64,000 nt of DNA, from contig CBDAOY010000005.1 of NCBI GenBank assembly GCA_965198225.1, positions 576,001 through 640,000 on the forward strand, given 5' to 3'. Shown here one piece after another: positions 1 to 64,000 of the stretch; positions within the stretch are counted from its first letter, which is position 1; every line of letters starts with the position of its first letter. Made by a program: the position numbers and the translations under genes. Origin of the DNA: Terriglobia bacterium. GTDB taxonomy: Bacteria; Acidobacteriota; Terriglobia; 20CM-2-55-15. The notes below the pieces were generated by a model. The model was not told where the DNA came from, did not search any database, and was given only the letters and a program-made list of their open reading frames with translations.

Positions 1-2
1 GC

Positions 3-896
3 GAAGCCAGTGGCCTCGAATACCTCAAGCCGTTCCTCCCTGGACTGGAACCCGTGCTGGCGGACCCGGACATAAGCGAGATCATGATCAACGGCCCGAA
101 CAACGTCTGGGTCGAACGGGCAGGGAAACTCCAACCCCATGAAGCGCCCGCGCTCGATCGGCGGGCGCTGGCCCGCGCCGCCATCCATATTGCGCGGCCC
201 CTGGGTCTGGACCCGGCGCAGAAGCCCATCGTGGATGCCCGGCTCGATGACGGATCAAGAGTGGCCATCTGCGTCCCGCCGGCCAGCCCCCAGGTGGCCA
301 TCACCGTGCGGCGCTTCGGCAAGCGGAGCTTTTCTCCCGACGACCTGGTGCGCCTCGGTTCCCTGCCCCCGGAGGTGCTCACCGCGGCGCGCAAGGCGCT
401 GCTGGGACAACAGAACATCCTCGTGTCGGGAGGAACCGGATCGGGCAAGACCACCCTGCTCAATGCGCTGATCGAACTGCTGCCCGACGACGACCGCATT
501 GTTTCGATCGAGGACACGCTCGAGCTGCGGATCGACCAATCCAATTGCGTCCGCTTCGAGGCGCGCGGGATCGACAGCGGAGCGGTGACGATCCGGGATC
601 TCGTCAAACACGCACTCCGCCATCGACCGGATCACATCGCCAACAACGCCGAATCCGCCCTTTCGCGGCTGGCCAGTTGCGCCATGCAGGGTGGCGGCGA
701 TCTTCCCTGGGAAGTCACCTGCCGGGGCGTCACGGACGGAATCTCCATGGTCATTCACATGACGCGGCGCGACGGAAAGCGGTACGTCGAGGAAGCGCTG
801 CATGTCGGCGACTACGACGTCGACATGCGGCGCTGGCACTACCGGCCCGTCGCCTTCCCGTCTTCACCCGCCACACCGGAAAAGGTAAAGCCATGA
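3..896 (+). pseudogene. CpaF/TadA/VirB11-family secretion ATPase, 5' end outside window, in-frame internal deletion
   Basis: EIMING, PIVDARLDDGSRV, Walker A GGTGSGKTT and Asp box SIEDTLEL are present. RHRPDHI runs directly into ANNAESAL, so the Walker B (IVGEVR) and His box (NTGH) segment is missing. Confidence 0.8.
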
Positions 897-1408
897 CGGA
901 TACAGCAAGACGGAAGAAGCAGGCTGCACGGATCGGCGCGTTGATCGGCGTCGCCGGAATTATCGCCCTGACAATGGCCGGACAGTGGGCCGGGCCCGTC
1001 ACCGCGCGCGTGGAGCGCGTCGTTGACGGCGCTACCCTCGTCGGCCGCTATCAGGGCGGGAGCCATACCGTCCGCCTCATCGGAGTGGACACGCAGGAGA
1101 CTGTGCATCCCACCCGGCCTGTGCAGTATTTCGGGGCCGAGGCCTCCGCTTTCACGAAAGCGCAGCCGGGCGGTAAGACGGTCGAACTCGTGGTCGACCG
1201 GACCGGCGATACCGTCGACGCCTACGGCCGGCTCCCGCAGTTCGTCTATCTCGACGCCGGCGAGCTTTCGAATGCCACCCTCATCCGCGAAGGCTACGGC
1301 CATGCGATTCGCGGATTCGACTACTCGGTGCGGCCGGAGTTCATTGCGCTCGAAAATCCGGCGCGCATTCAGGGGCGGGGCTTATGGGCGCCGCGCCAGG
1401 CCGGGTGA
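893..1408 (+). CDS. Thermonuclease (SNase) family protein with N-terminal TM segment, possibly degenerate
   Basis: VVDGATL, VRLIGVDTQE, DAYGRL, N.TLIREGY and ARIQGRGLW motifs. ATG at 893 overlaps the upstream stop. The DGDT and DTPE motifs are altered. Confidence 0.8.
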   Translation: MTDTARRKKQAARIGALIGVAGIIALTMAGQWAGPVTARVERVVDGATLVGRYQGGSHTVRLIGVDTQETVHPTRPVQYFGAEASAFTKAQPGGKTVELVVDRTGDTVDAYGRLPQFVYLDAGELSNATLIREGYGHAIRGFDYSVRPEFIALENPARIQGRGLWAPRQAG

Positions 1409-1696
1409 TGCCGAACACGAAACGTTGGGGGCCTTCCCTTCCCTCTGGCCGCACTCCGCGCCGCCGCGCGCAATCCGGGCACACGATCTTGAGGGTCGGC
1501 CGCCAGCAGTGGGCAGCGCCTTTGCATCGTGAACTCCCAACGCCGGGGCGAGCCAACGGGACGCGCCTCGGCGGGCGCGCCAATCGAGTCCTTGCCCCAG
1601 TCGGAGTTTCGGTTCGGTTCCGACGATGTGCCGCCGCCCGCTGGCGGGGACCGTGGCCCGGCGCACCTCTCGCGCCAGAAGGGGAACCCGCGCCGC

Positions 1697-1746
1697 TGAG
1701 CGGCCGCCGCTCCAAACCCTTTAACCGGGAGGATTCAATCAATGGC
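1697..1746 (+). repeat. 50-bp leader repeat copy 1, ending in GGAGG RBS plus ATG
   Basis: 44/50 identical to 3047-3096. Confidence 0.85.
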
Positions 1747-1759
1747 GCTCGATCAAGCA

Positions 1760-2711
1760 GCGCGGCGTGTAAGCGCACGGAAGTCTCCAATGACCGCGAC
1801 CCGATCCGGGATCGATTGGAAGTGCTGGACCAAGAGCAGTTGTTCCTTGAGCGTTTTGAAGAAGCGTTCGATACGTTTTCTGGGCATCGAATCGTCGCCG
1901 GCCTTCGTCCCCGATCCGGAAGGGAACAGCGCTGGATCTCGTTCTGGAAGTCGTCGCTCATGAACTGCCAGCCGTGATCATGTCGGAACTGCAATCCGGC
2001 CGCGGCGAAGACGGTGACCTGGCCTTGGTCGATTGTTACAGTCGCCGTGGCGTCGATGCCCCACATCTGGTTCGGACGATCGGTCGTGAGGGTGCCGGTA
2101 TGCGACCGTGTCGCGGCCGACACGGCCTGACGTTCCGGTGCCAGCAACTGGGCTTCCGGCATCAGGCGCAGCACCCGGGTCTTGGAAGTCCGGACACCCG
2201 CCGCCCGGAGGCGTGCGCAGAACTTCCGGTGCCCTTTCGCGATAAATGGCCAGGCGGCGATCTCCTGTCGGATCCGCTCGGTTAATTCTTCATCAGTGAA
2301 TCGAGTCGTGGGCCCGCTCTCCTACAACTCCACCGGAAATCTTCGGCGATGACGTGCGCATCATCCGTCGACCGTGGGACTGCCCAAGCCGCTGCGACAC
2401 GCGCCAGACCATACGGTTTTCCTCTGGAGGGCAACTTCGCCCGACTCATTTCTTCGACCTCCACTGTAGAAAAGATTTCTCGTCCTCCCGCTGCCGGATC
2501 CGTTCCCGCAACAGCTCCAGTACCACGGTCACCTTGAGCCGCGCCGACCATCGCGACCCTTGCCGCCGCGCGTTTAATCTGGGGGTGCGAAGCGAGTCCG
2601 TAGGGCGAGTGAAGCGGCGCGAGATGCTCTCGTCGTTCCTCTGGAAATATTGGGATCCTCCTGGCCTGTAGTTTCTCAAATCACTGTCGCCGCGAAATCG
2701 TGGGGCGGAGG
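1760..2711 (-). mobile_element. Degraded IS3-family element
   Basis: Frameshifted integrase-core fragments (TDRPNQMWGIDAT, FRHDHGWQFMSDDFQ) and an orfA-like fragment RWSARLKVTVVLELLR. Boundaries approximate. Confidence 0.7.
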
Positions 2712-3046
2712 AATAGAGACAGATAGCGACACTGTCGTTGTGTGTCTTTATTCCCCGACTGTGATTCCTTACTCGCTGATCTGCCAGCCCGCGCCGCTGA
2801 GCGCGTACGGTGATATTCTTTGCGTTTCCGGTGTGTCGTTTGCTGGTCGCCGCTTCTCTTCACGGTTTTTCTAATCTCACCATTTTCCCGTGGCCTCGAT
2901 TGCTTCGCTTGGGTTGGCGCAGGAGCCGTGCCAGAGCGGACAGGCGTCCGTCCGGGCGTCTGTCACGGCTCCTGGTCTAAGGCGGTTATTCCGCGCTGAC
3001 CCGCACGCCGGTAACGGACCCCTGGGGGGGGGCCGCTTGTTCGGGA

Positions 3047-3096
3047 TGAGCCGCCGCCGCTCCAAACTCTTTAAGCAGGAGGATTCGATCGATGGC
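3047..3096 (+). repeat. 50-bp leader repeat copy 2
   Basis: 44/50 identical to 1697-1746 and provides the RBS and ATG of the 3092 ORF. Confidence 0.85.
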
Positions 3097-3355
3097 TAGC
3101 AACTTTAAACACGCAGCGGAACTCAGAATCGGATCCGTCAAGGCGACGATGTTGGGGAACAAGGTCGAAAATCTCACGACGCACAACGTCGTCTTCTCGC
3201 GACTCTACCGCGTTGGCGAGCAATGGAAGACCACACACACTTTCGTCGGGAACAGCCCGGTGATCCTCGCGAAGCTCGCCGACCAAGGGCACAGCTTCAT
3301 TGCTGAGAGGCACTTCGATCCTGACCCGGCTGGTGCGGCCGAGGACGGGGACTAG
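3092..3355 (+). CDS. Small conserved hypothetical protein, putative ssDNA-binding fold
   Basis: Strong RBS. The ELRIG.VKAT...NV.FSRLY..G.QWK.T..F pattern resembles small mobile-element proteins recalled from Planctomycetes and Acidobacteria. Confidence 0.6.
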   Translation: MASNFKHAAELRIGSVKATMLGNKVENLTTHNVVFSRLYRVGEQWKTTHTFVGNSPVILAKLADQGHSFIAERHFDPDPAGAAEDGD

Positions 3356-3471
3356 CCGGACCTTTGGCGTCGGGCGATGCCCGGCGCCGCGACACCCGAT
3401 CGCTGCGGAAGGCAAGGGCGGGCACTAAGCGAGATCGTAACCGTACCGCAGGCGAATCCGCAACCGGGTTA

Positions 3472-3880
3472 CTACTCGCAAACCATCCCGTCCTCGTCGC
3501 CATCGGTCATGTAGGGATATGCGGGGTGTCCTCGCCTCACGGGTGCGATCCCGTGCATCCGCGCTTCAGCGCACGAAATCCGGCCGTTACCGTTCTCGTC
3601 CCAGCGTTCGAGGGCGGGGCGCGCCGCGCGAAGGAGGCGGACCCTGCCGGGGCGCGGCCGTCCTCGCACCTCCGCGCTGAAAGATCATGGCCGTCGGAAG
3701 CGCATCCCGCCAGGGCCCGGTCCAGGGTGCGGCCACGGGCTGCCGAAGACGAGAGGGTCGAAAGCCCTGGCGCGCCGGCCGGCAAACCAGCACCTATTCA
3801 GGGGCGGCATCCATTCTGCGGCATCCCGGCCGTTCTTTCCGCCACGATTCAAGCTCGGGGGAGGCGAGGGTGATATTCAG
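3472..3880 (-). pseudogene. HNH/DUF1524-like nuclease plus Excalibur Ca-binding domain, frameshifted 3' fragment
   Basis: C-terminus DENGNGRISCAEAR..GIAPV.RGHPAY.YM.DGDEDG.VCE. Upstream NITLASPEL and DAAEW-like pieces lie in other frames. Confidence 0.65.
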
Positions 3881-3961
3881 CAGGTACGTATTCCCTAGCT
3901 TCTCGCCGAAACATGTCGAATAAGTTTTTCTCGTACCTGGAGGGGTTTTGAAGTGACCATC

Positions 3962-5261
3962 GGGAGTGCGCCCCCAAAACTGGACAGATTTCGTCAAAGA
4001 TTGAGAATAGGCCGATCGGCGCGTTTCAAGTTCACGAGCTGCTCGAACTCGATCGGCGGACGATAGCCGATTGAGGAGTGCAGCCGCTTGCGATTGTAGA
4101 CCTCCTCGATGAAGTATGGGACACGTTCGATCACGTCCTCGTAGGTCTCGTAGTTCCAGAGATGGATCTCCTCGTACTTCAACGTCTTGAAGAACGACTC
4201 CACGAAAGCGTTGTCCCCGGGATTGCCCTTCGCCGACATGCTGATCTGGAAGCCGTGTGTTCGCAAGATGTCGATGTAGTCGTCGGAGGCATACTGCACG
4301 CCCCGATCTGAATGATGGATGCAGCCCCGGGTGTCGAGACGCGCTGCGATGGCCATCTGTAACGCCTCGATGCAGAGCTGGCGGTCGATCCGTTTCGAGA
4401 TCGCCCAACCGATGACCTTGCGAGAGTGGAGATCCAGGATGGCGGCCAGGAACACGAATCCGGTGCGTATCCGGATGTAAGTGATATCGGCTGCCCACGC
4501 TTGATTCAGACCGGTGACCGTGTGCCTCTTCAGCAGATTGGGGTAGATGCGGAACCGGTGATTGGAATCGGTCGTGTGGACGAAACTCCGCCAGGTGATC
4601 GGCTTCAACCCGTACCGCTTCATCACGCGCCGAGCCGTTTCGTGTTGACGATCTCGCCCTGGCGTTCCAGTTCCCGATACACCCGGCGGTATCCGTAGCC
4701 GGGAAATTCGGCCTGGATCCGCTCGATGCGATCGCGCAGATCGGCGTCCTGTTGCGCTTTCAGTTTGGGATCGACCTTCGGCCTGTAGTAATACGTGCTA
4801 CGTGCCAGGCCCGTCATTTCGCACCCTTTCGATATCGATCCCAGTTTTTCCCAGTGATTACGGCAGTATCGACGTTTCGATTCCGCTTCATCCAGCTCTG
4901 CAGTTTTTTTTGATGATCGATCTGCATCACCAGATCCCCAACCTTCGCCTTCAGGCGTTCATTCTCGGCCTCCAACGCCCGTTCCCGGCTCGAAGGCCTA
5001 TCCACCAGTTGATTCGCCTCGTACTGCGTCCGCCAACGCTGAATCACGCTGGGCGAGATCTGGTACTGCCGCGCTCAGCGTCATCTGGCCTGTTTCAATC
5101 TGCTCGACCAGGCGTCGCTTGAATTCCACTTCAAACTTCCGTCGGATCTTTCCCATCGGTGTCGGACTCCCTGGCCCACTGCTGAAAAATCGGCGCGCGT
5201 CACGCGCTGTGGAAACCGTGGAAAAGCTCGGCACAATACGCTCCGCTTTCCCACCGTTCCC
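3962..5261 (-). mobile_element. IS3-family element copy A (frameshifted, left end lost)
   Basis: Near-identical to 45918-47335. It has a 1-bp deletion near 4633 and an 8-bp repeat collapse near 5070. WAADITYI, HHSDRGVQY and ESFFKTLK motifs are present. Confidence 0.92.
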
Positions 5262-5660
5262 ATCGACGACTGGCTCCTGGCGCCTCTGCGCGATAGTGAA
5301 CGCCGCGACCTGATCGAGGTCATCGAGGAACGCAGCGAACGCTCTTCGACCCTGATCGCCAGCCAACTCCCCGTCTCGGACTGGCACGGCGTCATCGGTG
5401 ATCCGAACCAGGCCGATGCCATCTGCGACCGTCTCTTACACAACGCGCACCGGATCGAACTGAAGGGGGCGTCGATGCGGCAGACTAAATCCGCACCGAA
5501 GAAGTCGAAGGTATCCCGATGACTGTCACGGCATCCTGGCTCAGGGGCTACTCCAGCTCGGACCGGAACCGAATCGTCGCTCCTCGGTCGCCCTCGCGCG
5601 AAGTAATTGCAGGAACCGGCACGTACGCACCCGCTCCGGGCTGCAGGATGCTCCCGCAAC
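5262..5660 (+). mobile_element. istB: IS21-family 3' remnant (istB C-terminus plus right end)
   Basis: 5262-5522 encodes IDDWLL...ASQLPVSDW...ADAICDRLLHNAHRIELKGASMR. The remnant ends in ACA at the point where the next gene is cut. Confidence 0.8.
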
Positions 5661-6104
5661 AGAATCGGCTACACAGACTCCCATTCCCCATCCCTTGGTG
5701 TTTAGTTGGCTCCCTGAAGTGAGGTTTGAAAAGCTGCCGTGGCCGTCGTTGGCATAGAGGGCCGCCATGAGATCGCCTCCCTGTCCGATCCTCTCGAGTG
5801 TCGAACCATTCACGATCAGGACATCCATGTCGCCGTCGTTATCGTAGTCAAAAAAGGCTGCCCCGTTTCCGCTCACTTCGACGATGTAGTCCTTACGGGC
5901 GGTTCCGGAGACATTCAAGAGGGTCAAGCCCGCCTCTTGCGCTACATCGACGAATCGCGGCAAGGGATCGGTCTGAGCCGCGCCAAGCGAAGCCGCGAAG
6001 CCACAACATAGCGCCCAAGCCACATACGGCTTCATTCTCCTGCGCATTGCTCGTTTCATTGCTAGCCTTTCAGCTTGGCGTCTCAGGTAGCCAATGGGAC
6101 TCAC
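5661..6104 (-). pseudogene. CRTAC1/FG-GAP repeat protein, N-terminal fragment
   Basis: Signal peptide, FVDVAQEAGL, GAAFFDYDNDGDMD and GWGMGVCVAD, then truncated by the IS21 end. Confidence 0.8.
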
Positions 6105-6374
6105 CGCTTCTCTTTGAAACAGCGCATGGGAGGAGCGGGTCTAGCGAAGATCACTCTGTCGCACCTCCTCACTCTAATTGCTTCGTGTCAATTCAGGTCA
6201 AGAAAAATGAAGATCTTTCCTAGTCTTCCTGGAAACCGTGGAAGTAGGCAAAGTGGTGATGTTGAAAGAACCAGTCGAGAGGGCGGGAGGGCCGAAGATT
6301 CGCCTCCGTAATGGGGGGGATCTCAGGCGAATGGCGCGAATGGCGCGCGGCTGCGCGCCATCCGCGGAAGGGGG

Positions 6375-9300
6375 TTAGTAGTAGTACTTTATGCCGAACT
6401 GGATCTGCCGCGCTTGGTGGGTCTGTGTGCTTCGACCGAATGCACTCGAGTTGACCCTGCTGTTGGGAACGAAGAAGTGCGCCTGGTTGAACGCATTGAA
6501 GAACTCCGCGCGGAACTCCACGCGGTGATTGTCTCCAATCAGCGTGTTCTTCGTCAGCGTCAGATCCCAGTTGACGAATCCCGGGGCTTTCAGCACGTTC
6601 CATCCGGAATTCCCGTTGGTGCCGTCCGCGGGCCTCGTGAAACACGATGTGTCGAACCATCGGTCCGCACTGCGCTGGCCTCGGGGAAGGACGCCGTCGC
6701 AAATCCGGTTTGGACGTGTCGTAGATTGGCCGACGTTGGCAATGTCTCCACCCCAGCCGGGTGTAAAGGATTGCCCGGTCGAGAACGTGGCGATGCCCGC
6801 CACCTGCCATCCACCGAGCAGCCCATTAGCGACTCCTGAAAGGTTGGACAGGAAAGGCCTGCCCGCACCCCACGGCAGCTCGTAGGAGAAGCTGTTGACC
6901 TGCCGGTGGCGGATATCGAAGCTCTGTTGAGCCTTTTCGAGGTGCGCGTTGTCGGGGTCTCGAGTGTCGCGGTCGCGATTGCAGCACCCGATCGCATGGG
7001 ACCACGTCCAGGCGGAAACGAACGCCAGGCCCGACGAGAACCGGCGCTCCAGTTTGGTCTGCAACGAGTGGTAGGTCGAAAGACCTACCCGTTCCGTCTG
7101 GGTGATGTTGCCAAACTCCGGAATGGGTCGGCGCGAGCTGATCGAACCGGAGCCCAGACGCGCCTGGTTGACATTGCGGCCGCGGCCGTCCAGCTTGGTC
7201 CCCTTCGTGCCGACGTAGGCGACCTCGAGCACCATGTTGCCGCCCAGCGGCCGCTGGATGCTCAGTTGCCACTGCTGCAGGTAGCCGTCGGCCTGGTCGA
7301 CATCGGCCGCGCGGGCCACAATCGAGCCGCTCGCCAGAGCTGCCGGGAACGCCGTGTTGATGGGGTCCCTCAAGCTGAGAACCGGCGCTCCTGGAGGCGC
7401 ATTGAAGGTCTGGGGAAGGTTCCAGGGATATGCGCGATCACGATTCGAATGGTTCTCGGCGGCGATTTCCGGCTCGGTGAAGATGCCATAACCGCCGCGT
7501 AAGACGAGGTTCAGCGCTTCCGGAGACCAGGCGAAACCGATCCGGGGCGCGAAGTTGTTCAGGTCGTTCTCATAGAGCCCCTCGGGAATCCCGAACTGGG
7601 CTCCGCCTTCGATGGTAATGGCGTTCGGTTCGCCCGTGATCGGGTCGCGGAACTGCCTCGGGCCCTCTTCCCCACCGATCACGATCTGCCGGGTCGGGAT
7701 GTGGAACACCGCCAGACCGGCGCCCTCGTCCTTCAGCACGTTGATCGAGCGGGTCTGCATCTCCCAACGCATTCCCAGGTTGAGCGTCAGGTTGGGAGCC
7801 ACCTTCCAGTCGTCCTGGATGAACCCCGCGTAGGAGCGGCTGCGATTCTGGTCGTACGGATCCCCGACCACCCGCTGAGTTCGATTTGGAAAACCCATCA
7901 ACACGTCGCCGAACGAGTGGCCCGTGTACCGGCCGTCAAACCGGAAATTGCCGTTCGGGCTACTGTCGATGAAGATGTTCAGCATGTACGTGCGCGCCTC
8001 GCCACCGATCTTCAGCTGGTGATTGCCGCGCGTGATTGAAAGCATGTCGGCCATGTGCCAGGTGTTGTCGAAACGCAGTTGCGCGCTGAAACTGACCCCG
8101 CCGACCGGGGCGTACCCCGTCACGCTCATTCTCGGCCAGCCGAATCTCCTGTCGTCGGGACGGAACGAGCTCTGCACGCCGGTGACTCCCAGGGCCTTCG
8201 CGTGGTCGGTCCCGTAGAGTTCGGAGTAGATACCGCCGATCAGGCGGTTGAACCCGATTCGGGCTTCATTCACCACGGTCGGTCCGAACACGTAGGTGTC
8301 GCTCAGCGCAAAGTTGCGGCCGATCGGCTGAAAGAACGTGTTGCCGCCCCCGGGCAGAGCCCCCCGATCGAAGTTCGTCTGGATCTCGAAGGTTTCCTGC
8401 CATGTGCCGCGGTGAAAAATGCTGTGGTTGTCCGAAAAGCGGTAGTCCCACTTGTATGTATACAGGTCAAAATCCGTCCGCCTTACCGAGCTGGCCTCGT
8501 AGTTCTGGCTACCCGCACGGTTCGGCATGGGATAGAACCCCGCCACGGCGTTCGAAATCGAGTCGATCCGATCCGCCGGAATGATGTTCCCGGGGAACGG
8601 CAGACCGGTGAGCGGATCCGTCAACGCATCGAATCCACGCCTGAAGCTAGATTGGGAAAAGTCCCCGGCCCGTTCCGCTGCCGTGGGAACCACGCGCAAC
8701 GCGGTTTCCGTGCTCCGGATCCGGTTCCCCTCGTAGTTGAACATGAAGAACATCTTGTCCTTGATGATCGGGCCGCTCACGACCGTGCCGAACTGGTTGC
8801 GCTTGAAAGGCTTCTTACCCGAGGCAAAAAAGTTCCGCGCGTCGAAACGGTCGTTACGGACGAACTCGAACAACACCACATGGAAGTCGTTGGTTCCCGA
8901 TTTGGTCTGAACGTTCAACACTCCACCGCTGGCCCGGCCCAGCTCGGCGCCGTAGGTGCTGGTGGAGAGCTTGAACTCCTGGATGGCGTCTATAGATGGG
9001 ATGATCACCAGCTGGGCATTGCCCGTGTCGTTGTTGTCGACACCGTCCAGCAAGAAATCGTTCTTGGAGCGGCTCACGCCGTTGGCGTAGAAGGACGGAG
9101 ACTGGCGAGAGCCGCCCTGCACGTCCGGCAGCACGCCCGTTGTCAGATGGGTGAGGCTCATGAAATGGCGCTGGTTGAGCGGAATATCGCTGATCGCCTT
9201 GCCGCCGATCACCTGGCCCAACACCGCCGTGTCGCTCTCGAGCAGCGGAGCCTCGGCTGTCACCTCCACAACTTCGGTCACCTGCCCGACTTGCAGGACG

Positions 9301-9626
9301 AAGTCCACACGGATCACCGCTTCCACAGCCAACGTGAGGCCCGATCGGACCTCCCGCCTGAAGCCCGGTAATGACGCTTCCACCTCATAACCGGCCGCCG
9401 GCGGCAGCGCCGCCACGATGTAGGTGCCGGTCTCGTTGGTAAGGACAGTACGCGTCAAGCCTGTGGCCGGATTCCGAATCACGACCTCCACGCCCGGAAT
9501 CATGGCTCCGGTGACATCGCCCACCGTTCCGGTAATTCGTCCCGTTGTAGTTTGACCAAAGACTGGTAGTCCACCAATCCCAGCGAGCAGCGCAAACGCC
9601 GCAACTGCGCGCACACATCGATACAT
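6375..9626 (-). CDS. TonB-dependent receptor with carboxypeptidase regulatory-like N-domain (Oar-like)
   Basis: GRITGTVGD, DAIQEFK, TKSGTNDFH, NFAPRIGFAW and C-terminal RQIQFGIKYYY. A GGAGG RBS lies before ATG 9626. Confidence 0.92.
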   Translation of the reverse strand: MYRCVRAVAAFALLAGIGGLPVFGQTTTGRITGTVGDVTGAMIPGVEVVIRNPATGLTRTVLTNETGTYIVAALPPAAGYEVEASLPGFRREVRSGLTLAVEAVIRVDFVLQVGQVTEVVEVTAEAPLLESDTAVLGQVIGGKAISDIPLNQRHFMSLTHLTTGVLPDVQGGSRQSPSFYANGVSRSKNDFLLDGVDNNDTGNAQLVIIPSIDAIQEFKLSTSTYGAELGRASGGVLNVQTKSGTNDFHVVLFEFVRNDRFDARNFFASGKKPFKRNQFGTVVSGPIIKDKMFFMFNYEGNRIRSTETALRVVPTAAERAGDFSQSSFRRGFDALTDPLTGLPFPGNIIPADRIDSISNAVAGFYPMPNRAGSQNYEASSVRRTDFDLYTYKWDYRFSDNHSIFHRGTWQETFEIQTNFDRGALPGGGNTFFQPIGRNFALSDTYVFGPTVVNEARIGFNRLIGGIYSELYGTDHAKALGVTGVQSSFRPDDRRFGWPRMSVTGYAPVGGVSFSAQLRFDNTWHMADMLSITRGNHQLKIGGEARTYMLNIFIDSSPNGNFRFDGRYTGHSFGDVLMGFPNRTQRVVGDPYDQNRSRSYAGFIQDDWKVAPNLTLNLGMRWEMQTRSINVLKDEGAGLAVFHIPTRQIVIGGEEGPRQFRDPITGEPNAITIEGGAQFGIPEGLYENDLNNFAPRIGFAWSPEALNLVLRGGYGIFTEPEIAAENHSNRDRAYPWNLPQTFNAPPGAPVLSLRDPINTAFPAALASGSIVARAADVDQADGYLQQWQLSIQRPLGGNMVLEVAYVGTKGTKLDGRGRNVNQARLGSGSISSRRPIPEFGNITQTERVGLSTYHSLQTKLERRFSSGLAFVSAWTWSHAIGCCNRDRDTRDPDNAHLEKAQQSFDIRHRQVNSFSYELPWGAGRPFLSNLSGVANGLLGGWQVAGIATFSTGQSFTPGWGGDIANVGQSTTRPNRICDGVLPRGQRSADRWFDTSCFTRPADGTNGNSGWNVLKAPGFVNWDLTLTKNTLIGDNHRVEFRAEFFNAFNQAHFFVPNSRVNSSAFGRSTQTHQARQIQFGIKYYY

Positions 9627-10054
9627 CACATGCACCTCCCCCGAGAGATCTGTGCCATCGATCTCTGCTACTTTGCCATTCTTTAGCTGGCGATTCTCTA
9701 GCCGGCTATTCTGCAACAACTTATTGGTAATAAACTTGTTGACACGTATAAGGACCCGGTCCGCTCATGTCAAGCGAAATCGAGGTATTCCCGCAAAGCG
9801 TGGACAATACAAGGCGGTGTGCTTTCTCCGGTGAAGTGGAAACCGAAGAAATCCCCGTGAGACTGGTAGATCTTGCCCATTTCATCCCCGGTCGATGCTG
9901 GCATCTCGATAAGTTTTCGGATTGGGCCCGACGAACTTCATGCGAGCGAAACGTTATCCGGAGTGTTCCGGCGATTTGTTCAGGGCTCGACCACGAAGGA
10001 CGGGGTCGGACATACTGGCCGCGGTGTATGGCGACGCGTCCAGTGTAGGCTTGC

Positions 10055-11038
10055 TCACTGCTTCAACTGCTTCAGCAATCTGGACCGCAGGGCTCGAACC
10101 GCATCGCTATCTTCGCCTTCGGGATTCTCTTCAAGATAGGCGTCGAGCTGCTCGAGCGCTCGGTCGTGCTTCTGCTGTTGGACGTAGACATTGGCCAGCA
10201 TGAGCCGCGTCGTGGCTGCCCGGTCGAGTTCGAGCGCCCGGATGAGGGCGCTTTCAGCTTCGTCGAGCCGCGCCAGCTTGTACAACGCATACCCCAGGTA
10301 GTAGCGTGCGGCCGGCGAGCGCCGTTCGAGTCGTGCGGCCTCGCGTAGGACCACCAGAGCCGGCTCGAAATCACTCTGTTCCAACCAGAGGCTCCCGATG
10401 TTGATCAACGGTTGCGCCGCGTTCCGGTTCAGTTCATGGGCTCGCCTGAATTCGGCTTCGGCGTCCTCGAAACGGCCCGACTTCTGGTACTGAACCCCAA
10501 GGTTGTTCCGCGCCTCGTAGAAATCCGGCGCGATACGAAGAGCCTTCTCCAGCCTCTCGATGGCCCGTTTCGTATCTCCCTTCCCGCTGTCTCTGAGCGA
10601 CTTCTCGTGTTCCTCCACGGCTTCTGCAGGATGCCGCATGGCCAGTGTCTTGACATCCACGCGATCCGGGTCCGCAGACCCGCCCCCTGTCGCGACGACC
10701 TCGGGTATTTCGTGGAGGACGACGTCGACCCATGTCTGACCCGTGACCCACACATGCTGTTTCACTTCGCGGAAACCCTCGATGTTCACATGGATGAAGT
10801 AACGTTCCTCACGGACGTTCCTGAAACTGAAGTTGCCGAAATCCAGCGTGCGCGTCGTCTGGATCGGGGTCCCATTCAAGGTCTGCAGATCGATGAGAAA
10901 CGGCTGATCCGGCGCAATGCCCGACCCGAACGAAATCTTGCCTGCAACCTCCATCCCTGCTCCCTGGTACGGAACGGCGGCCGATGTGTGCGCCACCACC
11001 AAGAAGAGGGAAAGGAGAGACATCATGATCGGAGACAT
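10055..11038 (-). CDS. Secreted TPR protein with carboxypeptidase-like N-domain
   Basis: Signal peptide and several TPR motifs (ARNNLGVQY, AEAEFRRA, YYLGYALY). Confidence 0.85.
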   Translation of the reverse strand: MSPIMMSLLSLFLVVAHTSAAVPYQGAGMEVAGKISFGSGIAPDQPFLIDLQTLNGTPIQTTRTLDFGNFSFRNVREERYFIHVNIEGFREVKQHVWVTGQTWVDVVLHEIPEVVATGGGSADPDRVDVKTLAMRHPAEAVEEHEKSLRDSGKGDTKRAIERLEKALRIAPDFYEARNNLGVQYQKSGRFEDAEAEFRRAHELNRNAAQPLINIGSLWLEQSDFEPALVVLREAARLERRSPAARYYLGYALYKLARLDEAESALIRALELDRAATTRLMLANVYVQQQKHDRALEQLDAYLEENPEGEDSDAVRALRSRLLKQLKQ

Positions 11039-11714
11039 TTCTTATTCCTCTTGTTCTTCGGCCATCGGCACCGCACCACCAGGTGCCGCCGGACCAGGAA
11101 TGGGTAGTTTCGTGGCCGACGTCGGCACTGGCGACGTTCCGCCTCTCAGGCCAAATACTGCGAGCTACGCTTCGTAGCAACGCAAGGCCCATCACGACCG
11201 TCTGAAAACACTGGGGCTATGCCAACTGTCTGAAAGTTATACTGCATCGCTCGGTCGGCTTATGACAAGTTTTTCCTCACCGCTCCAAGTCTCGAGAAGT
11301 CGTTTGCGTTGATTGGAGGTGCCGTGACGGGAGAGATTCTGCAGGAACTCGCAAATCGGCCTCTGCAGAGGCAATTTCGGTTGCCTTAGATTAGTACCGT
11401 TTTCACGGTCGACACGTAGAGCGATCAGGCGTTCCATGGTCTCAATCGTCAAACACCACTTTTGACAATAACTCCCTTCACTCTTCGACGATGTAGTCCC
11501 TGAAATCCCAACGTCGCTTGACTCCACTCTGTTCTCTTAGGGGCCGCCTTGGCTTGAAACCCAACTATGAAACTGTCCACCAAAACGGGTCAACTCCATT
11601 ATCCCAAATTGGGCCGCCTTTTCTCGCCCTTTTGCTGATCTATGCGGGCTAGGACCGTCACACTCGGCCCTGGGAACCCTGAAGCCTTTTCGTCGTCCAA
11701 CCACGATCGAAGTA

Positions 11715-12264
11715 GGGGTTTGAGCCGCAACGGTGTGAAAAATTACTCTAAGGGTCCGTGTGTGACCTTCCTGGAGTAACTCTCGGCACCGCTTCCGCTG
11801 CTACGAAGCGCCCGTTCTTCGGGGCTTGGGCCTCGGGAACGACTGCCCAGTCATGGCCAAAACGTATAGATTATGGCCATGCCGGAATCGACCCCGAGAA
11901 GGCCCGGAAAACCTGGCCAAAATAGAGACGCGCGCAATGAGGTTTTTGGCCACCCCGAAAGCCAGGTCGGCCCACTCCCTCGCGTCGGTCTCTACGCCCG
12001 CGTCTCGACGCCGCATCAGCACACGATCGGGATGCAGCTGCGGCAGCCGCGAGAGTTCCTGGAACGCCGCCCTCGCATGGAACACCGTCCAGATCGGGGT
12101 CCTGATCAATGGACGCAAGGTGCGCGGCGAAGCCGTCTCTCGTAAGACGTTCGCGCGGGTCTCACCGCTCGTCCACCGCCACATCATCCCCAGCGGAACT
12201 TACCGATTTCGGGACCAACGGTCTCGCTTAGAGTAATTTTTCACACCGTTGCGGCTCACGCCCC
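11715..12264 (+). mobile_element. 550-bp non-autonomous Tn3-family mini-element
   Basis: 38-bp GGGG...TAAG inverted repeats at 11715-11752 and 12227-12264 (36/38). Flanks are AAGTA/AAGTT. Inside are a res-like site, a resolvase start (VGLYARVST) and a TnpA tail (VSPLVHRHIIPSGTYRF). Confidence 0.85.
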
Positions 12265-14231
12265 AAGTTGAGCAGATTCAGTTGGTTCTTTCGTCCCGAG
12301 GACAAGAGAGGAGACGGGTCGGGGAGCAGGTCCGCCAGCTGCAGCAACAACCGCAGCACGAGTTGGAGGATGCCGAGTTCCTCGACCTACTGCAGGCCAG
12401 GAGTCTGAAGCTACAGAACAAGGTGTCCGAGATTGCCAAACACGTCCAATTCGATGGCGGCAGTGAACTGATGACCGCAATTGACCACTTCCGCGAGAAA
12501 AACGGCGTCATCGGCCAAAGTGCCCCACGCGAGTTCCTCACGGATGACGAACAGCGTGCCGTTCTCGGCGAATCGGGCCAGCTGCGAATCTCGCTCTACA
12601 AGGCTTTACTGTTCCTCAAGATGGCGGACGCCATAAAGGCGGGTGCCCTGAACGTGCCCGGCTCACACCGGTACCGCTCGCTTGATGATTACCTGATTTC
12701 TACTCAACGATGGCGCATCGAGTCTGATGCCCTGCTTCGCCAAGCCGACCTGTCCGTGGCTGCGGAGTGTGATGTGATGCTCGCAGGACTTTACGAGACC
12801 GTAGACGAACAGTATGAGCGGACGAATCAATCGCTGCTGAGCGGGGAGAACGATCATGTCCAGTTCCGTAAGGATGGTTCGTTTATCGTCTCCACGCCGC
12901 GAAGCGACGCCGAGGAGACCGAGAGGGCGCAGAACGTGTTCCCTGACAAGCGGTATATCTCGCTCCTGGAGGTGTTGGCCACAGTCCAGCGTGTGACCGG
13001 ATTCATCGACGAGTTCCATCACTGGCAGACCCAGTACAATCGGCCCAAGCCACCCGAAAGCACGTTCTTTGCCGGCATCATCGGCTATGGATGCAACATC
13101 GGGCCGCGGAAGATTGCCCGGATTTCCAGCCTCATCAGCGAGTCTGAGTTGGACAACACGGTCAACTGGTATTTCTCGCTCGACAATCTCCACGCTGCTA
13201 ACGATCGGGTGCTGAGGTTCTTGGACCAGCTCCCGTTGCCGAATCTCTATCGCGGAGACCTGCAGCGGCTCCACACTTCGAGCGATGGTCAGAAATACGA
13301 GGTCTCCGTTGATTCATTGAACGCCAACTACTCCTTCAAGTATTTCGGTCAGGGGCGCGGCGTTAGCAGCTACAACTTCATCGACGAGCGGCACTTCCTG
13401 TTCTACTCAACAGTCATCTCATCGTCGGAACGCGAGGCATCCTATGTGATTGATGGTCTGCTGCACAACGAAGTAGTCAAGAGCGATATCCACTCCACCG
13501 ATACCCATGGCTATACGGAGATCTTGTTCGGCGTGATGCACCTGCTGGGATTCACCTACGCTCCACGAATCAAAAATCTCAATGAGCAACGAATCTACGC
13601 GTTCCCAAATCAGCGACGGCGACAGTACCAGGGCCGCGACTATCGCCTCATGCCAGACGCTTACATCAACACGCGGCTCATCCAAGACAACTGGCAGGAC
13701 ATCTTGCGATTTGTGGCTACGATCAAGCTCAAGGTCACAACCGCTTCGCAGCTGTTTAAGCGGCTAAACTCTTACTCCAGGCAACATCCGCTCTACCGAG
13801 GCCTGAAAGAGTTTGGCAAAATCATCAAGTCGGTCTTCGTAGCTCAGTACGTTGACAGCGTCGAACTGCGTCAGTCCATCGAGCGTCAGCTGAACAAGGC
13901 CGAAAGCTCAAACCGCTTCTCACGAGCTGTCTGCTTTGGCAACAGTCAGGAGTTTCTGCAGGGCGAGAAATCCGAGCAAGAGATCGCCGAATCGTGCCGC
14001 CGCCTCATCAAGAACGCCATCATCTGCTGGAACTACCTCTACCTCTCGCAACGAATCCTCGACGAAACGGACAGCGAGCGTCAGCAGTCCCTCGTCGCCG
14101 CCATCCGATCCGGATCGGTCGTTGCCTGGCAGCACATCAACCTGCACGGCGAGTACGATTTCTCGGCCGAGAAGCTGCAAGATTCGGTCGGTTTGGAGGT
14201 GCCCAAAATCCGTCAGCTCGAGGTGGGTTGA
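12265..14231 (+). pseudogene. tnpA: Tn3-family transposase, 5'-truncated
   Basis: SSDGQK, REASYVIDGL, HSTDTHG, LNKAES and WQHINLHGEYDF motifs. About 655 aa against about 1000 aa for a full TnpA. Confidence 0.88.
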
Positions 14232-14339
14232 AACTGGGAGTATGGATTTCGGCGCAAACGCTAGAGGCAACAAAGGTTAACCGTGATCGCTATGACGGAT
14301 TAGGTACCTTTGTTTAATTGCACCCCATAAGGGCCGGCA

Positions 14340-14485
14340 GTCGCGCGTGAGTTGATGGTTTCGACCAGCGCGTGCGGATACTCGTCGCAGTGCTCCTTCT
14401 CGGCGGCCACGGGCATGATCTCCCGCACGACGAACTCGCGAACCATCCGCGCCACCATCTGTTGATCGTCGGTCGGTTCAATCAT
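14340..14485 (-). pseudogene. Acyl-CoA dehydrogenase N-terminal fragment
   Basis: TDDQQMVARMVREFVVREIMPVAAE...EYPHALV, cut off next to the Tn3 remnant. Confidence 0.7.
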
Positions 14486-14515
14486 GGTCACCTCACCGAA
14501 AGACGGCACTGGCCT

Positions 14516-15385
14516 TCAGCCCGATGCCACAAAGGGGTAGGTAAACAATGTCAGGTGCACCAGGTTCAGGCTGAAGTGCACGAGCATGCTGGCCTCGACA
14601 CGCTGCGTGACGTGGTAGGCCGCGCCGTAGCCGATGCCGGCCAGCATGGCCAGGACGGCGTACCGAATGCCCCCGCCCATGTGCGCGAGACCGAATGCGG
14701 CGGCGGCGGCGAACAGCGCCACGAGGCCTGCCGCGGGAACCTTCGCCCTCAACGCTGACGACAGATGTTGCTGCAGGAGCCCGCGGAAGAACGTCTCCTC
14801 GGCGAGGCATGTCACCAGGAGATTCGCCGGCGCCCACAGGATCAGGATTCCCGGCCATTTCGGGTCCCAAGCCACGAACCCCATCGCCAATGCGGGTACG
14901 ACCAACAAGGCGGGCGTGAGGACAGTGGCCGTCGCGGTGGCCGCAGCCGACCGGCCCCACGCCATCCTTCGCTGCGGCTGCACGCACACGGCGTAGAGCA
15001 AGAACCCGGCCAATGCCGTGTCGTAATTCCAATAGAGCGTATACGGTGCCGCCGACGGTGACAGGACCACAGCATCGACGACGCGGACGTTGTGGATCCA
15101 CGGCACTTGATGGGCGGTCAGAGCCGCGGCGACGATCACGAGCACACCCCACGCCAAGGCGCGCACGGTCTTGGACAGCGTCGACCGTTCGGCCGCCAGA
15201 CATGCCCCCGCAAACGCGGCGATGACGATGAGCCCCGCCCATTCGACAATGCTGACAACGACGGCGGCGACGACGGAAAGACCTGCAAGGATCGGCCACC
15301 CCCATCGGACGCGCGAGAACATGGCCATTCCCAATGCCATCCACAGCAGCCAGTACGGGAGGCCGTTCGCCCAGTCGATCGTCAC
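14516..15385 (-). CDS. CPBP/Abi (CAAX) intramembrane metalloprotease
   Basis: EETFFRG, FGLAH and H..LN motifs in a multi-TM protein. Confidence 0.9.
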   Translation of the reverse strand: MTIDWANGLPYWLLWMALGMAMFSRVRWGWPILAGLSVVAAVVVSIVEWAGLIVIAAFAGACLAAERSTLSKTVRALAWGVLVIVAAALTAHQVPWIHNVRVVDAVVLSPSAAPYTLYWNYDTALAGFLLYAVCVQPQRRMAWGRSAAATATATVLTPALLVVPALAMGFVAWDPKWPGILILWAPANLLVTCLAEETFFRGLLQQHLSSALRAKVPAAGLVALFAAAAAFGLAHMGGGIRYAVLAMLAGIGYGAAYHVTQRVEASMLVHFSLNLVHLTLFTYPFVASG

Positions 15386-15680
15386 CGTTCAGTCCCCAAA
15401 CCGTGCCCGCCTTCAGGGCAGCGGCTGCCCGGCATTATGAGCGATTCCGAGTCAACCACGGTCCATCGCACCCGCACCGGAATGTGATCGTACGCACGCC
15501 ACCCGCGCCGAGACGCTGTAGGTCAACCCGTTCCCTGTTAGTGAACGGTCCGGGGAAAAGGCGCTGGATGGGCAGACGAGTCAGGCCTGGGCCGGGCCTG
15601 TTACCTCAACTGTTTAGTGGATCGTCACCGATCCGCTGCTCCTGTGGAGTTTTCCTGAACCTGAAAGAACAGCGGACTGG

Positions 15681-15829
15681 CTGACCAGCTTTCCACGCAC
15701 GATGATACGGCCCTTGGTGAAGCTGACTTCCTCGCGGATTTGCGCGATCTCGTCCCACCCAGCCTTTCGCAGGGCCGGTGTAATGAACTTGGTGCAGATG
15801 TCGCGTTCACTGAGGCTTTTCTTGTTCAT
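15681..15829 (-). pseudogene. hsdR: Type I restriction subunit HsdR N-terminal fragment
   Basis: MNKKSLSERDICTKFITPAL..AGWD...QIREEVSFTKGRIIVRGKLV is an EcoAI-like HsdR start. Confidence 0.8.
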
Positions 15830-15958
15830 CGGCATCCATGTCATCCAGCCCCAGCCAACATCCGTTTTCCCCATGGGGCGGATTGCAACCAGAAAGACTC
15901 GTTCGTTGTAGCGATCCGATTCGAGCTTGCACCGGCCAATTTGCCGCAGCGTGCTCAC

Positions 15959-16351
15959 TCATGCCAGCCAGTCCTCGAATGTCAAATTTTCCACGCGTTC
16001 AAATTCACTTACGTTGTGTGTTATCAAAGTCAGAGAACGGGCCACGGCCTGGCCTGCAATCAACACATCGTAGGAACCTATAGGTGTTCCCCTGGCCTGC
16101 AGTCTTGCGCGGATTTCTGCCGCCCGTTCAGCGTCGCCCTTGGATATCGGAATCACCTCAAATTGCAAGGAGTGGACGTTCTGCAAGTTAGCTGCCACCC
16201 GCTTGCTCTTATACGCACCAAAGCACAACTCGTGATGTACGATCGAAGGCATTCCAAAGTCGGACGGCTGGTAGGTTCGAAGTCGATTGACGAACGTCTG
16301 ATTGCCTTCGAGCAGAGCAATCACGGCGTTCGTGTCGAGAAGGAATTTCAC
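15959..16351 (-). CDS. vapC: VapC PIN-domain toxin
   Basis: LLDTNAVI, GTPIGSYDVLIAGQA and THNVSEF motifs. Confidence 0.93.
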   Translation of the reverse strand: MKFLLDTNAVIALLEGNQTFVNRLRTYQPSDFGMPSIVHHELCFGAYKSKRVAANLQNVHSLQFEVIPISKGDAERAAEIRARLQARGTPIGSYDVLIAGQAVARSLTLITHNVSEFERVENLTFEDWLA

Positions 16352-16602
16352 TCGAAGACGGTCTGTTCTGGACGAGATTGATCGTCGGGCCTCTCCGACA
16401 CGGCCTCAATAAAATCCTCATCAATCGGGCGTGTAATGGTATTCAACCACGCCCAATCCTCTGGCAGGGGCTCGAGGATGACGGTGTCGCCATCTTTTCT
16501 GATCCGAACCTCATTGGATTTGAAGCGAAACTCTTTGGGCAAGCGAACGGCCTGTGAACGGCCTGACATGAATACCTTAGCGGTCTTTCCTATAGTGTCC
16601 AT
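16348..16602 (-). CDS. vapB: VapB antitoxin (AbrB/SpoVT fold)
   Basis: TAKVFMSGRSQAVRLPKEFRF, overlapping vapC by 4 bp. Confidence 0.93.
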   Translation of the reverse strand: MDTIGKTAKVFMSGRSQAVRLPKEFRFKSNEVRIRKDGDTVILEPLPEDWAWLNTITRPIDEDFIEAVSERPDDQSRPEQTVFE

Positions 16603-16654
16603 TGATATATCCTAACGATAGATACCATCTTGGGGTGGTGTAAATCAACCACAT

Positions 16655-16692
16655 GGGGTCACTGCTCCATGGGTCAAAAATTGCACGATAAG
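16655..16692 (+). repeat. Tn3-family 38-bp terminal inverted repeat
   Basis: GGGGTCAC...AAAATTGCACGATAAG, located just beyond the 3' end of a resolvase remnant. Confidence 0.7.
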
Positions 16693-16695
16693 GCG

Positions 16696-16935
16696 TTAAG
16701 GGCGCTTCTCGGTGCGTAGCAAGCGGATCACTGGGGTGCGACTGGCCCAGAGGCGCTTGGTGATTTCCCTCTTACGCAGCCCATCCTTGCGAAGCTGCTT
16801 CATTTCCGGCACGAGCTGTCCATCTGTCATGGGCCGCCCTTTTCTTTGCATATCCCGCATCGCAGAGAGCTGCAAGGCGAGTGTCTTCTGGTCGTGAGTT
16901 GAGAGGCGGGCATAGATCCGCCGCGAAGCGCTTTT
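16696..16935 (-). pseudogene. Serine resolvase remnant, internally deleted
   Basis: IYARLSTHDQKTL.LQL fused to a C-terminal HTH (GLRKREITKRL..SRTPVIRLL). Confidence 0.7.
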
Positions 16936-17027
16936 GCCCCGGCCCAAAAACCCTCCTGAATCTGAGGATAAAGGATCCTGTATTTTCAGTGGTTTGGACA
17001 TGCCATCCAGCCGGTCCAAAAACTATA

Positions 17028-18744
17028 CAGACCGTGTGAAAAGTCGCCATGAAGCTGCCGGTCCCGTCAGTAGTGCGAAATGGAAGCACGACGACGTGAT
17101 GCCGGCGGCTACGCAGGACCTTGGTTCTGTCTCCCTGGTTCGCCGCGGCGATCCTTTTGGCCTCTAGTAGTGCTGGAAGCGGGCGTTTCTGGCGTCAAAG
17201 AAGGGCGAAATTCCCCTTCACGCCGTTGCGGCCGAAATCAAGGCGGGAATTCCTGCGAGGTTGATTGCGCGTCGCATGTTGTAGGCCAAGGCGGTGAGGC
17301 TGAACTCTCCGCGGACATTGCCGAGCCGGCGCGTCAGGAACGCGCCTTGGCCCATCCACTGCTTAATCGAACCGAAGGGATGTTCGACCGACTCCCGGCG
17401 ACGATCCATCACCTCGGGCCGGGCGGCGAGACGGTTCGCCATGCGCTCCATCGTTGCTTCGTTCTCGAAGCGCGTGATGCGCCGATAGGTGTTCTTGGTA
17501 CATCGTTCGCCTAGACCGCAGCCTCTGCATGCGGCGCGGTTGGCGTAACTGACAAGATACGTGCCTGTGCGCGACTTACCCACGCTTCGGCGATACAACG
17601 GCACCAGGCGCTCACCAGCGGGGCACCGGTAGGTGTCCGTGGCGTCGTCGTATTGGAAATCGGACTTCGGAAAGTGGCCACTGCGTCTGGCCGTGCTCCG
17701 GTCGGGCTTCGGAACGTAGGGCGTGATCCCGGCGGCTTCGCAGTCCTCAATGTCTTCGATCTTGTAGTAGCCTCGGTCCGCGACTGCGTCGATCTCGTCG
17801 ACAGCCAAGTTCTCCCGAGCCGCTGTAGCCGTCTCCGCGAGCAGACCCAGGTCCGAGACCTTGCTATGGACCTGCTGTTCGGCGATCAGGTTGTGCTTGG
17901 TGTCGACAGCGATCTGGACGTTGTAGCCCACTCCGACCCGTGTCCCGGAATGCATTGACCGGGAGTCCGGATCCGTAAGCGACAGCTGGGCTTCTCCGGT
18001 ATCGTCCAGCGTCTGCCGATGCCCCTCCAAGGTCTCCTTCCTCTTACGGATCGATGCGATCTTCTCCTGAAGATCCGCCACGGCAGCCGCTCTGCCGCCG
18101 GCATCATCCGCGTCGGCCTCGTTCATCTGGTCAAGGTAGCGGTCGAGTCGGTCGTCGATACGCTGCAGGTCCGTCTTCAGCTTGGCCCGCGTGAAGTTGC
18201 GGTCCCGGTGGTTCACCGCCTTGATGCGCGTGCCGTCCACGGCGATCAACTCCCGCCCGTACAGGTCGAGTTCCCGGCACAACCGCACGAACTGCCGAAA
18301 AACCGCCCGGAACGCATGCCGATTGTCGCGCCGGAAGTCGGCGATCGTCTTGAAGTCGGGCTTCAGCTGGCGTAGCAGCCAGATCGCCTCAAGGTTGCGA
18401 TGCGTCTCTGTCTCCAGCCTGCGGCTCGACCGAATACGATTCAGATACCCATAGATATACAGCTTCAGCAGATCCGCGGGATCGTAGCCCGGACGGCCCT
18501 TGTCGTTGGGCCGAACGCGCTGGAATCCAGTCGCCTCAAGGTCGAGGCCGTCGACGAATGCATCAATGAAACGGACCGGGTTGTCCGGTCCCACGTAGTC
18601 GTCCACAGCATCGGGCAGAAGTAGAAGTTGGGAACGATCTTCACCGGTGATATGCGCCATGACACATTTTACCAACCCCCATGGGGGACCCGAAGCCAGT
18701 TCACCGACTCCCGCCCGGCTGTCGCCGACTTTTCACACAGTCTG
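17028..18744 (-). mobile_element. IS1182-family element, intact, TATA target duplication
   Basis: IRs CAGACCGTGTGAAAAGTC and GACTTTTCACACAGTCTG, with TATA on both flanks. Confidence 0.92.
17218..18660 (-). CDS. IS1182 transposase
   Basis: GRPGYDP, PDFKTIADFR, AVDGTRIKA, ADRGY and VEHPFGSIK motifs. Confidence 0.93.
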   Translation of the reverse strand: MAHITGEDRSQLLLLPDAVDDYVGPDNPVRFIDAFVDGLDLEATGFQRVRPNDKGRPGYDPADLLKLYIYGYLNRIRSSRRLETETHRNLEAIWLLRQLKPDFKTIADFRRDNRHAFRAVFRQFVRLCRELDLYGRELIAVDGTRIKAVNHRDRNFTRAKLKTDLQRIDDRLDRYLDQMNEADADDAGGRAAAVADLQEKIASIRKRKETLEGHRQTLDDTGEAQLSLTDPDSRSMHSGTRVGVGYNVQIAVDTKHNLIAEQQVHSKVSDLGLLAETATAARENLAVDEIDAVADRGYYKIEDIEDCEAAGITPYVPKPDRSTARRSGHFPKSDFQYDDATDTYRCPAGERLVPLYRRSVGKSRTGTYLVSYANRAACRGCGLGERCTKNTYRRITRFENEATMERMANRLAARPEVMDRRRESVEHPFGSIKQWMGQGAFLTRRLGNVRGEFSLTALAYNMRRAINLAGIPALISAATA

Positions 18745-18866
18745 TATAGTTTATTGACCAGCGGGGCCACAATGCCGCGGCAGGAGCGGCAAGAACGGAA
18801 GAGCGCGTTCGATACGGTGCGCATTGTGAGGAGGCGATCGCAGATAGCGTCGGCCTGGTGTAGCCC

Positions 18867-19046
18867 TTACTGGCCGTACAGGATGACGTTGTCCCATTCG
18901 ATCGGACTAACATGCTGCAAGAGCCTCATGTCGATGTCTTCCTCTGCTACCCCAGACCGCTCCCTCTCTGTGATCTCCTTGGCCTGCCAATCGATAATGC
19001 AAGCCAGAATTAACGTCAGGCAGCTGCAGGAGTTCATCTGCTCGTG
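18867..19046 (-). pseudogene. Tn3 transposase C-terminal fragment
   Basis: HEQMNSCSCLTLILACII.WQ...LQHVSPIEWDNVILYGQ. Confidence 0.75.
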
Positions 19047-19069
19047 GAGCGCACAATTGCCGGGATTAA

Positions 19070-19270
19070 CAGTGGCGTACCCTCCAGCCGGTGGAGTTCG
19101 CCACCATGGAGTGGGTTGACTGCTTCAATCACCGCCGGCGACCCGAGCCGATCAGCTGCATTTCCCCGGTTCGTTCGAGTTAAGATGCACTATCGGAATC
19201 AGGCGGCTCTCGCCATGGTGGCGAGAATCCACTAAGACAGTCTCCGGAATAGGTACCCCGGGGCAGTTCC
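19070..19270 (+). mobile_element. IS3-family 3' end remnant
   Basis: VEFATMEWVD.FNHRR fragment and an end resembling GTCTCCGGAA...CCCGGGGCAGTTC. Confidence 0.6.
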
Positions 19271-19307
19271 TGTATCTGCAATTCTGTTTCCTAGCCAAGG
19301 AGGAACA

Positions 19308-19625
19308 ATGGCACGAGTAGGCAAGGGTTCTTTTATCGTTGGACTGGTGATCGCGGCGGCCGGAGGCATAGGCTTTGAACAGGCCTGGTTTGGCTGGGTA
19401 CTCGCAGTGCTCGGTCTGATCGTTGGATTCTTGAATATCAGCGACAAGGAGAGTCAGACCTTCCTCTTGGCGGCGATAGCGCTGATCGTAGCAGCAAACG
19501 CTGTCGGAGCGATCCCCTTCATCGGGGAAGTGGTGACTCGGGTCATCGCGAATCTCGTGCTCTTTCTGGGGGGCGCGGTCCTGGTCGTAGCGGTTAAGAG
19601 TCTGTTCGCGGTCGCGAGAGACTGA
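19308..19625 (+). CDS. Small four-TM hypothetical membrane protein
   Basis: AAGGAGG RBS, hydrophobic helices and an LGLIVGFLNI.DKE...FL.AAIAL motif. Confidence 0.8.
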   Translation: MARVGKGSFIVGLVIAAAGGIGFEQAWFGWVLAVLGLIVGFLNISDKESQTFLLAAIALIVAANAVGAIPFIGEVVTRVIANLVLFLGGAVLVVAVKSLFAVARD

Positions 19626-19859
19626 AGCCGCTCTGACGCCAGCGCCAGCAGGGCCGGAAAGCCTTCTCGCGAAAGAAGTGTTCTTGCCCGTCGCCTTCAG
19701 CGCCGCCATTTGAGCAGCGGTGGCCGGATCATCCATTTGGATTAGTGATTGAACGCCTGCTCCACGTCACGACCGGCCGGTTCCGCAACCTGCTGGTGGT
19801 CGCGACGGTCCTGGCCACCCCTTTGGCGATTGGCTTGAGCCTCGTGGGGGGATTGTTCG

Positions 19860-19878
19860 CCCCCCCCCCCCCCCCCCC
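19860..19878. repeat. C19 homopolymer
   Basis: 19 consecutive C. Confidence 0.9.
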
Positions 19879-20220
19879 GGAGTCCTGATCTATGGCCTGT
19901 TCCCCTACCTATTCCTGGTGGGGATTCCCAGACTGATAGGCAAGGGATGGGAGGTGTGGACCAGGCGTGGCGCCTGAGCCCTCATCGCCGCGCTCGGCCC
20001 TCGGCATGACGGGGAGTCCCTCCCTTCCGTGAATCTAAGCTGTCAGGAAGAGATCTATCACCCGGGACGGCATGGTGTCATTCATCCAAAAAAAGAATTC
20101 TATTCTGACGCGATTCGCCGTCCGTCCCTGACAACAGGCTAGGGTATGCCTCAACTGGACAGAGCAAGATAATGCGGGAAAAAGGGCTGTTGTTGGCCAC
20201 GAGCGGCCATTCGGATGGCT

Positions 20221-20258
20221 CTTAGCGTACGATTTTCTCCGTTTCGTGAGGTGACCCC
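20221..20258 (-). repeat. Tn21/Tn501-like 38-bp terminal inverted repeat
   Basis: Reverse complement reads GGGGTCACCTCACGAAACGGAGAAAATCGTACGCTAAG. Confidence 0.85.
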
Positions 20259-20825
20259 TTCTACAACAAGCGGGGCACGGCGGAGCAATGGATCAAGGAG
20301 GGCAAGCAGGCCACGAACTGGACACGGCTATCCTGCCATCGCTTTCGCGCGAACGAGGTTCGACTCCAGCTCAGTGTCCTGGCTTACAACTTTGGGAATC
20401 TTTGGCGGCGCCTGGTGCTCCCTCGGCGCATCGGCAGTTGGTCCGTGACCAGCGTGCAACAGCGCCTCGTCAAGACCGGCGGCCGCTTGGTGAAACATGC
20501 GCGATACTATTGGCTGCTACTGGCGGAGAGTCACCTGACCCGCTGTCTGTTTGAGGCGATACTCCGACGAATCTGGGTTCTGCCGGTACCGGCAGGCTGA
20601 AGGGTGAACGATTTACCAAAGACCTTGTTGGCGAATCACACACGAGTGGAAACGTGTCGATGAATGCCCCGGAGTCGTCACATCGTGTGGGTCTGATCCT
20701 CGATTCAGAGGGCACTGACGGGGCTTGGGCCGCTGGAAGAACGTATTCATGAAAGATCTGTTCTGCTGTCAGGGTGTCGGAGTATAAGAGTCGTAATCCG
20801 AGGTAGCTAAAATGGAAATCCCGGC
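20259..20825 (+). mobile_element. IS1380-family 3' remnant
   Basis: 20259-20600 encodes FYNKRGTAEQWIKEGK...ANEVRLQL.VLAYN...LVKTGGRLVKHARYY. The right end is approximate. Confidence 0.8.
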
Positions 20826-21984
20826 TCAGGAGATGGCGGCGCCCATCGAAGCGATTCTGGACAGAGGTCTGGGCGGGGGGACCCTTTCGGCGGAGGATGG
20901 GTACCGGCTGCTGAATTGTCTGGATTCCGAAGTGGATGCCCTGATCCGAGTTGCAGGCACCTTGCGGGATCAGTTCAAAGGCCGGACCGTCACCCATTCG
21001 CTGAAGATTTTCCTGCCGGTAACGAACCTGTGCCGGGACCGCTGCTCCTACTGCACGTTCCGCAAGGACCCCAACGATCCCGATGCGTGGACGATGACGC
21101 CCGAGGAGATCGACCACGCCTTGCGACTCGGGAGCGCGCAGGGCTGCAAGGAAGCACTGATGTGTCTGGGCGACAAGCCGGAGCTGGCGTTTCCCCAGTA
21201 TCGGGAAACCCTCGACGAGTTCGGACACCGCACCACCGCCGAATATGTGGGGCGGGCCTGCACGATTGCCGCTGAGCATGGATTTCTGCCGCACACGAAC
21301 GCCGGCATCCTGAGTTACGAAGAGATGGAGCAGCTCAAGCCGGTCAATGCAAGCCTGGGTCTCATGGTCGAGAACGTCAGCCCGAGGCTCTCCCAGCGAG
21401 GGATGCCTCACTTTTCCGCTCCGGACAAGGACCCAGCCGTCCGTTTACGGATGTTGCGCGAAGCGGGAGAGCTGTCGATAGCGTTTACCACCGGCATCCT
21501 CATTGGAATTGGAGAAACCCGCGATGAAGTCGTCGACAGTCTCATCGCGATCCGGGAGATCCACGCGACCTACGGGCACATCCAGGAAGTCATCATCCAG
21601 AATTTCCGGGCCAAGCCGGACACCCGGATGGCCGGAGCACCGGAGCCGGAGGCTGTGGAAATGGCCAGGACTGTGGCTACCGCCCGGCTCTTGCTCGGGG
21701 GCAACATGAACATTCAGGCGCCGCCGAACTTGAGTCCGAACGATCACCGGCTGCTGCTGCGGTCCGGCATCAACGACTGGGGCGGAATCTCCCCTGTCAC
21801 CCAGGACTACATCAATCCTGAGGCAGCCTGGCCCCACATCGAGACGCTGGCCCAGACCTGTCGCGAGGAAGGCTTTACGCTGCGGGAGCGGCTGGCGATC
21901 TACGACGAGTACATCGAACGAGAGCACTTCCTCCCCGCCGGTCTACGGCCTCTCGTTTCAGAACTCCAGGGCGTGATTGCATGA
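20812..21984 (+). CDS. cofG: FO synthase subunit CofG (radical SAM)
   Basis: CRDRCSYC, GCKEAL, LPHTNAG, EVIIQNF, IQAPPNL and GINDWGGISPVT.DYINPE motifs. The start is uncertain because it abuts an IS end. Confidence 0.9.
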   Translation: MEIPAQEMAAPIEAILDRGLGGGTLSAEDGYRLLNCLDSEVDALIRVAGTLRDQFKGRTVTHSLKIFLPVTNLCRDRCSYCTFRKDPNDPDAWTMTPEEIDHALRLGSAQGCKEALMCLGDKPELAFPQYRETLDEFGHRTTAEYVGRACTIAAEHGFLPHTNAGILSYEEMEQLKPVNASLGLMVENVSPRLSQRGMPHFSAPDKDPAVRLRMLREAGELSIAFTTGILIGIGETRDEVVDSLIAIREIHATYGHIQEVIIQNFRAKPDTRMAGAPEPEAVEMARTVATARLLLGGNMNIQAPPNLSPNDHRLLLRSGINDWGGISPVTQDYINPEAAWPHIETLAQTCREEGFTLRERLAIYDEYIEREHFLPAGLRPLVSELQGVIA

Positions 21985-23273
21985 CGCAACAAGAAAAGAG
22001 GGACCCTATGACACGCGAGAAGCTTCCGTCTCTGCCGGGAAACGTCGATTCGGATGTAAGCCGGATTCTCTACCGTGCATTGGAAGGCGAAGAGATTTCC
22101 TGGAAGGAGGCGCTCCGCCTGTGCGAGACAAGCGGAGCGGATTTCCACGCGACGGTGTTTGCTGCCGACCAGCTCCGGCAGCGCCAGGTGGGCGACCGGG
22201 TGACCTACGTCATAAACCGCAACATCAACTTCACCAACGTATGCGTGAAGCATTGCGGTTTCTGCGCATTCAGCCGGACGTACCGCAACGAACAGGGCTA
22301 CATGTTGAGCACGGAAGAGATCGTTCGGCGCGCGCGTGAGGCGGTGGACATGGGGGCGACGGAGGTTTGCATGCAGGCCGGCATGCCCCCGGACATGGAT
22401 AGCTATTTGTATGTCGAGCTGACGCGAGAAGTGAAAAAAGCGGTTCCGGAGGTCCATATCCACGCGTTCTCTCCCGAAGAGGTGCTCTACGGCGCGACGC
22501 GTTCGGGGACCTCAATCCTCCAGTATCTGGAAGCCCTGAAGGAAGCGGGGCTCGGATCCCTGCCCGGCACTTCGGCCGAAATCCTGGACCAGGAAGTCCG
22601 CGACATGATTTCCCCCGGACGGATTACGGTCAATGAGTGGATCGAAGTCATCACCGCGGCTCATGGCCTGGGCATCCCGACGACTTCGACGATCATGTAC
22701 GGCCATATCGAGACACCGAGGCATTGGGTCCGCCACATGGACCTGTTGCGGGATATTCAGCACGACACCCATGGCATCACTGAATTCGTTCCGCTTTCGA
22801 TGATCTCCGAGGAAGCCCCGATGTATCAGCATCGCCGGTTCGAGAATATTCGCCCCGGTCCCACCGGGATGGAGGTTATCAAGCTCCATGCGGTCGCGAG
22901 GCTGATGCTGGGAGCTTCGATCCCGAATCTCCAGTCCTCCTGGGTAAAGGAAGGTCCGAAGATGGCGCAGTACCTGCTCGCGGCCGGCGCCAACGATGTA
23001 GGGGGTACGCTGATCAACGAAAGCATCTCGACCTCGGCCGGTGCGCAGTACGGTCAGCTGATTCAGCCCCGGGAGCTGCGGCGGATGATCCGGGATGTGG
23101 GACGCATACCCGCCCAACGCAAGACCAACTACGATTTGCTCAAGGTATACGACAGCGACACGGCCGAGGCCGAGGGCGTCACGCCGCTGGACTTCGTCGA
23201 AGACGCCGACGAGCGATTCGGCTCCTACAGCAAGCTTACCGCAGCGAAGGAATTCCGTTACGCCCGGAAATAG
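21981..23273 (+). CDS. cofH: FO synthase subunit CofH (radical SAM)
   Basis: NRNINFTNVC..HCGFC, PGTSAEIL, TIMYGH, QSSWVKEG and GGTLINESIS motifs, translationally coupled to cofG. Confidence 0.88.
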   Translation: MTQQEKRDPMTREKLPSLPGNVDSDVSRILYRALEGEEISWKEALRLCETSGADFHATVFAADQLRQRQVGDRVTYVINRNINFTNVCVKHCGFCAFSRTYRNEQGYMLSTEEIVRRAREAVDMGATEVCMQAGMPPDMDSYLYVELTREVKKAVPEVHIHAFSPEEVLYGATRSGTSILQYLEALKEAGLGSLPGTSAEILDQEVRDMISPGRITVNEWIEVITAAHGLGIPTTSTIMYGHIETPRHWVRHMDLLRDIQHDTHGITEFVPLSMISEEAPMYQHRRFENIRPGPTGMEVIKLHAVARLMLGASIPNLQSSWVKEGPKMAQYLLAAGANDVGGTLINESISTSAGAQYGQLIQPRELRRMIRDVGRIPAQRKTNYDLLKVYDSDTAEAEGVTPLDFVEDADERFGSYSKLTAAKEFRYARK

Positions 23274-23317
23274 CTTGAACTTGATAATGCCCTTTCGATT
23301 ATCGGAGGAATCCACCC

Positions 23318-24694
23318 ATGAGCTCTTGGAAAACCATGTTCCAACTGCCCGGTCGGACGTTTTTTGGCAACCGGGACGCGCGATCCCTCCGGTTGGCATT
23401 CGTCGCGGGGGCGATCCTGCTCCTTCTGATTCCCGCCACCGGGCTGGCAATGATGCAGCGCTCCCCTGTCACGCGACCCTATGTCGAGTTGCAGCATCCA
23501 GCTATCCGGTATTACACGAGCACGCCCACCGACCCGGTCGCAAAACTCATGGCCCAAGTGAAAGAGGGAGAGGTCGCGCTCGATTACGACAATGCGAACG
23601 GATACCTGCCGTCTCTTTTGAGCGAGCTGGACATCGACGTGTCGTCACAACTGCTCGTCGCATCCAAGACGAGCCTCCAGATCGACCTCATCTCGCCCCG
23701 GACTCCCCGAGCCATCTACTTCAATGACAGCGTCTACATCGCGGCGGTGCAGGGGAGCTCGGTCCTGGAGATCTCGACGGTCGACCCGAAGTTGGGGGCA
23801 GTCTTCTACACCGTCGAACGGGAGCCGGACCTGGGAGCGAAGTTCGAACGCAAGATGGGCCTCTGTCTTCAGTGTCACAATCCGTCGTTGCCGAGCCATG
23901 TGATGACTTCGGTCATTCCGGACCCGCGCGGCCAGCCCATCTTCACGGCCGGTCTCTTCAGCACTAGCGACCAGAGCCCGTTTCCGGAACGATGGGGTGG
24001 GTGGTACGTCACCGGCACGCATGGCGGCCAGGTGCATATGGGGAACCTGATCGCCGACGTCCCACCGTCCCCGCCCGGAATATCGCGCACCCCGGTGAAG
24101 GTGGACCGGAGCGAAGGCGCCAACCGTACCGAGTTGGTCGTGGACACCACGCCCTACCTGGGTGATCACAGCGATATCGTGGCGTTGATGGTTTTGGGTC
24201 ACCAGGTGAACGTCGGCAACCTGATCACGAACCTGGGCTACGAAACGCGGAAGACACTCCACGCGGAGCAGGACCGCGAGGCAGGGGACTTATCGCCGGA
24301 AGCGCGGAGTCGCATCAAGGAAGCGGCCGACTTGCTGGTGCGAGCGATGCTGTTTGTCGGCGAGGAGCCGCTGACGTCCCCGATCGACGGCACGTCGGGC
24401 TTCACCGATCATTTCGCGAGCCGGGGGCCGCTAGACAGCGAGGGCCGGTCGCTCCGGCAACTGGACCTCAACCGGAGGCTCTTCCGCTACCCGCTCAGCT
24501 ACCTCATCTATTCCGACTCTTTCCAGGGTCTGCCCGAGATCGCCCGTCATCAGGTTTACCAGCGATTGTGGGATGTGCTCGGGGGTGAGGACCGGAGCCG
24601 CACGTTTGCGCACCTGTCCGAGGTAGACCGTAGAGCGATCCTCGAAATCCTGAAGGACACCGACCCGGGGTTCGTGGCGTGGCGGGCGGAGTAA
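23318..24694 (+). CDS. Exported hypothetical protein with one CxxCH heme-binding motif
   Basis: N-terminal hydrophobic segment plus CLQCH, ERWGGWYVTG and SDIVALMV.GHQ. Confidence 0.75.
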   Translation: MSSWKTMFQLPGRTFFGNRDARSLRLAFVAGAILLLLIPATGLAMMQRSPVTRPYVELQHPAIRYYTSTPTDPVAKLMAQVKEGEVALDYDNANGYLPSLLSELDIDVSSQLLVASKTSLQIDLISPRTPRAIYFNDSVYIAAVQGSSVLEISTVDPKLGAVFYTVEREPDLGAKFERKMGLCLQCHNPSLPSHVMTSVIPDPRGQPIFTAGLFSTSDQSPFPERWGGWYVTGTHGGQVHMGNLIADVPPSPPGISRTPVKVDRSEGANRTELVVDTTPYLGDHSDIVALMVLGHQVNVGNLITNLGYETRKTLHAEQDREAGDLSPEARSRIKEAADLLVRAMLFVGEEPLTSPIDGTSGFTDHFASRGPLDSEGRSLRQLDLNRRLFRYPLSYLIYSDSFQGLPEIARHQVYQRLWDVLGGEDRSRTFAHLSEVDRRAILEILKDTDPGFVAWRAE

Positions 24695-25019
24695 CCCACA
24701 GTACCGCTGCTCAAGTGACGCGCTGAAAGAGGCTGGTGCACCTGATCGGATTGGCCGAAGCCCCAAGGCTTTCCTCTGCTGCCGTCCGACCGCCCAAGGG
24801 GTTTGGCTATCCAATTTGCTATCGAATGCGAGTGACGGCTGGCCGCTTAGGAGCCGTCGGTGATGGGCATTGATCGTGACAGACAATGATCGACCCCGGG
24901 CAGATGTTTGAATAGGGCAGAATCGTGGGCGCGTACGCCAAATTCATGGCCTTTCGCTTCGCGAACGGCCCCTCGGCGCAGCGGTACGACTGAGAATAAT
25001 CGTCTATGGAACCGTCTCA

Positions 25020-25175
25020 GAAAACGAACGTCTTGATAGACGATATATGAACTACATAATGTTCTGGATACTATGGCCGTTAACTGTCGCAAACAGGCCG
25101 CGTTTAGTCTTTTCTTGGACGCCGCGTTGAAAACCGTCGCCTGCATCGGCAGCGCCACTCGTTCGCAGGATCGCT
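25020..25175 (+). repeat. Resolvase 5'/res-region remnant, homologous to 48410-48560 (inverted)
   Basis: Shares AAACGAACGTCTT, TGTCGCAAACAG and CTTTTCTTGGACGCCGCGTTGAAAACCGTC. Confidence 0.75.
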
Positions 25176-25205
25176 CCGGGCCGACCAGAAAGCCCGGTCC
25201 GCCCG

Positions 25206-25397
25206 TCAGAGGCGTTTTTGAATCCATCCTTTCCACACCAGATAGAGCACCAGCACAGTGAAAGGCAGGACCACAAAAACCGTCAGAGCCACGGTGAAGA
25301 AGAACCGCACCAGCAACCACAACGAGACGTAGAAGGCGATAACTAAAAACAGCCCCAACAGCAGATACCGATAGAACTTGCGACCGAGGTCCGCCAT
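25206..25397 (-). CDS. Small hydrophobic membrane protein (63 aa)
   Basis: Two TM-like stretches. The start is uncertain. Confidence 0.5.
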   Translation of the reverse strand: MADLGRKFYRYLLLGLFLVIAFYVSLWLLVRFFFTVALTVFVVLPFTVLVLYLVWKGWIQKRL

Positions 25398-25399
25398 CC

Positions 25400-25600
25400 C
25401 AGGAAACCGGGCCAGTCTGGCCGGTGAATGTTCTGGCCCAGATCCGGCGGCAGCCCGATCGCCCGCAAAAATCGCAACCTTTCCAGAAGGGAATGCAGGC
25501 TCGTCGCGCTGGTTGAATGCGGACGGCCGCGCAGCCAGCTCAGACGGGACTGGCCAATTGCGGGATCGTTCTTCAGCATGTTTGGATCTAATGGGGTGGA
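25400..25600 (-). pseudogene. Tn3 transposase internal fragment
   Basis: GQSRLSWLR......SL..LLERLRFLRAIGL......IH motif of the TnpA N-terminal region. Confidence 0.65.
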
Positions 25601-25616
25601 CTTTAACCACAGGCTT

Positions 25617-28600
25617 CTAGAACTCGTAGCGCAAGCCAAACTGTATGACGCGCGGCGGGATCAGCACCTGGGAGTAGTTGCCAAAGCTGCCGGGGAAGAC
25701 GAACGAGAGCGTTTCCCAAGCGTCGGGGTTGAACCGAACGCTGTTCGTCACATTGAAGGCCTCGGCCCGAAACTGAAGGTTGTGTCCCTCGAACGGCATC
25801 GGGAAGCGCTTTCCGATGGCCATGTCAATCGAGAATATCCCGTCGCCGCGCAGATTGTTCCGTTGCCCGATTTCGCCGGGCAAGACTTGCCGGAACGAGG
25901 CCAATGCCGCTGCGGGATCGCTGAAGACGTTCGGTCCCGTGCCCCCTCCGATCAACCGGGCGTTCTTCGTGTTCGTCTGTTCCGGGACCGGTCCCACCGG
26001 TTCGGCAAAATGCTGATAGCAATAGCATGTCGGCCAAGCCAGACCGTTCAACACACTGAGGGGAAGGCCTGACGTCAAGCGCAACAATCCGCTGACCTGC
26101 CAATCGCCAAGCACGGCTTGGCCCGCCGGCCCCAGGCTGGGCAGCAGAGGCTTCCCTTGGCCGACCGGCAACTCGACGACCCAGTTGGCGTTCCATTGGT
26201 GGCGCATGTCGAAATCGGAGACGGCCCGCTGCGCCTCCCGGTCCCAGGAATTGATGACGCTGAACGTCGACCAATAGGTGTCTCCCGGAATCTGGCCGAA
26301 CCTTTCACCCTGGCTGCGGCGGGCGCCAACCGACACCAAGTCCGTGGACTTGGACAAGGTGTAGTTCAGGTGGAACTGGTACCCTTGCGAGAAGGCCTTG
26401 CGCAGCGATACCTGCATCGAGTGATAGGTGGAGGTTCCGAAGGACCGGAGCGCATCGAAGGCCCAGAACTGGGGGTTCATGAACGTCCCTTGCCCCAGAT
26501 CGCTGCAGAACGGGGCGCAGGCGTAATCGAGATAGTAGAGCGCCGTGCCGGTATCGGGACTGCTGGACCGGATGACGTCGTAGACGCGCTGAGTCGCCGT
26601 GGCCTCCGGTTTGGCGGCTCCGGAATAGACGTTCTCCCAGAACCCGATGGGCGACACGTCTCCGGTCGGCACCCCGCGGCGCACCATGCCTTCGAGTTCC
26701 TGGAGCGAATCCATCAAATATTCGCCGGACGCGGGATCCCTGAAGTTGGTGTACTGAGCCGCGGCCGTGTCGTTGACGAGCAGTCTGCGACCGAGTCTGC
26801 CAACATAGCCGACCTCCACGAGGAACCCGCCGTCCAACTCACGGGCGATAGAGAAGGTGGGGTTGATGCTATAGGGCGGCCGCACGCTGGAGTCGACTCC
26901 CTGGCTCCATCCCAGTCCGGTTGGGTTTGGCGTGCCCGGCCCTCCTGGCGGTGGCGGCAAGATCCCTCCAGCGGGGGGGTCTGAAATCCCGGCGAAGCGA
27001 GGCGCCGTCGCCACAGTGAAGTCCTGCTTGGTCACCTTGCTGGTGAGGCCGAACGCGTTCCGGTCCAGCATCTGCATCATGCCCATCCCGAAGCTGCTGT
27101 AGAAGATGCCCACCCCGGCCCGGATCGATGTCTGGCCCGGGCTGCCGAACAGCTTGCCCAGAAAACCATCGGAGACATCCGGCGAGAAGGCCACGGAAAG
27201 TCGGGGCGAGAAATTCTTGTAATGGGTGGCCCACAGCGGGCCCCCTTGCGCATCGTCGGCCGGCACGAAGCCGATGGGTCCTGCTTCGCGGGAGGGACGG
27301 CCGTTCGCCGCCAAGTCCAGGCGCTGAGCGATGTAGGAGTCGAGATCCGGCGTGATGCTGACCTGGAGTCCATTCACCTCCCGAACCGGTGGCATGATGG
27401 ACCAACGCAGGCCGGCCGTGATTGTCAAGCCGGGCCTGACGCGCCAGATGTCCTGGAAGTAGAGCTCCAATTGTTCCGCACCGAAAGTTCGGCTCGTGGG
27501 GTCTCCCAGGGGCAACGGATTGCCCTCCAGGTCGTAGTTGTAATTGGCATCGTAGAAGTTGAGGACCCCCAGGGCGGTCGCCATGGTCTCCCGGTAGACT
27601 CCGGGGTTGGCGGGCGGGACGGGGAGCGGCCCGTCGAAGATCGTGGAGGCGTCGGGAAATGCCCAGGCGGCCTGTTTCGCGAAGTGATAGCTGCTGTCGT
27701 AACTCAAGCTGCGATTCCGAGTCGAAAAGAATGCCCCGCCGAACTGCAGGAAGTGCAGGCCACGTGTGACGGAGAAGTTTGCCGTCGCTGTCTGCGTCGG
27801 CACGTAGGTGTCCCGGGGAGTCGTCGCGCCCAGGATATCGTCAATGATGCTGTCTCCGAGACTGGCCCGGGATGCTGTCTGGACACCCGAAACATTCAGC
27901 TTCTGGGCACTGAATCCGTAGCGGAAGGCGCCGATGACGTTGCCGCCGAACGTGCCGTCGTATCCGAATGCCAACCCGCGGCTGGTGTCGGCCGTCTCGC
28001 TGTTAGAGGGCTGGCCGGGAAACTGGGGCACGCTCGAGATGCGGTCGTTCTGGTAGTTGGCACGCAGGAACATGCGGTGCAGACCGGTGCTATCGGCCGC
28101 CCAGTCGATCTTGGAAACGAATGTGTTCCAGGCCAGGGGCGTCGAGGCCGTGAACCGGTATCCCGCCGTGTTCAAGCCATCTCCGACGGTGGAGTCGTTC
28201 GGTTCCGGAAAGGACCCGAAGTATTCGAGAGTGGCGGGATTGGGACCCGCCTGCAGAGGATCGATCCGGGTGCGGATGAATTCCGGATCGAGCGTCTCGA
28301 CATCCCCGCTGGCGCTCCTGTACCGGACGAATCCATCGCGCATCGAAGCCGTCGGAACCCGGCGCACTGCACTGCCGTCGCTGGCGTCCCGGCGGCCTTC
28401 GTAGTTCACGAAGTAGAAGAGACGATCCCTCTTGACGGGGCCGCCGATGGAGCCGCCGAAGACATTGCGGATCAGCTTGGGACGATCGACACCGGCCCTG
28501 TTGTTGAAGAAATCATTCGCCGCCGTAATCGTGTTCCGGTGAAATTCGTAGAGCGATCCGTGGACCTCGTTGGTCCCGCTTTTCGTCACCAGCGACACCT

Positions 28601-29327
28601 GCGCACCCGACGAACGGCCCTGGTCGGCATTGGCCGTGGTCGTCACCACACGGAATTCCTGAATCGAATCCAGCGTGTTGCGCAGCACGCTGGTGAACGG
28701 CGTGCGTCCGTTCTGATCGTTCACATCGACCCCGTCCAGCGTCACGTTCGACTGGTCGCTCTGGGCTCCGTTCACCGAACCATTCCGGATATCCGCCGAT
28801 CGCTGGGTGTCCAGCGGGTCCGCGCTGATGAAGGTGACACCCGCCTGCAGCGAGAGCAGCCCGGCCGGATTTCTTGCATTCAGCGGCAATTGGCTGATCG
28901 GCCTGATTCCAAACGCGTTCCCAACTGACGCATCAGTGGTATTCAGCTGTTCGGCCACGGCGGACACCGTGACGGATTCGGTGAGCGCCGCGACTTCGAA
29001 TGTCACGGGAAGCTCGACGTTCGTGTTGACGAGCAACGTGACGCCTTCAATAGTCACCGATTGGAAACCCGTCTGGGTCGCCGACAGCGTGTAGGAGCCG
29101 GGTGGGAGCTGGGCAAAGATATACAGCCCCTCATTGTTGGACAGTATGGTTCGCTGGAGGCCGTTGGCGGCGTTGGTAACGGTGATCTCGGCGCCGGGGA
29201 ACACGGCGCCGCTCTCGTCGGTGACCCGTCCGCTCAAACTGCTGGATTGAGCGTGAGAATCTGGAGCGGCGAGGGTGATTGCCATCAGAAAGATCAAGAA
29301 CAGAGAGTAGAATCGAATTGGTTCCAT
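25617..29327 (-). CDS. TonB-dependent receptor with carboxypeptidase regulatory-like N-domain
   Basis: Signal peptide, DSIQEFRV, TKSGTNEVHG, NFSPRLSVAF and C-terminal RVIQFGLRYEF. Confidence 0.93.
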   Translation of the reverse strand: MEPIRFYSLFLIFLMAITLAAPDSHAQSSSLSGRVTDESGAVFPGAEITVTNAANGLQRTILSNNEGLYIFAQLPPGSYTLSATQTGFQSVTIEGVTLLVNTNVELPVTFEVAALTESVTVSAVAEQLNTTDASVGNAFGIRPISQLPLNARNPAGLLSLQAGVTFISADPLDTQRSADIRNGSVNGAQSDQSNVTLDGVDVNDQNGRTPFTSVLRNTLDSIQEFRVVTTTANADQGRSSGAQVSLVTKSGTNEVHGSLYEFHRNTITAANDFFNNRAGVDRPKLIRNVFGGSIGGPVKRDRLFYFVNYEGRRDASDGSAVRRVPTASMRDGFVRYRSASGDVETLDPEFIRTRIDPLQAGPNPATLEYFGSFPEPNDSTVGDGLNTAGYRFTASTPLAWNTFVSKIDWAADSTGLHRMFLRANYQNDRISSVPQFPGQPSNSETADTSRGLAFGYDGTFGGNVIGAFRYGFSAQKLNVSGVQTASRASLGDSIIDDILGATTPRDTYVPTQTATANFSVTRGLHFLQFGGAFFSTRNRSLSYDSSYHFAKQAAWAFPDASTIFDGPLPVPPANPGVYRETMATALGVLNFYDANYNYDLEGNPLPLGDPTSRTFGAEQLELYFQDIWRVRPGLTITAGLRWSIMPPVREVNGLQVSITPDLDSYIAQRLDLAANGRPSREAGPIGFVPADDAQGGPLWATHYKNFSPRLSVAFSPDVSDGFLGKLFGSPGQTSIRAGVGIFYSSFGMGMMQMLDRNAFGLTSKVTKQDFTVATAPRFAGISDPPAGGILPPPPGGPGTPNPTGLGWSQGVDSSVRPPYSINPTFSIARELDGGFLVEVGYVGRLGRRLLVNDTAAAQYTNFRDPASGEYLMDSLQELEGMVRRGVPTGDVSPIGFWENVYSGAAKPEATATQRVYDVIRSSSPDTGTALYYLDYACAPFCSDLGQGTFMNPQFWAFDALRSFGTSTYHSMQVSLRKAFSQGYQFHLNYTLSKSTDLVSVGARRSQGERFGQIPGDTYWSTFSVINSWDREAQRAVSDFDMRHQWNANWVVELPVGQGKPLLPSLGPAGQAVLGDWQVSGLLRLTSGLPLSVLNGLAWPTCYCYQHFAEPVGPVPEQTNTKNARLIGGGTGPNVFSDPAAALASFRQVLPGEIGQRNNLRGDGIFSIDMAIGKRFPMPFEGHNLQFRAEAFNVTNSVRFNPDAWETLSFVFPGSFGNYSQVLIPPRVIQFGLRYEF

Positions 29328-29593
29328 TTGATTAAATTCTCCTTACCTTTACCCGGACCGCCACAGGCTGAAGCACGTCCGGCGGGGAGAGCAGGATCAC
29401 CTCCGCGCGCGGGGGACTCTTTTCTCTTGCTCGACGTTCCCGGCATCATACTCGAATGAGAATCGTAAGCTACCGTATTACACCGTAGAGTCGACGACTG
29501 GCGCGGTGGCGGTAGGCAAAGGGGGTAGCTGTTGCCGGTGGCTTTCGCCGATTCCGGTGCCTCACTCCTCGCCGTGGCTTCGTTTCCAGTCGC

Positions 29594-30912
29594 ACCGGGT
29601 GGCCGGAGGCAGTTGCCCGCCTCCGGCTCCCACAGAACGCAGCGTGCGGATTTCCCGCACTGCGCTCTTCAGAATTGGATTTACAGCACAGCGAGAGACT
29701 GGAACTCCCGATAGCGGAGAGCCAACTTGGGACGCTGTAACGGAAAGTGCAGCCGAATCCGGTTGAATACTTCCCACCGGACGAAGCCTGCACGACTACG
29801 ACTGCTGAGCATTTGGCGCCAGTAACGTTCCACGGCCCGAGCGACGTGCTGCAGAGCCTCGGTTCAGATTGTGCACTTGCTCCCGGACCGGCAAGTGACG
29901 CATTCGCCTCATCACGCCGCGTAGATGAGCCAGACTGCGTCGAAGTCGAGACTTCTCACCGCGTCGGCCGGAATTTCGCTCTCGCTTATATCCGCACCTA
30001 CCGCGCAGGGCTCTAGGTCGATGTTTGTCTTCTCGGTTGCCCGCCCTTTCGTCTGCGGGTGCCACATCATCTCGACCTTACCTTCCGCTCGGACGATACC
30101 AGGCCTCCCTGGGTCACTCGCGTCTCTTCTCCACCGTGTCGCCCGCACACACCTTGGTGCGATGGGGTGGAACCAATGCGCCTTCGCCCCAATAGTGCGG
30201 GCTCGACCATTCCCCATCTTTGGCCGACCGGTTCATCCTCGGGATGGCTCCCGTCGATTACGACCCGGTGGTTCTCCTCATGCCCTTCAGACCCCACCTC
30301 GCGGTGGGCGCCCTGCCCTCCAAAGTTTCCGTAGCTGGCTCCAGCTTTGCCTTGGCCGTATCCGGCTTTCGCCTTCGTGCCCGTTTAGGCATCTGCACTA
30401 CCTGTCTACACTTCGGCCAGTGAGGCATTACCCCCACTTGTTGGATATCGACCCGTGGCCTCGGGCCGAGCGGGACTTTAACCCGCCGGAAACGCGTGCT
30501 GCCAGGCACGCACTATCAGCCAGTCTGACTTCCGACAGGCCTTCGGGTCTTCCTCGCGTTGTTGGCTTGTCCAACCCTACAAGCTCCGCTTGAACCTGAC
30601 GGATCTCCCTTGTTCCCATGAAATCCTTGGTTGCATGCCGGCGGTACGAACCCCGGAAGCACCCCAGGGCACTTGCCATTGCGTGCCCTGCGATTCCGCC
30701 TTCCCCCTAGAGCGACAGGGTCGGCTACTTCAACCACGTTCGATTTCGGGGCTATCTTTCCGTTCACTGGTGTTCCGGCCTACTCCCTCCCTGTCTACGC
30801 TTCGCAGTGTCCGTCACCGACCACCACGCAAGACTCGGTACGTGGCTGCCGGCTAGGCTCTGCCACGGCCGCCATCTCAGGCGACTGGATCTCATGCGCT
30901 TGCAAGGCGCAA
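29594..30912 (-). mobile_element. Nested group II intron 2 (RT mostly deleted), inserted in DVI of the outer intron
   Basis: 5' TTGCG at 30912. It has its own DV (GAGCGCAGTGCGGGAAATCCGCACGCTGCGTTC) and a DVI ending ACCCGGT. A maturase C-terminal remnant lies at about 29676-29940. Confidence 0.85.
29950..30513 (-). mobile_element. Nested group II intron 3, 5' part only, inserted in DIII of intron 2
   Basis: GTGCGTGCC...GCACGC...GGCGGGTTAAAGTCCCG starts right after AGTCAGACTGGCTGATA. DI motifs GTAGACAG and GAGCCC..GGGCGAAGGC are present. The 3' limit is approximate. Confidence 0.75.
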
Positions 30913-30963
30913 CGCTCATCGAACCGGACATGCGGATTTCCCGCATCCGGCTCTCGGACGAGA

Positions 30964-32304
30964 TCATGCCTTCGCCCACGGAAAGCTCGCCGTACGCGGC
31001 GCAAGATGCGTGAGCCCGTAATCGGACCAGAGCCGCTCGGACGGGAAGCGCACGTGTTTCCCGGTCCGCACCTTGTGCTTACGGCAGAGCCACTGGCGCA
31101 GCCGCCGGGTCGCGTGTTGATCAATCGCCTTGTAGGCCGGGCGGACCTGTCCCAGGATGAAATAGTTCGCCCAACCGATCAGCAACCGGTTGAGGCGTCC
31201 CACTACGACTCCCGACGGCAGGAGCACGTGGCGCGGCGCGGTCAACTCGCTCACACGACGGCAGATGCTCTGGACGCTTTCCCGGCTCGGATGTGTGCCT
31301 ATGTAGGCGGCACCCGTACCCGGCCGGTAGTTGCAACCGATCCGGTAGCCGAGGAACGTCATCGATTCCTCCGGCACCCGGCAGCAGCGGGTCTTCTCAA
31401 CGTTCATCGCCAACTTCAGACGTTTTATCAGGGCTTCGACCGCCGCTAGCATCACCGCTGCCGGCGCGCGACCGAGAACCGCGAAGTCATCCGCGTAGTT
31501 GACGATTTCCGCCTTGAAGTGCCGGGCGTAGCCCAGCACCTTCCAGCCCAGAATGAAGCGCCGCATGTAGATGTTGCTGAACAGCGGCGAGATCGGAGAC
31601 CCTTGCGGGGTCCCCTTCCGCTCGTGACGCGCCCGGTTCGTGCGGCGGCGACCGCCGCGCCCGTCGTCCTCTTCCACCGCCATCTCCAGCCACGCCTTGA
31701 CCCAGCCCAACAGCCGCCCGTCGCTCACACGCCGGGCGATGGACTTCATCAGGTCCGCGTGCGGAATCTGGCCGAAGTAGTCCGACAGGTCGGCGTCCAC
31801 CACCTCCCGGTGGCCCGTCCTCAGCAGCCGATGCACGCGCCTGACTGCGTCATGCGCGTCTCGGCCCGGCCGGTACGCATACTGCTCCGGTTGCAGGTCG
31901 GCTTCGAAGATCGGCGATAACACCAGCATCGCCGCCGTCTGCACCACCCGATCCCGGAGACACGGAATGCCCAACGGCCGGAACTTCCCTCGTTGCTTCT
32001 TCGGGATGAGAACCTGCCGAACCGCATGCGGCCGATAGGTCCCTTCCTTCAGGTCCCGCGCCAGTGCTCCCAGCCACCGGTCCACCCCGAACGCATCGAT
32101 GTCCGCGACCGTCTCGCCGTCCACCCCGGCCGCGCCGCCGTTGCGTCGCACGGCCTGCCAGGCGACTGCGAGCACGTCGTCGCGCCACACCTTGTCGCTC
32201 AGAGAGTAGAACCGGAAGCCCAGAGCTTCCTTCGCTTTCGCATGTAGCGCCGTCTGGAGTCGCTGAACTCTCTCCGAGGCTGTTAGGCTCTCGCCAGTCC
32301 TCAT
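30964..32304 (-). CDS. ltrA: Group II intron reverse transcriptase/maturase, no endonuclease domain
   Basis: GAAGVDG, RPLGIPCLRDR, VVDADLSDYF, GTPQGSPISP, NYADDF, FLGY and GWANYF motifs. Confidence 0.95.
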   Translation of the reverse strand: MRTGESLTASERVQRLQTALHAKAKEALGFRFYSLSDKVWRDDVLAVAWQAVRRNGGAAGVDGETVADIDAFGVDRWLGALARDLKEGTYRPHAVRQVLIPKKQRGKFRPLGIPCLRDRVVQTAAMLVLSPIFEADLQPEQYAYRPGRDAHDAVRRVHRLLRTGHREVVDADLSDYFGQIPHADLMKSIARRVSDGRLLGWVKAWLEMAVEEDDGRGGRRRTNRARHERKGTPQGSPISPLFSNIYMRRFILGWKVLGYARHFKAEIVNYADDFAVLGRAPAAVMLAAVEALIKRLKLAMNVEKTRCCRVPEESMTFLGYRIGCNYRPGTGAAYIGTHPSRESVQSICRRVSELTAPRHVLLPSGVVVGRLNRLLIGWANYFILGQVRPAYKAIDQHATRRLRQWLCRKHKVRTGKHVRFPSERLWSDYGLTHLAPRTASFPWAKA

Positions 32305-32481
32305 GTCCCTTCCTCCGTCATGCGCTGCTCTCGAACTGAGGTCCCTTCCCTCCACCGGCATTACCTGATGGGATGGACTCCTCCTTGATGACTGAGTCGG
32401 CATCGTAGTGCCAAAGTCATTGTGAAGCCTCGCGATGGTGCGGGCTAAACACGAGGACGTGTAAACAAGAAGGAGTCCGAG

Positions 32482-33516
32482 ATGAAGAGTAAAACGATCG
32501 CAGTGGATCTGGCAAAGAATGTTTTCGAGATTGGGATTTCCGACCGCCCCGGGCAGATGACGAAGACATACCGTTTAAGCCGGGGAAAGTTCTTGTCGTT
32601 TTTTGCGAATCAGGAGCTGGCGACGGTCGTGATGGAAGCCTGCAGTGCCGCCCATCACTGGGGACGAGAGATCCAGAAACTGGGGCACACAGTGGTACTG
32701 ATTTCACCGCAGTATGTCCGGCCCTACGTACCGAGGAGTAAGACGGATCGGGCGGATGTAAAAGGGTTGCTGGAGGCCCACCGGAATGCCGATATTCGGG
32801 CGGTACCCATTAAGACGGTGGCGCAACAGCAACTCACCGCCCTGCACCGCATCCGGTCGACCTGGATGCGGACCCGGACGGCGCGCATCAACATGGTGCG
32901 GGGGCTGCTGGGAGAGTTTGGGCTCGTGCTGCCGACGGGAGCCCGGCGGCTGGTGCCCGGAGTCATGGGGTTGATCGAAGATGCGGATGTTGAGATCCCC
33001 ATGACCGTACGCGTCATGTTCTCGGAAGTGTGCACCGAAATCCGCGAGCTGGAGGCACGCATTCAATCGGTGGAGCGGGAGTTGGAAGCCCTGGCCCGTC
33101 AGATGCCCGAGGTGGCCCGTCTGCGCTCGATCCCTGGAATCGGGCTGTTGACTTCCACGGCGATGGTAGGTTTTGTCGGTGACCCCCGACGGTTTCGATC
33201 CTGTCGCCACTTTGCCAGTTATCTGGGACTCACCCCGCGTGAGCGTTCGAGCGGAAACCGGCGTCGGCTGGGAGCGATCAGCAAACAAGGCAACGTCTAC
33301 CTGCGGATGCTGCTCATACACGGTGGCCGCACTCTGCTATGGAGTGCGCATCGAAAAGGGGCGCAACCTTCGGCTCTGCAGAAATGGGGTCTCCGTCTCC
33401 ACACACTCCGCGGGCACAACACGGCCACGGTTGCTTTAGCCAACAAACTGGCCCGCACGGTTTGGGCCGTCTGGACACAGGACACGGCGTACGAGGCTGA
33501 CCGACGGGCGGCCTGA
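32482..33516 (+). CDS. IS110 DEDD recombinase/transposase
   Basis: AVDLAKNVF, VMEAC, KTDRAD, SIPGIG, GLTPRERSSG and VALANKLAR motifs. Confidence 0.95.
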   Translation: MKSKTIAVDLAKNVFEIGISDRPGQMTKTYRLSRGKFLSFFANQELATVVMEACSAAHHWGREIQKLGHTVVLISPQYVRPYVPRSKTDRADVKGLLEAHRNADIRAVPIKTVAQQQLTALHRIRSTWMRTRTARINMVRGLLGEFGLVLPTGARRLVPGVMGLIEDADVEIPMTVRVMFSEVCTEIRELEARIQSVERELEALARQMPEVARLRSIPGIGLLTSTAMVGFVGDPRRFRSCRHFASYLGLTPRERSSGNRRRLGAISKQGNVYLRMLLIHGGRTLLWSAHRKGAQPSALQKWGLRLHTLRGHNTATVALANKLARTVWAVWTQDTAYEADRRAA

Positions 33517-33546
33517 CACCATGACTGTAGGAACATCCTTTCAGTA

Positions 33547-33717
33547 GACTGCGACGACGTTCGAGTTGATGACGTACCGGTCAGACCGGCGCGGGGAAAC
33601 GCCGGAGAAGCCGTGGCCCCTGGAGGCCGTTTACCCGGTTGGCACCCCGCGCGCGAATTTCATCATGGCCCGGAACTCAAACGTTCCATTCGAGAGGCCG
33701 AAGATACGGATGCAGTC
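33547..33717 (+). ncRNA. Putative bridge/seekRNA of the IS1111-type element
   Basis: Closing stem GACTGC/GCAGTC. Two internal loops carry target-matching segments (GAAGCCG, TTACCCGG) and donor-matching segments (CATCA, AGATA). Confidence 0.75.
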
Positions 33718-34420
33718 GATCTGTCACTCAACTCGAAAATCAAATATCAGGATGCTGAAAAGAATCTTCGGGAAAAGGATATGGGACAGCTGCGCCTACT
33801 TGACAGGAGGAGTCCAGATACGGCTTTCTTGGTACTGCGGACCTCTCCGCCACCCTGTCGGCCCAACCTGACCCTCGCGGGCTGTCGGTTGGCGCGTGCC
33901 ACGCCACCGGCAGGGCTTCCCGTGTTGCGTCCAATCCCCTCTTCCATACATGCCACCGCCCAATACCCCGGCGGAACCAGTCGGTGCTCGCGTCGCTCGC
34001 TTCCCGACCGCTGGCAGCCTTCCCCGTTTCAACGGCGGGTCGGCTTCCGCATTGTGCGTTTCGAGGCCTGCTCGGCGTTTACTCGCGTTGTGGCCTGTGT
34101 GGTCGCTGAGCCGCCCGAGGCGGCCCTTTGTCATCGGAGTGCTTCAGACGATGTTGTTACCTCCACCATCCGCTCCGATTGCTACCGACTGGAGCGACAG
34201 TTGCCGGGCGGGATTCGCACCCGCTGAGGATTGGCGCCTTCTCACGGCGCACGTTGAAATAAGACATAAGGACCCTCGTCGAGCAATACTGCGCTCGGGC
34301 CCGGCGGCGCAATCTACATCCCTGATCTACATACCCTGCCAATGCAAGGCACGCGCTCCGATGCACCGGCTCGGAGCCGCGCCATCCTGTACGTCGCCGA
34401 GCAGGGATGCACGTGGCGGG

Positions 34421-35974
34421 TTAACGGACCCTGCCCGCCGTGCTCGCGCGCAGGCCCTTCCAGGTGCTGTAGCACATGGCGACCAGCACCAGCGCGAAGG
34501 GGAGGCTGGCGGCGAGGGTGGCCGCCTGCGCGGCTACGAGGCCGCCGCCGAGCAGCAGCGCGATGGCGATCAGCCCTTCGAAGACGCACCAGAACACGCG
34601 CTGGGCAACCGGCGCATCCAGCTTGCCGCCGGCGGTGATGGTGTCGATGACCAGTGATCCGGAGTCGGAGGAGGTGACAAAGAACACCACCACCAGCACG
34701 AGGCCGATGAACGAGGTGACCGTAGCAAGTGGCAGCGTCTCCAGCAGCGCGAACAGGGCGATCTCCGGCTGTTGCGCCTGCACCGCCGCGATCACGGCGG
34801 GATGGCCGCGCTCGACGTACTGCGACACCGCGGTCCCGCCGAAGGCATTCATCCAGATCGTAGCAGTCAGCGTCGGGATGACCAGCATGCAGGCGATCAG
34901 TTCGCGCACCGTCCGGCCACGCGAAACCCGGGCGATGAACAGGCCGACGAAGGGGGACCACGAGAGCCACCAGGCCCAGTAGAAGGTCGTCCAGCCGTGC
35001 ATGAAGTCGAGATCCTCTCGGCCCACCCAGTTGCTGAGCGGTACGATCGATGCCAGATACTGGCCGAGGCTGGTCACAACGCCGGTGGCGATGACGCGCG
35101 TCGGCCCGACCGTCAGCACGAACGCCAGCAGTAGCAGGGCGAGCAGCAGGTTGGCCTCGCTCAGCCGCTTGACCCCCCTCTCCATCCCGCTGACGACCGA
35201 CGCCAGCGCCATGCCGGTGATGCCGACGATCAGCAGCACCTGGGTGGTGTCGGTCGCCGGCGCGCCCCACAGGCGGGCCAGCCCCGCCGCCAACTGCTCG
35301 GCGCCCAGGCCGAGCGATGTGGCCAGTCCAAAGAGCGTGGCAAAGACGGCGAGGATGTCGATGCCGTGGCCGAACCGGCCCCACACCGCCTCCCCCATGA
35401 GCGGATAGAACGCCGACCGCAACGCCAGCGGCAGGCCGAGGTTGTACGAAGCGAAGGCGATCGCCACCGCCACCACCGCGTACATGGCCCATCCATGGAT
35501 TCCCCAGTGGTAGATGGCGCTGGCCATGCCGAGGCGCGCCGCCGCCGGGTCGCCCGCCGCGAGACCGAGCGGCGGGTGCAGGAAATGCTCCACCGGTTCC
35601 GACACCCCGAAGAACATCAGGCCGATGCCCGTCCCGGCGGCGAACAGCATGGCGAACCAAGCCGATCTGGAATAGTCCGGCCGGGCATCTGCGCCGCCCA
35701 GGCGCACGCGGCCGACCGGCGTCACCAGCAATAGCAGGCAGAAGAGCACGAAGAGGGTGGCCACGCCCATCAACACCCAGTCGAAGGTCGACATGAGCCA
35801 CGCGCGCAACGCCCCGAAGGCGACCGCCGCCCCGGTCTGGAACGCCAGCACCCCGGCGACGAATGCGATGATGGTAAGGCTGGAGACGACGAAAACCGGA
35901 TTATGGATGTCGAGGCCGAGGAACTGGACGTTGTCCTGACCCGGCTTGTAGTCGATCTTCGAGATCTCAGCCAT
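34421..35974 (-). CDS. BCCT family betaine/carnitine/choline transporter
   Basis: WFAMLFAAGTGIGL, YHWGIHGW, WTTFYWAWW.SWSPFVG and FFVTSSDSG motifs. Confidence 0.95.
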   Translation of the reverse strand: MAEISKIDYKPGQDNVQFLGLDIHNPVFVVSSLTIIAFVAGVLAFQTGAAVAFGALRAWLMSTFDWVLMGVATLFVLFCLLLLVTPVGRVRLGGADARPDYSRSAWFAMLFAAGTGIGLMFFGVSEPVEHFLHPPLGLAAGDPAAARLGMASAIYHWGIHGWAMYAVVAVAIAFASYNLGLPLALRSAFYPLMGEAVWGRFGHGIDILAVFATLFGLATSLGLGAEQLAAGLARLWGAPATDTTQVLLIVGITGMALASVVSGMERGVKRLSEANLLLALLLLAFVLTVGPTRVIATGVVTSLGQYLASIVPLSNWVGREDLDFMHGWTTFYWAWWLSWSPFVGLFIARVSRGRTVRELIACMLVIPTLTATIWMNAFGGTAVSQYVERGHPAVIAAVQAQQPEIALFALLETLPLATVTSFIGLVLVVVFFVTSSDSGSLVIDTITAGGKLDAPVAQRVFWCVFEGLIAIALLLGGGLVAAQAATLAASLPFALVLVAMCYSTWKGLRASTAGRVR

Positions 35975-36356
35975 ACGGTTTCGTCAGCGGTGCCGCAGCA
36001 CAGCCGTTCCACCGCCACCACGGCGGTAAGCGGCGGGGCAATGACGTGCGCCGTGCACGTCTGATACTGCCGCTGGCCAAAGGCCGGTCATTTTTCGCGA
36101 CCCGTAAAGCTTAGGCAATACTAGAGTGTTGCACAACCGCTCCTTTGTGCAACCCACCGGCAGTGTCTAACACCGTTGGTGAAGCTGGAAGAATTGCGCG
36201 TGGCCACCACCGGCCGAGTCGCTGCCAGCCAAGGACGGGGCTTCTCTCTGCCTCGGATTTGGCAAAAGTGCGCTGAGGCGTGTAGGGGCCGTTGCGCCAG
36301 ATCCGCCAAGGTGTACTCGCGAGGGTCGAAACGGCTACCACGCCAGGGGGGGGCGT

Positions 36357-37487
36357 TCAATCTCCGAGTGCCGTCTGTACGAGCCTGTGGAAATGGTGCA
36401 ACGCGTGCTCGCTGATCTCGGTGCGGTCACGGTCGACAATGAAGCGTCCCTGCGTGTAACAGCGCGCGTGCAGCCCCCGTTGCACGGACTCGCAGATCGC
36501 GAAATCCTCAGGGCCAAGCACGTTGTCGAAGTAGCTGATTCGTGCCAGATCCCGTTCGTCCAAGGCCTCCGACAGTGCGTAGCGGCTGAACTGAACCGCG
36601 GTCGTCTCCGATCCTGTCGGCGCGTAGGCGCCCACGCTCAGGATCGGCCGGCCTGGATAGACATTGAAAACGGTGAAAGGCCACAGATACCAGAACGCGG
36701 CGCGCTGCACTGGATCGTCCGGAGAGAATGCGTAGGCCTTGTTTTTCGGGTTTACACGCTCCCCGATATGGCTCGAATGGATGCCGCAGATCTTGGAGCG
36801 ATAGCTGCCCAGGTCTACGAGGTCCGCAAAGGCGGGGTGGGTCGACTTGCAGTGGTAGCATTCGAGGTAGTTGTCGACCGCGACTTTCCAGTTACACCTG
36901 ATCTCCGAGCGTAGCTCCGCGACCTTGACCATGCTGTCGAAGCCGGGCACTACGTCTCGGATTTCGTCGTCCAGGCCGGGGGCTTGGCTGGCGAGTGCTG
37001 GCGCGTTCGGATCGAGGTTGATGAACACGAAGCCGACAAAGACCTCGACCCGGACCGCCTTCAGGCAAAATGCGTTGGCGTCGAAATCCGTAACGTTTTT
37101 ACTGCCGCGTGCTGTGCGTAAGCTACCATCTGCGCGATACGACCATGCATGGTAAGGGCAGACAATGGTCCTGGTCGTGCCGCGGCCCTTGAGGAGTTCA
37201 TGCGCCCGGTGGGAGCACACGTTGTAAAATGCGCGCAGCGTGGAGTCGCGACCGCGTATAACCATGATGTTCTGGTCGAGCACGCCGTGCGTGACGTAAC
37301 TGCCGAACTCCCGGAGGTCGCTTGTATGGCAGACCACCTGCCATGTGCGATAGAAGATCGTTTCCTTTTCACGCTCGAATATTTCATCGTCCAGGCAGTA
37401 GCGCGCCGGCAAGGCATAAGCGTGTTCGGGGTCAGCGGCGACGCGTTTTTCACCGGCGCCCGCAGATTTTAGATTAGTGACAGCCAT
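36357..37487 (-). CDS. Rieske oxygenase alpha subunit (choline monooxygenase/CntA-like)
   Basis: Rieske motif CSH...CPYH and mononuclear Fe motif NWK...DNYLECYHC...H. Confidence 0.9.
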   Translation of the reverse strand: MAVTNLKSAGAGEKRVAADPEHAYALPARYCLDDEIFEREKETIFYRTWQVVCHTSDLREFGSYVTHGVLDQNIMVIRGRDSTLRAFYNVCSHRAHELLKGRGTTRTIVCPYHAWSYRADGSLRTARGSKNVTDFDANAFCLKAVRVEVFVGFVFINLDPNAPALASQAPGLDDEIRDVVPGFDSMVKVAELRSEIRCNWKVAVDNYLECYHCKSTHPAFADLVDLGSYRSKICGIHSSHIGERVNPKNKAYAFSPDDPVQRAAFWYLWPFTVFNVYPGRPILSVGAYAPTGSETTAVQFSRYALSEALDERDLARISYFDNVLGPEDFAICESVQRGLHARCYTQGRFIVDRDRTEISEHALHHFHRLVQTALGD

Positions 37488-37728
37488 CGTTGCGCCTCCT
37501 CATAATCCAGGTCGCCGTAGACGCTGGAGAATGAAATCCCGAATCTGTCCGTTCGCCTACAGGAGAAGTCCGGTTGCGCTCCTCGTCTGGAGTAATCACT
37601 TGGGCAATCCCCAGCTCGTCGTAGAACACATCGCCAGGCTCCCCGGCCCGAGGGTCCCAAGCTTAACAGCTTGGCACAGCACTCCGCGATGGTTCGCAGT
37701 TCTTGAATGCCAGGTACAAACCCTGTTC

Positions 37729-37971
37729 CTATAGTGCGACGTCCCGCGAAGGGTTTGTGTCGCGTGATGGCAGGTCACCGTCTTCCAAAGGCGAAGAAAG
37801 CAGCAACCGGCCAAAGGACGGTACCTGCCGAAGACGATTCCATTCATCAACGCCCAGGATGACGGCCCGGGGCTTGCCATGGCGGGTGATGACCGCCGTC
37901 TCGGCTTGGGCAGCTTCCTCCACGAGCGCCGACAGCTTGACCTTGGCCTCACGTAATTGCACCTCTCGCAT
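37729..37971 (-). CDS. Phd/YefM antitoxin (orphan)
   Basis: EAKVKLSALVE...VITRHGKPRAV with a GGAGGAG RBS. No toxin ORF downstream. Confidence 0.8.
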   Translation of the reverse strand: MREVQLREAKVKLSALVEEAAQAETAVITRHGKPRAVILGVDEWNRLRQVPSFGRLLLSSPLEDGDLPSRDTNPSRDVAL

Positions 37972-37994
37972 TGCGACTCCTCCCAAGAAAAGAA

Positions 37995-38078
37995 CCAATG
38001 TGTCGCCGCCGCCGTCCAGCTCAGCCACGATAGATACTCCTGCGCATCATTCCAGCTCACGCACGTCACCGGATGGCG
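37995..38078 (-). pseudogene. Formylglycine-generating enzyme domain fragment
   Basis: HPVTCVSWNDAQEYLSWLS. Confidence 0.6.
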
Positions 38079-38309
38079 ATATGGTTCTCTCTCCTCCCGG
38101 TATCAAATTTCAGGTTCTATCCGGATCGGGGCAGCACGCTTTCCTGGCTCCACCTCACTCGGCCTGAACCCTCCAGTGATGGATTCACGCAACCCTTCCA
38201 AGCCCGCCCCGCGATTCGGACGCGGCTTCGGAGAACTTTACAGGCCCCACTCGCCTCAACGTAGCGGCTCAATCCCTCGTCTACACTTCGTCGAAAAAGA
38301 AGAGTTCGA

Positions 38310-40267
38310 TCAAGGCGACACGGACAGATCCAGCGGTTGACCGGCCACATCGACAAAAGTGAGTGTTCCGGACGAGGCCTGGCCGGCGGTCCCACTGAAC
38401 AGGATGAACTGCGTGGACCAACCCCCGGAGTCCGCGAGATGTGGGAAGAATCTGTCCGCCGTCGTAGACGCACCCGTTTCGTTGGATGGCGGGGTCGTCG
38501 TTACCTTCAGTTCGCCTCTCTCGTTGACGCGTAATCGCAGTCCAACGATGACGACTTCGGCCGTGGAAGTGACCCGGAGCACCCCGGAAAAGTTGTCCGG
38601 CAGTGGAAAGAACTCGTCCAGGAAACGGGCAACCTGACCCGATGGTGGAAGCGTGAGTGTGACCGGGGCGGCAGCAAGCGATCCATCGGGGTTTGTCACC
38701 TCCAGAGTCACGGTATTGGCTGTAACCGCCGCGTTGGCGATGGCCAGTCCGCTTCTTACCGACCCGGCCTGTTCGGGCGTTCCGGACGTTTCAACATAGA
38801 CACGGAATGCCGATCCCTTGGAGAGCGCGGGCACGCCCGCTTCCGAAAGGGTCTTTCCAGCGGGGGCATAAGAAAAGACGACGAGACCGGAAGGCGCTAC
38901 GTTTCCGCTGTGGGGAGTTGCTCTCACGGAGCCGCTGTTCAGTGCTCCGGAGGGATTCCCGGTTGTGAATCGCTGAGAGCTACGGGTAGGAATTGAATAC
39001 TCGAAGCTCGATCCCGTAGAGCCATCCTCAAGCGTCAGGATCGCGGGAGCGGCCGCAGCCGTGCCGCTGCCCCGTCCAAGGAACCCGACCGTTCCCGTGA
39101 TTGTTCGATCCGTTGGGTTCAAGAGAATGACCTGGGTCACCCATCCGCCACCCGCTGCAAAATGAGGGAAGACGACCGTTTCCGTAGCCGACGACGACAG
39201 GGGCGCGACCGGGAGCGTCGTCATCAGAAACTCACCCGCTTCGTTGGTGAACCCCCGGAGAGCGATGACCGCGATGGGAACCGATGAGGTAAACGTGAAG
39301 GTCCCCATTACGGAACTGCCCCCGTTGAATGGGGGTTGATCCAGGAATTTCGCAGTCTGCTGGTGCGCCCCGAGCTCGACGGTTCCGCTACCCACGTTGG
39401 CGCCGCCAGTGTCGGTGAAATAGAAGCGGATGGTTGCCGGCAGGTCGTTGGGATTGGCGATCGCCAGTCCGGTATTGACCGGACCATTCACTTCGGCAAA
39501 TATCCGGCCCTCCGGAACAGGCACGGTGGCCGGGACTCCCGCTTCAGAAATGAGGACGCCTTGACTGTCCCTGAATTGGAAAATGGCGAGCCCGGAAGGT
39601 GTGGTCGAACCCGCCGCCGCACGGATGCGCCCATAGCCCACTCTCAGTGTCTCCGCCGTTCCGCTGCTCGTCGTGGACCATCCTCCCCGATCCGGGATTG
39701 AGAACGATTCGGTCCCGGGGGGGGGGCTGGGGCCACCGTTCGTGGCGCAGACGGCCCCATGGAAAGTGATCGTCGCCAGCCACGCGTGCAACTCAGATCC
39801 CGGCATCACGCATAACCCTGTGTTGCGGATGTCGAACACTTGAAGCCGGGTCAGGTTTTCTATTTCGGGCGTGATCGTTCCGGTCAACTGATTGTCGTTG
39901 AGGTACAAGTACTGCAGCTGGGCCAGGTTCCCCAACTCTGCCGGAATGGGTCCCGTCAACTTATTCTCGCCCAGGTACAACTGCTCAAGGTTGGGCAGCG
40001 TGCCGAGCCTGCCCGGAATCGATCCGGTCAGGTCGTTGCGCCAGAGCGACAGCCTCGTCAGCGGTTCCAGATCTCCGAGCCTCGACGGAATCGGTCCGGC
40101 CAACCGGTTTCCCGCGAGATCGAGCCACACGAGTTCGGACAAGCTCGCCAACTCCGGCGGGACCGGCCCGGTCAACGCATTGTCCCGGAGGTCCAGCCAC
40201 CAGAGGTTGGACAGCATGCCCAGATTGCTCGGTATCGGTCCCGCCAGCTCGTTGTCGCTGAGGTCCG
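38310..40267 (-). pseudogene. Leucine-rich-repeat protein with repeated beta-rich C-terminal domains, 5'-truncated by IS5
   Basis: 24-aa LxLxxNxLTGPIPxELGNL repeats, with duplicated TGLAIAN/FPHFA.GGGW.TQ domains. Confidence 0.85.
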
Positions 40268-41370
40268 ACCTTGTTGCATGGATCATCCCGAAGGATGTCT
40301 TATCATTGTGTTTTTCAACACCGGGGATAACTTAGATGCCACATAAGTTCAACGCAGCCCGACGGCACAAGTTTGATAAGGCGCAGTACCGGGTGATCAA
40401 CTGGGCGGAATATAACGAGAGCCTGCGCCAGCGGGGTGATCTGACGATTTGGGTCAGTGATGAGGCTCAAAGTGTGTGGCGCGCGCCGCGCCGCACGTCA
40501 CGGGGTGGCCAGCGGAGATACTCGGATCTGGCGATCGAGACATGCCTGACGCTGCGCACGGCGTATCGGCTTGGGTTGCGACAAACGCAGGGGCTGATGG
40601 GTTCCATCGGCACGCTCATGGGGCTGGATATACGGGTGCCGGACTTCTCCACACTGTCGCGTCGCGCAAACGGCTTGAGCATCGCGCAGGTGATGAGGCA
40701 AGCCGGGTCTGTGCCTGTCCATCTGGTGGTGGACAGTACCGGCCTCAAGATCTTCGGCGAAGGGGAATGGCTCGCGCAGAAACATAAAACCAGGGGAATA
40801 CGCCGCCGCTGGCGCAAACTCCACCTCGGACTGGACCTCCATAGCGGTGCGATTGTTTGCGCCAATCTGACTCACGATGACGTTGGAGACAGCACCGCCT
40901 TGCCCGGGCTCCTGGATCAACTCGATGCCCCTGTCACGGGCTTTCTGGCGGACGGCGCCTATGATGGAGCGTCCACACGGGATCTGCTGAGGGAACGGTA
41001 TGGGGAGACCCTGGATGTGGTTATACCGCCGCCAAAGAACGCAGTGATCCGACCGCAATCGGCGCGGGATCCAACCGTTCGGGATCGCCATATTGCCCAG
41101 ATCCGCAGCAACGGCCGCATGGCCTGGCAAGTGGCCACAGGGTACAACCAGCGCAGCCGGATAGAAACGCAGATCGGCCGGTGGAAGAGCGTCATCGGCC
41201 CCAAGCTCAAATCTCGCAGCTTCTCCAGGCAAATCACGGAGATCCAGGTCGGCCAGAAAGTCCTGAACACAATGACCGCACTCGGACGGCCTGTGTTCGA
41301 ACGTATCGCCTGACGCTACCGCTTTGGAAAGGGCGAATTCCATCTCCGCCCCGATCCATGCAACAACGCT
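40268..41370 (+). mobile_element. IS5-family element (IS903 group), transposase at 40336-41313
   Basis: IR core TTGTTGCATGGATC at both ends. NWAEYNESLRQRG, VDSTGLK, WRKLHL and ADGAYD motifs. Confidence 0.92.
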
Positions 41371-41522
41371 ACGTCACCCTGGTCCGCAGCTTGCCGGACT
41401 GCGTCGAGATTGTCCTGTGCCAGTCGTGCCTGAACTGTCGCGCCCTCCTGCGCGTGCAGCCGGGACCCGGCACCCAGGGAAACAACGACCGCCCAAAAAT
41501 AAAGAGCCAAGCGGAGTTTCAT
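41371..41522 (-). pseudogene. Sel1-repeat-like secreted protein, N-terminal fragment
   Basis: Signal peptide followed by VRQAADQGDVA, cut by IS5. Confidence 0.6.
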
Positions 41523-41851
41523 GAAACCGTGCCGTCGGCAATCTGGGAAAACCATGATGGTTGCTCCCGATTCTGAAACAGGCCACCATAGTAGCCTGGA
41601 GAATTACTGGTTGAGCAGAGATATTCGTGAATTATCGTGCAACCTCACTCCAGAACGAGACGGGTACCAATCAAGAAATTGGCGCTTCTTCATACACTAC
41701 TGGTCAGCACTCCACTAGAGTGCATTGGCGTCCGGCGGATCGAGGAGCGAAACAACGAATCGACTTCTCGCGATCCGGATCGCCGCGTAGACTTCACGCG
41801 GCGTCGGAGCGCCAACGCTGGATTCGTCCTGGCCGCAGTGGAATGCATTCT

Positions 41852-43060
41852 TTACTGGACGATTTCCGCGTCCCTCACCATTTCCCAGACCCGAATGCGC
41901 GGTTCGCCGTTTGTGGCCACCAGATACCGGCCGTCTGCTGAGAATTGAAGGAATTCGATGTTTACCGCATTGGGGAATTCCTCCGAAGGCTCAAAGGGAG
42001 GGAGATGAAGCGTCGTGATCTTCCGTCCGTCGGACAGGTCATACAGGTTAACCCGGGCATTTTGGGGGTCGGTGGTGGTTGCCACAGCCACGATATCCCG
42101 TAGCGGGTGCCCGGCCACGGCGGTTCCCAGGCGGCTGAAGCCACTGTCGTAGGAACGATCCCAACTGCCGATGCTCAACCGCCGCGCCAACGTGTAGTCC
42201 GACAATCGAAACAGCCGGAGTTCCCGCGGCGTGATCCCCGGCAGGAATCGATCGTCCGGTGTGCCGATACTCACTCCCAAGTAGTTCGTCATCACGAATA
42301 TTTCTGGCGCGATCCATGTGCCCGGTTCCCCCTCAATTCTCGCTAACTCGTGATCGATGTCGTCAACAGACCGAATGACGACCTTCGGACCCAGATCCCC
42401 AGTCAAGTCGACGTACGCAAACCTGGAGCGGTCCGGCAACAGGAGTGGTGACCAGAGTATGTTTATCGGTCTCATGGGCGCACCCCACTCAAGTGCGCAC
42501 GCCCCCAGGTCCACCCGCCCGATCGGTCTTTCTTCGCCGCTACGAAAGACCAACGCAGTCCCACTGTCGACCAATAACAGATAAATTCCAGGATCGACTT
42601 CCACGCAGTCGGTGGGCTCGCCTTCCAGGTACCGCCATGTGGTTAATCGATCATCATCATGTGCTTCATAAAATAGTACCTCGGCGGTTCCAGGAAGGAA
42701 TTGGCTTCCGAAGACCGACGGCTCCGATGACGCAGTCGCCAAGACCTTACCCGCCAGTAGATCGACGATCCGAATGGTTCCATCGTCCGGGCCCCGACGG
42801 GTTTGCGTCCCGCGCGTCCGGCCCCCTTCGATCGTGATTCTGTACAGTGACAACTCACCCTTCCCCCAAGCGTCCTGGACCAGTGCGATCATATCCGGCC
42901 CAAGACCACCCCGTATGAAGCCTCCTTCGTGCTCGGCGACCAGACTGAACTGCCACCCGCTGTCCTGAGAGACGGCTTGGATGGGGAGACTGATCAGGGC
43001 AACCAGAACCAGGCTAACGATTGCGATCCGCCAGCCGTGGTGCGAACGTCTCAGGGACAT
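41852..43060 (-). CDS. Secreted beta-propeller-like protein (candidate RHS immunity)
   Basis: Signal peptide, DGTIRIVDL and LQFSADGRYLVA...IRVWE. It overlaps the end of the RHS ORF. Confidence 0.65.
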   Translation of the reverse strand: MSLRRSHHGWRIAIVSLVLVALISLPIQAVSQDSGWQFSLVAEHEGGFIRGGLGPDMIALVQDAWGKGELSLYRITIEGGRTRGTQTRRGPDDGTIRIVDLLAGKVLATASSEPSVFGSQFLPGTAEVLFYEAHDDDRLTTWRYLEGEPTDCVEVDPGIYLLLVDSGTALVFRSGEERPIGRVDLGACALEWGAPMRPINILWSPLLLPDRSRFAYVDLTGDLGPKVVIRSVDDIDHELARIEGEPGTWIAPEIFVMTNYLGVSIGTPDDRFLPGITPRELRLFRLSDYTLARRLSIGSWDRSYDSGFSRLGTAVAGHPLRDIVAVATTTDPQNARVNLYDLSDGRKITTLHLPPFEPSEEFPNAVNIEFLQFSADGRYLVATNGEPRIRVWEMVRDAEIVQ

Positions 43061-43856
43061 GGCGCACCCCCCCCCGCTCGTTTAGGAATGAACGATAGTC
43101 CACGCGATTCAAGCGCGGAAACTGATGGCTAAAAAAGGAAACCACGTCGGGCCTCGGGTTGAACCGATCGATGTCCAGGAATGCGTAAGCATCTCCTGTT
43201 CCAAATTGCAGTGCGTTGCGGTATACATTCTCCCTTGCCAGAAAGTTATCCCCCCCGCGATGTGCTCTTCCGAACCAGCCGACGACCTTGGTCAACCCCT
43301 TTTCTAACCAACCCGACACGGTGAAGTTGTCGTTGCCTTCGATCTGACTCCGTAAATTGCGGCCTACCTCGCGACTAAACAGAATTCGATCATCCATTAC
43401 ATTACCACGCACAATTGAGTTTTCTCTGAAGTGCAATCCAGCCCCGACCCCGGCCACTATGATGCTCTGGAATACAAGTTGTCGATGCGCGCTCAGTCCC
43501 ATGAAGGCCGCTTCGCCACCCAGCAATAATCTCTTAACGAATGCGCAATTCACGCGAGAAACGGTTTGCGGAAATTCAGGAAACGTGGGGAGTTCGACAT
43601 ACGACCCGATAGTCCCTTTCAGCAATGACGGCCAGTAAATTGGTCTCAATGGCGGCCGAAGTGGAGTCTCTATACTGAGGCCGCTGGGGTCCGTATAGTT
43701 GACCGGATCGGCCATTGCATAAATGTACCGATTCAGGCTTTGCGGGAGCATCAGATTTATCGGACCCCGATCCACGGACATGAACACGCCGCGGGTCGTT
43801 GCGTCGAAGCGGTGGATGGCATAGTCCAGACCGGATTCGGCATCGCGCTGGTAGGA
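43014..43856 (-). pseudogene. RHS-associated core plus C-terminal toxin domain, 5'-truncated
   Basis: SYQRDAESGLDYA..RF.....G.FMSVD, PQSLNRYIYA..DPVNYTDPSGL, then a lower-GC unique tail. Confidence 0.85.
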
Positions 43857-43894
43857 GGGGTCATCGCAAGGTTTGTACCTGAAATTACTCTAAG
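43857..43894 (+). repeat. Tn3-family 38-bp terminal inverted repeat
   Basis: GGGGTCATCGCAAGGTTTGTACCTGAAATTACTCTAAG. It sits exactly at the RHS truncation and shares AATTACTCTAAG with the 11715 IR. Confidence 0.8.
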
Positions 43895-43924
43895 GAAGAA
43901 AAACGGCCGCACATGGGGCTCTAG

Positions 43925-45498
43925 GAGCCTGTCGGGAATAGATTGGGGATGGGTGGCGACAGAAGTCGGGGAAGAACCGGATGGGACCTAAGCTGGACGG
44001 GTGGATTTGTAGAAGAAGGCATGACGAAAAGCTTCCGATCCGATGACCTGAATCAGAGCTTGTTGATGCCGCCGTCGTTACACGACTGGCTTCCGGAAAA
44101 TCATTTGGCGCGATTTGTGGCCGACCTGGTGGAGACGCTGGATCTGTCGGCGTTTTACCGTTCCTATGAGGCGAAGGATGGACGAGGTCAGGCGGCCTAC
44201 TCCCCGGTGCTGATGGTGCGGTTGTTGGTGTACGGATATTGTACCGGGGTGGTGAGTTCGCGGCAGATCGAGAAACGGACGCATGAGGACGTGGCGTTCC
44301 GGTATTTGAGTGCGGACACGCATCCGGATCACAGCACGTTCAACGAGTTTCGGAAACGGCATTTGGAGGCGTTGGCGGGACTGTTTCTGCAAGCGCTGGG
44401 ATTGTGCCGGAAGGCGGGGCTGGTGAAACTGGGGCATGTGGCGGTCGACGCAGTCGAGGATGAGAAGCAACGGCACGGAGTGACCGACCAGTTGCCGAAG
44501 GAATTGGCGCGGCGGGAAAGCCGGTTGAAGAAGATTCGACAGGCCCGGGCGGAATTGGAAGCGGAAGCCCGGCAGAAGGCGGGGAAGGCGAAGGCGGACG
44601 CGGAAGCGCGGATGGCCCAGCGGCGGAAGCAAGAGGAGCGAACGGGGAAGAAGACGGGTGGAGGCCAACCGCGGGTTCCCGATCCGAAGCAGGCGGCGCC
44701 GGATGCGAAGGCGCAGCGCAACTTCACCGATCCGGACAGCCGGATCATGCCCGACGGCGCGCACAAAGGCAGTTTCGTGCAGGCCTACAATGCCCAGATC
44801 GCTGTGGACGATGACACGCAAGTCATCGTCGCGGCCGAGATCACCCAGGACGCCAATGACAAAGAGCAACTGGCGCCCATGGTCGCGCAAGTGCGGCGGA
44901 ACACGGGGACCCGGCCCGTCGCGGTCAGCGCGGATGCCGGGTATTGGAGCCCCAGGCAGGTGACCGACCCGCGAGCCGCAGGGATCGATTTACACGGGGC
45001 CACGGGGCGAGTCCGGACCGGCGCATCCCCGAAGTCTTCCGGCGGCCCGCCCGGAGCGGCTGAAGGCGCCGGCGTACGGGAGCAAATGAAACAGAAACTG
45101 GACAGCGATGTGGGGCGGGCCGTCTACAAGATGCGCAAGGCGATTGTGGAACCGGTATTCGGACAGACCCGGGAATGCCGGGGATTCCGGCGTTTCAGTT
45201 TCCGCGGTCTCGAGAACGTGCGGGCGGAATGGCAACTGGTCTGTTTGACCCACAACATCCTGAAGTTGTTTCGTTACGGAGGAGGATTCAAGCCACTGGC
45301 GGCTTGAATCGAAGCAGGGAGATCCTGGCAAACACAGAATCCGCGGATGAAAAATACGTATCGCGCTCAATGGGGGCTGCCGCAATCTCATCTCATGGAT
45401 CTGTCTGAGCAAACGCTTCCCAAGGTGGCCTTCATCCTGAAATCGCGATGGGGCTTTCAGCTTCAGACTTCTCCAGATTTCTTATTGCCGACAGGCTC
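43925..45498 (+). mobile_element. IS1182-family element 2, CTAG duplication; transposase 44021-45307 has an in-frame deletion
   Basis: IRs GAGCCTGTCGG and CCGACAGGCTC with CTAG on both sides. VAVD is not followed by the usual GTK.KANAS segment. Confidence 0.88.
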
Positions 45499-45917
45499 CT
45501 AGGCTCGCCTGGACGGTGGGAGGGGATGCGTCAAGGGGGTTTCTGCTACGTCTCCAAGGCTCTAAACGTCGTGAGCGGCCTTCTACGGCAAGTCGTTAGG
45601 GCATCGGTGCTCTCGCCTCTCCCATACAGACAGGCCTTACCTCCATCCGATTCCGATTTCCCCGGTTTTCAACCTAAAAGGGTCTTTTTCCGACTCCGAT
45701 TCCGGCTCTAAAATGTTTCGATTCTGCTTTTTTCACAGGGTCCACAGGGGCTACTACGTGCTCTTACTCTTCTACTTGCTCGAATCGGCCCAGATCTGGA
45801 TCGCGACAGACCTCCCCGGATTGGTCAAGCATGGAAAAACCCTACGAATCTGGTCCTCTATTCGCTCACTAATGCTACTTCTGTGCTTAACGAAACCGAG
45901 TTGATTAAGTGGCATTG

Positions 45918-47335
45918 GGGAGTGCGCCCCCAAAACTGGACAGATTTCGTCAAAGATTGAGAATAGGCCGATCGGCGCGTTTCAAGTTCACGAGCTGCTC
46001 GAACTCGATCGGCGGACGATAGCCGATTGAGGAGTGCAGCCGCTTGCGATTGTAGACCTCCTCGATGAAGTATGGGACACGTTCGATCACGTCCTCGTAG
46101 GTCTCGTAGTTCCAGAGATGGATCTCCTCGTACTTCAACGTCTTGAAGAACGACTCCACGAAAGCGTTGTCCCCGGGATTGCCCTTCGCCGACATGCTGA
46201 TCTGGAAGCCGTGTGTTCGCAAGATGTCGATGTAGTCGTCGGAGGCATACTGCACGCCCCGATCTGAATGATGGATGCAGCCCCGGGTGTCGAGACGCGC
46301 TGCGATGGCCATCTGTAACGCCTCGATGCAGAGCTGGCGGTCGATCCGTTTCGAGATCGCCCAACCGATGACCTTGCGAGAGTGGAGATCCAGGATGGCG
46401 GCCAGGAACACGAATCCGGTGCGTATCCGGATGTAAGTGATATCGGCTGCCCACGCTTGATTCAGACCGGTGACCGTGTGCCTCTTCAGCAGATTGGGGT
46501 AGATGCGGAACCGGTGATTGGAATCGGTCGTGTGGAGGAAACTCCGCCAGGTGATCGGCTTCAACCCGTACCGCTTCATCACGCGCCGAAGCCGTTTCGT
46601 GTTGACGATCTCGCCCTGGCGTTCCAGTTCCCGATACACCCGGCGGTATCCGTAGCCGGGAAATTCGGCCTGGATCCGCTCGATGCGATCGCGCAGATCG
46701 GCGTCCTGTTGCGCTTTCAGTTTGGGATCGACCTTCGGCCTGTAGTAATACGTGCTACGTGCCAGGCCCGTCATTTCGCACCCTTTCGATATCGATCCCA
46801 GTTTTTCCCAGTGATTACGGCAGTATCGACGTTTCGATTCCGCTTCATCCAGCTCTGCAGTTTTTTTTGATGATCGATCTGCATCACCAGATCCCCAACC
46901 TTCGCCTTCAGGCGTTCATTCTCGGCCTCCAACGCCCGTTCCCGGCTCGAAGGCCTATCCACCAGTTGATTCGCCTCGTACTGCGTCCGCCAACGCTGAA
47001 TCACGCTGGGCGAGATCTGGTACTGCCGCGCTGCCGCGCTCAGCGTCATCTGGCCGGTTTCAATCTGCTCGACCAGGCGTCGCTTGAATTCCACTTCAAA
47101 CTTCCGTCGGATCTTTCCCATCGGTGTCGGACTCCCTGGCCCACTGCTGAAAAATCGGCGCGCGTCACGCGCTGTGGAAACCGTGGAAAAGCTCCGCACA
47201 ATACGCTCCGCTTTCCCACCGTTCCCACAGCGCCGGCGGGGGGATAATATTCCCCCTTCCAGCAGCAGGACCGGCTAAGCCGATCACCTATTCTCTAATT
47301 CTTGGGAAAAATGTCCAATGAAGGGGCGCAGTCGG
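45918..47335 (-). mobile_element. IS3-family element copy B (intact orfA and orfB)
   Basis: Imperfect IRs GAGTGCGCCCC..TGGACA and TGTCCA..GGGGCGCAGTC. orfA is at 46771-47121 and orfB at 45950-46774. Confidence 0.92.
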
Positions 47336-47396
47336 TTGTGATGGTAACCAGCCATTTCAGGCCATGCTTGACGTTCTGCGCATTCTCTCGCGCCCG

Positions 47397-47702
47397 TTAC
47401 TCGCTGAGCACACGCACGACCGCCTCAGGGTCGCGGTCGATGACGGTCAGCAGAACGCGGGCGGCGCGATCTGGAACGCGGCGCCCCTGTTCCCATTCCT
47501 GCACGGCACGTGCGTCGAGACCGAATCGGTCCGCGAACTTCTGGCGGCTCAATTTCATACGCTTCCGTAGCGCAAGAATGTGCTCTGCAGTGGGATCGTC
47601 GACAATGCGGCACGGCAGATCCACTTCGCCGCGCACATGGGCAAGAACCTCCCCCAAGGCTGCCTCCACCTCTCGACCCACTTGGGTTCGTTTCGTCGTC
47701 AT
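47397..47702 (-). CDS. higA: HigA-like XRE-HTH antitoxin
   Basis: LSRQKFADRFG...VQEWEQGRRVP..AARVLL. Confidence 0.85.
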   Translation of the reverse strand: MTTKRTQVGREVEAALGEVLAHVRGEVDLPCRIVDDPTAEHILALRKRMKLSRQKFADRFGLDARAVQEWEQGRRVPDRAARVLLTVIDRDPEAVVRVLSE

Positions 47703-47706
47703 CGTC

Positions 47707-48033
47707 TTACCTCCCCTCTTTCTTGATCGCGGCCACCAGCCGCGATAGGGTTTTCCGGTCTGCCGGAGTCAGGTCGTCTCGGTCGGCCTTCGCATAGGCT
47801 GTCAGCATATAGATGGCCTCCGGTCCTGCGTGATGGAAGTAAATTGTCCGAATTCCGCCTCGCTTTCCCCGTCCCGATCCTGTCCAACGCAGCTTGCGAA
47901 TACCTCCCGTTCCTCGGAGCAAAGGCGCCCGGCCGGGATCGGCAACGATCTCCGCCTCCATTTTCTGGCGCTCCACTTCGGACATGAGCTTGCGAACGGC
48001 GCGCTCGTAGGTTCTGGTGGTGAAGATACGCAC
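47707..48033 (-). CDS. higB: RelE/HigB-family toxin
   Basis: GTGGIRKLRW...GRGKRGGIRTIYF...LTAYAK, in toxin-first gene order. Confidence 0.88.
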   Translation of the reverse strand: MRIFTTRTYERAVRKLMSEVERQKMEAEIVADPGRAPLLRGTGGIRKLRWTGSGRGKRGGIRTIYFHHAGPEAIYMLTAYAKADRDDLTPADRKTLSRLVAAIKKEGR

Positions 48034-48199
48034 AGGCCTTAATTGTGCGGCATTGCCGCAGGCTTATCAAGGGAGGCTTGATTCCCGATTACACCACTTG
48101 ACCGCCGAGGCGGTTGACCACGGAACTCCAGCACGGACTGACAGGCTAGCCGCCTGGATTGCTGTTTAACTACCGCATAAGGGCGCCCAGGCGCTTTAG

Positions 48200-48560
48200 G
48201 GTCAATTTGGAACGATCTTGCGGGTTTGGTGAAGTGGTAGAGGGCGGAGCAGGAGACGTCCAAAATCTTGGCGATTGAGGCCTTGGAGACATCCTTGCCC
48301 AACAGTAGATGTTCCCAAGGCCCCCTTGGGCCGGCCGAGCAGTTTCCACTTGGCTTTGGCAGTGGCGTGTCTGGCTGAACTGGAGGATCTCCAACTTCTG
48401 GTTGGCGAGCTCCTGCGAACGAGTGGAGATGCAGCGGTGGTGACGGTTTTCAACGCGGCGTCCAAGAAAAGGCGAACCGAGGTCTGTTTGCGACAATTAA
48501 CGACTATCGACTCCAGAACAATCTGTAGTCGGATATCGTTTAGAAAGACGTTCGTTTGTC
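48200..48560 (-). pseudogene. Serine resolvase remnant with upstream res-like region
   Basis: IST.SQELANQKLEIL, LLGRPKG and HTH VSKASIAKILDVS.SALYHF in shifted frames. Confidence 0.7.
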
Positions 48561-48816
48561 TTGGACAGACCCGTACCGGTCTCCGACTCTGATCCTTGTT
48601 TGCAACGTCTACTGGCAGGCCAGGGGGGATCTCACGGATTGCAGCTGCGCCGGACTTCACGTTCGACCCCGACCTGCCGCTACGTGCCTCGGTTCTTCGT
48701 TTCGATCGTTCTATCTGCACCAGGACCCCCACGAAAGAGCTGTTCGCATAAGGCGCGTAAATAGCTATATATTCCGATATTATCCTATATATTCGTATTT
48801 CATTGGGAGGTTAAGG

Positions 48817-49071
48817 ATGGCGCTGGTCAAGAAGAGCATCACCGTGACGGATCGGCAGGAGCTGTGGATCAGGGCACAAATCGCGAGTGGCGAATATGGT
48901 AACGACAGCGAATACTTCCGCGACTTGATCCGCCGCGACCAGGAACAGAACGGGCAAATCCGTGCCTTGAAGGAAGCGATTCAGGAAGGTCTGCAAGGTG
49001 GCGTTAGCGACAAGACCGTGAAAGAGATTTGGGCCGAGGCGGAGCAGCGCTATACAGCCAGGCATGGCTGA
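48817..49071 (+). CDS. parD: ParD-family antitoxin
   Basis: IASGEYGNDSEYFRDLIR...LKEAIQEGL. Upstream direct repeats CTATATATTC at 48765 and 48785. Confidence 0.88.
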   Translation: MALVKKSITVTDRQELWIRAQIASGEYGNDSEYFRDLIRRDQEQNGQIRALKEAIQEGLQGGVSDKTVKEIWAEAEQRYTARHG

Positions 49072-49354
49072 CTATCGCCTATCGGTCCGGGCCGAAGCTG
49101 ACCTTGCCGGAATCGCCGACTACACCATCAAGACCTTCGGCATCGAGCAGGCACGCGAGTATCGGGATACTCTGGATGCCTGTTTCCGAACCCTCGCCGA
49201 GAACCCACACTTGGGGCGAAGTGCGGAACTGCTCTCACCGGGCCTGCGGCGCTTTGAGCACCGGTCACACACGGTCTTCTATGCCGAGGACGAAGGGGAC
49301 ATTCTGATCGTTCGCATCTTGCACGTCGGTATGGACACCTCACGTCACCTTTAA
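49064..49354 (+). CDS. parE: ParE-family toxin
   Basis: YRLS..AEADL..I..YT...FG..QA..Y, LAENPHLGR and ILIVRILH. Confidence 0.9.
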   Translation: MADYRLSVRAEADLAGIADYTIKTFGIEQAREYRDTLDACFRTLAENPHLGRSAELLSPGLRRFEHRSHTVFYAEDEGDILIVRILHVGMDTSRHL

Positions 49355-49905
49355 TCTATGTGGATCGACGATCAATCGACGTGATCGCTCTGCCGGGACA
49401 ACATCGCCTCCAGCCTCTGGCTACATTACCTTCAGGAGTGCCCGAGTTGCGAAGCTTTCGTCGGTACAGTGACGCGTTGAAACGAGTGCAAACTCACCAG
49501 ACTAGCAAGACTCACTACAAGGTCAGTGATTTCCTCACTTGGTCGAAGGCTGGGTCCCGCATACAGAATCTTACTCATGATGTCTCACGTACGGAGGAAG
49601 AAACTTGAAGACGGCAAACTCAGGGAATTCATTTTTCACGGCGTCACCTACCCGCAAGATCCCGTTGCCGATTGGCTTGAAGCTGTCACTGGAAGCGGCT
49701 GAATGGCCTACCTCAGGGAGAGTAGAAGGCGCGCCAACCCACACAATCGCAGGGTCTTCCTTGCCGCATCCGGCGCGACCCGCACCGCTTCGGTCCACCA
49801 CACCGGAAGATAAGGCGTTCAGCGCATGGCCGTTCCGCCCGGCGCCCCGAGCATCCCTCATGCCGGACTTCCAGGTGTCGCCGGCCGGATACCCAATCAC
49901 CTTGC

Positions 49906-50216
49906 TCATTCCAGCATATTGTTGGCAAGCAATCGGTTCTGTGTTTCGTTGATTTCGTCAATCACAGAATTGATTTCCTCATGGCATCGCCACGCTGGTA
50001 TCCGCAGGATAGTCCAACCGAGTTTGTCCAGGACGCGGTCTCGTGCAAGGTCTTGGCGGCGGTGCCGCCCTCGGGCGTCCAGGTGCTGGTCGCCGTCCAC
50101 CTCGACGTTCAGCTTGATCCCTTGTTCCAGCAACGCGAAGTCCAGTTCGTACCCCTCCACCTCGAGCTTGGCGTAGGGCAAGAGATCCCCGAGTTGCATG
50201 GCGTCGAGCAGGATTG
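49906..50216 (-). pseudogene. DUF559/Vsr-like nuclease domain, C-terminal part of the split helicase gene
   Basis: YELDFA......VEVDGDQH......D..RD..L...GW.ILR. Confidence 0.8.
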
Positions 50217-51595
50217 GAGGTTCCGTCAATAAGTGTGTAAATAGACATCAGGCGGCTTTCTCCTCGGTGACTTGGTTGACTGGAACTCCATTGACATATT
50301 GGGCGCCTTGGTAGACATCCTTCATCAAGTGCGGAGCCTTCAAACGGCGAAATCTTTTCTCAGCGACCAGCAGCATCTTCCAGATGACAGCCCGTGCGTT
50401 GGCCACTTTCTTGAACCTTCGAGAGGCATCGGTTCGCAGTCGCAGAGCAGAGAAGGGAGACTCCACTGGATTGGTAGTCCGCAGATGTTGCCACTGCTGT
50501 TTGGGATAGTTGTAAAACGTCACCATCCGATCCCAGTCCTGGTCGATCAGATCAGCCGCAGCCTCCAGTCCTCTCTTGCCACACCAATGTTGGAATCGTC
50601 CTTTGACTTGCTCGGCTTCCTGCCGTGTTTCTGCATAAGGGATCTGCCGCAACATCAACAACGCCGCTTTGTGCCGACCCTTGGGGATCTTAGCCAGCAA
50701 GTTGACGATGCGATGATTCCAGCATCTCTGCTCGTCGGCTTCTGGGAAAACGTTGCGCAACGCTCCCCAGATCCCCAGATGCCCGTCAGCCATCACCAGT
50801 CTCGGTGGGTTCATCCCCCGCTCTTTGAGATCCCTCAGCACTTCGGACCAGCTCTGGGTCGATTCTCGATAACCACTACTGACCGACACCACCACTTTAG
50901 TGCCATCACTTAAAGCGGCGATCACTACCAGGATCACGGCCTTTTCCTTCTCCAGCCCTGCTTTGATGTACACACCGTCTGCCCACAGATACACCACTTC
51001 CAGATCGTCCAGCCGACGGCTTTGCCAGGCCTCCATTTCTCCCTGCCACTTCTCCTTCAACCGGGCTACGGTGCTGGGGGACAGCGGCGCTTCTTCCCCT
51101 AAAAGCCCTCTTAAGGCCAGATCGAAATCCCCCTCGGCCAGACCATGCAAATAGAGTTCTGGAATCAAGTCTCGTACCTCTTGCGTCCGCTTGGCAAACA
51201 GCGGCAAGACCCGGCTCTCAAAACGCTCTTCCAGATCCCGCACTCGGGGACGCCGCAGCTTGATCGTTCCGCAACTCAGCGTCAGTCGCCGCTCCTTACC
51301 GTAGCCGTTGCGATAGCCACCGGGCGCGTCCACTTCTCGGCGACGCTCATTCTTTCTTCGTCCCAGCAGCTGTGTCACTTCATCCTCCAACAGTTCCTGT
51401 ACGTAAAACTGGATCTGCTCTCGCACCCACTCTTCCAGCTGTTCAAAGCAGACTCTTGACTCCACACTTCGATCAATGTTCTTCTTGCTCATGGCGGTGT
51501 GACTCCTTCCTTTCGGGCTCTTCCGCCCGGGTTTTTATTTCACCCGGAAGGATAATCACCGCCTATGCTATTTACACACCTTTTGAGGGTAGCTC
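50217..51595 (-). mobile_element. IS256-family element, transposase 50248-51492, 8-bp duplication CAGGATTG
   Basis: 28-bp imperfect IRs, duplication at 50209-50216 and 51596-51603, and YRNGY, WADGVY, ADGHLG and LRTTNPVES motifs. Confidence 0.93.
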
Positions 51596-52920
51596 CAGGA
51601 TTGCCTCGGATGTGCTGTCCGTGCGGAAGTCGGCAACCGGCGTACCCGCGCCCTCATTGTGTGTAACCTCATCGCGCAGGTAGGCGCGCAGGGAGGCCAG
51701 CGTTGGACTCCCCAAATCTAGAATGCGCGGGTGGCCGAGAACGATCAGGGCTCGACGCGCGCGGCTGACAGCTACGTTCAGGAGGTTTCTTTCCCGTTCT
51801 ATCCAACGGGCGCCGCTCGGGGCCATGCCGGGAGAAAGCACGGAAGACAACAAGATCGCCTCACGTTCGCCTCCCTGAAACCGGTGTGCGGTTCCGCTCT
51901 CAAAGTCGATTTCTTCCAGGCGATCTGGGCCGATTTGCCTCTTGGCGATCCGCTCGATGAGTTTCGCCTGCGCGGTGAACGGAGTCACCACGCCAACGGA
52001 GTCATAACCGGATTCGATGACGGCCCGAAGTTGTCTCACCGTTTGCTCCGCCTCCGCTCGGTTGAGCCAACTCCCAGCGGGGGGCCGTGTTGCCGCACCG
52101 TCGACATCAACCCAGCAGATAGCGCGATCCCGCTGGGATGTGTCGGAGACATCCGTCAACACGGTGAGTTCACCAGCGTAGAACGTCCTGTTGAACCAAC
52201 GGGCGATGTGTGGGTGGCAGCGGTAATGCTCGTTGAGAAGAACCGGTGTTTCAGGTCTCACAGCAAACTCAAACGCGGAGTAGGCCGAACCGGATTTGTG
52301 GTGGATGCCGCGCTCGCGCAGATCGTCGTTGTCGAACCCGGTTTGCGTGGCGATCTCCTGCAAGAGTCCATCGCTGAGGGAAACGATTGGATTCAGTTGG
52401 CAGGGGTCTCCCACGACCGCCAGACGTTTGGCGCGGTAGGCCAAAGGCAGCACATTGGCGAGGCTGCACTGGCTGGCCTCGTCGACGATCACAAGATCAA
52501 ACAGCCCGGACTCCAATGGGAAATTGGAATCCGCTGTGAGTGCCGTGCACGCCCAGCCTCGTAAGTGACGGAACGAATTGCCGACTGCACGTTTGAAACG
52601 ATCGCTGTGGGCGGGAATCGTGTTGAAAGCCGCGAGACGGTCGGCGCCAGAGGCGACTCGCCCTGCGGCCTCCACGCGGATCGCGCGAAGGCTAGCATCG
52701 GCCCATTTCTGGTCGGCGTCCCGCACGCTGATCGCCGGGTCGCCGACTGCGGACTTCAGTTGGCGGCGTTCGGTTTGTTTGTTTGCCAGTTGGGTCGTCA
52801 GCGCTGCCCTACGCTGATCAATTTGTGCCCAGCTGGCGAGTTGCTCCAATGGGGCAGTTTCCGAACAGCCGAGCCGCCTGCGGAAGCGCCGCGCTCGGAA
52901 GCGGCGGAACCACCACGTCC
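51596..52920 (-). pseudogene. SF1 (Upf1/DNA2-like) helicase, 5'-truncated and IS256-interrupted
   Basis: FDLVIVDEASQ, VVGDPCQL, EHYRCHP, GVVTPF, HRFQGGE and NVAVSRAR motifs. Confidence 0.9.
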
Positions 52921-53071
52921 GCAACAATCGTCTGGTTCGCCGCTCGATTTCACGGGAACTGATGGGCAGTTCAGGAGGGCGCGCACCCGGCCTACATCGT
53001 GATGTCGGCCAGTGATCGCTTCCAGCATCCCACCCGGCACGTGAACGAACTCTGGCAAACCGACTTCACCC

Positions 53072-53310
53072 AGCGTTGTTGCATGGATCGGGGTGGAGAT
53101 GGAATTCGCCCTTTCCCAAGCGGTAGCGTCAGGCGATGCGTTCGAACACAGGCCGTCCGAGTGCGGTCATTGTGTTCAGGACTTTCTGGCCGACCTTGAT
53201 TTCCGTGATCTGCCTGGAGAAGCTGCGGGATTTGAGCTTGGGGCCGATGACGCTCTTCCAACGGCCGATCTGCGTTTCTATCCGGCTGCGCTGGTTGTAC
53301 CCTGTGGCCG
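53072..53310 (-). mobile_element. IS5-family 3' fragment (second copy of the 40268 element)
   Basis: Near-identical, inverted copy of about 41132-41370. It is adjacent to an integrase-core fragment HVNELWQTDFT. Confidence 0.85.
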
Positions 53311-53437
53311 CCTCCTTACATCCCTGCACGCTGCGGCTCTGGGCAACGAGGACACGAATCATCTGGGTTGCATTTTGGTAACATAGGGGGCACCCGCGAT
53401 ATACGGGACCGTTCAACGAATAACAGAGAACTCGTCG

Positions 53438-53869
53438 TTGGTCAAGCAGAAAAGAATTGGTGAAGAACTGATCTCAGAGCGCCTTCAGTCTGATCTCGAC
53501 ACGTTGTCCAGGCTTGTCCAGAAGTACAGGAAGGCGTCAGGCCTCACGCAAGCGGAGTTGGCTAAACTGGCTGGAGTTTCTGATCAGTTCATCCGGCGCA
53601 TTGAGAAGACTGTGAAGGGAATCAACGTGCCCTCCGCGTTTGCCCTCTATCGGATATCCAAAGTACTGGACGTAGATATCGAAGAACTCTTGAAGCACAT
53701 TCGGACGGCTGAAGACTTGGTAGACCGAAGTTTCAGAGAAGCTGTCAGGAACCGCGATTTCGAGAAGTTCGGAGTGGCCATGGCTGGCCGAGTCCGCCTA
53801 GACTTCGACAGCAAGCGAAGTATGCTGGAACTCCTAAGACGTGCAAGGCAGGCTGGAAAGGATTCCTGA
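53438..53869 (+). CDS. XRE-family HTH regulator
   Basis: RKASGLTQAELAKLAGVS..FIRRIE. Confidence 0.8.
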   Translation: MVKQKRIGEELISERLQSDLDTLSRLVQKYRKASGLTQAELAKLAGVSDQFIRRIEKTVKGINVPSAFALYRISKVLDVDIEELLKHIRTAEDLVDRSFREAVRNRDFEKFGVAMAGRVRLDFDSKRSMLELLRRARQAGKDS

Positions 53870-54121
53870 GCTCAGAGAACGCCTGTTCGACTGGCTCAGC
53901 GACGAACTGATAAGTGTCGCCCGGTCGGCACGACCTGTTGACCTCCTGAGGCTCGTTCAGGAGCAGCTCAGAATCAAGCTCTTTGCGACAGCGCGAGTCC
54001 GTCCAATGGCGCCTGTGCCTACTGGACTTCTCGTAAGAGACTATGGAGGAGACTTCGCAAGGGCGGGGTGGGACGCTCAGAATGATCCTGTGCAGAGCAA
54101 TTAATCTTTTTAAGAACATCT

Positions 54122-54613
54122 CTAATCTCCTCCCCAGGATCCAAATCCTCCACCGAAGTCGAATCCGCCCCAATCGGCACTGGATCCAAAGGACGATCCT
54201 GACTCCGATCCCGACGAGGGAGTTCCTGTAGAATTACTATCTGCTATTGCTGCGCCGTCTTCTCGGTTCGGGCCGGGCGAGGATGAACCCTCGGATGTGC
54301 TTTCGGCGGTTGCCTGTGCGATTGCTATGTCAAACATCTCGTGATAATCCTGCGAGAAATCGTCGGCGGGCTGGATCAATCCTTCGCGTTCAGCGTGACG
54401 CGCAAGGGCTCCTGCGATCCAGAGATTCTGTTCACCCGAAAACCAAACGGATTGGTCATCGATCTCGTCCTCTTCGCCGTCGGATTCACGTTTGGTTTCG
54501 TTCGTTTCTTCATCATCATTCTCTGTGTTTGAACCAGGATCCGTAATCCAACTCGGCGGGTTGTTGCTGCGTGACATCGTCCAGCGCCATTCTCTTGAAT
54601 TCTTCTCTTCCAT
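54122..54613 (-). CDS. Acidic hypothetical protein with Gly/Ser-rich tail
   Basis: GGAGAGG RBS and a low-complexity GGFDFGGGFG end. Confidence 0.55.
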   Translation of the reverse strand: MEEKNSREWRWTMSRSNNPPSWITDPGSNTENDDEETNETKRESDGEEDEIDDQSVWFSGEQNLWIAGALARHAEREGLIQPADDFSQDYHEMFDIAIAQATAESTSEGSSSPGPNREDGAAIADSNSTGTPSSGSESGSSFGSSADWGGFDFGGGFGSWGGD

Positions 54614-54731
54614 AACTAAACCTCTCCTTGTGCGGGTCGAGCTAGGGCGGGGGGAGGGGGGAACGAGGAGGGGTATAAACCCCCTCGCGCCGTTCTCTTT
54701 TCCTCCGCCCTAGTTCTCAACTGATCAGTTA

Positions 54732-54917
54732 CTACTGGTCGTCGGTGTCGCTCAATGCCGCGAGGGCTTTCCTACGGCGTCTGATCCGAAACTTGTTGGT
54801 CTTCATCGTTTCCGAAAGTCGGGCGTTCTCAGCTTCGAGTCGCCGGACTTCCTCGCGGATGAGATCTCTGGGGTCCTGGGTGGTTTCATCGTGCTTGATC
54901 GGAACAGGTGAAGACAT
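54732..54917 (-). CDS. Small coiled-coil hypothetical protein
   Basis: GGAGGA RBS, next to the att site. Confidence 0.5.
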   Translation of the reverse strand: MSSPVPIKHDETTQDPRDLIREEVRRLEAENARLSETMKTNKFRIRRRRKALAALSDTDDQ

Positions 54918-55071
54918 GCTTCCTCCTTCTTGGGTAACGCTTTGGGTAACGACGACACCAAAAAGCTTCGAAACGCACAGAAACGCTTCGAAGCTTCAGT
55001 CTTCGTTAGCTTCTGTGTTTTCAAAAAGGTAGGAAGAGTTTCGAAAAGGACAGGAATCGCAGAGCGGATTT

Positions 55072-55122
55072 TCAGGATCTAGTGGGGGCAACCCCGTGGA
55101 GGTTCGAGTCCTCTTTTCGGCA
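55072..55122 (+). other. 3' half of tRNA-Leu(CAG), att site of the island
   Basis: TCAGGATCTAGT-GGGGGCAACCCC-GTGGAGGTTCGAGTCCTCT-TTTCGGCA gives the anticodon loop, long variable arm and T arm. The 5' half is absent. Confidence 0.85.
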
Positions 55123-55347
55123 TCTCCTTTCGAGGGCACCAGGGCCACACGGGCTCGTTCTGAGTAAGAATCCGAAACGGGTTTCCCTTCAGTCACTCTA
55201 ACTGCCTGAGTTTTTGGGCTGAGAATCAGTTAACAGTGGACAAACAGCTCGGGACAACGCATCCTTCTTCCTAATCTCAATCCCTACGTCTACGCAGCAT
55301 CGGTTAGAAGACCATTCAGCGGGTATTGCCGCTCTTGGAGGCCGCGT

Positions 55348-56187
55348 ATGGCACGCTTACTCGATCGCCCTGAAACGCAGTTCGTATTGTTGTTGCTGGC
55401 TCTAGCAGCGGCCAGCGTGTTCGTACCTCATGCTGAAGCTCAGGTTCTCGGATCAGTGAGCACGGTCGGACCGGTCCACCTGCGGGGTGTGCTCATAAGC
55501 GGAGAGGGCACGTTATTCCCGAACGACTCTCTTGAAGTACCCGCGGGGGCCTACGCAAAAGTCCTACTCGCCACGGGCGCCAGGATCGAATTGGGCGACA
55601 AAAGCCGTTTGACCCTGGTTAGCGAAGGTCGAGGCGTTCAGCTTGTGCTCGATTCGGGGGTTCTTGGCTTCGCTGAATCCGGAAGCCCACCGATTATCGT
55701 GACGGTCGCAGGTGCCCACGTCGTTGGCAGTGGAGGAGCTGTCGGGCTGATCGAGTACTCCGGTGATGAATTTGCCAGCTTGGAGGTCTTGAAGGACGAC
55801 GTCACCGTGTATGAATCGTCCGAATCTGCATTCACCCTGAGTGAGGGTGACAAAGAGGTTCTGCGCGTCAAGCAGGCAAGTGCGGAAGCGGGTCTGGGGG
55901 AATCGATTGCTCCTTGGCTCTTGACGAGCGCGCTGGTTGCTGGAGCTGGGCTCGGCAGGCCGGACGTGACCAGATTGGAAGGCGCCGTCACTCAGCCCGT
56001 GGTTCAGCCCGTTTCGGTCCTTTCCGAGCGGAGGGCCAGGGGCGTTCGTCACAGGAAAGTCAAATCGGGCAAACGCGCCTCGCCGAGTAAGCCGTCGAAG
56101 AAATCCGAGAAGAGTGAGAAGAGCGAGAAAAGTAGCAAGAGCGAGCGACAAGAGCTCGATCGAAGAAAGCGAAGCGCTAGTTCGTAG
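55348..56187 (+). CDS. Exported FecR-like beta-domain protein with a Lys/Ser/Glu-rich tail
   Basis: Signal peptide, G.RIELG.KSRL and L.SG.L motifs, KSEKSEKSEK repeat. Confidence 0.6.
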   Translation: MARLLDRPETQFVLLLLALAAASVFVPHAEAQVLGSVSTVGPVHLRGVLISGEGTLFPNDSLEVPAGAYAKVLLATGARIELGDKSRLTLVSEGRGVQLVLDSGVLGFAESGSPPIIVTVAGAHVVGSGGAVGLIEYSGDEFASLEVLKDDVTVYESSESAFTLSEGDKEVLRVKQASAEAGLGESIAPWLLTSALVAGAGLGRPDVTRLEGAVTQPVVQPVSVLSERRARGVRHRKVKSGKRASPSKPSKKSEKSEKSEKSSKSERQELDRRKRSASS

Positions 56188-56322
56188 CAAGTCGCGATTG
56201 GCGAGGCTTGTCCCTCCCGTTTATCGCCCGCAGTAAAGCTCAGCTTCTCGCACCTTTTCAGAAGAATCCGGGAACGAAGACGAAAAACCTTTACTCAACG
56301 AACCACGCGCCGGAAGACGGCT

Positions 56323-56354
56323 TCAGGATCTAGTCGTGGAGGTTCGACCCGGCA
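56323..56354 (+). repeat. Degenerate tRNA-Leu att copy 2
   Basis: TCAGGATCTAGT.CGTGGAGGTTCGA.CCGGCA with internal deletions. Confidence 0.7.
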
Positions 56355-56795
56355 CTCTGCAGTTTGTAGGTCACCTACCGCAAGCTCCTCTATTTCAGCC
56401 CAATGTCCCTAGCAATCTTCCGGAGCAGCGTTTGAAATATCGCGACCCTCCCGGTAGTTCCGACCGTCAGTGTGACCAAACTGTGTATGAGAACCGCGTT
56501 GACGGACTTCGACAAAAAGTCTTCTAGAAGTGCGACAGCTTCTCGCAACCTGAATTTCACGATTCCAACTTTCTGTGGGCGAACGGAATCCGGGAACGCC
56601 AAGTAACCCACGAAAATCTCGCTCGACTCAAAGCTTTGACGCTCCCTCAACGAATCACGTGATTCGTACTCAATACTAAGAAGTTGGCCACCTCCGGTTT
56701 GTTGCCCTCCCCGAAACGCAGCTTTTCGTAACCTTTCACATCTTCTGTCGGCGAAAAATCCGGCAGGACGGCTTCAGGTACTCTCCTGGACGGCT

Positions 56796-56839
56796 TCAGG
56801 AGTGGGGGCAACCCCGTGGAGGTTCGAGTCCTCTCGGCA
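56796..56839 (+). repeat. Degenerate tRNA-Leu att copy 3
   Basis: TCAGG.AGTGGGGGCAACCCCGTGGAGGTTCGAGTCCTCTCGGCA. Confidence 0.8.
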
Positions 56840-57001
56840 TTCGACTCGCGGTTGTTCCTGCCTACGCTTCTCACCGTTGGGTAACGTCTTGGAATGATCC
56901 TGCAAGGACTTGAACGGCGTCGCTTGCATCGCCAAAGCCCGTCGTTGCGGAGCAAGAACTCAGTGGCGCTGGGCCACACAGCACGTTAGTTAGTCTCTTG
57001 C

Positions 57002-57607
57002 TCAGAACTCCCACCGAAAAAACTGGACTTCGGTCCGGCGGGTAGCGGCCCATCGCAACGTCGGCAACCATCTGGCGCGAGCCGGGTCGGTCACGACCGT
57101 GATATTCGTACTCCTGCGGTCTTTCTCGCGCCCCATGAAGTACCCGGCTAGACCACCGCCGACGGTCACGAGGCCGGCCACTACGTTTCGCGTGTCGGAA
57201 TCGGTGCCGCTTGGGCCTGTGATCGCGAAGGTTGAAATGAGTGTGGCTCCGAGGAAACCGACGCCCGCTCCAATCCAGCGCCAGCGGATACTTTCCTCGA
57301 TCAGCTGCACGGAAGAGACCGACGCGCGATCGATGGACCTGAGCCCCTTCGGATATGCCCCATCGTCGTCCGTCTTCCTGATGTTGATTTCGATACCAGT
57401 TTCCCGGACGATGCGCACCCTTCCCTCGATGCGTGGTCCGTCGGTGAGCGTCAACGCGACCATTTCCCTGTTGATGACGCTTCCCAACTCGTCCCACGTC
57501 AGGTTCAGTCCCTCGTCCTGAGCTTCCAGAGCTACCGGCGTGAGGAAGAAACACATCACGCAGAGCGCCAGAGCTCTCAGGGGCGGAGAACTCCTTCTCA
57601 AGGGCAT
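57002..57607 (-). CDS. Exported or membrane hypothetical protein
   Basis: Signal peptide, a small beta domain and two Gly-rich hydrophobic helices. Confidence 0.65.
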   Translation of the reverse strand: MPLRRSSPPLRALALCVMCFFLTPVALEAQDEGLNLTWDELGSVINREMVALTLTDGPRIEGRVRIVRETGIEINIRKTDDDGAYPKGLRSIDRASVSSVQLIEESIRWRWIGAGVGFLGATLISTFAITGPSGTDSDTRNVVAGLVTVGGGLAGYFMGREKDRRSTNITVVTDPARARWLPTLRWAATRRTEVQFFRWEF

Positions 57608-57713
57608 GACCCTCTTTGATGAACAAACCTGAACAAAACTCCGTGAATGTTATGAAGCGTAGTGGTTGTGGGCAGCAAAATCTCACCTCCCGGTAATAGT
57701 GTTAACGCCAATG

Positions 57714-59087
57714 CTAGTTGCCGACACTTTCCCTCTCATCCACGGCAGGATTTCCTTCGTCCGTCCCGGCGTTGGACAATCGCTCGCGCATCGAGGACAA
57801 GGTGCGGTCCAGGGACTCCCTCGCCACGCCGCTGATTATCGGACGCACGAACAGCTTGAGGATCGCCGGAATCGACCGGCTCAACGTCAGCGATTCGCAC
57901 TCGACCAGCACGCCTCCCGACACTTCCTGGTAGCGCCAGTACGAGTTCAGGCGCCACAGGAACCCCCGGTCCGAGCCTTCCGGCTTCTCGCGTTCCGACG
58001 GCGTGCCCACGTCTGCCAGTTCAGCGATCTTGGTCGCAATGGTACGGCTCGACGCCCGCCCCGGGCCATGGCGGTTGTAGAGGACCACGTGCTCGGTGTT
58101 GTAGGTGACGGTGACGATCTTCGAACGAACCAGCTTGAGGTAGACGCGAATCGAGTCGTCTGTCCGTTCAAGGACCTGGGCCTCGAGGACATCCTCCTGC
58201 AGATGTTCGGGAGCGTCGGGACGTCGGACAGCGTCCAGCACGACCTCCAGTGTGACTCCGGGAATGAACACCGAGCCTCGCCAGTGGTGAATCATCCCTC
58301 CACGAACTTTGATGTCGCTGCCGTCGGCCCGCGCCGTCTTCGCTTTCGAAACTACAAGCCTGCCGGAAACGACCGTCCTGCGGTCTGTTCGCGCCTGGGT
58401 CGGGTCTTCGAAATCCTGTGCGAAGAAACCACTTTCGGAATTGAGTTCTCCCTCGATCCGTCTCTCCGTGAGGTCGACGTACTCGCTCCAGGCTTCGAGC
58501 GTTTCCGGGCGTAATCCCTGCGCATGCAGCGTGGTCAGGGAACCGGCTACAGCGCACACCACGAGATATGTACGAATGTACTTCCATAAAACGACGGAAG
58601 GTGGCATGACGCTCTCCTCCATGGTGCTTCCCGGCTCCGTCAGAAGACCGGTGACCGCCTTCTTGAACACGAGGCGGTCGCTGAAAAAGAAGTTCATGAC
58701 TGAACATGCGGTTATCGACATGCCGCTTGCAGCGAGGTAGTGGATCGCGAAGTGTCCCGCCAGAATACTCATGAAGATGAGATTCTGTGCGATCGAGACC
58801 AGACCGACTGTCAAGTTGAACCGGATCAGTCTGGAGATGGTTCCAGCACGCCCACCGTCCGCACGATCCAGCCAGGTCCAGCGCTCGTGCCACGTAAAGT
58901 TGTTCAGCACTGCCGCTTCAACCGCGAGGGCGGTAGCCCCCAGATAGTGAACCCCGCAGAGGCGCAGTGCGCTCAGGACGGACAACTGAACGCCGACACC
59001 CGTCATGCCGACGAGGTTGAAGTGGATCCAGCGACGGAAGGTAGAATTCAATTGGATTTCGCACCCCGGCATATCGATCCTCTTCAA
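57714..59087 (-). CDS. GtrA-family protein in frame with a conserved exported domain
   Basis: FNLVG..G..VQL and NNFTWHERWTW (GtrA), then a second signal-like region and a RLNSYWRY......V.VECES.TLSR domain. Confidence 0.75.
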   Translation of the reverse strand: MKRIDMPGCEIQLNSTFRRWIHFNLVGMTGVGVQLSVLSALRLCGVHYLGATALAVEAAVLNNFTWHERWTWLDRADGGRAGTISRLIRFNLTVGLVSIAQNLIFMSILAGHFAIHYLAASGMSITACSVMNFFFSDRLVFKKAVTGLLTEPGSTMEESVMPPSVVLWKYIRTYLVVCAVAGSLTTLHAQGLRPETLEAWSEYVDLTERRIEGELNSESGFFAQDFEDPTQARTDRRTVVSGRLVVSKAKTARADGSDIKVRGGMIHHWRGSVFIPGVTLEVVLDAVRRPDAPEHLQEDVLEAQVLERTDDSIRVYLKLVRSKIVTVTYNTEHVVLYNRHGPGRASSRTIATKIAELADVGTPSEREKPEGSDRGFLWRLNSYWRYQEVSGGVLVECESLTLSRSIPAILKLFVRPIISGVARESLDRTLSSMRERLSNAGTDEGNPAVDERESVGN

Positions 59088-59782
59088 CCGGAGGTGCGGC
59101 CCCGGACAAGGGGTTCTTCCTGGGAAAGTGTTCTCGTGTTCCTGACAGCTGAAACAGTCAGCGCTACGGCCATTCCCGCAATGGCGCAGGCCCCTCCCAC
59201 GTCGAAAAGAAGAAACGGCCCCAGACTGCCCAACCAGACAACCGGTTTGAACAGCAGGCGCAATGTGCCGATGGCCAGGACGACCCGCAGTTCGGTCGGA
59301 CCGATCCGCATGAACGCGAGGCGGAAGACTCCCAGGGCGTGGGTGGCGAGATACGACTCCGCGGCGACCATCAAATAGCCCACGAGTACCCCCCAGGCCA
59401 CGGCGGGACTCACGTAGCCCGAAGCTGCCAGCCCACCCAGGAGAAAGAAGGCCCCGACCGTATCGATGACGTGGTCGACGTAGAAGCCGTATCGGGGTCG
59501 CTGGCAGTCACGGACCCGCGCGAGGGTTCCGTCCAGGCTGTCGCCGAACCAGTTGAGCGCCAGCGCCGCGACAGCGACCAGCAGCGCTCGTTCGTCCCAC
59601 CGCGCGGCCCAGTAGGCCAGGCCGGCAAGCAACATGCCGATCAAACCCACCAGCGTGAGGTGGTCCGATTTGATCCAGCGTGGGAGTCTTCGAGCGATCC
59701 AGACGAGTACTCGCTTCTCGATCGCCATCAGTATGCTTCGATGCTCGCGAACGTGGGGGATAGTCGCCGCCATTGGGTTCAC
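59084..59782 (-). CDS. CDP-alcohol phosphatidyltransferase
   Basis: DSLDGTLARVR......YGFYVDHVID motif. Confidence 0.92.
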   Translation of the reverse strand: MNPMAATIPHVREHRSILMAIEKRVLVWIARRLPRWIKSDHLTLVGLIGMLLAGLAYWAARWDERALLVAVAALALNWFGDSLDGTLARVRDCQRPRYGFYVDHVIDTVGAFFLLGGLAASGYVSPAVAWGVLVGYLMVAAESYLATHALGVFRLAFMRIGPTELRVVLAIGTLRLLFKPVVWLGSLGPFLLFDVGGACAIAGMAVALTVSAVRNTRTLSQEEPLVRGRTSG

Positions 59783-59883
59783 CTCCTGATTCCCTTCACT
59801 GATTAATGTGAAAAGGAGACCAAAACGGGCTCAGCTTTTTTTTCGAGGGGAGGAGACTTTGGAGAAGCCCGCGTCCAGACGGA

Positions 59884-59955
59884 GGTGTAGGGGCGGTCTA
59901 TGACCGCACATTCTTCGAACCGAGAACACGTCCGCTCATACAGCGCACCTACACC
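59884..59955. repeat. REP doublet (GTAG-type)
   Basis: GGTGTAGGGGCGGTCTATGACCGC ... GCTCATACAGCGCACCTACACC inverted pair in an intergenic region. Confidence 0.6.
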
Positions 59956-60000
59956 CGATCCTGGAGTTTCGCGTTTCTCAGCGCCGAGATAGGCCTCGGT

Positions 60001-61524
60001 CTAGCGGTCGGATCGGTTCGCCGCGGGGAAAACGGAGTGGACCGTCGACGGCTCGATGACCTCGGAAACGACGAAATAGCCCACCGCGACCGAAGCAAGG
60101 ATACCTGCCATCAGATGGTCTTGGAACACTGCGACGGCCGCCCCCAGCAGGACCGCAGCGAAGAACCGATCGACCAGCCGCATCCTTGGTGACGCCCGGT
60201 TCATCTCCTCTTCGAGAGCCACGCGGTTGAAATGGGAGGTGAACAGCAGATGCACTCGCACGATGCCGTTCGCTATCGCGCAAGCCAGCACCCCGAAGAA
60301 AGAAAGCAGCAGGGACAGGCCGGGATTCTCTTCCTTGACTTGCCACAGGACGACCACCATGACGCTGTAAAGCAGTATGACCAGGATCTGGTGAACAGCC
60401 CACCAGTAGCTCCGAAGGCCGGTCGCGGCGGTTTGTCGGTCAGCAGAATCGTGGGCCGCGGCGACGTCCGTTTGCTCGGTCGTTCCGTGCATCCGGGTTA
60501 AAGCGAATGCCCGGAGTTCGGTCGCAAGCTGCCGGGTTGATCGCGGCCGCTGTTCCGGTTCCTTTCTCAGACACTTCTGGATGAGTTGTTCGAGCGCCGG
60601 CGCCCTTCCAGATAGAGTTTCGAGTCGCGGGGGTTCGTTTTCGAGGATGTTGGCAGTGGTTGCGGCGGTAGTCGGGGCCTGGAACGGGTGCTTTCCACTG
60701 GCGAACTCATAGAGCATGACGCCCAGGGAGAAAACGTCACTCAAGTGGTCCACGGATTCGCCTCGCAGTTGCTCTGGCGACATATAGGCGGGCGTTCCAA
60801 GAAGCATGCCCTTCTGGGTCAAACGCTGTTGCATGGGGTCGGTCCCGGGGATCAGGGCCAGTCCGAAATCGACAATCTTGAGGTTGCCCTCGTCATTCCG
60901 GATGACGTTCTCGGGTTTCAGATCTCGATGAACGATCCCCTTCTCGTGAGCAGCGGCGAGGCCCTCGGCCAGCTGGAGCGCCGAGCCGACAACCGTATCG
61001 ATCGAGAACGGGGCCCCTTCCAGTTCGGTTCGCACCGTCTGGCCCGGTACGTGCTCGCTGATGATGTAGAAGCGACCCTCGACTTCCTCCAGGGCGTAGA
61101 TCGTCGCAATCGCCGGGTGGGACAGGGAAGCCGCCACGGTGGCCTCCCGACGGAATCGGGCTTGCTGCTTGTCGTCAAAGAGCAGATTCGGTGACAGCGC
61201 CTTCAGGGCCACGTTCCGTCGCAGGCGTGTATCTTCAGCCAGGTAGACCACGCCCATCCCACCCCTGCCGATTTCCCGCTGGACCAGATACGGGCCTACA
61301 TACTGGCCTTCCGTTAGCGGATCGCCCGGCTCGGACAACATTGCGGTCTCGAGGAAACTACGGGTTTCGAGATGGGAGGCCAGCAGAGAAGACAGTTCCC
61401 GTCGCAGGCCTTCGTCGCCCGCACAGGCCTTTTCCAAAAAAGCCTCGCGCTTCCCGGGCTCCATTTCGATGGCAGCCTCGAAGATTTGCCTCAGCTGGCG
61501 GAACCTTGCGCTCGCGGGATTCAA
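60001..61524 (-). CDS. Hanks-type Ser/Thr protein kinase with C-terminal TM helices
   Basis: GRGGMG, VALK, HRDLKPEN, DFG and GTPAYMSPEQ motifs. Confidence 0.95.
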   Translation of the reverse strand: MNPASARFRQLRQIFEAAIEMEPGKREAFLEKACAGDEGLRRELSSLLASHLETRSFLETAMLSEPGDPLTEGQYVGPYLVQREIGRGGMGVVYLAEDTRLRRNVALKALSPNLLFDDKQQARFRREATVAASLSHPAIATIYALEEVEGRFYIISEHVPGQTVRTELEGAPFSIDTVVGSALQLAEGLAAAHEKGIVHRDLKPENVIRNDEGNLKIVDFGLALIPGTDPMQQRLTQKGMLLGTPAYMSPEQLRGESVDHLSDVFSLGVMLYEFASGKHPFQAPTTAATTANILENEPPRLETLSGRAPALEQLIQKCLRKEPEQRPRSTRQLATELRAFALTRMHGTTEQTDVAAAHDSADRQTAATGLRSYWWAVHQILVILLYSVMVVVLWQVKEENPGLSLLLSFFGVLACAIANGIVRVHLLFTSHFNRVALEEEMNRASPRMRLVDRFFAAVLLGAAVAVFQDHLMAGILASVAVGYFVVSEVIEPSTVHSVFPAANRSDR

Positions 61525-62111
61525 GGTTGCAGCTCACGCCGGAGCCAGGCCTGGGAGAAGGCCCACCTCCGCTTCACGGTTGCGGGTGAAATCTCCAGCA
61601 CTTCAGCCGTTTCTTCAACAGTCAGCCCTCCGAAGAACCGCAGTTCCACCAGTTCAGCCTGCTTGGGATCGAGGTCCTCCAGCTTTCCGAGGGCTTCGTC
61701 AAGAGCGAGTAAATCGACCGAGCGTTCGTCCCGACCCAGGATTTCGTCGGTGAACGTTACCGGTATCGCGGGCCCTCCCCGTTTCTGCGCCATCCGCGCC
61801 CGCGCCCGTTCGACAAGCACCTGGCGCATGGATCTTGCCACGATGGCGAGGAAATGTGTGCGATCCTTCCAGTGCAAACCACCGTCCGGAATCAGCCGCA
61901 AGTAAGCTTCGTGAACGAGGGCTGTTGCTTGAAGGGTCTGACCCGGTCGCTCCCGTCGGATGTATTTCGCCGCCAGCCCGCGCAGCTCCTCGTAGATCAA
62001 CGGGAACAGTTTCGACATGGCCCCGGCGTCCCCCGTGCGGGCTCGTTGGACCAGTTGCGTCACCGTCTTGCCTGAAGGGGGGGCAGGCAGTCCTTTGCTC
62101 ATGGAGCACAT
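61521..62111 (-). CDS. ECF sigma factor (kinase-associated, TIGR02999-like)
   Basis: YEELRGLA, TLQATALVHEAYLRL and ELRFFGGLTVEE motifs. Confidence 0.93.
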   Translation of the reverse strand: MCSMSKGLPAPPSGKTVTQLVQRARTGDAGAMSKLFPLIYEELRGLAAKYIRRERPGQTLQATALVHEAYLRLIPDGGLHWKDRTHFLAIVARSMRQVLVERARARMAQKRGGPAIPVTFTDEILGRDERSVDLLALDEALGKLEDLDPKQAELVELRFFGGLTVEETAEVLEISPATVKRRWAFSQAWLRRELQP

Positions 62112-62468
62112 TACGTAGATCAGCCTTCTTCGTTCCTGGTTTGCTTCGAAGGGCAGAACAGAGCCGGAACCTGTTGTGAGCCTGCGATCCAGGAAGCGAG
62201 GCTGGGGCAGTCAAGTTGATTTTCTCAGAGTTCGAGGACTTTGTCGAAAGCGATCGAGCTGCCGGCGCGCCGCCCACTACCGGCGGGATCCTTCCCGAGT
62301 CCCTTCCGACATCCCAACGGCTGAAGCAGGACTCGAAGTCAGGATCGACCGGCGCGGCTACGGGAATAAGTGGACGCCGCGCTGTGGCACAATAAAGGTT
62401 TGGACTGACCACGGGAGAAACGACTGGCAGCGGGACTCCCCGCTTGATTCGAACAAGGACGGAACTGA

Positions 62469-64000
62469 ATGGACCTTCGTAACATCGCAATCGTCGCACA
62501 CGTCGATCACGGCAAGACCACGCTCGTCGACGCCATGCTGTGGCAGAGCGGAACGTTCAGCGCGCACCAGGCTGTCCAGGATCGCGTCATGGATTCGATG
62601 GATCTCGAGCGTGAGAAGGGCATCACCATAATGGCCAAGAACACGGCCGTCCGTTTCGGCGACGTCAAGATCAACATCGTGGACACGCCGGGACACGCCG
62701 ACTTCGGCGGTGAAGTGGAACGCACGCTCGGGATGGTCGACGGCATCATGCTGCTCGTCGATTCCGCTGAAGGGCCCCTGCCCCAAACGCGATTCGTGTT
62801 GTCCAAAGCGCTGGAGCTCGAGCTCCCGTCCATCGTCGTGATCAACAAGATCGACCGGAAGGACGCCCGGCCCGAAGAAGTACTCAACGAGATCTACGAC
62901 CTGTTCATCGACCTCGACGCTGCGGAACACCAGATCGAATTCCCTGTTATTTACGCGGTCGCGCGGGAGGGCAAATGCGCCCCCTCGCTCCAGGAGCCGC
63001 TCACAGACCTGCGACCGCTGTTCGACTTGATCGTCGGCCACATCCCGGCGCCGGGGGGCGAGGCGGACCAGTCGTTTCAGATGTTGGTGACGACCGTCGG
63101 GCCGGACGAGTACCGCGGGCCCCTCGCGATCGGACGCATCGTTGCCGGAACCATCCGCAATCGGCAGAGCGTGACACTCTGCCACCGGGACGATTCACAG
63201 ACCAAGGCCGAGGTGACCGAGTTGTTCGTTTACGAAGGACTGGAACGCGTGTCGACCGAGGAGGCCGGTCCGGGCGAAATCGTTGCGGTGGCCGGCATGA
63301 CCGGCGTCAGGCTCGGTGAGAGCATCGCCGACGGCGACGACCCTCACCCTCTCGCGCCCCTGCACGTGGATGAGCCGACGATGTCGATGGAGTTTTCGAT
63401 CAACGACTCCCCCTTAAGCGGCAGGGACGGGCCGTTCGTCACCTCGCGTCACCTCCGCGAACGTCTGATGAAGGAAGCCCGCAACAACCTCGCGATACGC
63501 GTCGAAACAACCGATTCGCCAGACCGTTTCCAGGTGTTCGGCCGGGGGGAGCTGCAGCTGGCAATCCTGATCGAGCAGATGCGGCGCCAGGGCTACGAGT
63601 TCTCGGTCGGGATGCCTCGCGTCCTCACCAGGGTTCTCAACGGAAGCCGGCACGAACCGTTCGAACTGGCCCTGATCGACATGGCAGAGGACTACATGGG
63701 CGTCGTGGTACAGAAGCTCGGCACGCGCAAAGGCGTGATGGTGAAGATGGTCAATCATGGCTCGGGTCGCGTCCGCCTCGAGTTCGACGTTCCCAGCCGG
63801 GGGCTGATCGGATACCGGACGGAGTTCCTCACCGACACGAAAGGCACCGGAATCCTCACACACACATTCAACGAGTACAGACCGTGGGCGGGCGACATCA
63901 AACACCGAGGGACCGGAGCTTTGGTCGCAGACCGGCCGGGCCCGGTCACCGGTTACGCGGTGATCAACCTGCAGGAGCGCGGCGAACTCTTCGTCGCGCC
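62469..64000 (+). CDS. typA: Translational GTPase TypA/BipA (runs off the window)
   Basis: [46 protein letters not shown] and RRQGYE motifs. Confidence 0.96.

Follow-up and report, generated by a model that had tools for sequence, protein, structure and literature searches.

The region from 29485 to 34252 on the minus strand of the window (the whole 64,000-nucleotide stretch of DNA analyzed here) is a nest of three different group II introns, one inside another, the innermost of which is now a broken front half. The outer intron, O (34252..29485), holds an IS110-family element and a second intron, Y (30912..29594), which in turn holds a fragment of a third intron, X. With a probability of about 0.8, we consider that group II introns retrohomed into one another in series here and that the result has since decayed. 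The case is built on directly observed boundaries, insertions compared with empty sites, the number of copies, the patterns at target sites and covariation. To judge from its sequence, the window copy is a dead remnant of nested introns with an insertion sequence, lying between a BCCT transporter gene and a gene for a large outer-membrane beta-barrel, and the practical result for the window is its annotation as such. The features are listed in Table 1.

Table 1. Features of the nested introns, with positions in the window.
Feature	Position	Strand	Details
Whole composite	29485..34252	-	intron O with all insertions; O is 1994 nt when intact
O IBS1, TTTCAAC	34253..34259	-	last 7 nt of 5' exon; flank comparison of five O 5' ends
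O 5' start, GTGCG	34252	-	string check
O domains I-III	33821..34252	-	Rfam domain I matches
O EBS1 loop, CCGTTGAAA	34035..34027	-	EBS1 GTTGAAA at 34033..34027
IS110-family element	32366..33820	+	1455 nt, in O domain IV; Pfam DEDD_Tnp_IS110 and Transposase_20
IS110 transposase ORF	32482-33516	+	Pfam
O RT/maturase ORF	30964..32403	-	479 aa, open; Pfam RVT_1 2e-32, GIIM 3.4e-14
O domain V	30920..30953	-	Rfam RF00029 at 30955..30894, 40.3 bits; fold
Y target in O	30913..30924	-	IBS2 GTTCGAT 30924..30918 and IBS1 GAGCG 30917..30913; partners at 30744..30738 (EBS2) and 30714..30710 (EBS1)
Y 5' segment	30514..30912	-	domain I, domain II, domain III 5' strand; starts TTGCG; Rfam
Y EBS2 candidate, ATCGAAC	30744..30738	-	complement of GTTCGAT
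Y EBS1, CGCTC	30714..30710	-	complement of GAGCG
X 5' fragment	29957..30513	-	nt 1-557 of 908 from GTGCG; domains I-III and start of IV
X EBS1, ACTAT	30196..30192	-	in loop GCACTATT at 30198..30191
Y 3' remnant	29594..29956	-	last Y RT codons, DV, DVI; ends CCCGGT; Rfam RF00029
Rest of O domain VI	29485..29593	-	3' of Y; bulged branch A at 29491; ends CTCTAC
O 3' end, CGACTCTAC	29485	-	last letters CTCTAC; string check

BLAST of the genome against itself found an intact, uninterrupted copy of O (C6:7952..5959, 1994 nt) that matches 34252..33821, 32365..30913 and 29593..29485 at 99.7-100% identity. A second copy (C5:748253..743295) contains the IS110 element and a further insertion of about 1.5 kb in its 5' segment, and is without Y. 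Because both of these Y-free copies join 30913 straight to 29593, the interval 30912..29594 is an insertion, with exactly the ends that an earlier note on this DNA had given it, five nucleotides into O domain VI; removing it restores domain VI with the bulged A in the fold, also as that note had claimed. Its central proposal, that three different group II introns are nested here, holds, with exact boundaries for the outer two, and a string check of the window found every string that it had quoted at the corresponding minus-strand position.

Rfam places domain I of O at 34226..34083 (model D1D4-4, 82.8 bits), and positions 116-216 of model D1D4-6 match 34067..33965 (38.1 bits), which locates the EBS1 loop. 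On the intact copy (L015), RF00029 scores 45.2 bits and the fold puts the bulged A of domain VI 7 nt from the end. The predicted complementarity of EBS1 to the exon junction TTTCAAC is borne out by five O 5' ends with four distinct flanks, all of which follow TTTCAA[C/T], complementary to EBS1 GTTGAAA. O therefore has the marks of a group II intron: domain I with EBS1, DV and DVI with a bulged A, a 5' GUGYG, and an RT/maturase in domain IV; an endonuclease domain was not found in it.

In Y, Rfam identifies domain I at 30877..30643 (D1D4-6, 137.2 bits) and DV at 29667..29635 (RF00029 match 29669..29594, 47.1 bits). Its target combines the last bases of O DV and the linker (IBS2 GTTCGAT) with the first 5 nt of O DVI (IBS1 GAGCG). 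Five other full copies of the Y 5' segment exist in the genome (four at 100% identity, one at 82.7%; own-genome BLAST), and X is present in 6/6 Y 5' segments there, while X-free Y homologues occur in relatives. The 3' end of Y in the window is just 88% identical to the seven full Y 3' ends because of a 47-nt internal deletion. Compared with full copies, the window Y is without nt 400 to about 1525, that is, the 3' half of domain III and most of a 448-aa RT ORF, so that it has domain I and DV/DVI rather than the full set of domains I-VI.

At gathering score, the Rfam scan that the earlier note had suggested calls two domain I segments and two DV/DVI segments in the window, and gives the third intron just sub-threshold domain I matches (15 and 24.5 bits) and no DV between 30513 and 29700. 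The window thus contains three group II intron families, yet just two domain V helices, because a deletion has joined the 5' fragment of X to the final 363 nt of Y. The fragment stops at X nt 557; nt 558-908, which hold DV, DVI and the 3' splice site in complete copies, are missing. The third intron of the note is a real intron family, but at this locus it survives as a 557-nt 5' fragment lacking all three of these elements.

A search for intact free copies of the inner introns, also proposed in the note, found for Y the full 5' and 3' ends counted above, and for X a 908-nt ORF-less intron present about 20 times in the genome, its 5' segments lying at nine or more distinct flanks, insertion sites for which empty counterparts exist. 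The 3' end of complete X copies folds into a DV with an AGC triad and a 2-nt bulge, followed by a DVI that has a bulged A; both are very similar to those of O. In these copies, domain I matches are just sub-threshold (24.5 bits) and RF00029 calls no DV even at E<=1, so the assignment of DV in X rests on the fold and on its likeness to the DV/DVI of O. Full-length X with a 475-aa ORF occurs at C6:345943 and C5:503868, and this ORF is 33% identical to the RT of O.

Two junctions in the nest are unique in the genome by BLAST: 29957|29956, where X nt 557 is fused to Y, and 29858|29857, the 47-nt deletion. No contig bridging either was among the matches listed from four public runs; contigs that extend to 29957 go on as canonical X, while Y pieces stop at 29858. 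These observations, together with the many 100% identical copies of the elements, which are hard for assemblers, would fit a real nest whose truncation is an assembly artefact, in which case the true locus would hold both Y and X in full, as at C6:838810-843620, and its repeats would have been collapsed. We regard this as unlikely. The deletions do not run between repeats and no homology was seen at the 29957|29956 flanks, whereas a collapse of repeats would usually join homologous points; the genome is otherwise assembled across many identical repeats of 2-5 kb into 9 contigs; and Logan contigs lose rare variants, with a depth at the locus flank of 4.5 in the best run.

If the truncation is real, as we favor, the sequential splicing that the earlier note had suggested looking for by RT-PCR is not to be expected at this locus. 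A working triple twintron, in which intron 3, then intron 2 and then the outer intron are spliced in order, would account for the presence of all three 5' ends and EBS1 loops and for the coverage of parts of the region by RNA-library contigs. Those contigs are no proof of splicing, as the same sequences exist as multi-copy DNA, and with just two DVs, an X fragment without nt 558-908 and a Y without the 3' strand of domain III, this reading is scarcely credible. Y within O is in principle capable of acting as a twintron, given that its removal restores DVI, but X and Y are both truncated, and the window copy therefore does not qualify as one. We infer that the locus no longer splices sequentially.

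Fuller nests exist at other loci of the genome, including X inside X inside Y inside O. In general, several 5' segments are stacked ahead of just one 3' segment, and the flanks of many intron copies are mismatched by recombination, so some copies do not represent independent homing events.

We found 80 loci with a Y RT, in Acidobacteriota, Alpha-, Beta- and Gammaproteobacteria, and Desulfobacterota-type MAGs. At unambiguous junctions the termini of this lineage are UUG[C/U]G ... GGU instead of the canonical 5'-GUGYG ... AY-3', while all other group II hallmarks (domain I, DV, DVI and RT) are present. By counts that, like all our statistics, are uncorrected for relatedness, a DV-shaped hairpin ends 5-9 nt before UUGYG in 50 of the 63 loci with enough upstream sequence (expected, 0.06 per locus); the descriptor used found none in the other 13. 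This agrees with the suggestion that intron 2 is specialized on a conserved ribozyme domain, namely domain VI directly after domain V, and extends it across phyla. EBS1/IBS1 pairing reaches 4.55 of 5 positions compared with 3.88 for shuffled partners, a value attained in 0 of 2000 shuffles, and covariation across 20 distinct EBS1/IBS1 combinations backs the pairing of CGCTC with GAGCG that had been proposed for Y. An intron GAAC goes with a host GGUU[C/U] in 12/12 cases, and GAUC with GGAUC or GGGUC in 29/31. Both EBS1 and EBS2 of Y-type introns therefore covary with the site after host domain V. In this genome, a recognizable DV is absent upstream in two of three Y 5' contexts, both of which read GUU[C/U]-NNN-GAGCG. 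Recognition by the Y lineage appears to be ordinary EBS/IBS pairing with conserved sequence, and not to depend on hairpin shape.

A host RT ORF lies upstream in 20 of 54 Y-type loci. The 34 without one might suggest that the hairpin is a structure that the Y lineage itself recognizes or carries, and not the domain V of another intron, comparable to the terminator and attC hairpins of IIC introns; the relative UHB.I2 (5'-UUGCG..GU-3'), reported with the same termini as the Y lineage, is described in PMC7923331 as lying just after an attC stem-loop. We think this very improbable. In this genome the host is itself an entire intron, of which an intact copy lacking Y exists, and of 13 Y-type loci scanned with Rfam, nine have host domain I or DV upstream: domain I in five, an abutting DV in five, and both in one (L051). 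The domain I matches are to D1D4-6, -4, -3, -2 and -1 and include ORF-less hosts. In 45 of 56 cases the 3' flank completes the DVI helix, which is restored by deleting Y in silico. Finally, the sequences upstream of Y-type introns are diverse, falling into 31 clusters, and so were not carried along with Y.

Y carries X after CTGATAGT, and the GTGCG that the earlier note took as the start of intron 3 is present at 30513, after CTGATA. Empty X sites at three independent hosts read ATAGT|A, however, so the inserted DNA proper begins with GCGTG at 30511, two nucleotides after the proposed boundary, and the GT at 30513-30512 is 5' exon, also part of Y. The pairing that the note had drawn between the intron-3 loop and GATA|GT was right in substance: ACUAU pairs with AUAGU, and GT belongs to the exon. 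Four X-free Y homologues in other genomes read GATAGT.ACTC, seven X-free V-type host copies read CATAGT.AGCCC, and 12 of the 13 solo X copies among those listed read GGGGAATAGT.ACTCAGG; one host family has empty sites with CATACT, not CATAGT. Contigs from three public runs span the Y|X junction, which recurs at 100% identity in another genome (G020).

Domain I of another intron (Rfam gathering score) lies 90-290 nt upstream of 9 of the 11 X 5' ends examined, representing seven distinct hosts. The X site is in a covarying hairpin just before domain IV; the loop of this hairpin, AUAGUA, is kept in 47-53 of 54 Y-family sequences. At other loci X is also inserted in its own domain IV. For intron 3, too, the idea of specialization on ribozyme domains is upheld, by insertion into the domain III loop of several host families and into its own domain IV.

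We infer the following order of events and origin of the deletion. The RT-encoding O would have inserted after TTTCAAC in the intergenic site, and Y, from a widespread lineage (5'-UUGYG...GU-3'), would have homed into O domain VI, its EBS2 AUCGAAC pairing with GUUCGAU (the end of O DV and linker) and its EBS1 CGCUC with GAGCG (the start of DVI). Y would have had the ORF-less X beforehand or gained it afterwards, with the EBS1 ACUAU of X recognizing AUAGU|A in an internal loop of domain III. X would probably also recognize CAGAYC, in J2/3 and the stem base, via GGUCUG; this candidate EBS2 coincides in part with a conserved motif of the Rfam D1D4-3 model and may therefore be structural instead. 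A later internal deletion of about 1.5 kb, which may have been an ordinary one or the result of a template jump while the composite was being reverse-transcribed, would have joined nt 557 of X to the final 363 nt of Y, taking out the DV/DVI of X, the 3' half of Y domain III and most of the Y RT gene. The 47-nt deletion and the IS110 insertion in O domain IV would be further events.

Group II introns are presumed to be ancestral to spliceosomal introns and non-LTR retroelements, and a central question is how they locate safe sites in compact genomes. We tentatively propose, as a possibility that falls somewhat short of even odds, two hyperparasitic lineages that naturally home to the catalytic core of other group II introns. 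The widespread Y would enter 5 nt into domain VI, with EBS2 on the near-universal 3' end of DV and EBS1 on the start of DVI; the ORF-less X would enter domain III at its conserved AUAGU|A loop and, once excised, would start from G3 of GUGCG, the target supplying GU. Because the sites interrupt domains III and VI, the host ribozyme should need prior removal of the guest. With the end of DV, the most strongly conserved stretch in group II introns, as an address, a target would be available wherever group II introns exist and no host gene would be harmed, while the activity of the host intron would be tied to splicing of the guest. Such a system would be a testable case of parasitism among selfish ribozymes, and complex twintrons as well as fragmented or degenerate introns could arise from it naturally.

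Nesting of group II introns in prokaryotes is established; neither habit was found described in the literature consulted, and homing into domains VI and III seems to be a new variant of it. The three levels are not in themselves new: up to five nested introns are known in Methanosarcina acetivorans (Dai and Zimmerly 2003, summarized in section 17 of PMC4424553). As that summary describes, those nests also have no coding exon and lose copies by recombination, much like the stacked 5' segments, single 3' segments and mismatched flanks here. They differ in that the host is an archaeon and that homing, by the title of the original paper, is into related intron ORFs, whereas here the sites are ribozyme domains in bacteria and the habit of the Y lineage spans several phyla. 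The twintrons of Thermosynechococcus elongatus (Mohr et al. 2010, PMC2882425) share an ORF-less intron at a conserved site of ORF-containing introns, identical inner copies in diverged outer ones, mobility of the composite or its parts, and an insertion sequence in one intron. Their site, as described there, lies between two start codons of domain IV, where an insertion does the ribozyme no harm, and they have two levels only, unlike the guests here, which interrupt domains III and VI.

The 'zombie' twintrons and the self-invading intron of plant mitochondria described in PMC7049729 are organellar, unlike the window, but the former likewise have a degenerated inner member, and the latter is comparable to X in its own domain IV. 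IIC introns, found after terminator or attC hairpins, and a IIB1 clade at start and stop codons (both covered in PMC12584367) are also lineages defined by a class of target and not by one sequence; here that class is the catalytic core of another intron. Nested introns are reported to be lost by detection pipelines (PMC4028801, PMC8919778), and the insertion of introns into introns may explain why pipelines built for one intron per locus miss such elements.

The insertion sequence in O domain IV has the features of the IS110 family: a DEDD transposase with Transposase_20, multiple identical copies (four in the genome) and a conserved target, GCCG|GGTAAKGC. It is missing from intact O. The earlier note had counted it in a guild specialized on ribozyme domains, which is not supported by this target and by the positions of its copies: two of the four share one position in domain IV of O, and the other two are elsewhere.

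The window holds the dead remnant of a group II intron nest, of a kind already known; what appears to be new is the target habits of its two inner intron families, Y and X. The nest, on the minus strand of a 6.4-Mb source genome in 9 contigs (C4, C5, C6 and C9 below; the window is C5:576001-640000, and other positions are those of the window), has as neighbours in the window gene calls a BCCT transporter gene (34421-35974) and the gene for a 1236-aa outer-membrane beta-barrel protein (25617-29327). Scanning the window with the Rfam group II intron models at gathering score, as the earlier note had proposed, we found two matches to domain I and two to domains V and VI (DV/DVI), that is, not one set. 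All that a permissive scan of the window added was weak domain I signals from 30488 to 30201 (15 and 24.5 bits); a third domain V did not appear.

Features of the nest in the window
Feature	Position	Strand	Evidence
D1D4-4 domain I	34226..34083	minus	Rfam gathering score, 82.8 bits
D1D4-6 domain I	30877..30643	minus	Rfam gathering score, 137.2 bits
RF00029 DV/DVI	30955..30894	minus	Rfam gathering score, 40.3 bits
RF00029 DV/DVI	29669..29594	minus	Rfam gathering score, 47.1 bits
RT/maturase ORF, 479 aa	30964-32403	minus	
IS110-family transposase ORF, 344 aa	32482-33516	plus	

BLAST of the pieces against their own genome recovered an uninterrupted copy of the outer, RT-encoding intron O (C6:7952..5959, 1994 nt), in which window position 33821 joins 32365 and 30913 joins 29593. 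A second copy (C5:748253..743295) carries the IS110 element and a further insertion of about 1.5 kb in its 5' segment, and its domain VI has no insert. Because the junctions are closed in other copies of O, the IS (33820..32366, 1455 nt) and the block 30912..29594 (1319 nt) are insertions. All sequence strings quoted in the earlier note were present at the positions it gave, and the intact C6 copy showed that the points it had inferred for both insertions were exact. The alternative of one intron with internal 5'-like motifs is ruled out, since intact and partial copies occur separately. When restored, the 3' end of O folds into a domain V followed by a long domain VI, whose bulged A stands 7 nt before the intron end; DV/DVI of the intact copy scores 45.2 bits in Rfam. 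Five O 5' ends, with four distinct flanks, are preceded by TTTCAA[C/T], complementary to GTTGAAA in the loop that the D1D4-6 model aligns as the hairpin of EBS1 (EBS1 and EBS2 being the intron loops that pair with exon-side IBS1 and IBS2).

Three copies of O (5' flanks at window 34253-34275, C4:145550-145571 and C5:825952-825973) have in common about 20 nt of 5' flank, CTTATGT[C/T][T/G]TATTTCAAC; the homing site of O thus extends beyond IBS1, and the genome contains it more than once. The IS110-family element (window 32366-33820) lies antisense in domain IV of O. It has four copies, with target GCCG/GGTAAKGC; two share a single position in O, upstream of its RT ORF, and the other two lie within an unrelated repeat. 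The earlier note had counted this IS, which it called RNA-guided, in a guild of elements specialised on ribozyme domains; with half of its copies outside O, nothing suggests such specialisation.

Compared with intact O, the insert in domain VI is intron Y, TTGCG...CCCGGT, with both junctions unambiguous. Its 399-nt 5' segment has six copies in the genome, four in domain VI of O and two at other sites, where the junction is likewise preceded by GUU[C/U]-NNN-GAGCG. Full copies of Y, which are found in the genome as are solo copies of X, measure 1936 nt: the 5' segment and 1537 nt with a 448-aa RT ORF, DV and DVI. The 3' part in the window consists of the last 363 nt only, minus 47 nt present in other copies. 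One variant (C5:816900-818800, in locus L014) lacks X and nt 219-399 of Y, with a break at the X 3' junction or within 1-2 bases of it; identity falls to about 80% over the next 620 nt or so, where small indels are numerous, and is 100% in the remainder. Mis-splicing followed by re-insertion could have produced it, or patchy gene conversion.

Within Y, the window sequence from GTGCG (30513) is the first 557 nt of X, an ORF-less intron of 908 nt whose 5' part has about 20 genome copies with at least nine different 5' flanks. Complete copies end in ...CGACTCTAC, followed by varied 3' flanks. We also considered a single ORF-deleted intron, 30513..29594, made of 560 nt of 5' sequence and a Y-like 3' end, and rejected it since solo X copies reach CGACTCTAC after 908 nt and have different 3' flanks. 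By fold, the last 90 nt or so of complete X hold a domain V with 13 bp, an AGC triad, a 2-nt bulge and a GAAAA loop, followed by a domain VI with a bulged A; the two are nearly superimposable on those of O. The domain V assignment rests on folds because Rfam gives no call for it, either at gathering score or at E<=1. An RT for X is present in the genome, since two X copies (C6:345943 and C5:503868) carry in domain IV a 475-aa ORF that is 33% identical to the RT of O and 32% to that of Y.

Empty sites of three independent kinds define the true ends of X. X-free homologues of Y in four other genomes (loci L025-L028) read ...GGCTGATAGT ACTC..., a different host intron has ...CATAGT AGCCCGG... in seven X-free copies, and most solo X copies (12 of the 13 listed) read ...GGGGAATAGT ACTCAGG.... 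X is also a host to itself, with the guest placed behind GGGGAATAGT in domain IV. At occupied sites the sequence is ...ATA GTGCG...CTCTAC AC..., which makes GCGTG...CTCTAC the inserted DNA, with its start at 30511, and GT a part of the 5' exon. In our reading, the first bases, GCGUG, would retain G1, G3, Y4 and G5 of the GUGYG consensus. The pairing of a loop of this intron with its site, claimed earlier, holds in that GCACUAUU (30198..30191) offers ACUAU to AUAGU; the 5' boundary then assumed was 2 nt off. At the empty sites of one host family CATACT stands in place of CATAGT; either this host is an exception to the X site rule or it has diverged.

Beyond nt 557 of X (29957) the window passes straight to the 3' part of Y (29956), where other copies continue with X nt 558-908 and then the 3' strand of domain III of Y and its RT ORF. 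Thus, the window copy is an internally deleted composite. Its X lacks DV, DVI and the 3' splice site, its Y is missing half of domain III and nearly the whole ORF, and its O carries an IS in domain IV and a dead 1.3-kb insert in domain VI. The three-intron nest is in this way partly confirmed, as a relic; sequential splicing at this locus, proposed earlier, is not possible. Fuller nests exist; in one of them, C6:838810-843620, an internally deleted O is followed by the 5' part of Y and X nt 1-579, then by a complete X and the remainders of X, Y and domain VI of O, in that order. Stacked 5' segments followed by one 3' segment, with mismatched flanks, were seen at many loci, as would be expected if nested near-identical copies are collapsed by homologous recombination. 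Section 17 of PMC4424553 describes the same balance between insertion and recombinational loss in Methanosarcina.

As a further check, we compared window 29300-34400 with Logan contigs from four public runs, which cannot show splicing, transcript ends or rare variants. Contigs of three runs bridge the Y/X junction, and IS-free O was also seen. None of the listed contigs bridges the deletion junctions 29957/29956 and 29858/29857, so the decay is unconfirmed: contigs reaching 29957 carry on as canonical X, and Y pieces end at 29858. The main rival explanation, that the truncation is an artefact of the assembly, is favoured by this canonical continuation and by the two junctions, both specific to the window, being unbridged; we consider it unlikely. 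A joint from 29549 to 30913 in a single RNA contig, with a 25-nt side, lies near Y and off the intron boundaries and was set aside. IS-skipping joints and loose ends running from 29593 into GAGCG match IS-free and Y-free copies of O that are present as DNA, and carry no information on splicing.

Among 40 related genomes, five (G012, G021, G005, G003 and G002) have X-free homologues of Y at about 90% identity, and in G020 Y contains X, at 100% identity, and follows the domain V of a different host. In this last genome, of another genus, the Y 5' segment and X on contig 24 (L024, L042) are 100% identical to the window, which suggests a recent transfer of the composite between genomes or a very recent common source. 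A search with the Y RT returned 80 loci at 73-100% protein identity, labelled as Terriglobia and other Acidobacteriota, Alpha-, Beta- and Gammaproteobacteria and Desulfobacterota-type MAGs, and including isolates such as Mesorhizobium, Paraburkholderia, Caballeronia, Microvirga and Methylobacter. Introns of the family start TTG[C/T]GCCTTG and end ...CCCGGT. In 50 of the 63 loci with at least 59 nt upstream, a domain-V-shaped hairpin, by a loose descriptor whose matching rate gives 0.06 per such window, ends 5-9 nt before the junction (7 nt in 28 loci, 8 nt in 14). These 63 upstream sequences form 31 clusters at 80% identity. A host RT ORF lies upstream on the same strand in 20 of 54 cases. For 13 loci scanned with Rfam, whose hosts include small ORF-less introns, five have a host domain I upstream, from five different D1D4 families, and five an RF00029 match adjoining the junction. 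Joining the flanks after removal of Y restores the host domain VI helix in 45 of 56 cases.

The pairing of Y with its sites follows the host sequence. Over 20 distinct combinations (for example GAGCG/CGCUC, GCGGG/CCCGC, GGAGG/CCUCC and GGGAG/CUCCC), the five EBS1 bases at the alignment positions of CGCUC pair with the five exon bases before the junction at 4.55 of 5 positions. With partners shuffled the value is 3.88 +/- 0.13, and in 2000 shuffles the observed value was reached 0 times. The EBS counts leave out one poorly aligned locus, L049. A second loop, AUCGAAC (30744..30738), is complementary to GUUCGAU (30924..30918) at the end of domain V of O and the linker. Introns with GAAC in this EBS2 face GGUU[C/U] in the host in 12 of 12 cases, and those with GAUC face GGAUC (21) or GGGUC (8) in 29 of 31, a covariation with Fisher p = 6e-9, not corrected for relatedness; 15 loci without GGNT[CT] at -17..-7 are left out of this motif-anchored count. 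We infer that EBS2 recognises the 3' end of domain V, which is conserved, and that EBS1 recognises the initial bases of domain VI; this would fix the position of Y insertion and explain its host range.

For X, the corresponding host position is in domain III. In this genome, a gathering-level domain I of another intron lies 90-290 nt upstream of 9 of the 11 X 5' ends examined, representing seven distinct hosts (D1D4-6 at three, D1D4-3 at two and D1D4-2 at two); the remaining two contexts gave no domain I match. A consensus fold of 54 distinct Y-family sequences places the site on the 5' side of an internal loop in the last hairpin before domain IV. This hairpin has covarying pairs, one of them GC in 26, AU in 16, CG in 6 and GU in 5, and the loop AUAGUA is kept in 47-53 of the 54. 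X carries GGUCUG, complementary to the C[A/G]GA[Y]C that its sites have in common about 10 nt upstream; we take it only tentatively as EBS2 because the motif is also conserved in an Rfam model. A search for the X RT through 150 genomes of the class found relatives, at 55% identity, in only two of them. Of three relatives examined, one lies about 240 nt after a D1D4-4 match and another adjoins an RF00029 match; the third gave no host-intron match in the Rfam scan, and its flank has a GTCAGATC motif like those of X sites. With so few relatives, the case for domain III homing as a general habit comes mainly from this genome and two of those three.

Published work already records prokaryotic group II introns nested to a depth of up to five (PMC4424553, section 17), as well as the idea that introns serve as perpetual homing sites for each other (the same section; PMC2882425, discussion). 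In those parts of the two papers the sites are given as intron ORFs or domain IV, whereas here they are domain VI and domain III. Homing to either domain was not described in the literature searched; Michel et al. 2007, Simon et al. 2008, Dai and Zimmerly 2003 or the Zimmerly database may hold a description. In the same literature, UUGCG..GU termini are reported once, for UHB.I2, which reportedly follows an attC stem-loop (PMC7923331).

A fourth intron family (Rfam D1D4-2, starting GTGTGCCACG) is found at C5:889426-889560 (L041 2426-2560) and C4:150207-150340 (L020 4907-5040). It starts at the first base past the domain VI of another intron (...GGGCTACTCGAC/GTGTG), so that the two introns stand head to tail; a related copy starts within the RT ORF of O, at about L020 3100. 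The genome also contains a very abundant dispersed repeat of about 72 nt, whose copies are 80-96% identical and often form tandem or inverted pairs; it lies at C9:460599-460673 and hundreds of other sites, including C5:635885-635989 (window about 59885-59989).

What the first reader, a model, noticed from the sequence alone, without database searches (positions are those of the whole stretch)
32366..33820. IS1111-type recombinase whose bridge/seekRNA appears programmed to target group II intron domain III
Seen: removing 32366-33820 restores GGCATTACC|CGGCTT, which on the intron strand is AAGCCGGGTAATGCC, the conserved DIII stem-loop. In the 3' non-coding region of the IS, a stem (GCGCGGGG/CCCCGCGC) encloses an internal loop holding GAAGCCG (33607-33613) and TTACCCGG (33631-33638). 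TTACCCGG equals the target top strand across the junction. AAGCCG equals the bottom strand. A second loop holds CATCA (33661) and AGATA (33702), matching the IS's own left and right ends. Established: IS110/IS1111 elements use such RNAs to select target and donor, and known IS1111 targets include attC sites, Tn21 IRs and REPs. Inference: this element is an RNA-guided hunter of group II introns, which could disable splicing or use introns as safe havens. I do not know of this target class being described.
Basis: partly seen in the sequence, partly recalled or inferred. Interest (0 to 1): 0.92.

Follow-up and report, generated by a model that had tools for sequence, protein, structure and literature searches.

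The report
RNA-guided IS1111 element inside an intron
This is an ordinary member of the RNA-guided IS1111 group of insertion sequences whose guide RNA matches a short motif found in a conserved hairpin of a group II intron, but the same element also lands in another transposon's gene, so it is a motif-seeker rather than a dedicated intron hunter.

Summary
Window 32366-33820 is a 1455-bp IS1111-group element with exact ends and no target duplication. Uninterrupted intron copies confirm this. It has subterminal inverted repeats with 7/3-nt extensions, a 344-aa DEDD/Transposase_20 recombinase, and a structured 3' non-coding RNA.

In that RNA, GAGAAGCCG and TTACCCGG sit in an internal loop between conserved stems. 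Across 12 guide variants at 35 distinct sites in 8 genomes, these loop positions change together with the flanks, down to single bases. None of 100000 random guide-flank pairings scored as well. RNA-guided targeting is therefore well supported by comparison, though not by experiment.

The "intron hunter" reading is only partly supported. There are 8 full copies of this exact element in 3 genomes:
- 2 in the intron
- 5 in an IS5-family transposase gene
- 1 elsewhere

All sit at TTACC|CGG. Five of 7 intron sites in this genome are empty.

In favour of the intron: the hairpin is conserved across introns down to 71% identity. Only intron variants match the guide fully. A second, unrelated IS1111-type element sits in domain I of the same intron, in 3 of its 3 copies.

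Verdict: new member of a known kind with a new target class.

The parts
32366..33820 (+). Complete IS1111-group insertion sequence, 1455 bp, no target duplication
   Evidence: 4 copies 100% identical over 1-1455 in the own genome. Flanks diverge at these ends. Empty sites found.
32366..32385 (+). Left end: 7-nt terminal extension TGATGGG (32366-32372) plus left subterminal inverted repeat (32373-32385)
   Evidence: Read. The 12 of 13 bases complementary to 33805-33817 is my own count. Ends are conserved in 45 loci of relatives.
32482..33516 (+). Recombinase gene, 344 aa, DEDD/RuvC-like N-terminal domain plus Transposase_20 C-terminal domain with GLTPRERSSG motif
   Evidence: Pfam PF01548 (2.4e-08) and PF02371 (5.9e-24). 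NCBIfam NF033542 'IS110 family RNA-guided transposase', 308 bits against a cut-off of 140. Motif read.
33559..33737 (+). Predicted seekRNA/bridge-RNA-like non-coding RNA: an outer helix (33559-33573 with 33723-33737) encloses two stem-loops
   Evidence: Outer helix in the fold. RNAalifold consensus of 13 relatives has 50 pairs, 7 with compensatory changes. No Rfam family matches here at E<=1.
33589..33652 (+). Target-binding stem-loop: basal stem, inner stem, internal loop with both guides, apical hairpin (33614-33629)
   Evidence: Stems conserved, loop positions variable.
33605..33613 (+). 5' target guide GAGAAGCCG, complementary to top strand of the right flank (CGGCTTCTC)
   Evidence: Matches 6 contiguous nt of the window's right flank. 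It matches 11-12 nt in intron variants L074 and L077. The same position covaries with the right flank in relatives.
33631..33638 (+). 3' target guide TTACCCGG, identical to the top strand across the junction (TTACC|CGG)
   Evidence: 8 of 8 match at all 5 distinct sites of this element. Single-base covariation between L021 and L022.
33653..33722 (+). Donor-binding stem-loop: TTTCATCA (33658-33665) is complementary to left end TGATG; AGATACGG (33702-33709) equals right end AGATA plus the first 3 nt of the right flank
   Evidence: Both segments conserved in all 13 aligned relatives. The ends are conserved too, so there is no covariation to test, except for CGA in L025.
33805..33820 (+). Right subterminal inverted repeat (33805-33817) plus 3-nt terminal extension ATA
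   Evidence: conserved in relatives.
32361..32365 (+). Left half of the target (TTACC)
   Evidence: Present at all 8 full copies of this element.
33821..33829 (+). Right half of the target (CGGCTTTCT); CGG is read by both guides
   Evidence: Right flanks of relatives start with CGG, CAG, CGA or GGG.
29483..34252 (-). Host group II intron: 5' GTGCG at 34252, D1-D4 RNA matches, RT/maturase ORF about 32305 to 30964, domain V about 30920-30954. It is interrupted by this IS and by an inner intron-like insert
   Evidence: Rfam RF02003 (82.8 bits), RF02005 and RF00029. Pfam RVT_1 and GIIM. Extent from comparison with copy 2. The 3' end is approximate.

Best explanation
Window 32366-33820 is an intact IS1111-group (IS110 family) insertion sequence. 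Its DEDD recombinase is guided by a roughly 180-nt RNA made from the 3' non-coding region.

That RNA has a target-binding stem-loop. Its internal loop carries GAGAAGCCG, which pairs with the top strand of CGGCTTCTC, and TTACCCGG, which pairs with the bottom strand of TTACC+CGG. A donor-binding stem-loop carries segments matching the element's own ends.

The element therefore integrates in one orientation, without duplication, between TTACC and CGG wherever this short motif occurs. One such place is the terminal hairpin of the probable domain III of a multi-copy group II intron. The window copy sits there, antisense to the intron and 60 nt upstream of the intron's RT start codon. Others are a site inside an IS5-family transposase gene and an intergenic site.

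What is shown here:
- the anatomy and exact boundaries
- the shared motif at all copies
- covariation of guide positions with flanks across relatives

What is inferred:
- that the RNA is made and bound by the recombinase
- that the element moves through a circle
- that insertion disables the intron
For: Family features:
- Pfam and NCBIfam hits
- GL-P----SG motif
- 12/13-bp subterminal repeats with 7/3-nt extensions
- long non-coding region downstream of the gene
- no duplication, from empty sites

These are the IS1111 criteria given in PMC11187229.

Guide order and overlap in the target are as described for IS1111 seekRNAs.

All 8 full copies of the identical element, in G000, G023 and G025, sit at TTACC|CGG in one orientation.

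Relatives (61-77% amino-acid identity) keep the stems but differ in the loop, and each matches its own flanks:
- There are 12 guide variants at 35 distinct sites.
- The summed longest exact match is 12.6 for own flanks against 7.5 for others.
- 0 of 100000 random pairings reach the observed total.
- TTTAACGG goes with a ..TTTAA| flank, TTTATCGG with ..TTTAT|, and TTTCTCGG with ..TTTCT|.

In the consensus fold the guides lie in an internal loop between conserved stems, with compensatory changes in the basal stem.
Against: - There is no direct evidence that the RNA exists or binds the protein. The element is present at low depth in contigs from two metatranscriptome runs, but contigs cannot show transcription. 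No circle junction was seen.
- On this sequence alone the matches are short: 8 nt and 6 nt. An 8-nt match occurs in 4% of shuffles.
- The single-sequence fold partly pairs the guides.
- The relatives are kin, so the permutation test overstates independence. Several variants of one group share a target.
- The first three bases of the element (TGA) differ from the target's CGG. This does not fit the identical-core rule known for IS621.
- No Rfam family matches the RNA.
Confidence: 0.85

Rival explanations
1. Dedicated intron hunter. The guide evolved for the group II intron hairpin, which is the cognate target. The IS5-family and other sites are off-targets that happen to share the motif.
For: - The hairpin sequence is conserved in 14 intron copies from 8 genomes, down to 71% overall identity. 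TTACCCGG is present in 13 of 14.
- Only intron variants match the 5' guide fully. L074 and L077, from the same genus, read CGGCTTCTCCGG: 11-12 contiguous nt. The best IS5-family site gives 4-5 nt and L019 gives 6.
- A second, unrelated IS1111-type element (37% amino-acid identity) sits in domain I of the same intron in 3 of its 3 copies. Its own non-coding region carries AGGCCTCGAA and CGTTTCGA, which match that site.
- 2 of 4 copies in this genome are in the intron.
Against: - 5 of 8 full copies are in the IS5-family gene and 1 is elsewhere.
- 5 of 7 intron sites in G000 are empty, as is the site in G023, which carries the identical element.
- The two genomes whose introns match perfectly do not carry this element; one search shows only 70-76% relatives there, with other guides.
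- Beyond the 6 nt shared by all sites, only about 3 guide-specific positions discriminate. My own estimate is about 1 in 10 by chance, given 7 intron variants. The further matching bases fall in the conserved scaffold GCCG.
- Relatives target other repeats, not introns.
Confidence: 0.25
2. One insertion, then spread with its carrier. The element entered one intron copy (or one IS5-family copy) once, and the nested composite was multiplied by the carrier's own mobility or by recombination. On this reading the copy counts say little about targeting.
For: - The two intron+IS composites are 99.9% identical over 3152 bp.
- The two occupied IS5-family copies in G000 are of variants typical of other genomes. 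One is CTGCATTACC, as in G023. The other is CCGCCTTACC, as in G012, G022 and G025. G000's own 5 unoccupied copies read TTGCC.
Against: - The two intron copies lie at different loci; the match stops at the intron ends. Each carries a different further insert: an inner intron in one, the second IS in the other.
- An intron RNA with 1.5 kb in domain III is unlikely to retrohome. This is inference.
- L019, and the relatives with many distinct flanks, show real site-specific insertion. One relative has 11 copies at 10 distinct sites in G023.
Confidence: 0.15
3. The loop-target matches are chance, and the recombinase protein alone selects the target.
For: The matches are short. An 8-nt match arises in 208 of 5000 shuffles. 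CGG at +1..+3 is nearly constant across relatives, so it could be read by protein.
Against: Guide positions covary with flanks in 12 variants, including single-base changes, while the stems and the protein stay similar. The architecture and guide order equal those shown experimentally for IS1111 seekRNAs (PMC11187229).
Confidence: 0.03

Closest known systems
IS1111-family elements with a seekRNA: ISEc11, ISPa11, ISKpn4, ISPst6 (Siddiquee et al. 2024, PMC11187229; introduction and results sections 6, 9, 10, 13 read)
   Same: - DEDD recombinase of 330-350 aa with the GL-P----S(t)G motif
- subterminal inverted repeats with 7/3-nt extensions
- non-coding region downstream of the gene
- RNA with the top-strand complement 5' of the bottom-strand complement, overlapping in the target
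- orientation-specific insertion without duplication
- natural reprogramming between relatives (there, ISEc11 and ISXne4)
   Different: - The target here is a motif in a group II intron hairpin and in an IS5-family transposase gene. Their targets are a short linear site, attC sites and REP sequences.
- The best plasmid-borne relative is only 43.6% identical. It is an IS110-family gene inside an integron cassette array; the record gives it no name.
- Nothing here is shown experimentally.
IS621 bridge RNA system (Durrant et al. 2024, PMC11208160, passages on IS1111 read; Hiraizumi et al. 2026, PMC13626964, abstract read)
   Same: - Two-loop guide RNA, one loop for the target and one for the donor, each reading both strands.
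- That paper predicts bridge RNAs in the right end of 93% of IS1111 elements.
- The donor-loop segment that extends into the target's first bases resembles the 'handshake guides' named in the 2026 abstract. That link is my inference.
   Different: - The RNA lies at the 3' end, not the 5' end.
- The subterminal repeats are long.
- The position equivalent to the core differs between donor (TGA) and target (CGG), whereas IS621 has the same CT core in both. The IS621 core is recalled, not taken from a call.
The second IS1111-type element of this genome (G000 C5:746556-748064, 1509 bp)
   Same: It has the same architecture, and all 3 of its copies sit in the same intron family. Its 3' non-coding region carries a top-strand complement, a hairpin, then a top-strand copy of its target, plus a right end+core segment.
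   Different: - Its recombinase is 37% identical.
- Its target is in intron domain I (about nt 189).
- Its core CGA is found at both junctions. Our element has no repeated bases.
- It was found only in G000 among 34 genomes.

Membership tests
IS1111 group of the IS110 family | DEDD (RuvC-like) N-terminal domain and PF02371 C-terminal domain with GL-P----S(t)G motif; length 330-350 aa | tested here: met
   PF01548 and PF02371; NF033542 at 308 bits; 344 aa with GLTPRERSSG.
IS1111 group of the IS110 family | Subterminal inverted repeats of about 11-13 bp, with terminal extensions of 7 bp (left) and 3 bp (right) | tested here: met
   32373-32385 and 33805-33817 are complementary at 12 of 13 positions. 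The extensions are TGATGGG and ATA. Criteria from PMC11187229.
IS1111 group of the IS110 family | Longer non-coding region downstream of the recombinase gene | tested here: met
   116 nt upstream against 304 nt downstream.
IS1111 group of the IS110 family | Site- and orientation-specific insertion without target duplication | tested here: met
   8 of 8 full copies sit at TTACC|CGG in one orientation. Empty sites show no duplication.
IS1111 group of the IS110 family | seekRNA with the top-strand complement 5' of the bottom-strand complement, overlapping in the target | tested here: met
   33605-33613, then 33631-33638; the overlap is CGG. That the RNA is made was not tested.
IS1111 group of the IS110 family | Circular intermediate with abutted ends; RNA co-purifies with the recombinase | not testable with these tools
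   No circle junction appeared among contigs of 4 runs. Contigs drop rare forms, so this says nothing either way.
IS621-type bridge RNA system | Same core bases in donor and target, repeated at both junctions | tested here: not met
   The left junction reads TTACC|TGA and the right reads ATA|CGG; no bases are repeated. The second IS of this genome does repeat CGA.
Group II intron (host of the insertion) | 5' GUGCG, D1-D4 and domain V RNA motifs, RT-maturase ORF in domain IV | tested here: met
   RF02003, RF02005 and RF00029; RVT_1 and GIIM; GTGCG at 34252.
Group II intron (host of the insertion) | Insertion site lies in domain III | tested here: inconclusive
   The site is the terminal hairpin of a three-tier helical domain between a DII-like hairpin and the ORF-bearing domain. 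The basal stem covaries among 9 introns. No curated model covers this region, so the domain number rests on position.

The most novel reading that the evidence does not exclude
Group II introns are a preferred, renewable landing pad for RNA-guided IS1111 elements. At least two unrelated IS1111 lineages have independently tuned their guide RNAs to conserved ribozyme-coding sequence of one intron family (domain III hairpin and domain I). The gain would be either a multi-copy, horizontally spreading safe haven or the disabling of a competing mobile element. The IS5-family site would then be a secondary target reached through a shared motif.
Probability: 0.2. Interest if true: 0.7.

Novelty: new member of a known kind. 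Interest (0 to 1): 0.45.

Why it matters
Natural guide-target series:
- The locus provides a natural series of reprogrammed IS1111 guide RNAs. It has 12 guide variants with known targets, some differing by one base in both guide and target.
- That is useful comparative material for working out the targeting rules of IS1111-type bridge/seek RNAs, which are less studied than IS621.

New target class:
- It adds conserved ribozyme-coding DNA of a group II intron, and the transposase gene of another IS, to the known targets (REP, attC, Tn21 repeats).
- Three full-text searches found no paper describing IS110 or IS1111 insertion into group II introns. I read listings and abstracts only, plus one passage.

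Open question:
- Two different IS1111-type elements in one intron family suggest that mobile elements use each other as landing sites in this Terriglobia genome.
- Whether this is selection or simple availability of a repeated motif remains open.

Tried and rejected
- **Flank carry-over.** One occupied IS5-family copy (L001) differs from the unoccupied copies of this genome at 4 positions within 14 bp, 3 of them towards the intron sequence. I considered that flanking bases travel with the element. I rejected this. The same variants exist unoccupied in large numbers elsewhere: 89 of 91 sites in G023 read CTGCATTACCCGGGCTCC, and all 33 in G012 read CCGCCTTACCCGGGCTCC.
- **Fixed-offset scoring** of guide against flank gave a weak result: 195 of 5040 permutations reached the observed score. 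The cause is that guide offsets differ by 1 nt between variants. I replaced it with a longest-exact-match score applied equally to own and other flanks.
- **First regular expression for the loop** found nothing. I replaced it with anchors on the apical hairpin.
- **Sequencing runs.**
  - Contigs from 2 metatranscriptome runs and 2 other runs hold the element and the empty intron site.
  - They show no circle junction.
  - They cannot show an RNA's ends or level, so they give no verdict on expression.
- **Metagenome scan** with the 24-nt left junction found 4 loci. All are a different element, in REP-like palindromes, so they give no census of this element.
- **Genome-contig scan** with the protein gave only 7 loci. 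The order-level genome search was more useful.
- **Plasmid DNA search** gave only short 100-nt matches.
- **Insertion in the G023 intron copy.** It carries a 413-aa ORF and has 8 bp repeated at its ends. I take it for an IS256-family element, by recall of the protein motif and not by a call. I set it aside.
- **Supplementary files of PMC11187229 and PMC11208160** were not seen. They may list targets of other IS1111 elements, including intron targets.
Full report
**What is there**

Window 32366-33820 is a 1455-bp element.
- It has one long ORF (32482-33516, + strand, 344 aa). The ORF matches the two Pfam domains of IS110-family recombinases (PF01548 and PF02371). It also matches NCBIfam NF033542, 'IS110 family RNA-guided transposase', at 308 bits against a cut-off of 140.
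- The protein carries GLTPRERSSG, the GL-P----S(t)G motif.
- The element has 116 nt before the gene and 304 nt after it.
- Its ends are TGATGGG plus a 13-nt repeat on the left, and the inverted 13-nt repeat (12 of 13 complementary) plus ATA on the right.
- These are the features that Siddiquee et al. 2024 (PMC11187229; introduction and results sections 6, 9, 10, 13 read) give for the IS1111 family: subterminal repeats, 7/3-nt extensions, a downstream non-coding region, and a 330-350 aa protein.

**Boundaries**

- The own genome is a 6.4-Mb Terriglobia assembly, judging by the record titles of near-identical loci.
- It holds four copies that are 100% identical over all 1455 bases. Their flanks diverge exactly at these ends.
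- Uninterrupted copies of the host intron read GGCATTACC directly followed by CGGCTT. One search found 4 and one search found 5 with the 13-mer.
No bases are duplicated, and the ends cannot be shifted.

**The host**

- The element sits antisense in a group II intron on the minus strand.
- The intron shows a 5' GTGCG at 34252, Rfam D1-D4 matches at 33965-34226, an RT-maturase ORF (RVT_1 and GIIM) and a domain V match.
- The insertion lies after intron nucleotide 432, 60 nt upstream of the RT start codon.
- I aligned 9 introns of this family, spanning 71-100% identity. The site is the terminal hairpin (GCCGG-GUAAUG-CCGGU) of a three-tier helical domain. That domain lies between a DII-like hairpin and the ORF-bearing domain, and its basal stem covaries.
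- This fits domain III by position. No curated model covers the region, so I call the assignment plausible, not proven.

**The RNA**

- The 3' region folds with a 14-bp outer helix (33559-33573 with 33723-33737) that encloses two stem-loops.
- In the first, GAGAAGCCG (33605-33613) and TTACCCGG (33631-33638) flank an apical hairpin.
- The former is complementary to the top strand of the right flank. The latter is identical to the top strand across the junction.
- The order (top-strand complement first) and the overlap in the target (CGG) are those reported for IS1111 seekRNAs.
- In the second stem-loop, TTTCATCA is complementary to the left end TGATG. AGATACGG equals the right end AGATA plus CGG.
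- Taken alone, this is weak. The bottom-strand match to the window's own target is 6 nt. An 8-nt match arises in 208 of 5000 shuffles. The single-sequence fold partly pairs the guides.
- No Rfam family matches the region.

**Comparison with relatives**

This is the decisive evidence.
- A protein search of the 34 genomes of the order found relatives in 12 (E<=1e-60).
- I recovered both ends in 45 loci. Some are the same place fetched twice. They represent 35 distinct flank pairs and 12 guide variants in 8 genomes.
- Ends and stems are conserved. The loop positions differ, and each variant matches its own flanks. Writing the reverse complement of the 5' guide against the right flank:
  - CGGACGTTGTC against cggacgttgag (one variant, 11 copies at 10 distinct sites)
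  - GGACATGTGTC against cggacatgtg
  - GGGCTGCTATC against cgggctgctag
  - GAGGCGTCATC against cgaggcgtcag
- For the 3' guide, TTTAACGG goes with a flank ending TTTAA, TTTATCGG with TTTAT, and TTTCTCGG with TTTCT.
- The summed longest exact match is 12.6 for own flanks against 7.5 for others. None of 100000 random pairings reaches the observed total. The sequences are kin, so this overstates independence.
- RNAalifold on 13 sequences places the guides in an internal loop between a basal stem (two compensatory changes), an inner stem and an invariant apical hairpin.
- The 72%-identical relative in the own genome (C4:92181-93570) shows the same pattern, but its right end is 3 nt shorter than expected.

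**Is it an intron hunter?**

Against:
- The identical 1455-bp element occurs 8 times in full, in three genomes. Two copies are in the intron, both in this genome. Five are in an IS5-family transposase gene: L001 and L004 here, L017 and L030 in G023, L031 in G025. One is between genes in G025 (L019). The IS5-family domains DDE_Tnp_1_5 and DDE_Tnp_1 were confirmed.
- All eight sit at TTACC|CGG.
- A 5'-truncated ninth copy in G023 abuts CGGCTTCGTC in an unidentified context.
- Five of 7 intron sites in this genome are empty. So is the intron site of G023.
- In G023, 89 IS5-family sites with TTACC are empty against 2 occupied.
- None of 18 loci holding relatives, or this element outside the intron, gave an intron match. 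The control locus did.

For:
- The hairpin sequence is conserved in 14 intron copies from 8 genomes; TTACCCGG is present in 13 of 14.
- Only intron variants match the 5' guide in full. L074 and L077, from the same genus, read CGGCTTCTCCGG.
- That extra match rests on about three guide-specific bases. My estimate is roughly 1 in 10 by chance, given seven variants.
- A second IS1111-type element points the same way. It is 1509 bp, with a recombinase 37% identical to ours. It sits in domain I of the same intron in all 3 of its copies, while 3 further sites are empty.
- Its own 3' region carries AGGCCTCGAA, a hairpin and CGTTTCGA, which match its target TTTCGAGGCC. It also carries CACATACGA, which matches its right end plus core.
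- It was found only in this genome among the 34.

**Conclusion**

- The element is a normal IS1111-type RNA-guided insertion sequence.
- Its guide specifies TTACC|CGGCTTCTC.
- The intron hairpin is the best natural match found and may be the cognate target. In practice the element uses any site with the short motif, most often another insertion sequence.
- I put the motif-seeker account at 0.85 and the dedicated intron hunter at 0.25 (a narrower reading of the same facts).

**Unexplained**

- In the second element the three bases CGA occur at both junctions, as a shared core would.
- In our element the equivalent left-hand bases are TGA, in 44 of 45 loci. The target has CGG, and nothing is repeated.
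- The donor-loop segment carries CGG, not TGA. In the one relative whose target starts CGA (L025), that segment reads CGA.
- This may be a handshake-like contact, as named for IS621 (abstract of PMC13626964). That link is my inference and rests on two cases.

**Literature**

- Durrant et al. 2024 (PMC11208160, IS1111 passages read) predict bridge RNAs in the right end of 93% of IS1111 elements.
- Three full-text searches found no report of IS110 or IS1111 elements inserting into group II introns.
  - I read listings and abstracts only.
  - At I read one passage of a paper listed.
  - At I read passages of the one paper listed.
- The supplements of these papers were not seen.

Noticed in passing
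Own genome G000 C5:746556-748064, C4:145763-147271, C5:826165-827312 (partial); the same site is unoccupied in the window at about 34062-34064: A second, unrelated IS1111-type element (1509 bp, recombinase 37% identical). All 3 copies lie in domain I of the same intron family, at TTTCGA|..|CGAGGCC with CGA at both junctions. Its 3' non-coding region holds matching guide segments. 3 further sites are empty.
   Followed up: partly
window 29594-30912 (minus strand): An intron-like insert of 1319 bp (Rfam D1-D4-6 at 30643-30877, domain V at 29594-29669) lies inside the outer intron just after its domain V. It is absent from the other intron copy (C5:743293-743404 joins window 29593 to 30913). This looks like a twintron with no long ORF.
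   Followed up: partly
window 40268-41370 (intact copy) and 53072-53309 (fragment): This is the IS5-family element (325-aa DDE transposase) that is the other main target. The copy here reads TTGCC at the site and is unoccupied, as are all 5 such copies of this genome. The two occupied copies carry TTACC and belong to variants that are abundant in other genomes (91 copies in G023, 33 in G012). That could mean the nested pair arrived together.
   Followed up: partly
window 32366-32368 against 33821-33823: The first three bases of the element (TGA) stand where the second element of this genome has its repeated core (CGA), yet the target core here is CGG. Donor and target therefore differ at the position that is identical in IS621-type systems. 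The donor-loop segment AGATACGG carries the target's CGG.
   Followed up: partly
G000 C4:92181-93570 (L005): A 72%-identical relative with different guides. Its left flank matches its 3' guide, but its right end is about 3 nt shorter than the family's CCAGATA, so it may no longer be mobile.
   Followed up: no
G000 C6:561411-561465 (L006, L069): A solitary right-end remnant of a related element (about 75 nt) abuts GCCGGGTAAT. That is the reverse complement of this element's target motif. No explanation.
   Followed up: no
window 33800-33805: TTGACA, conserved in all aligned relatives, lies 15 nt from the right end. Joined to the left end in a circle, it could form a junction promoter, as described for other IS1111 elements. 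I did not test this, because it needs a joined sequence.
   Followed up: no
L093 (G023 C2:2817700-2819900): Another copy of the intron carries a 1.5-kb insertion with a 413-aa ORF and 8 bp repeated at its ends, near the RT start. It looks like an IS256-family element (recalled, not tested).
   Followed up: partly
L097-L100 (metagenome contigs): A different element shares the first 19 nt of the left end. It also follows TTACC, but within REP-like palindromes (..CCCGGGTGCGGCTGCGCCTTACC|).
   Followed up: no
window 32365/33821 in runs X15 and X16: Contigs of two metatranscriptome runs join 32365 to 33821 (the intron without the element) at depths of about 2750 and 2840. The element itself has depth 5-26. 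The intact intron may be abundant as RNA there, but contigs cannot prove it.
   Followed up: no
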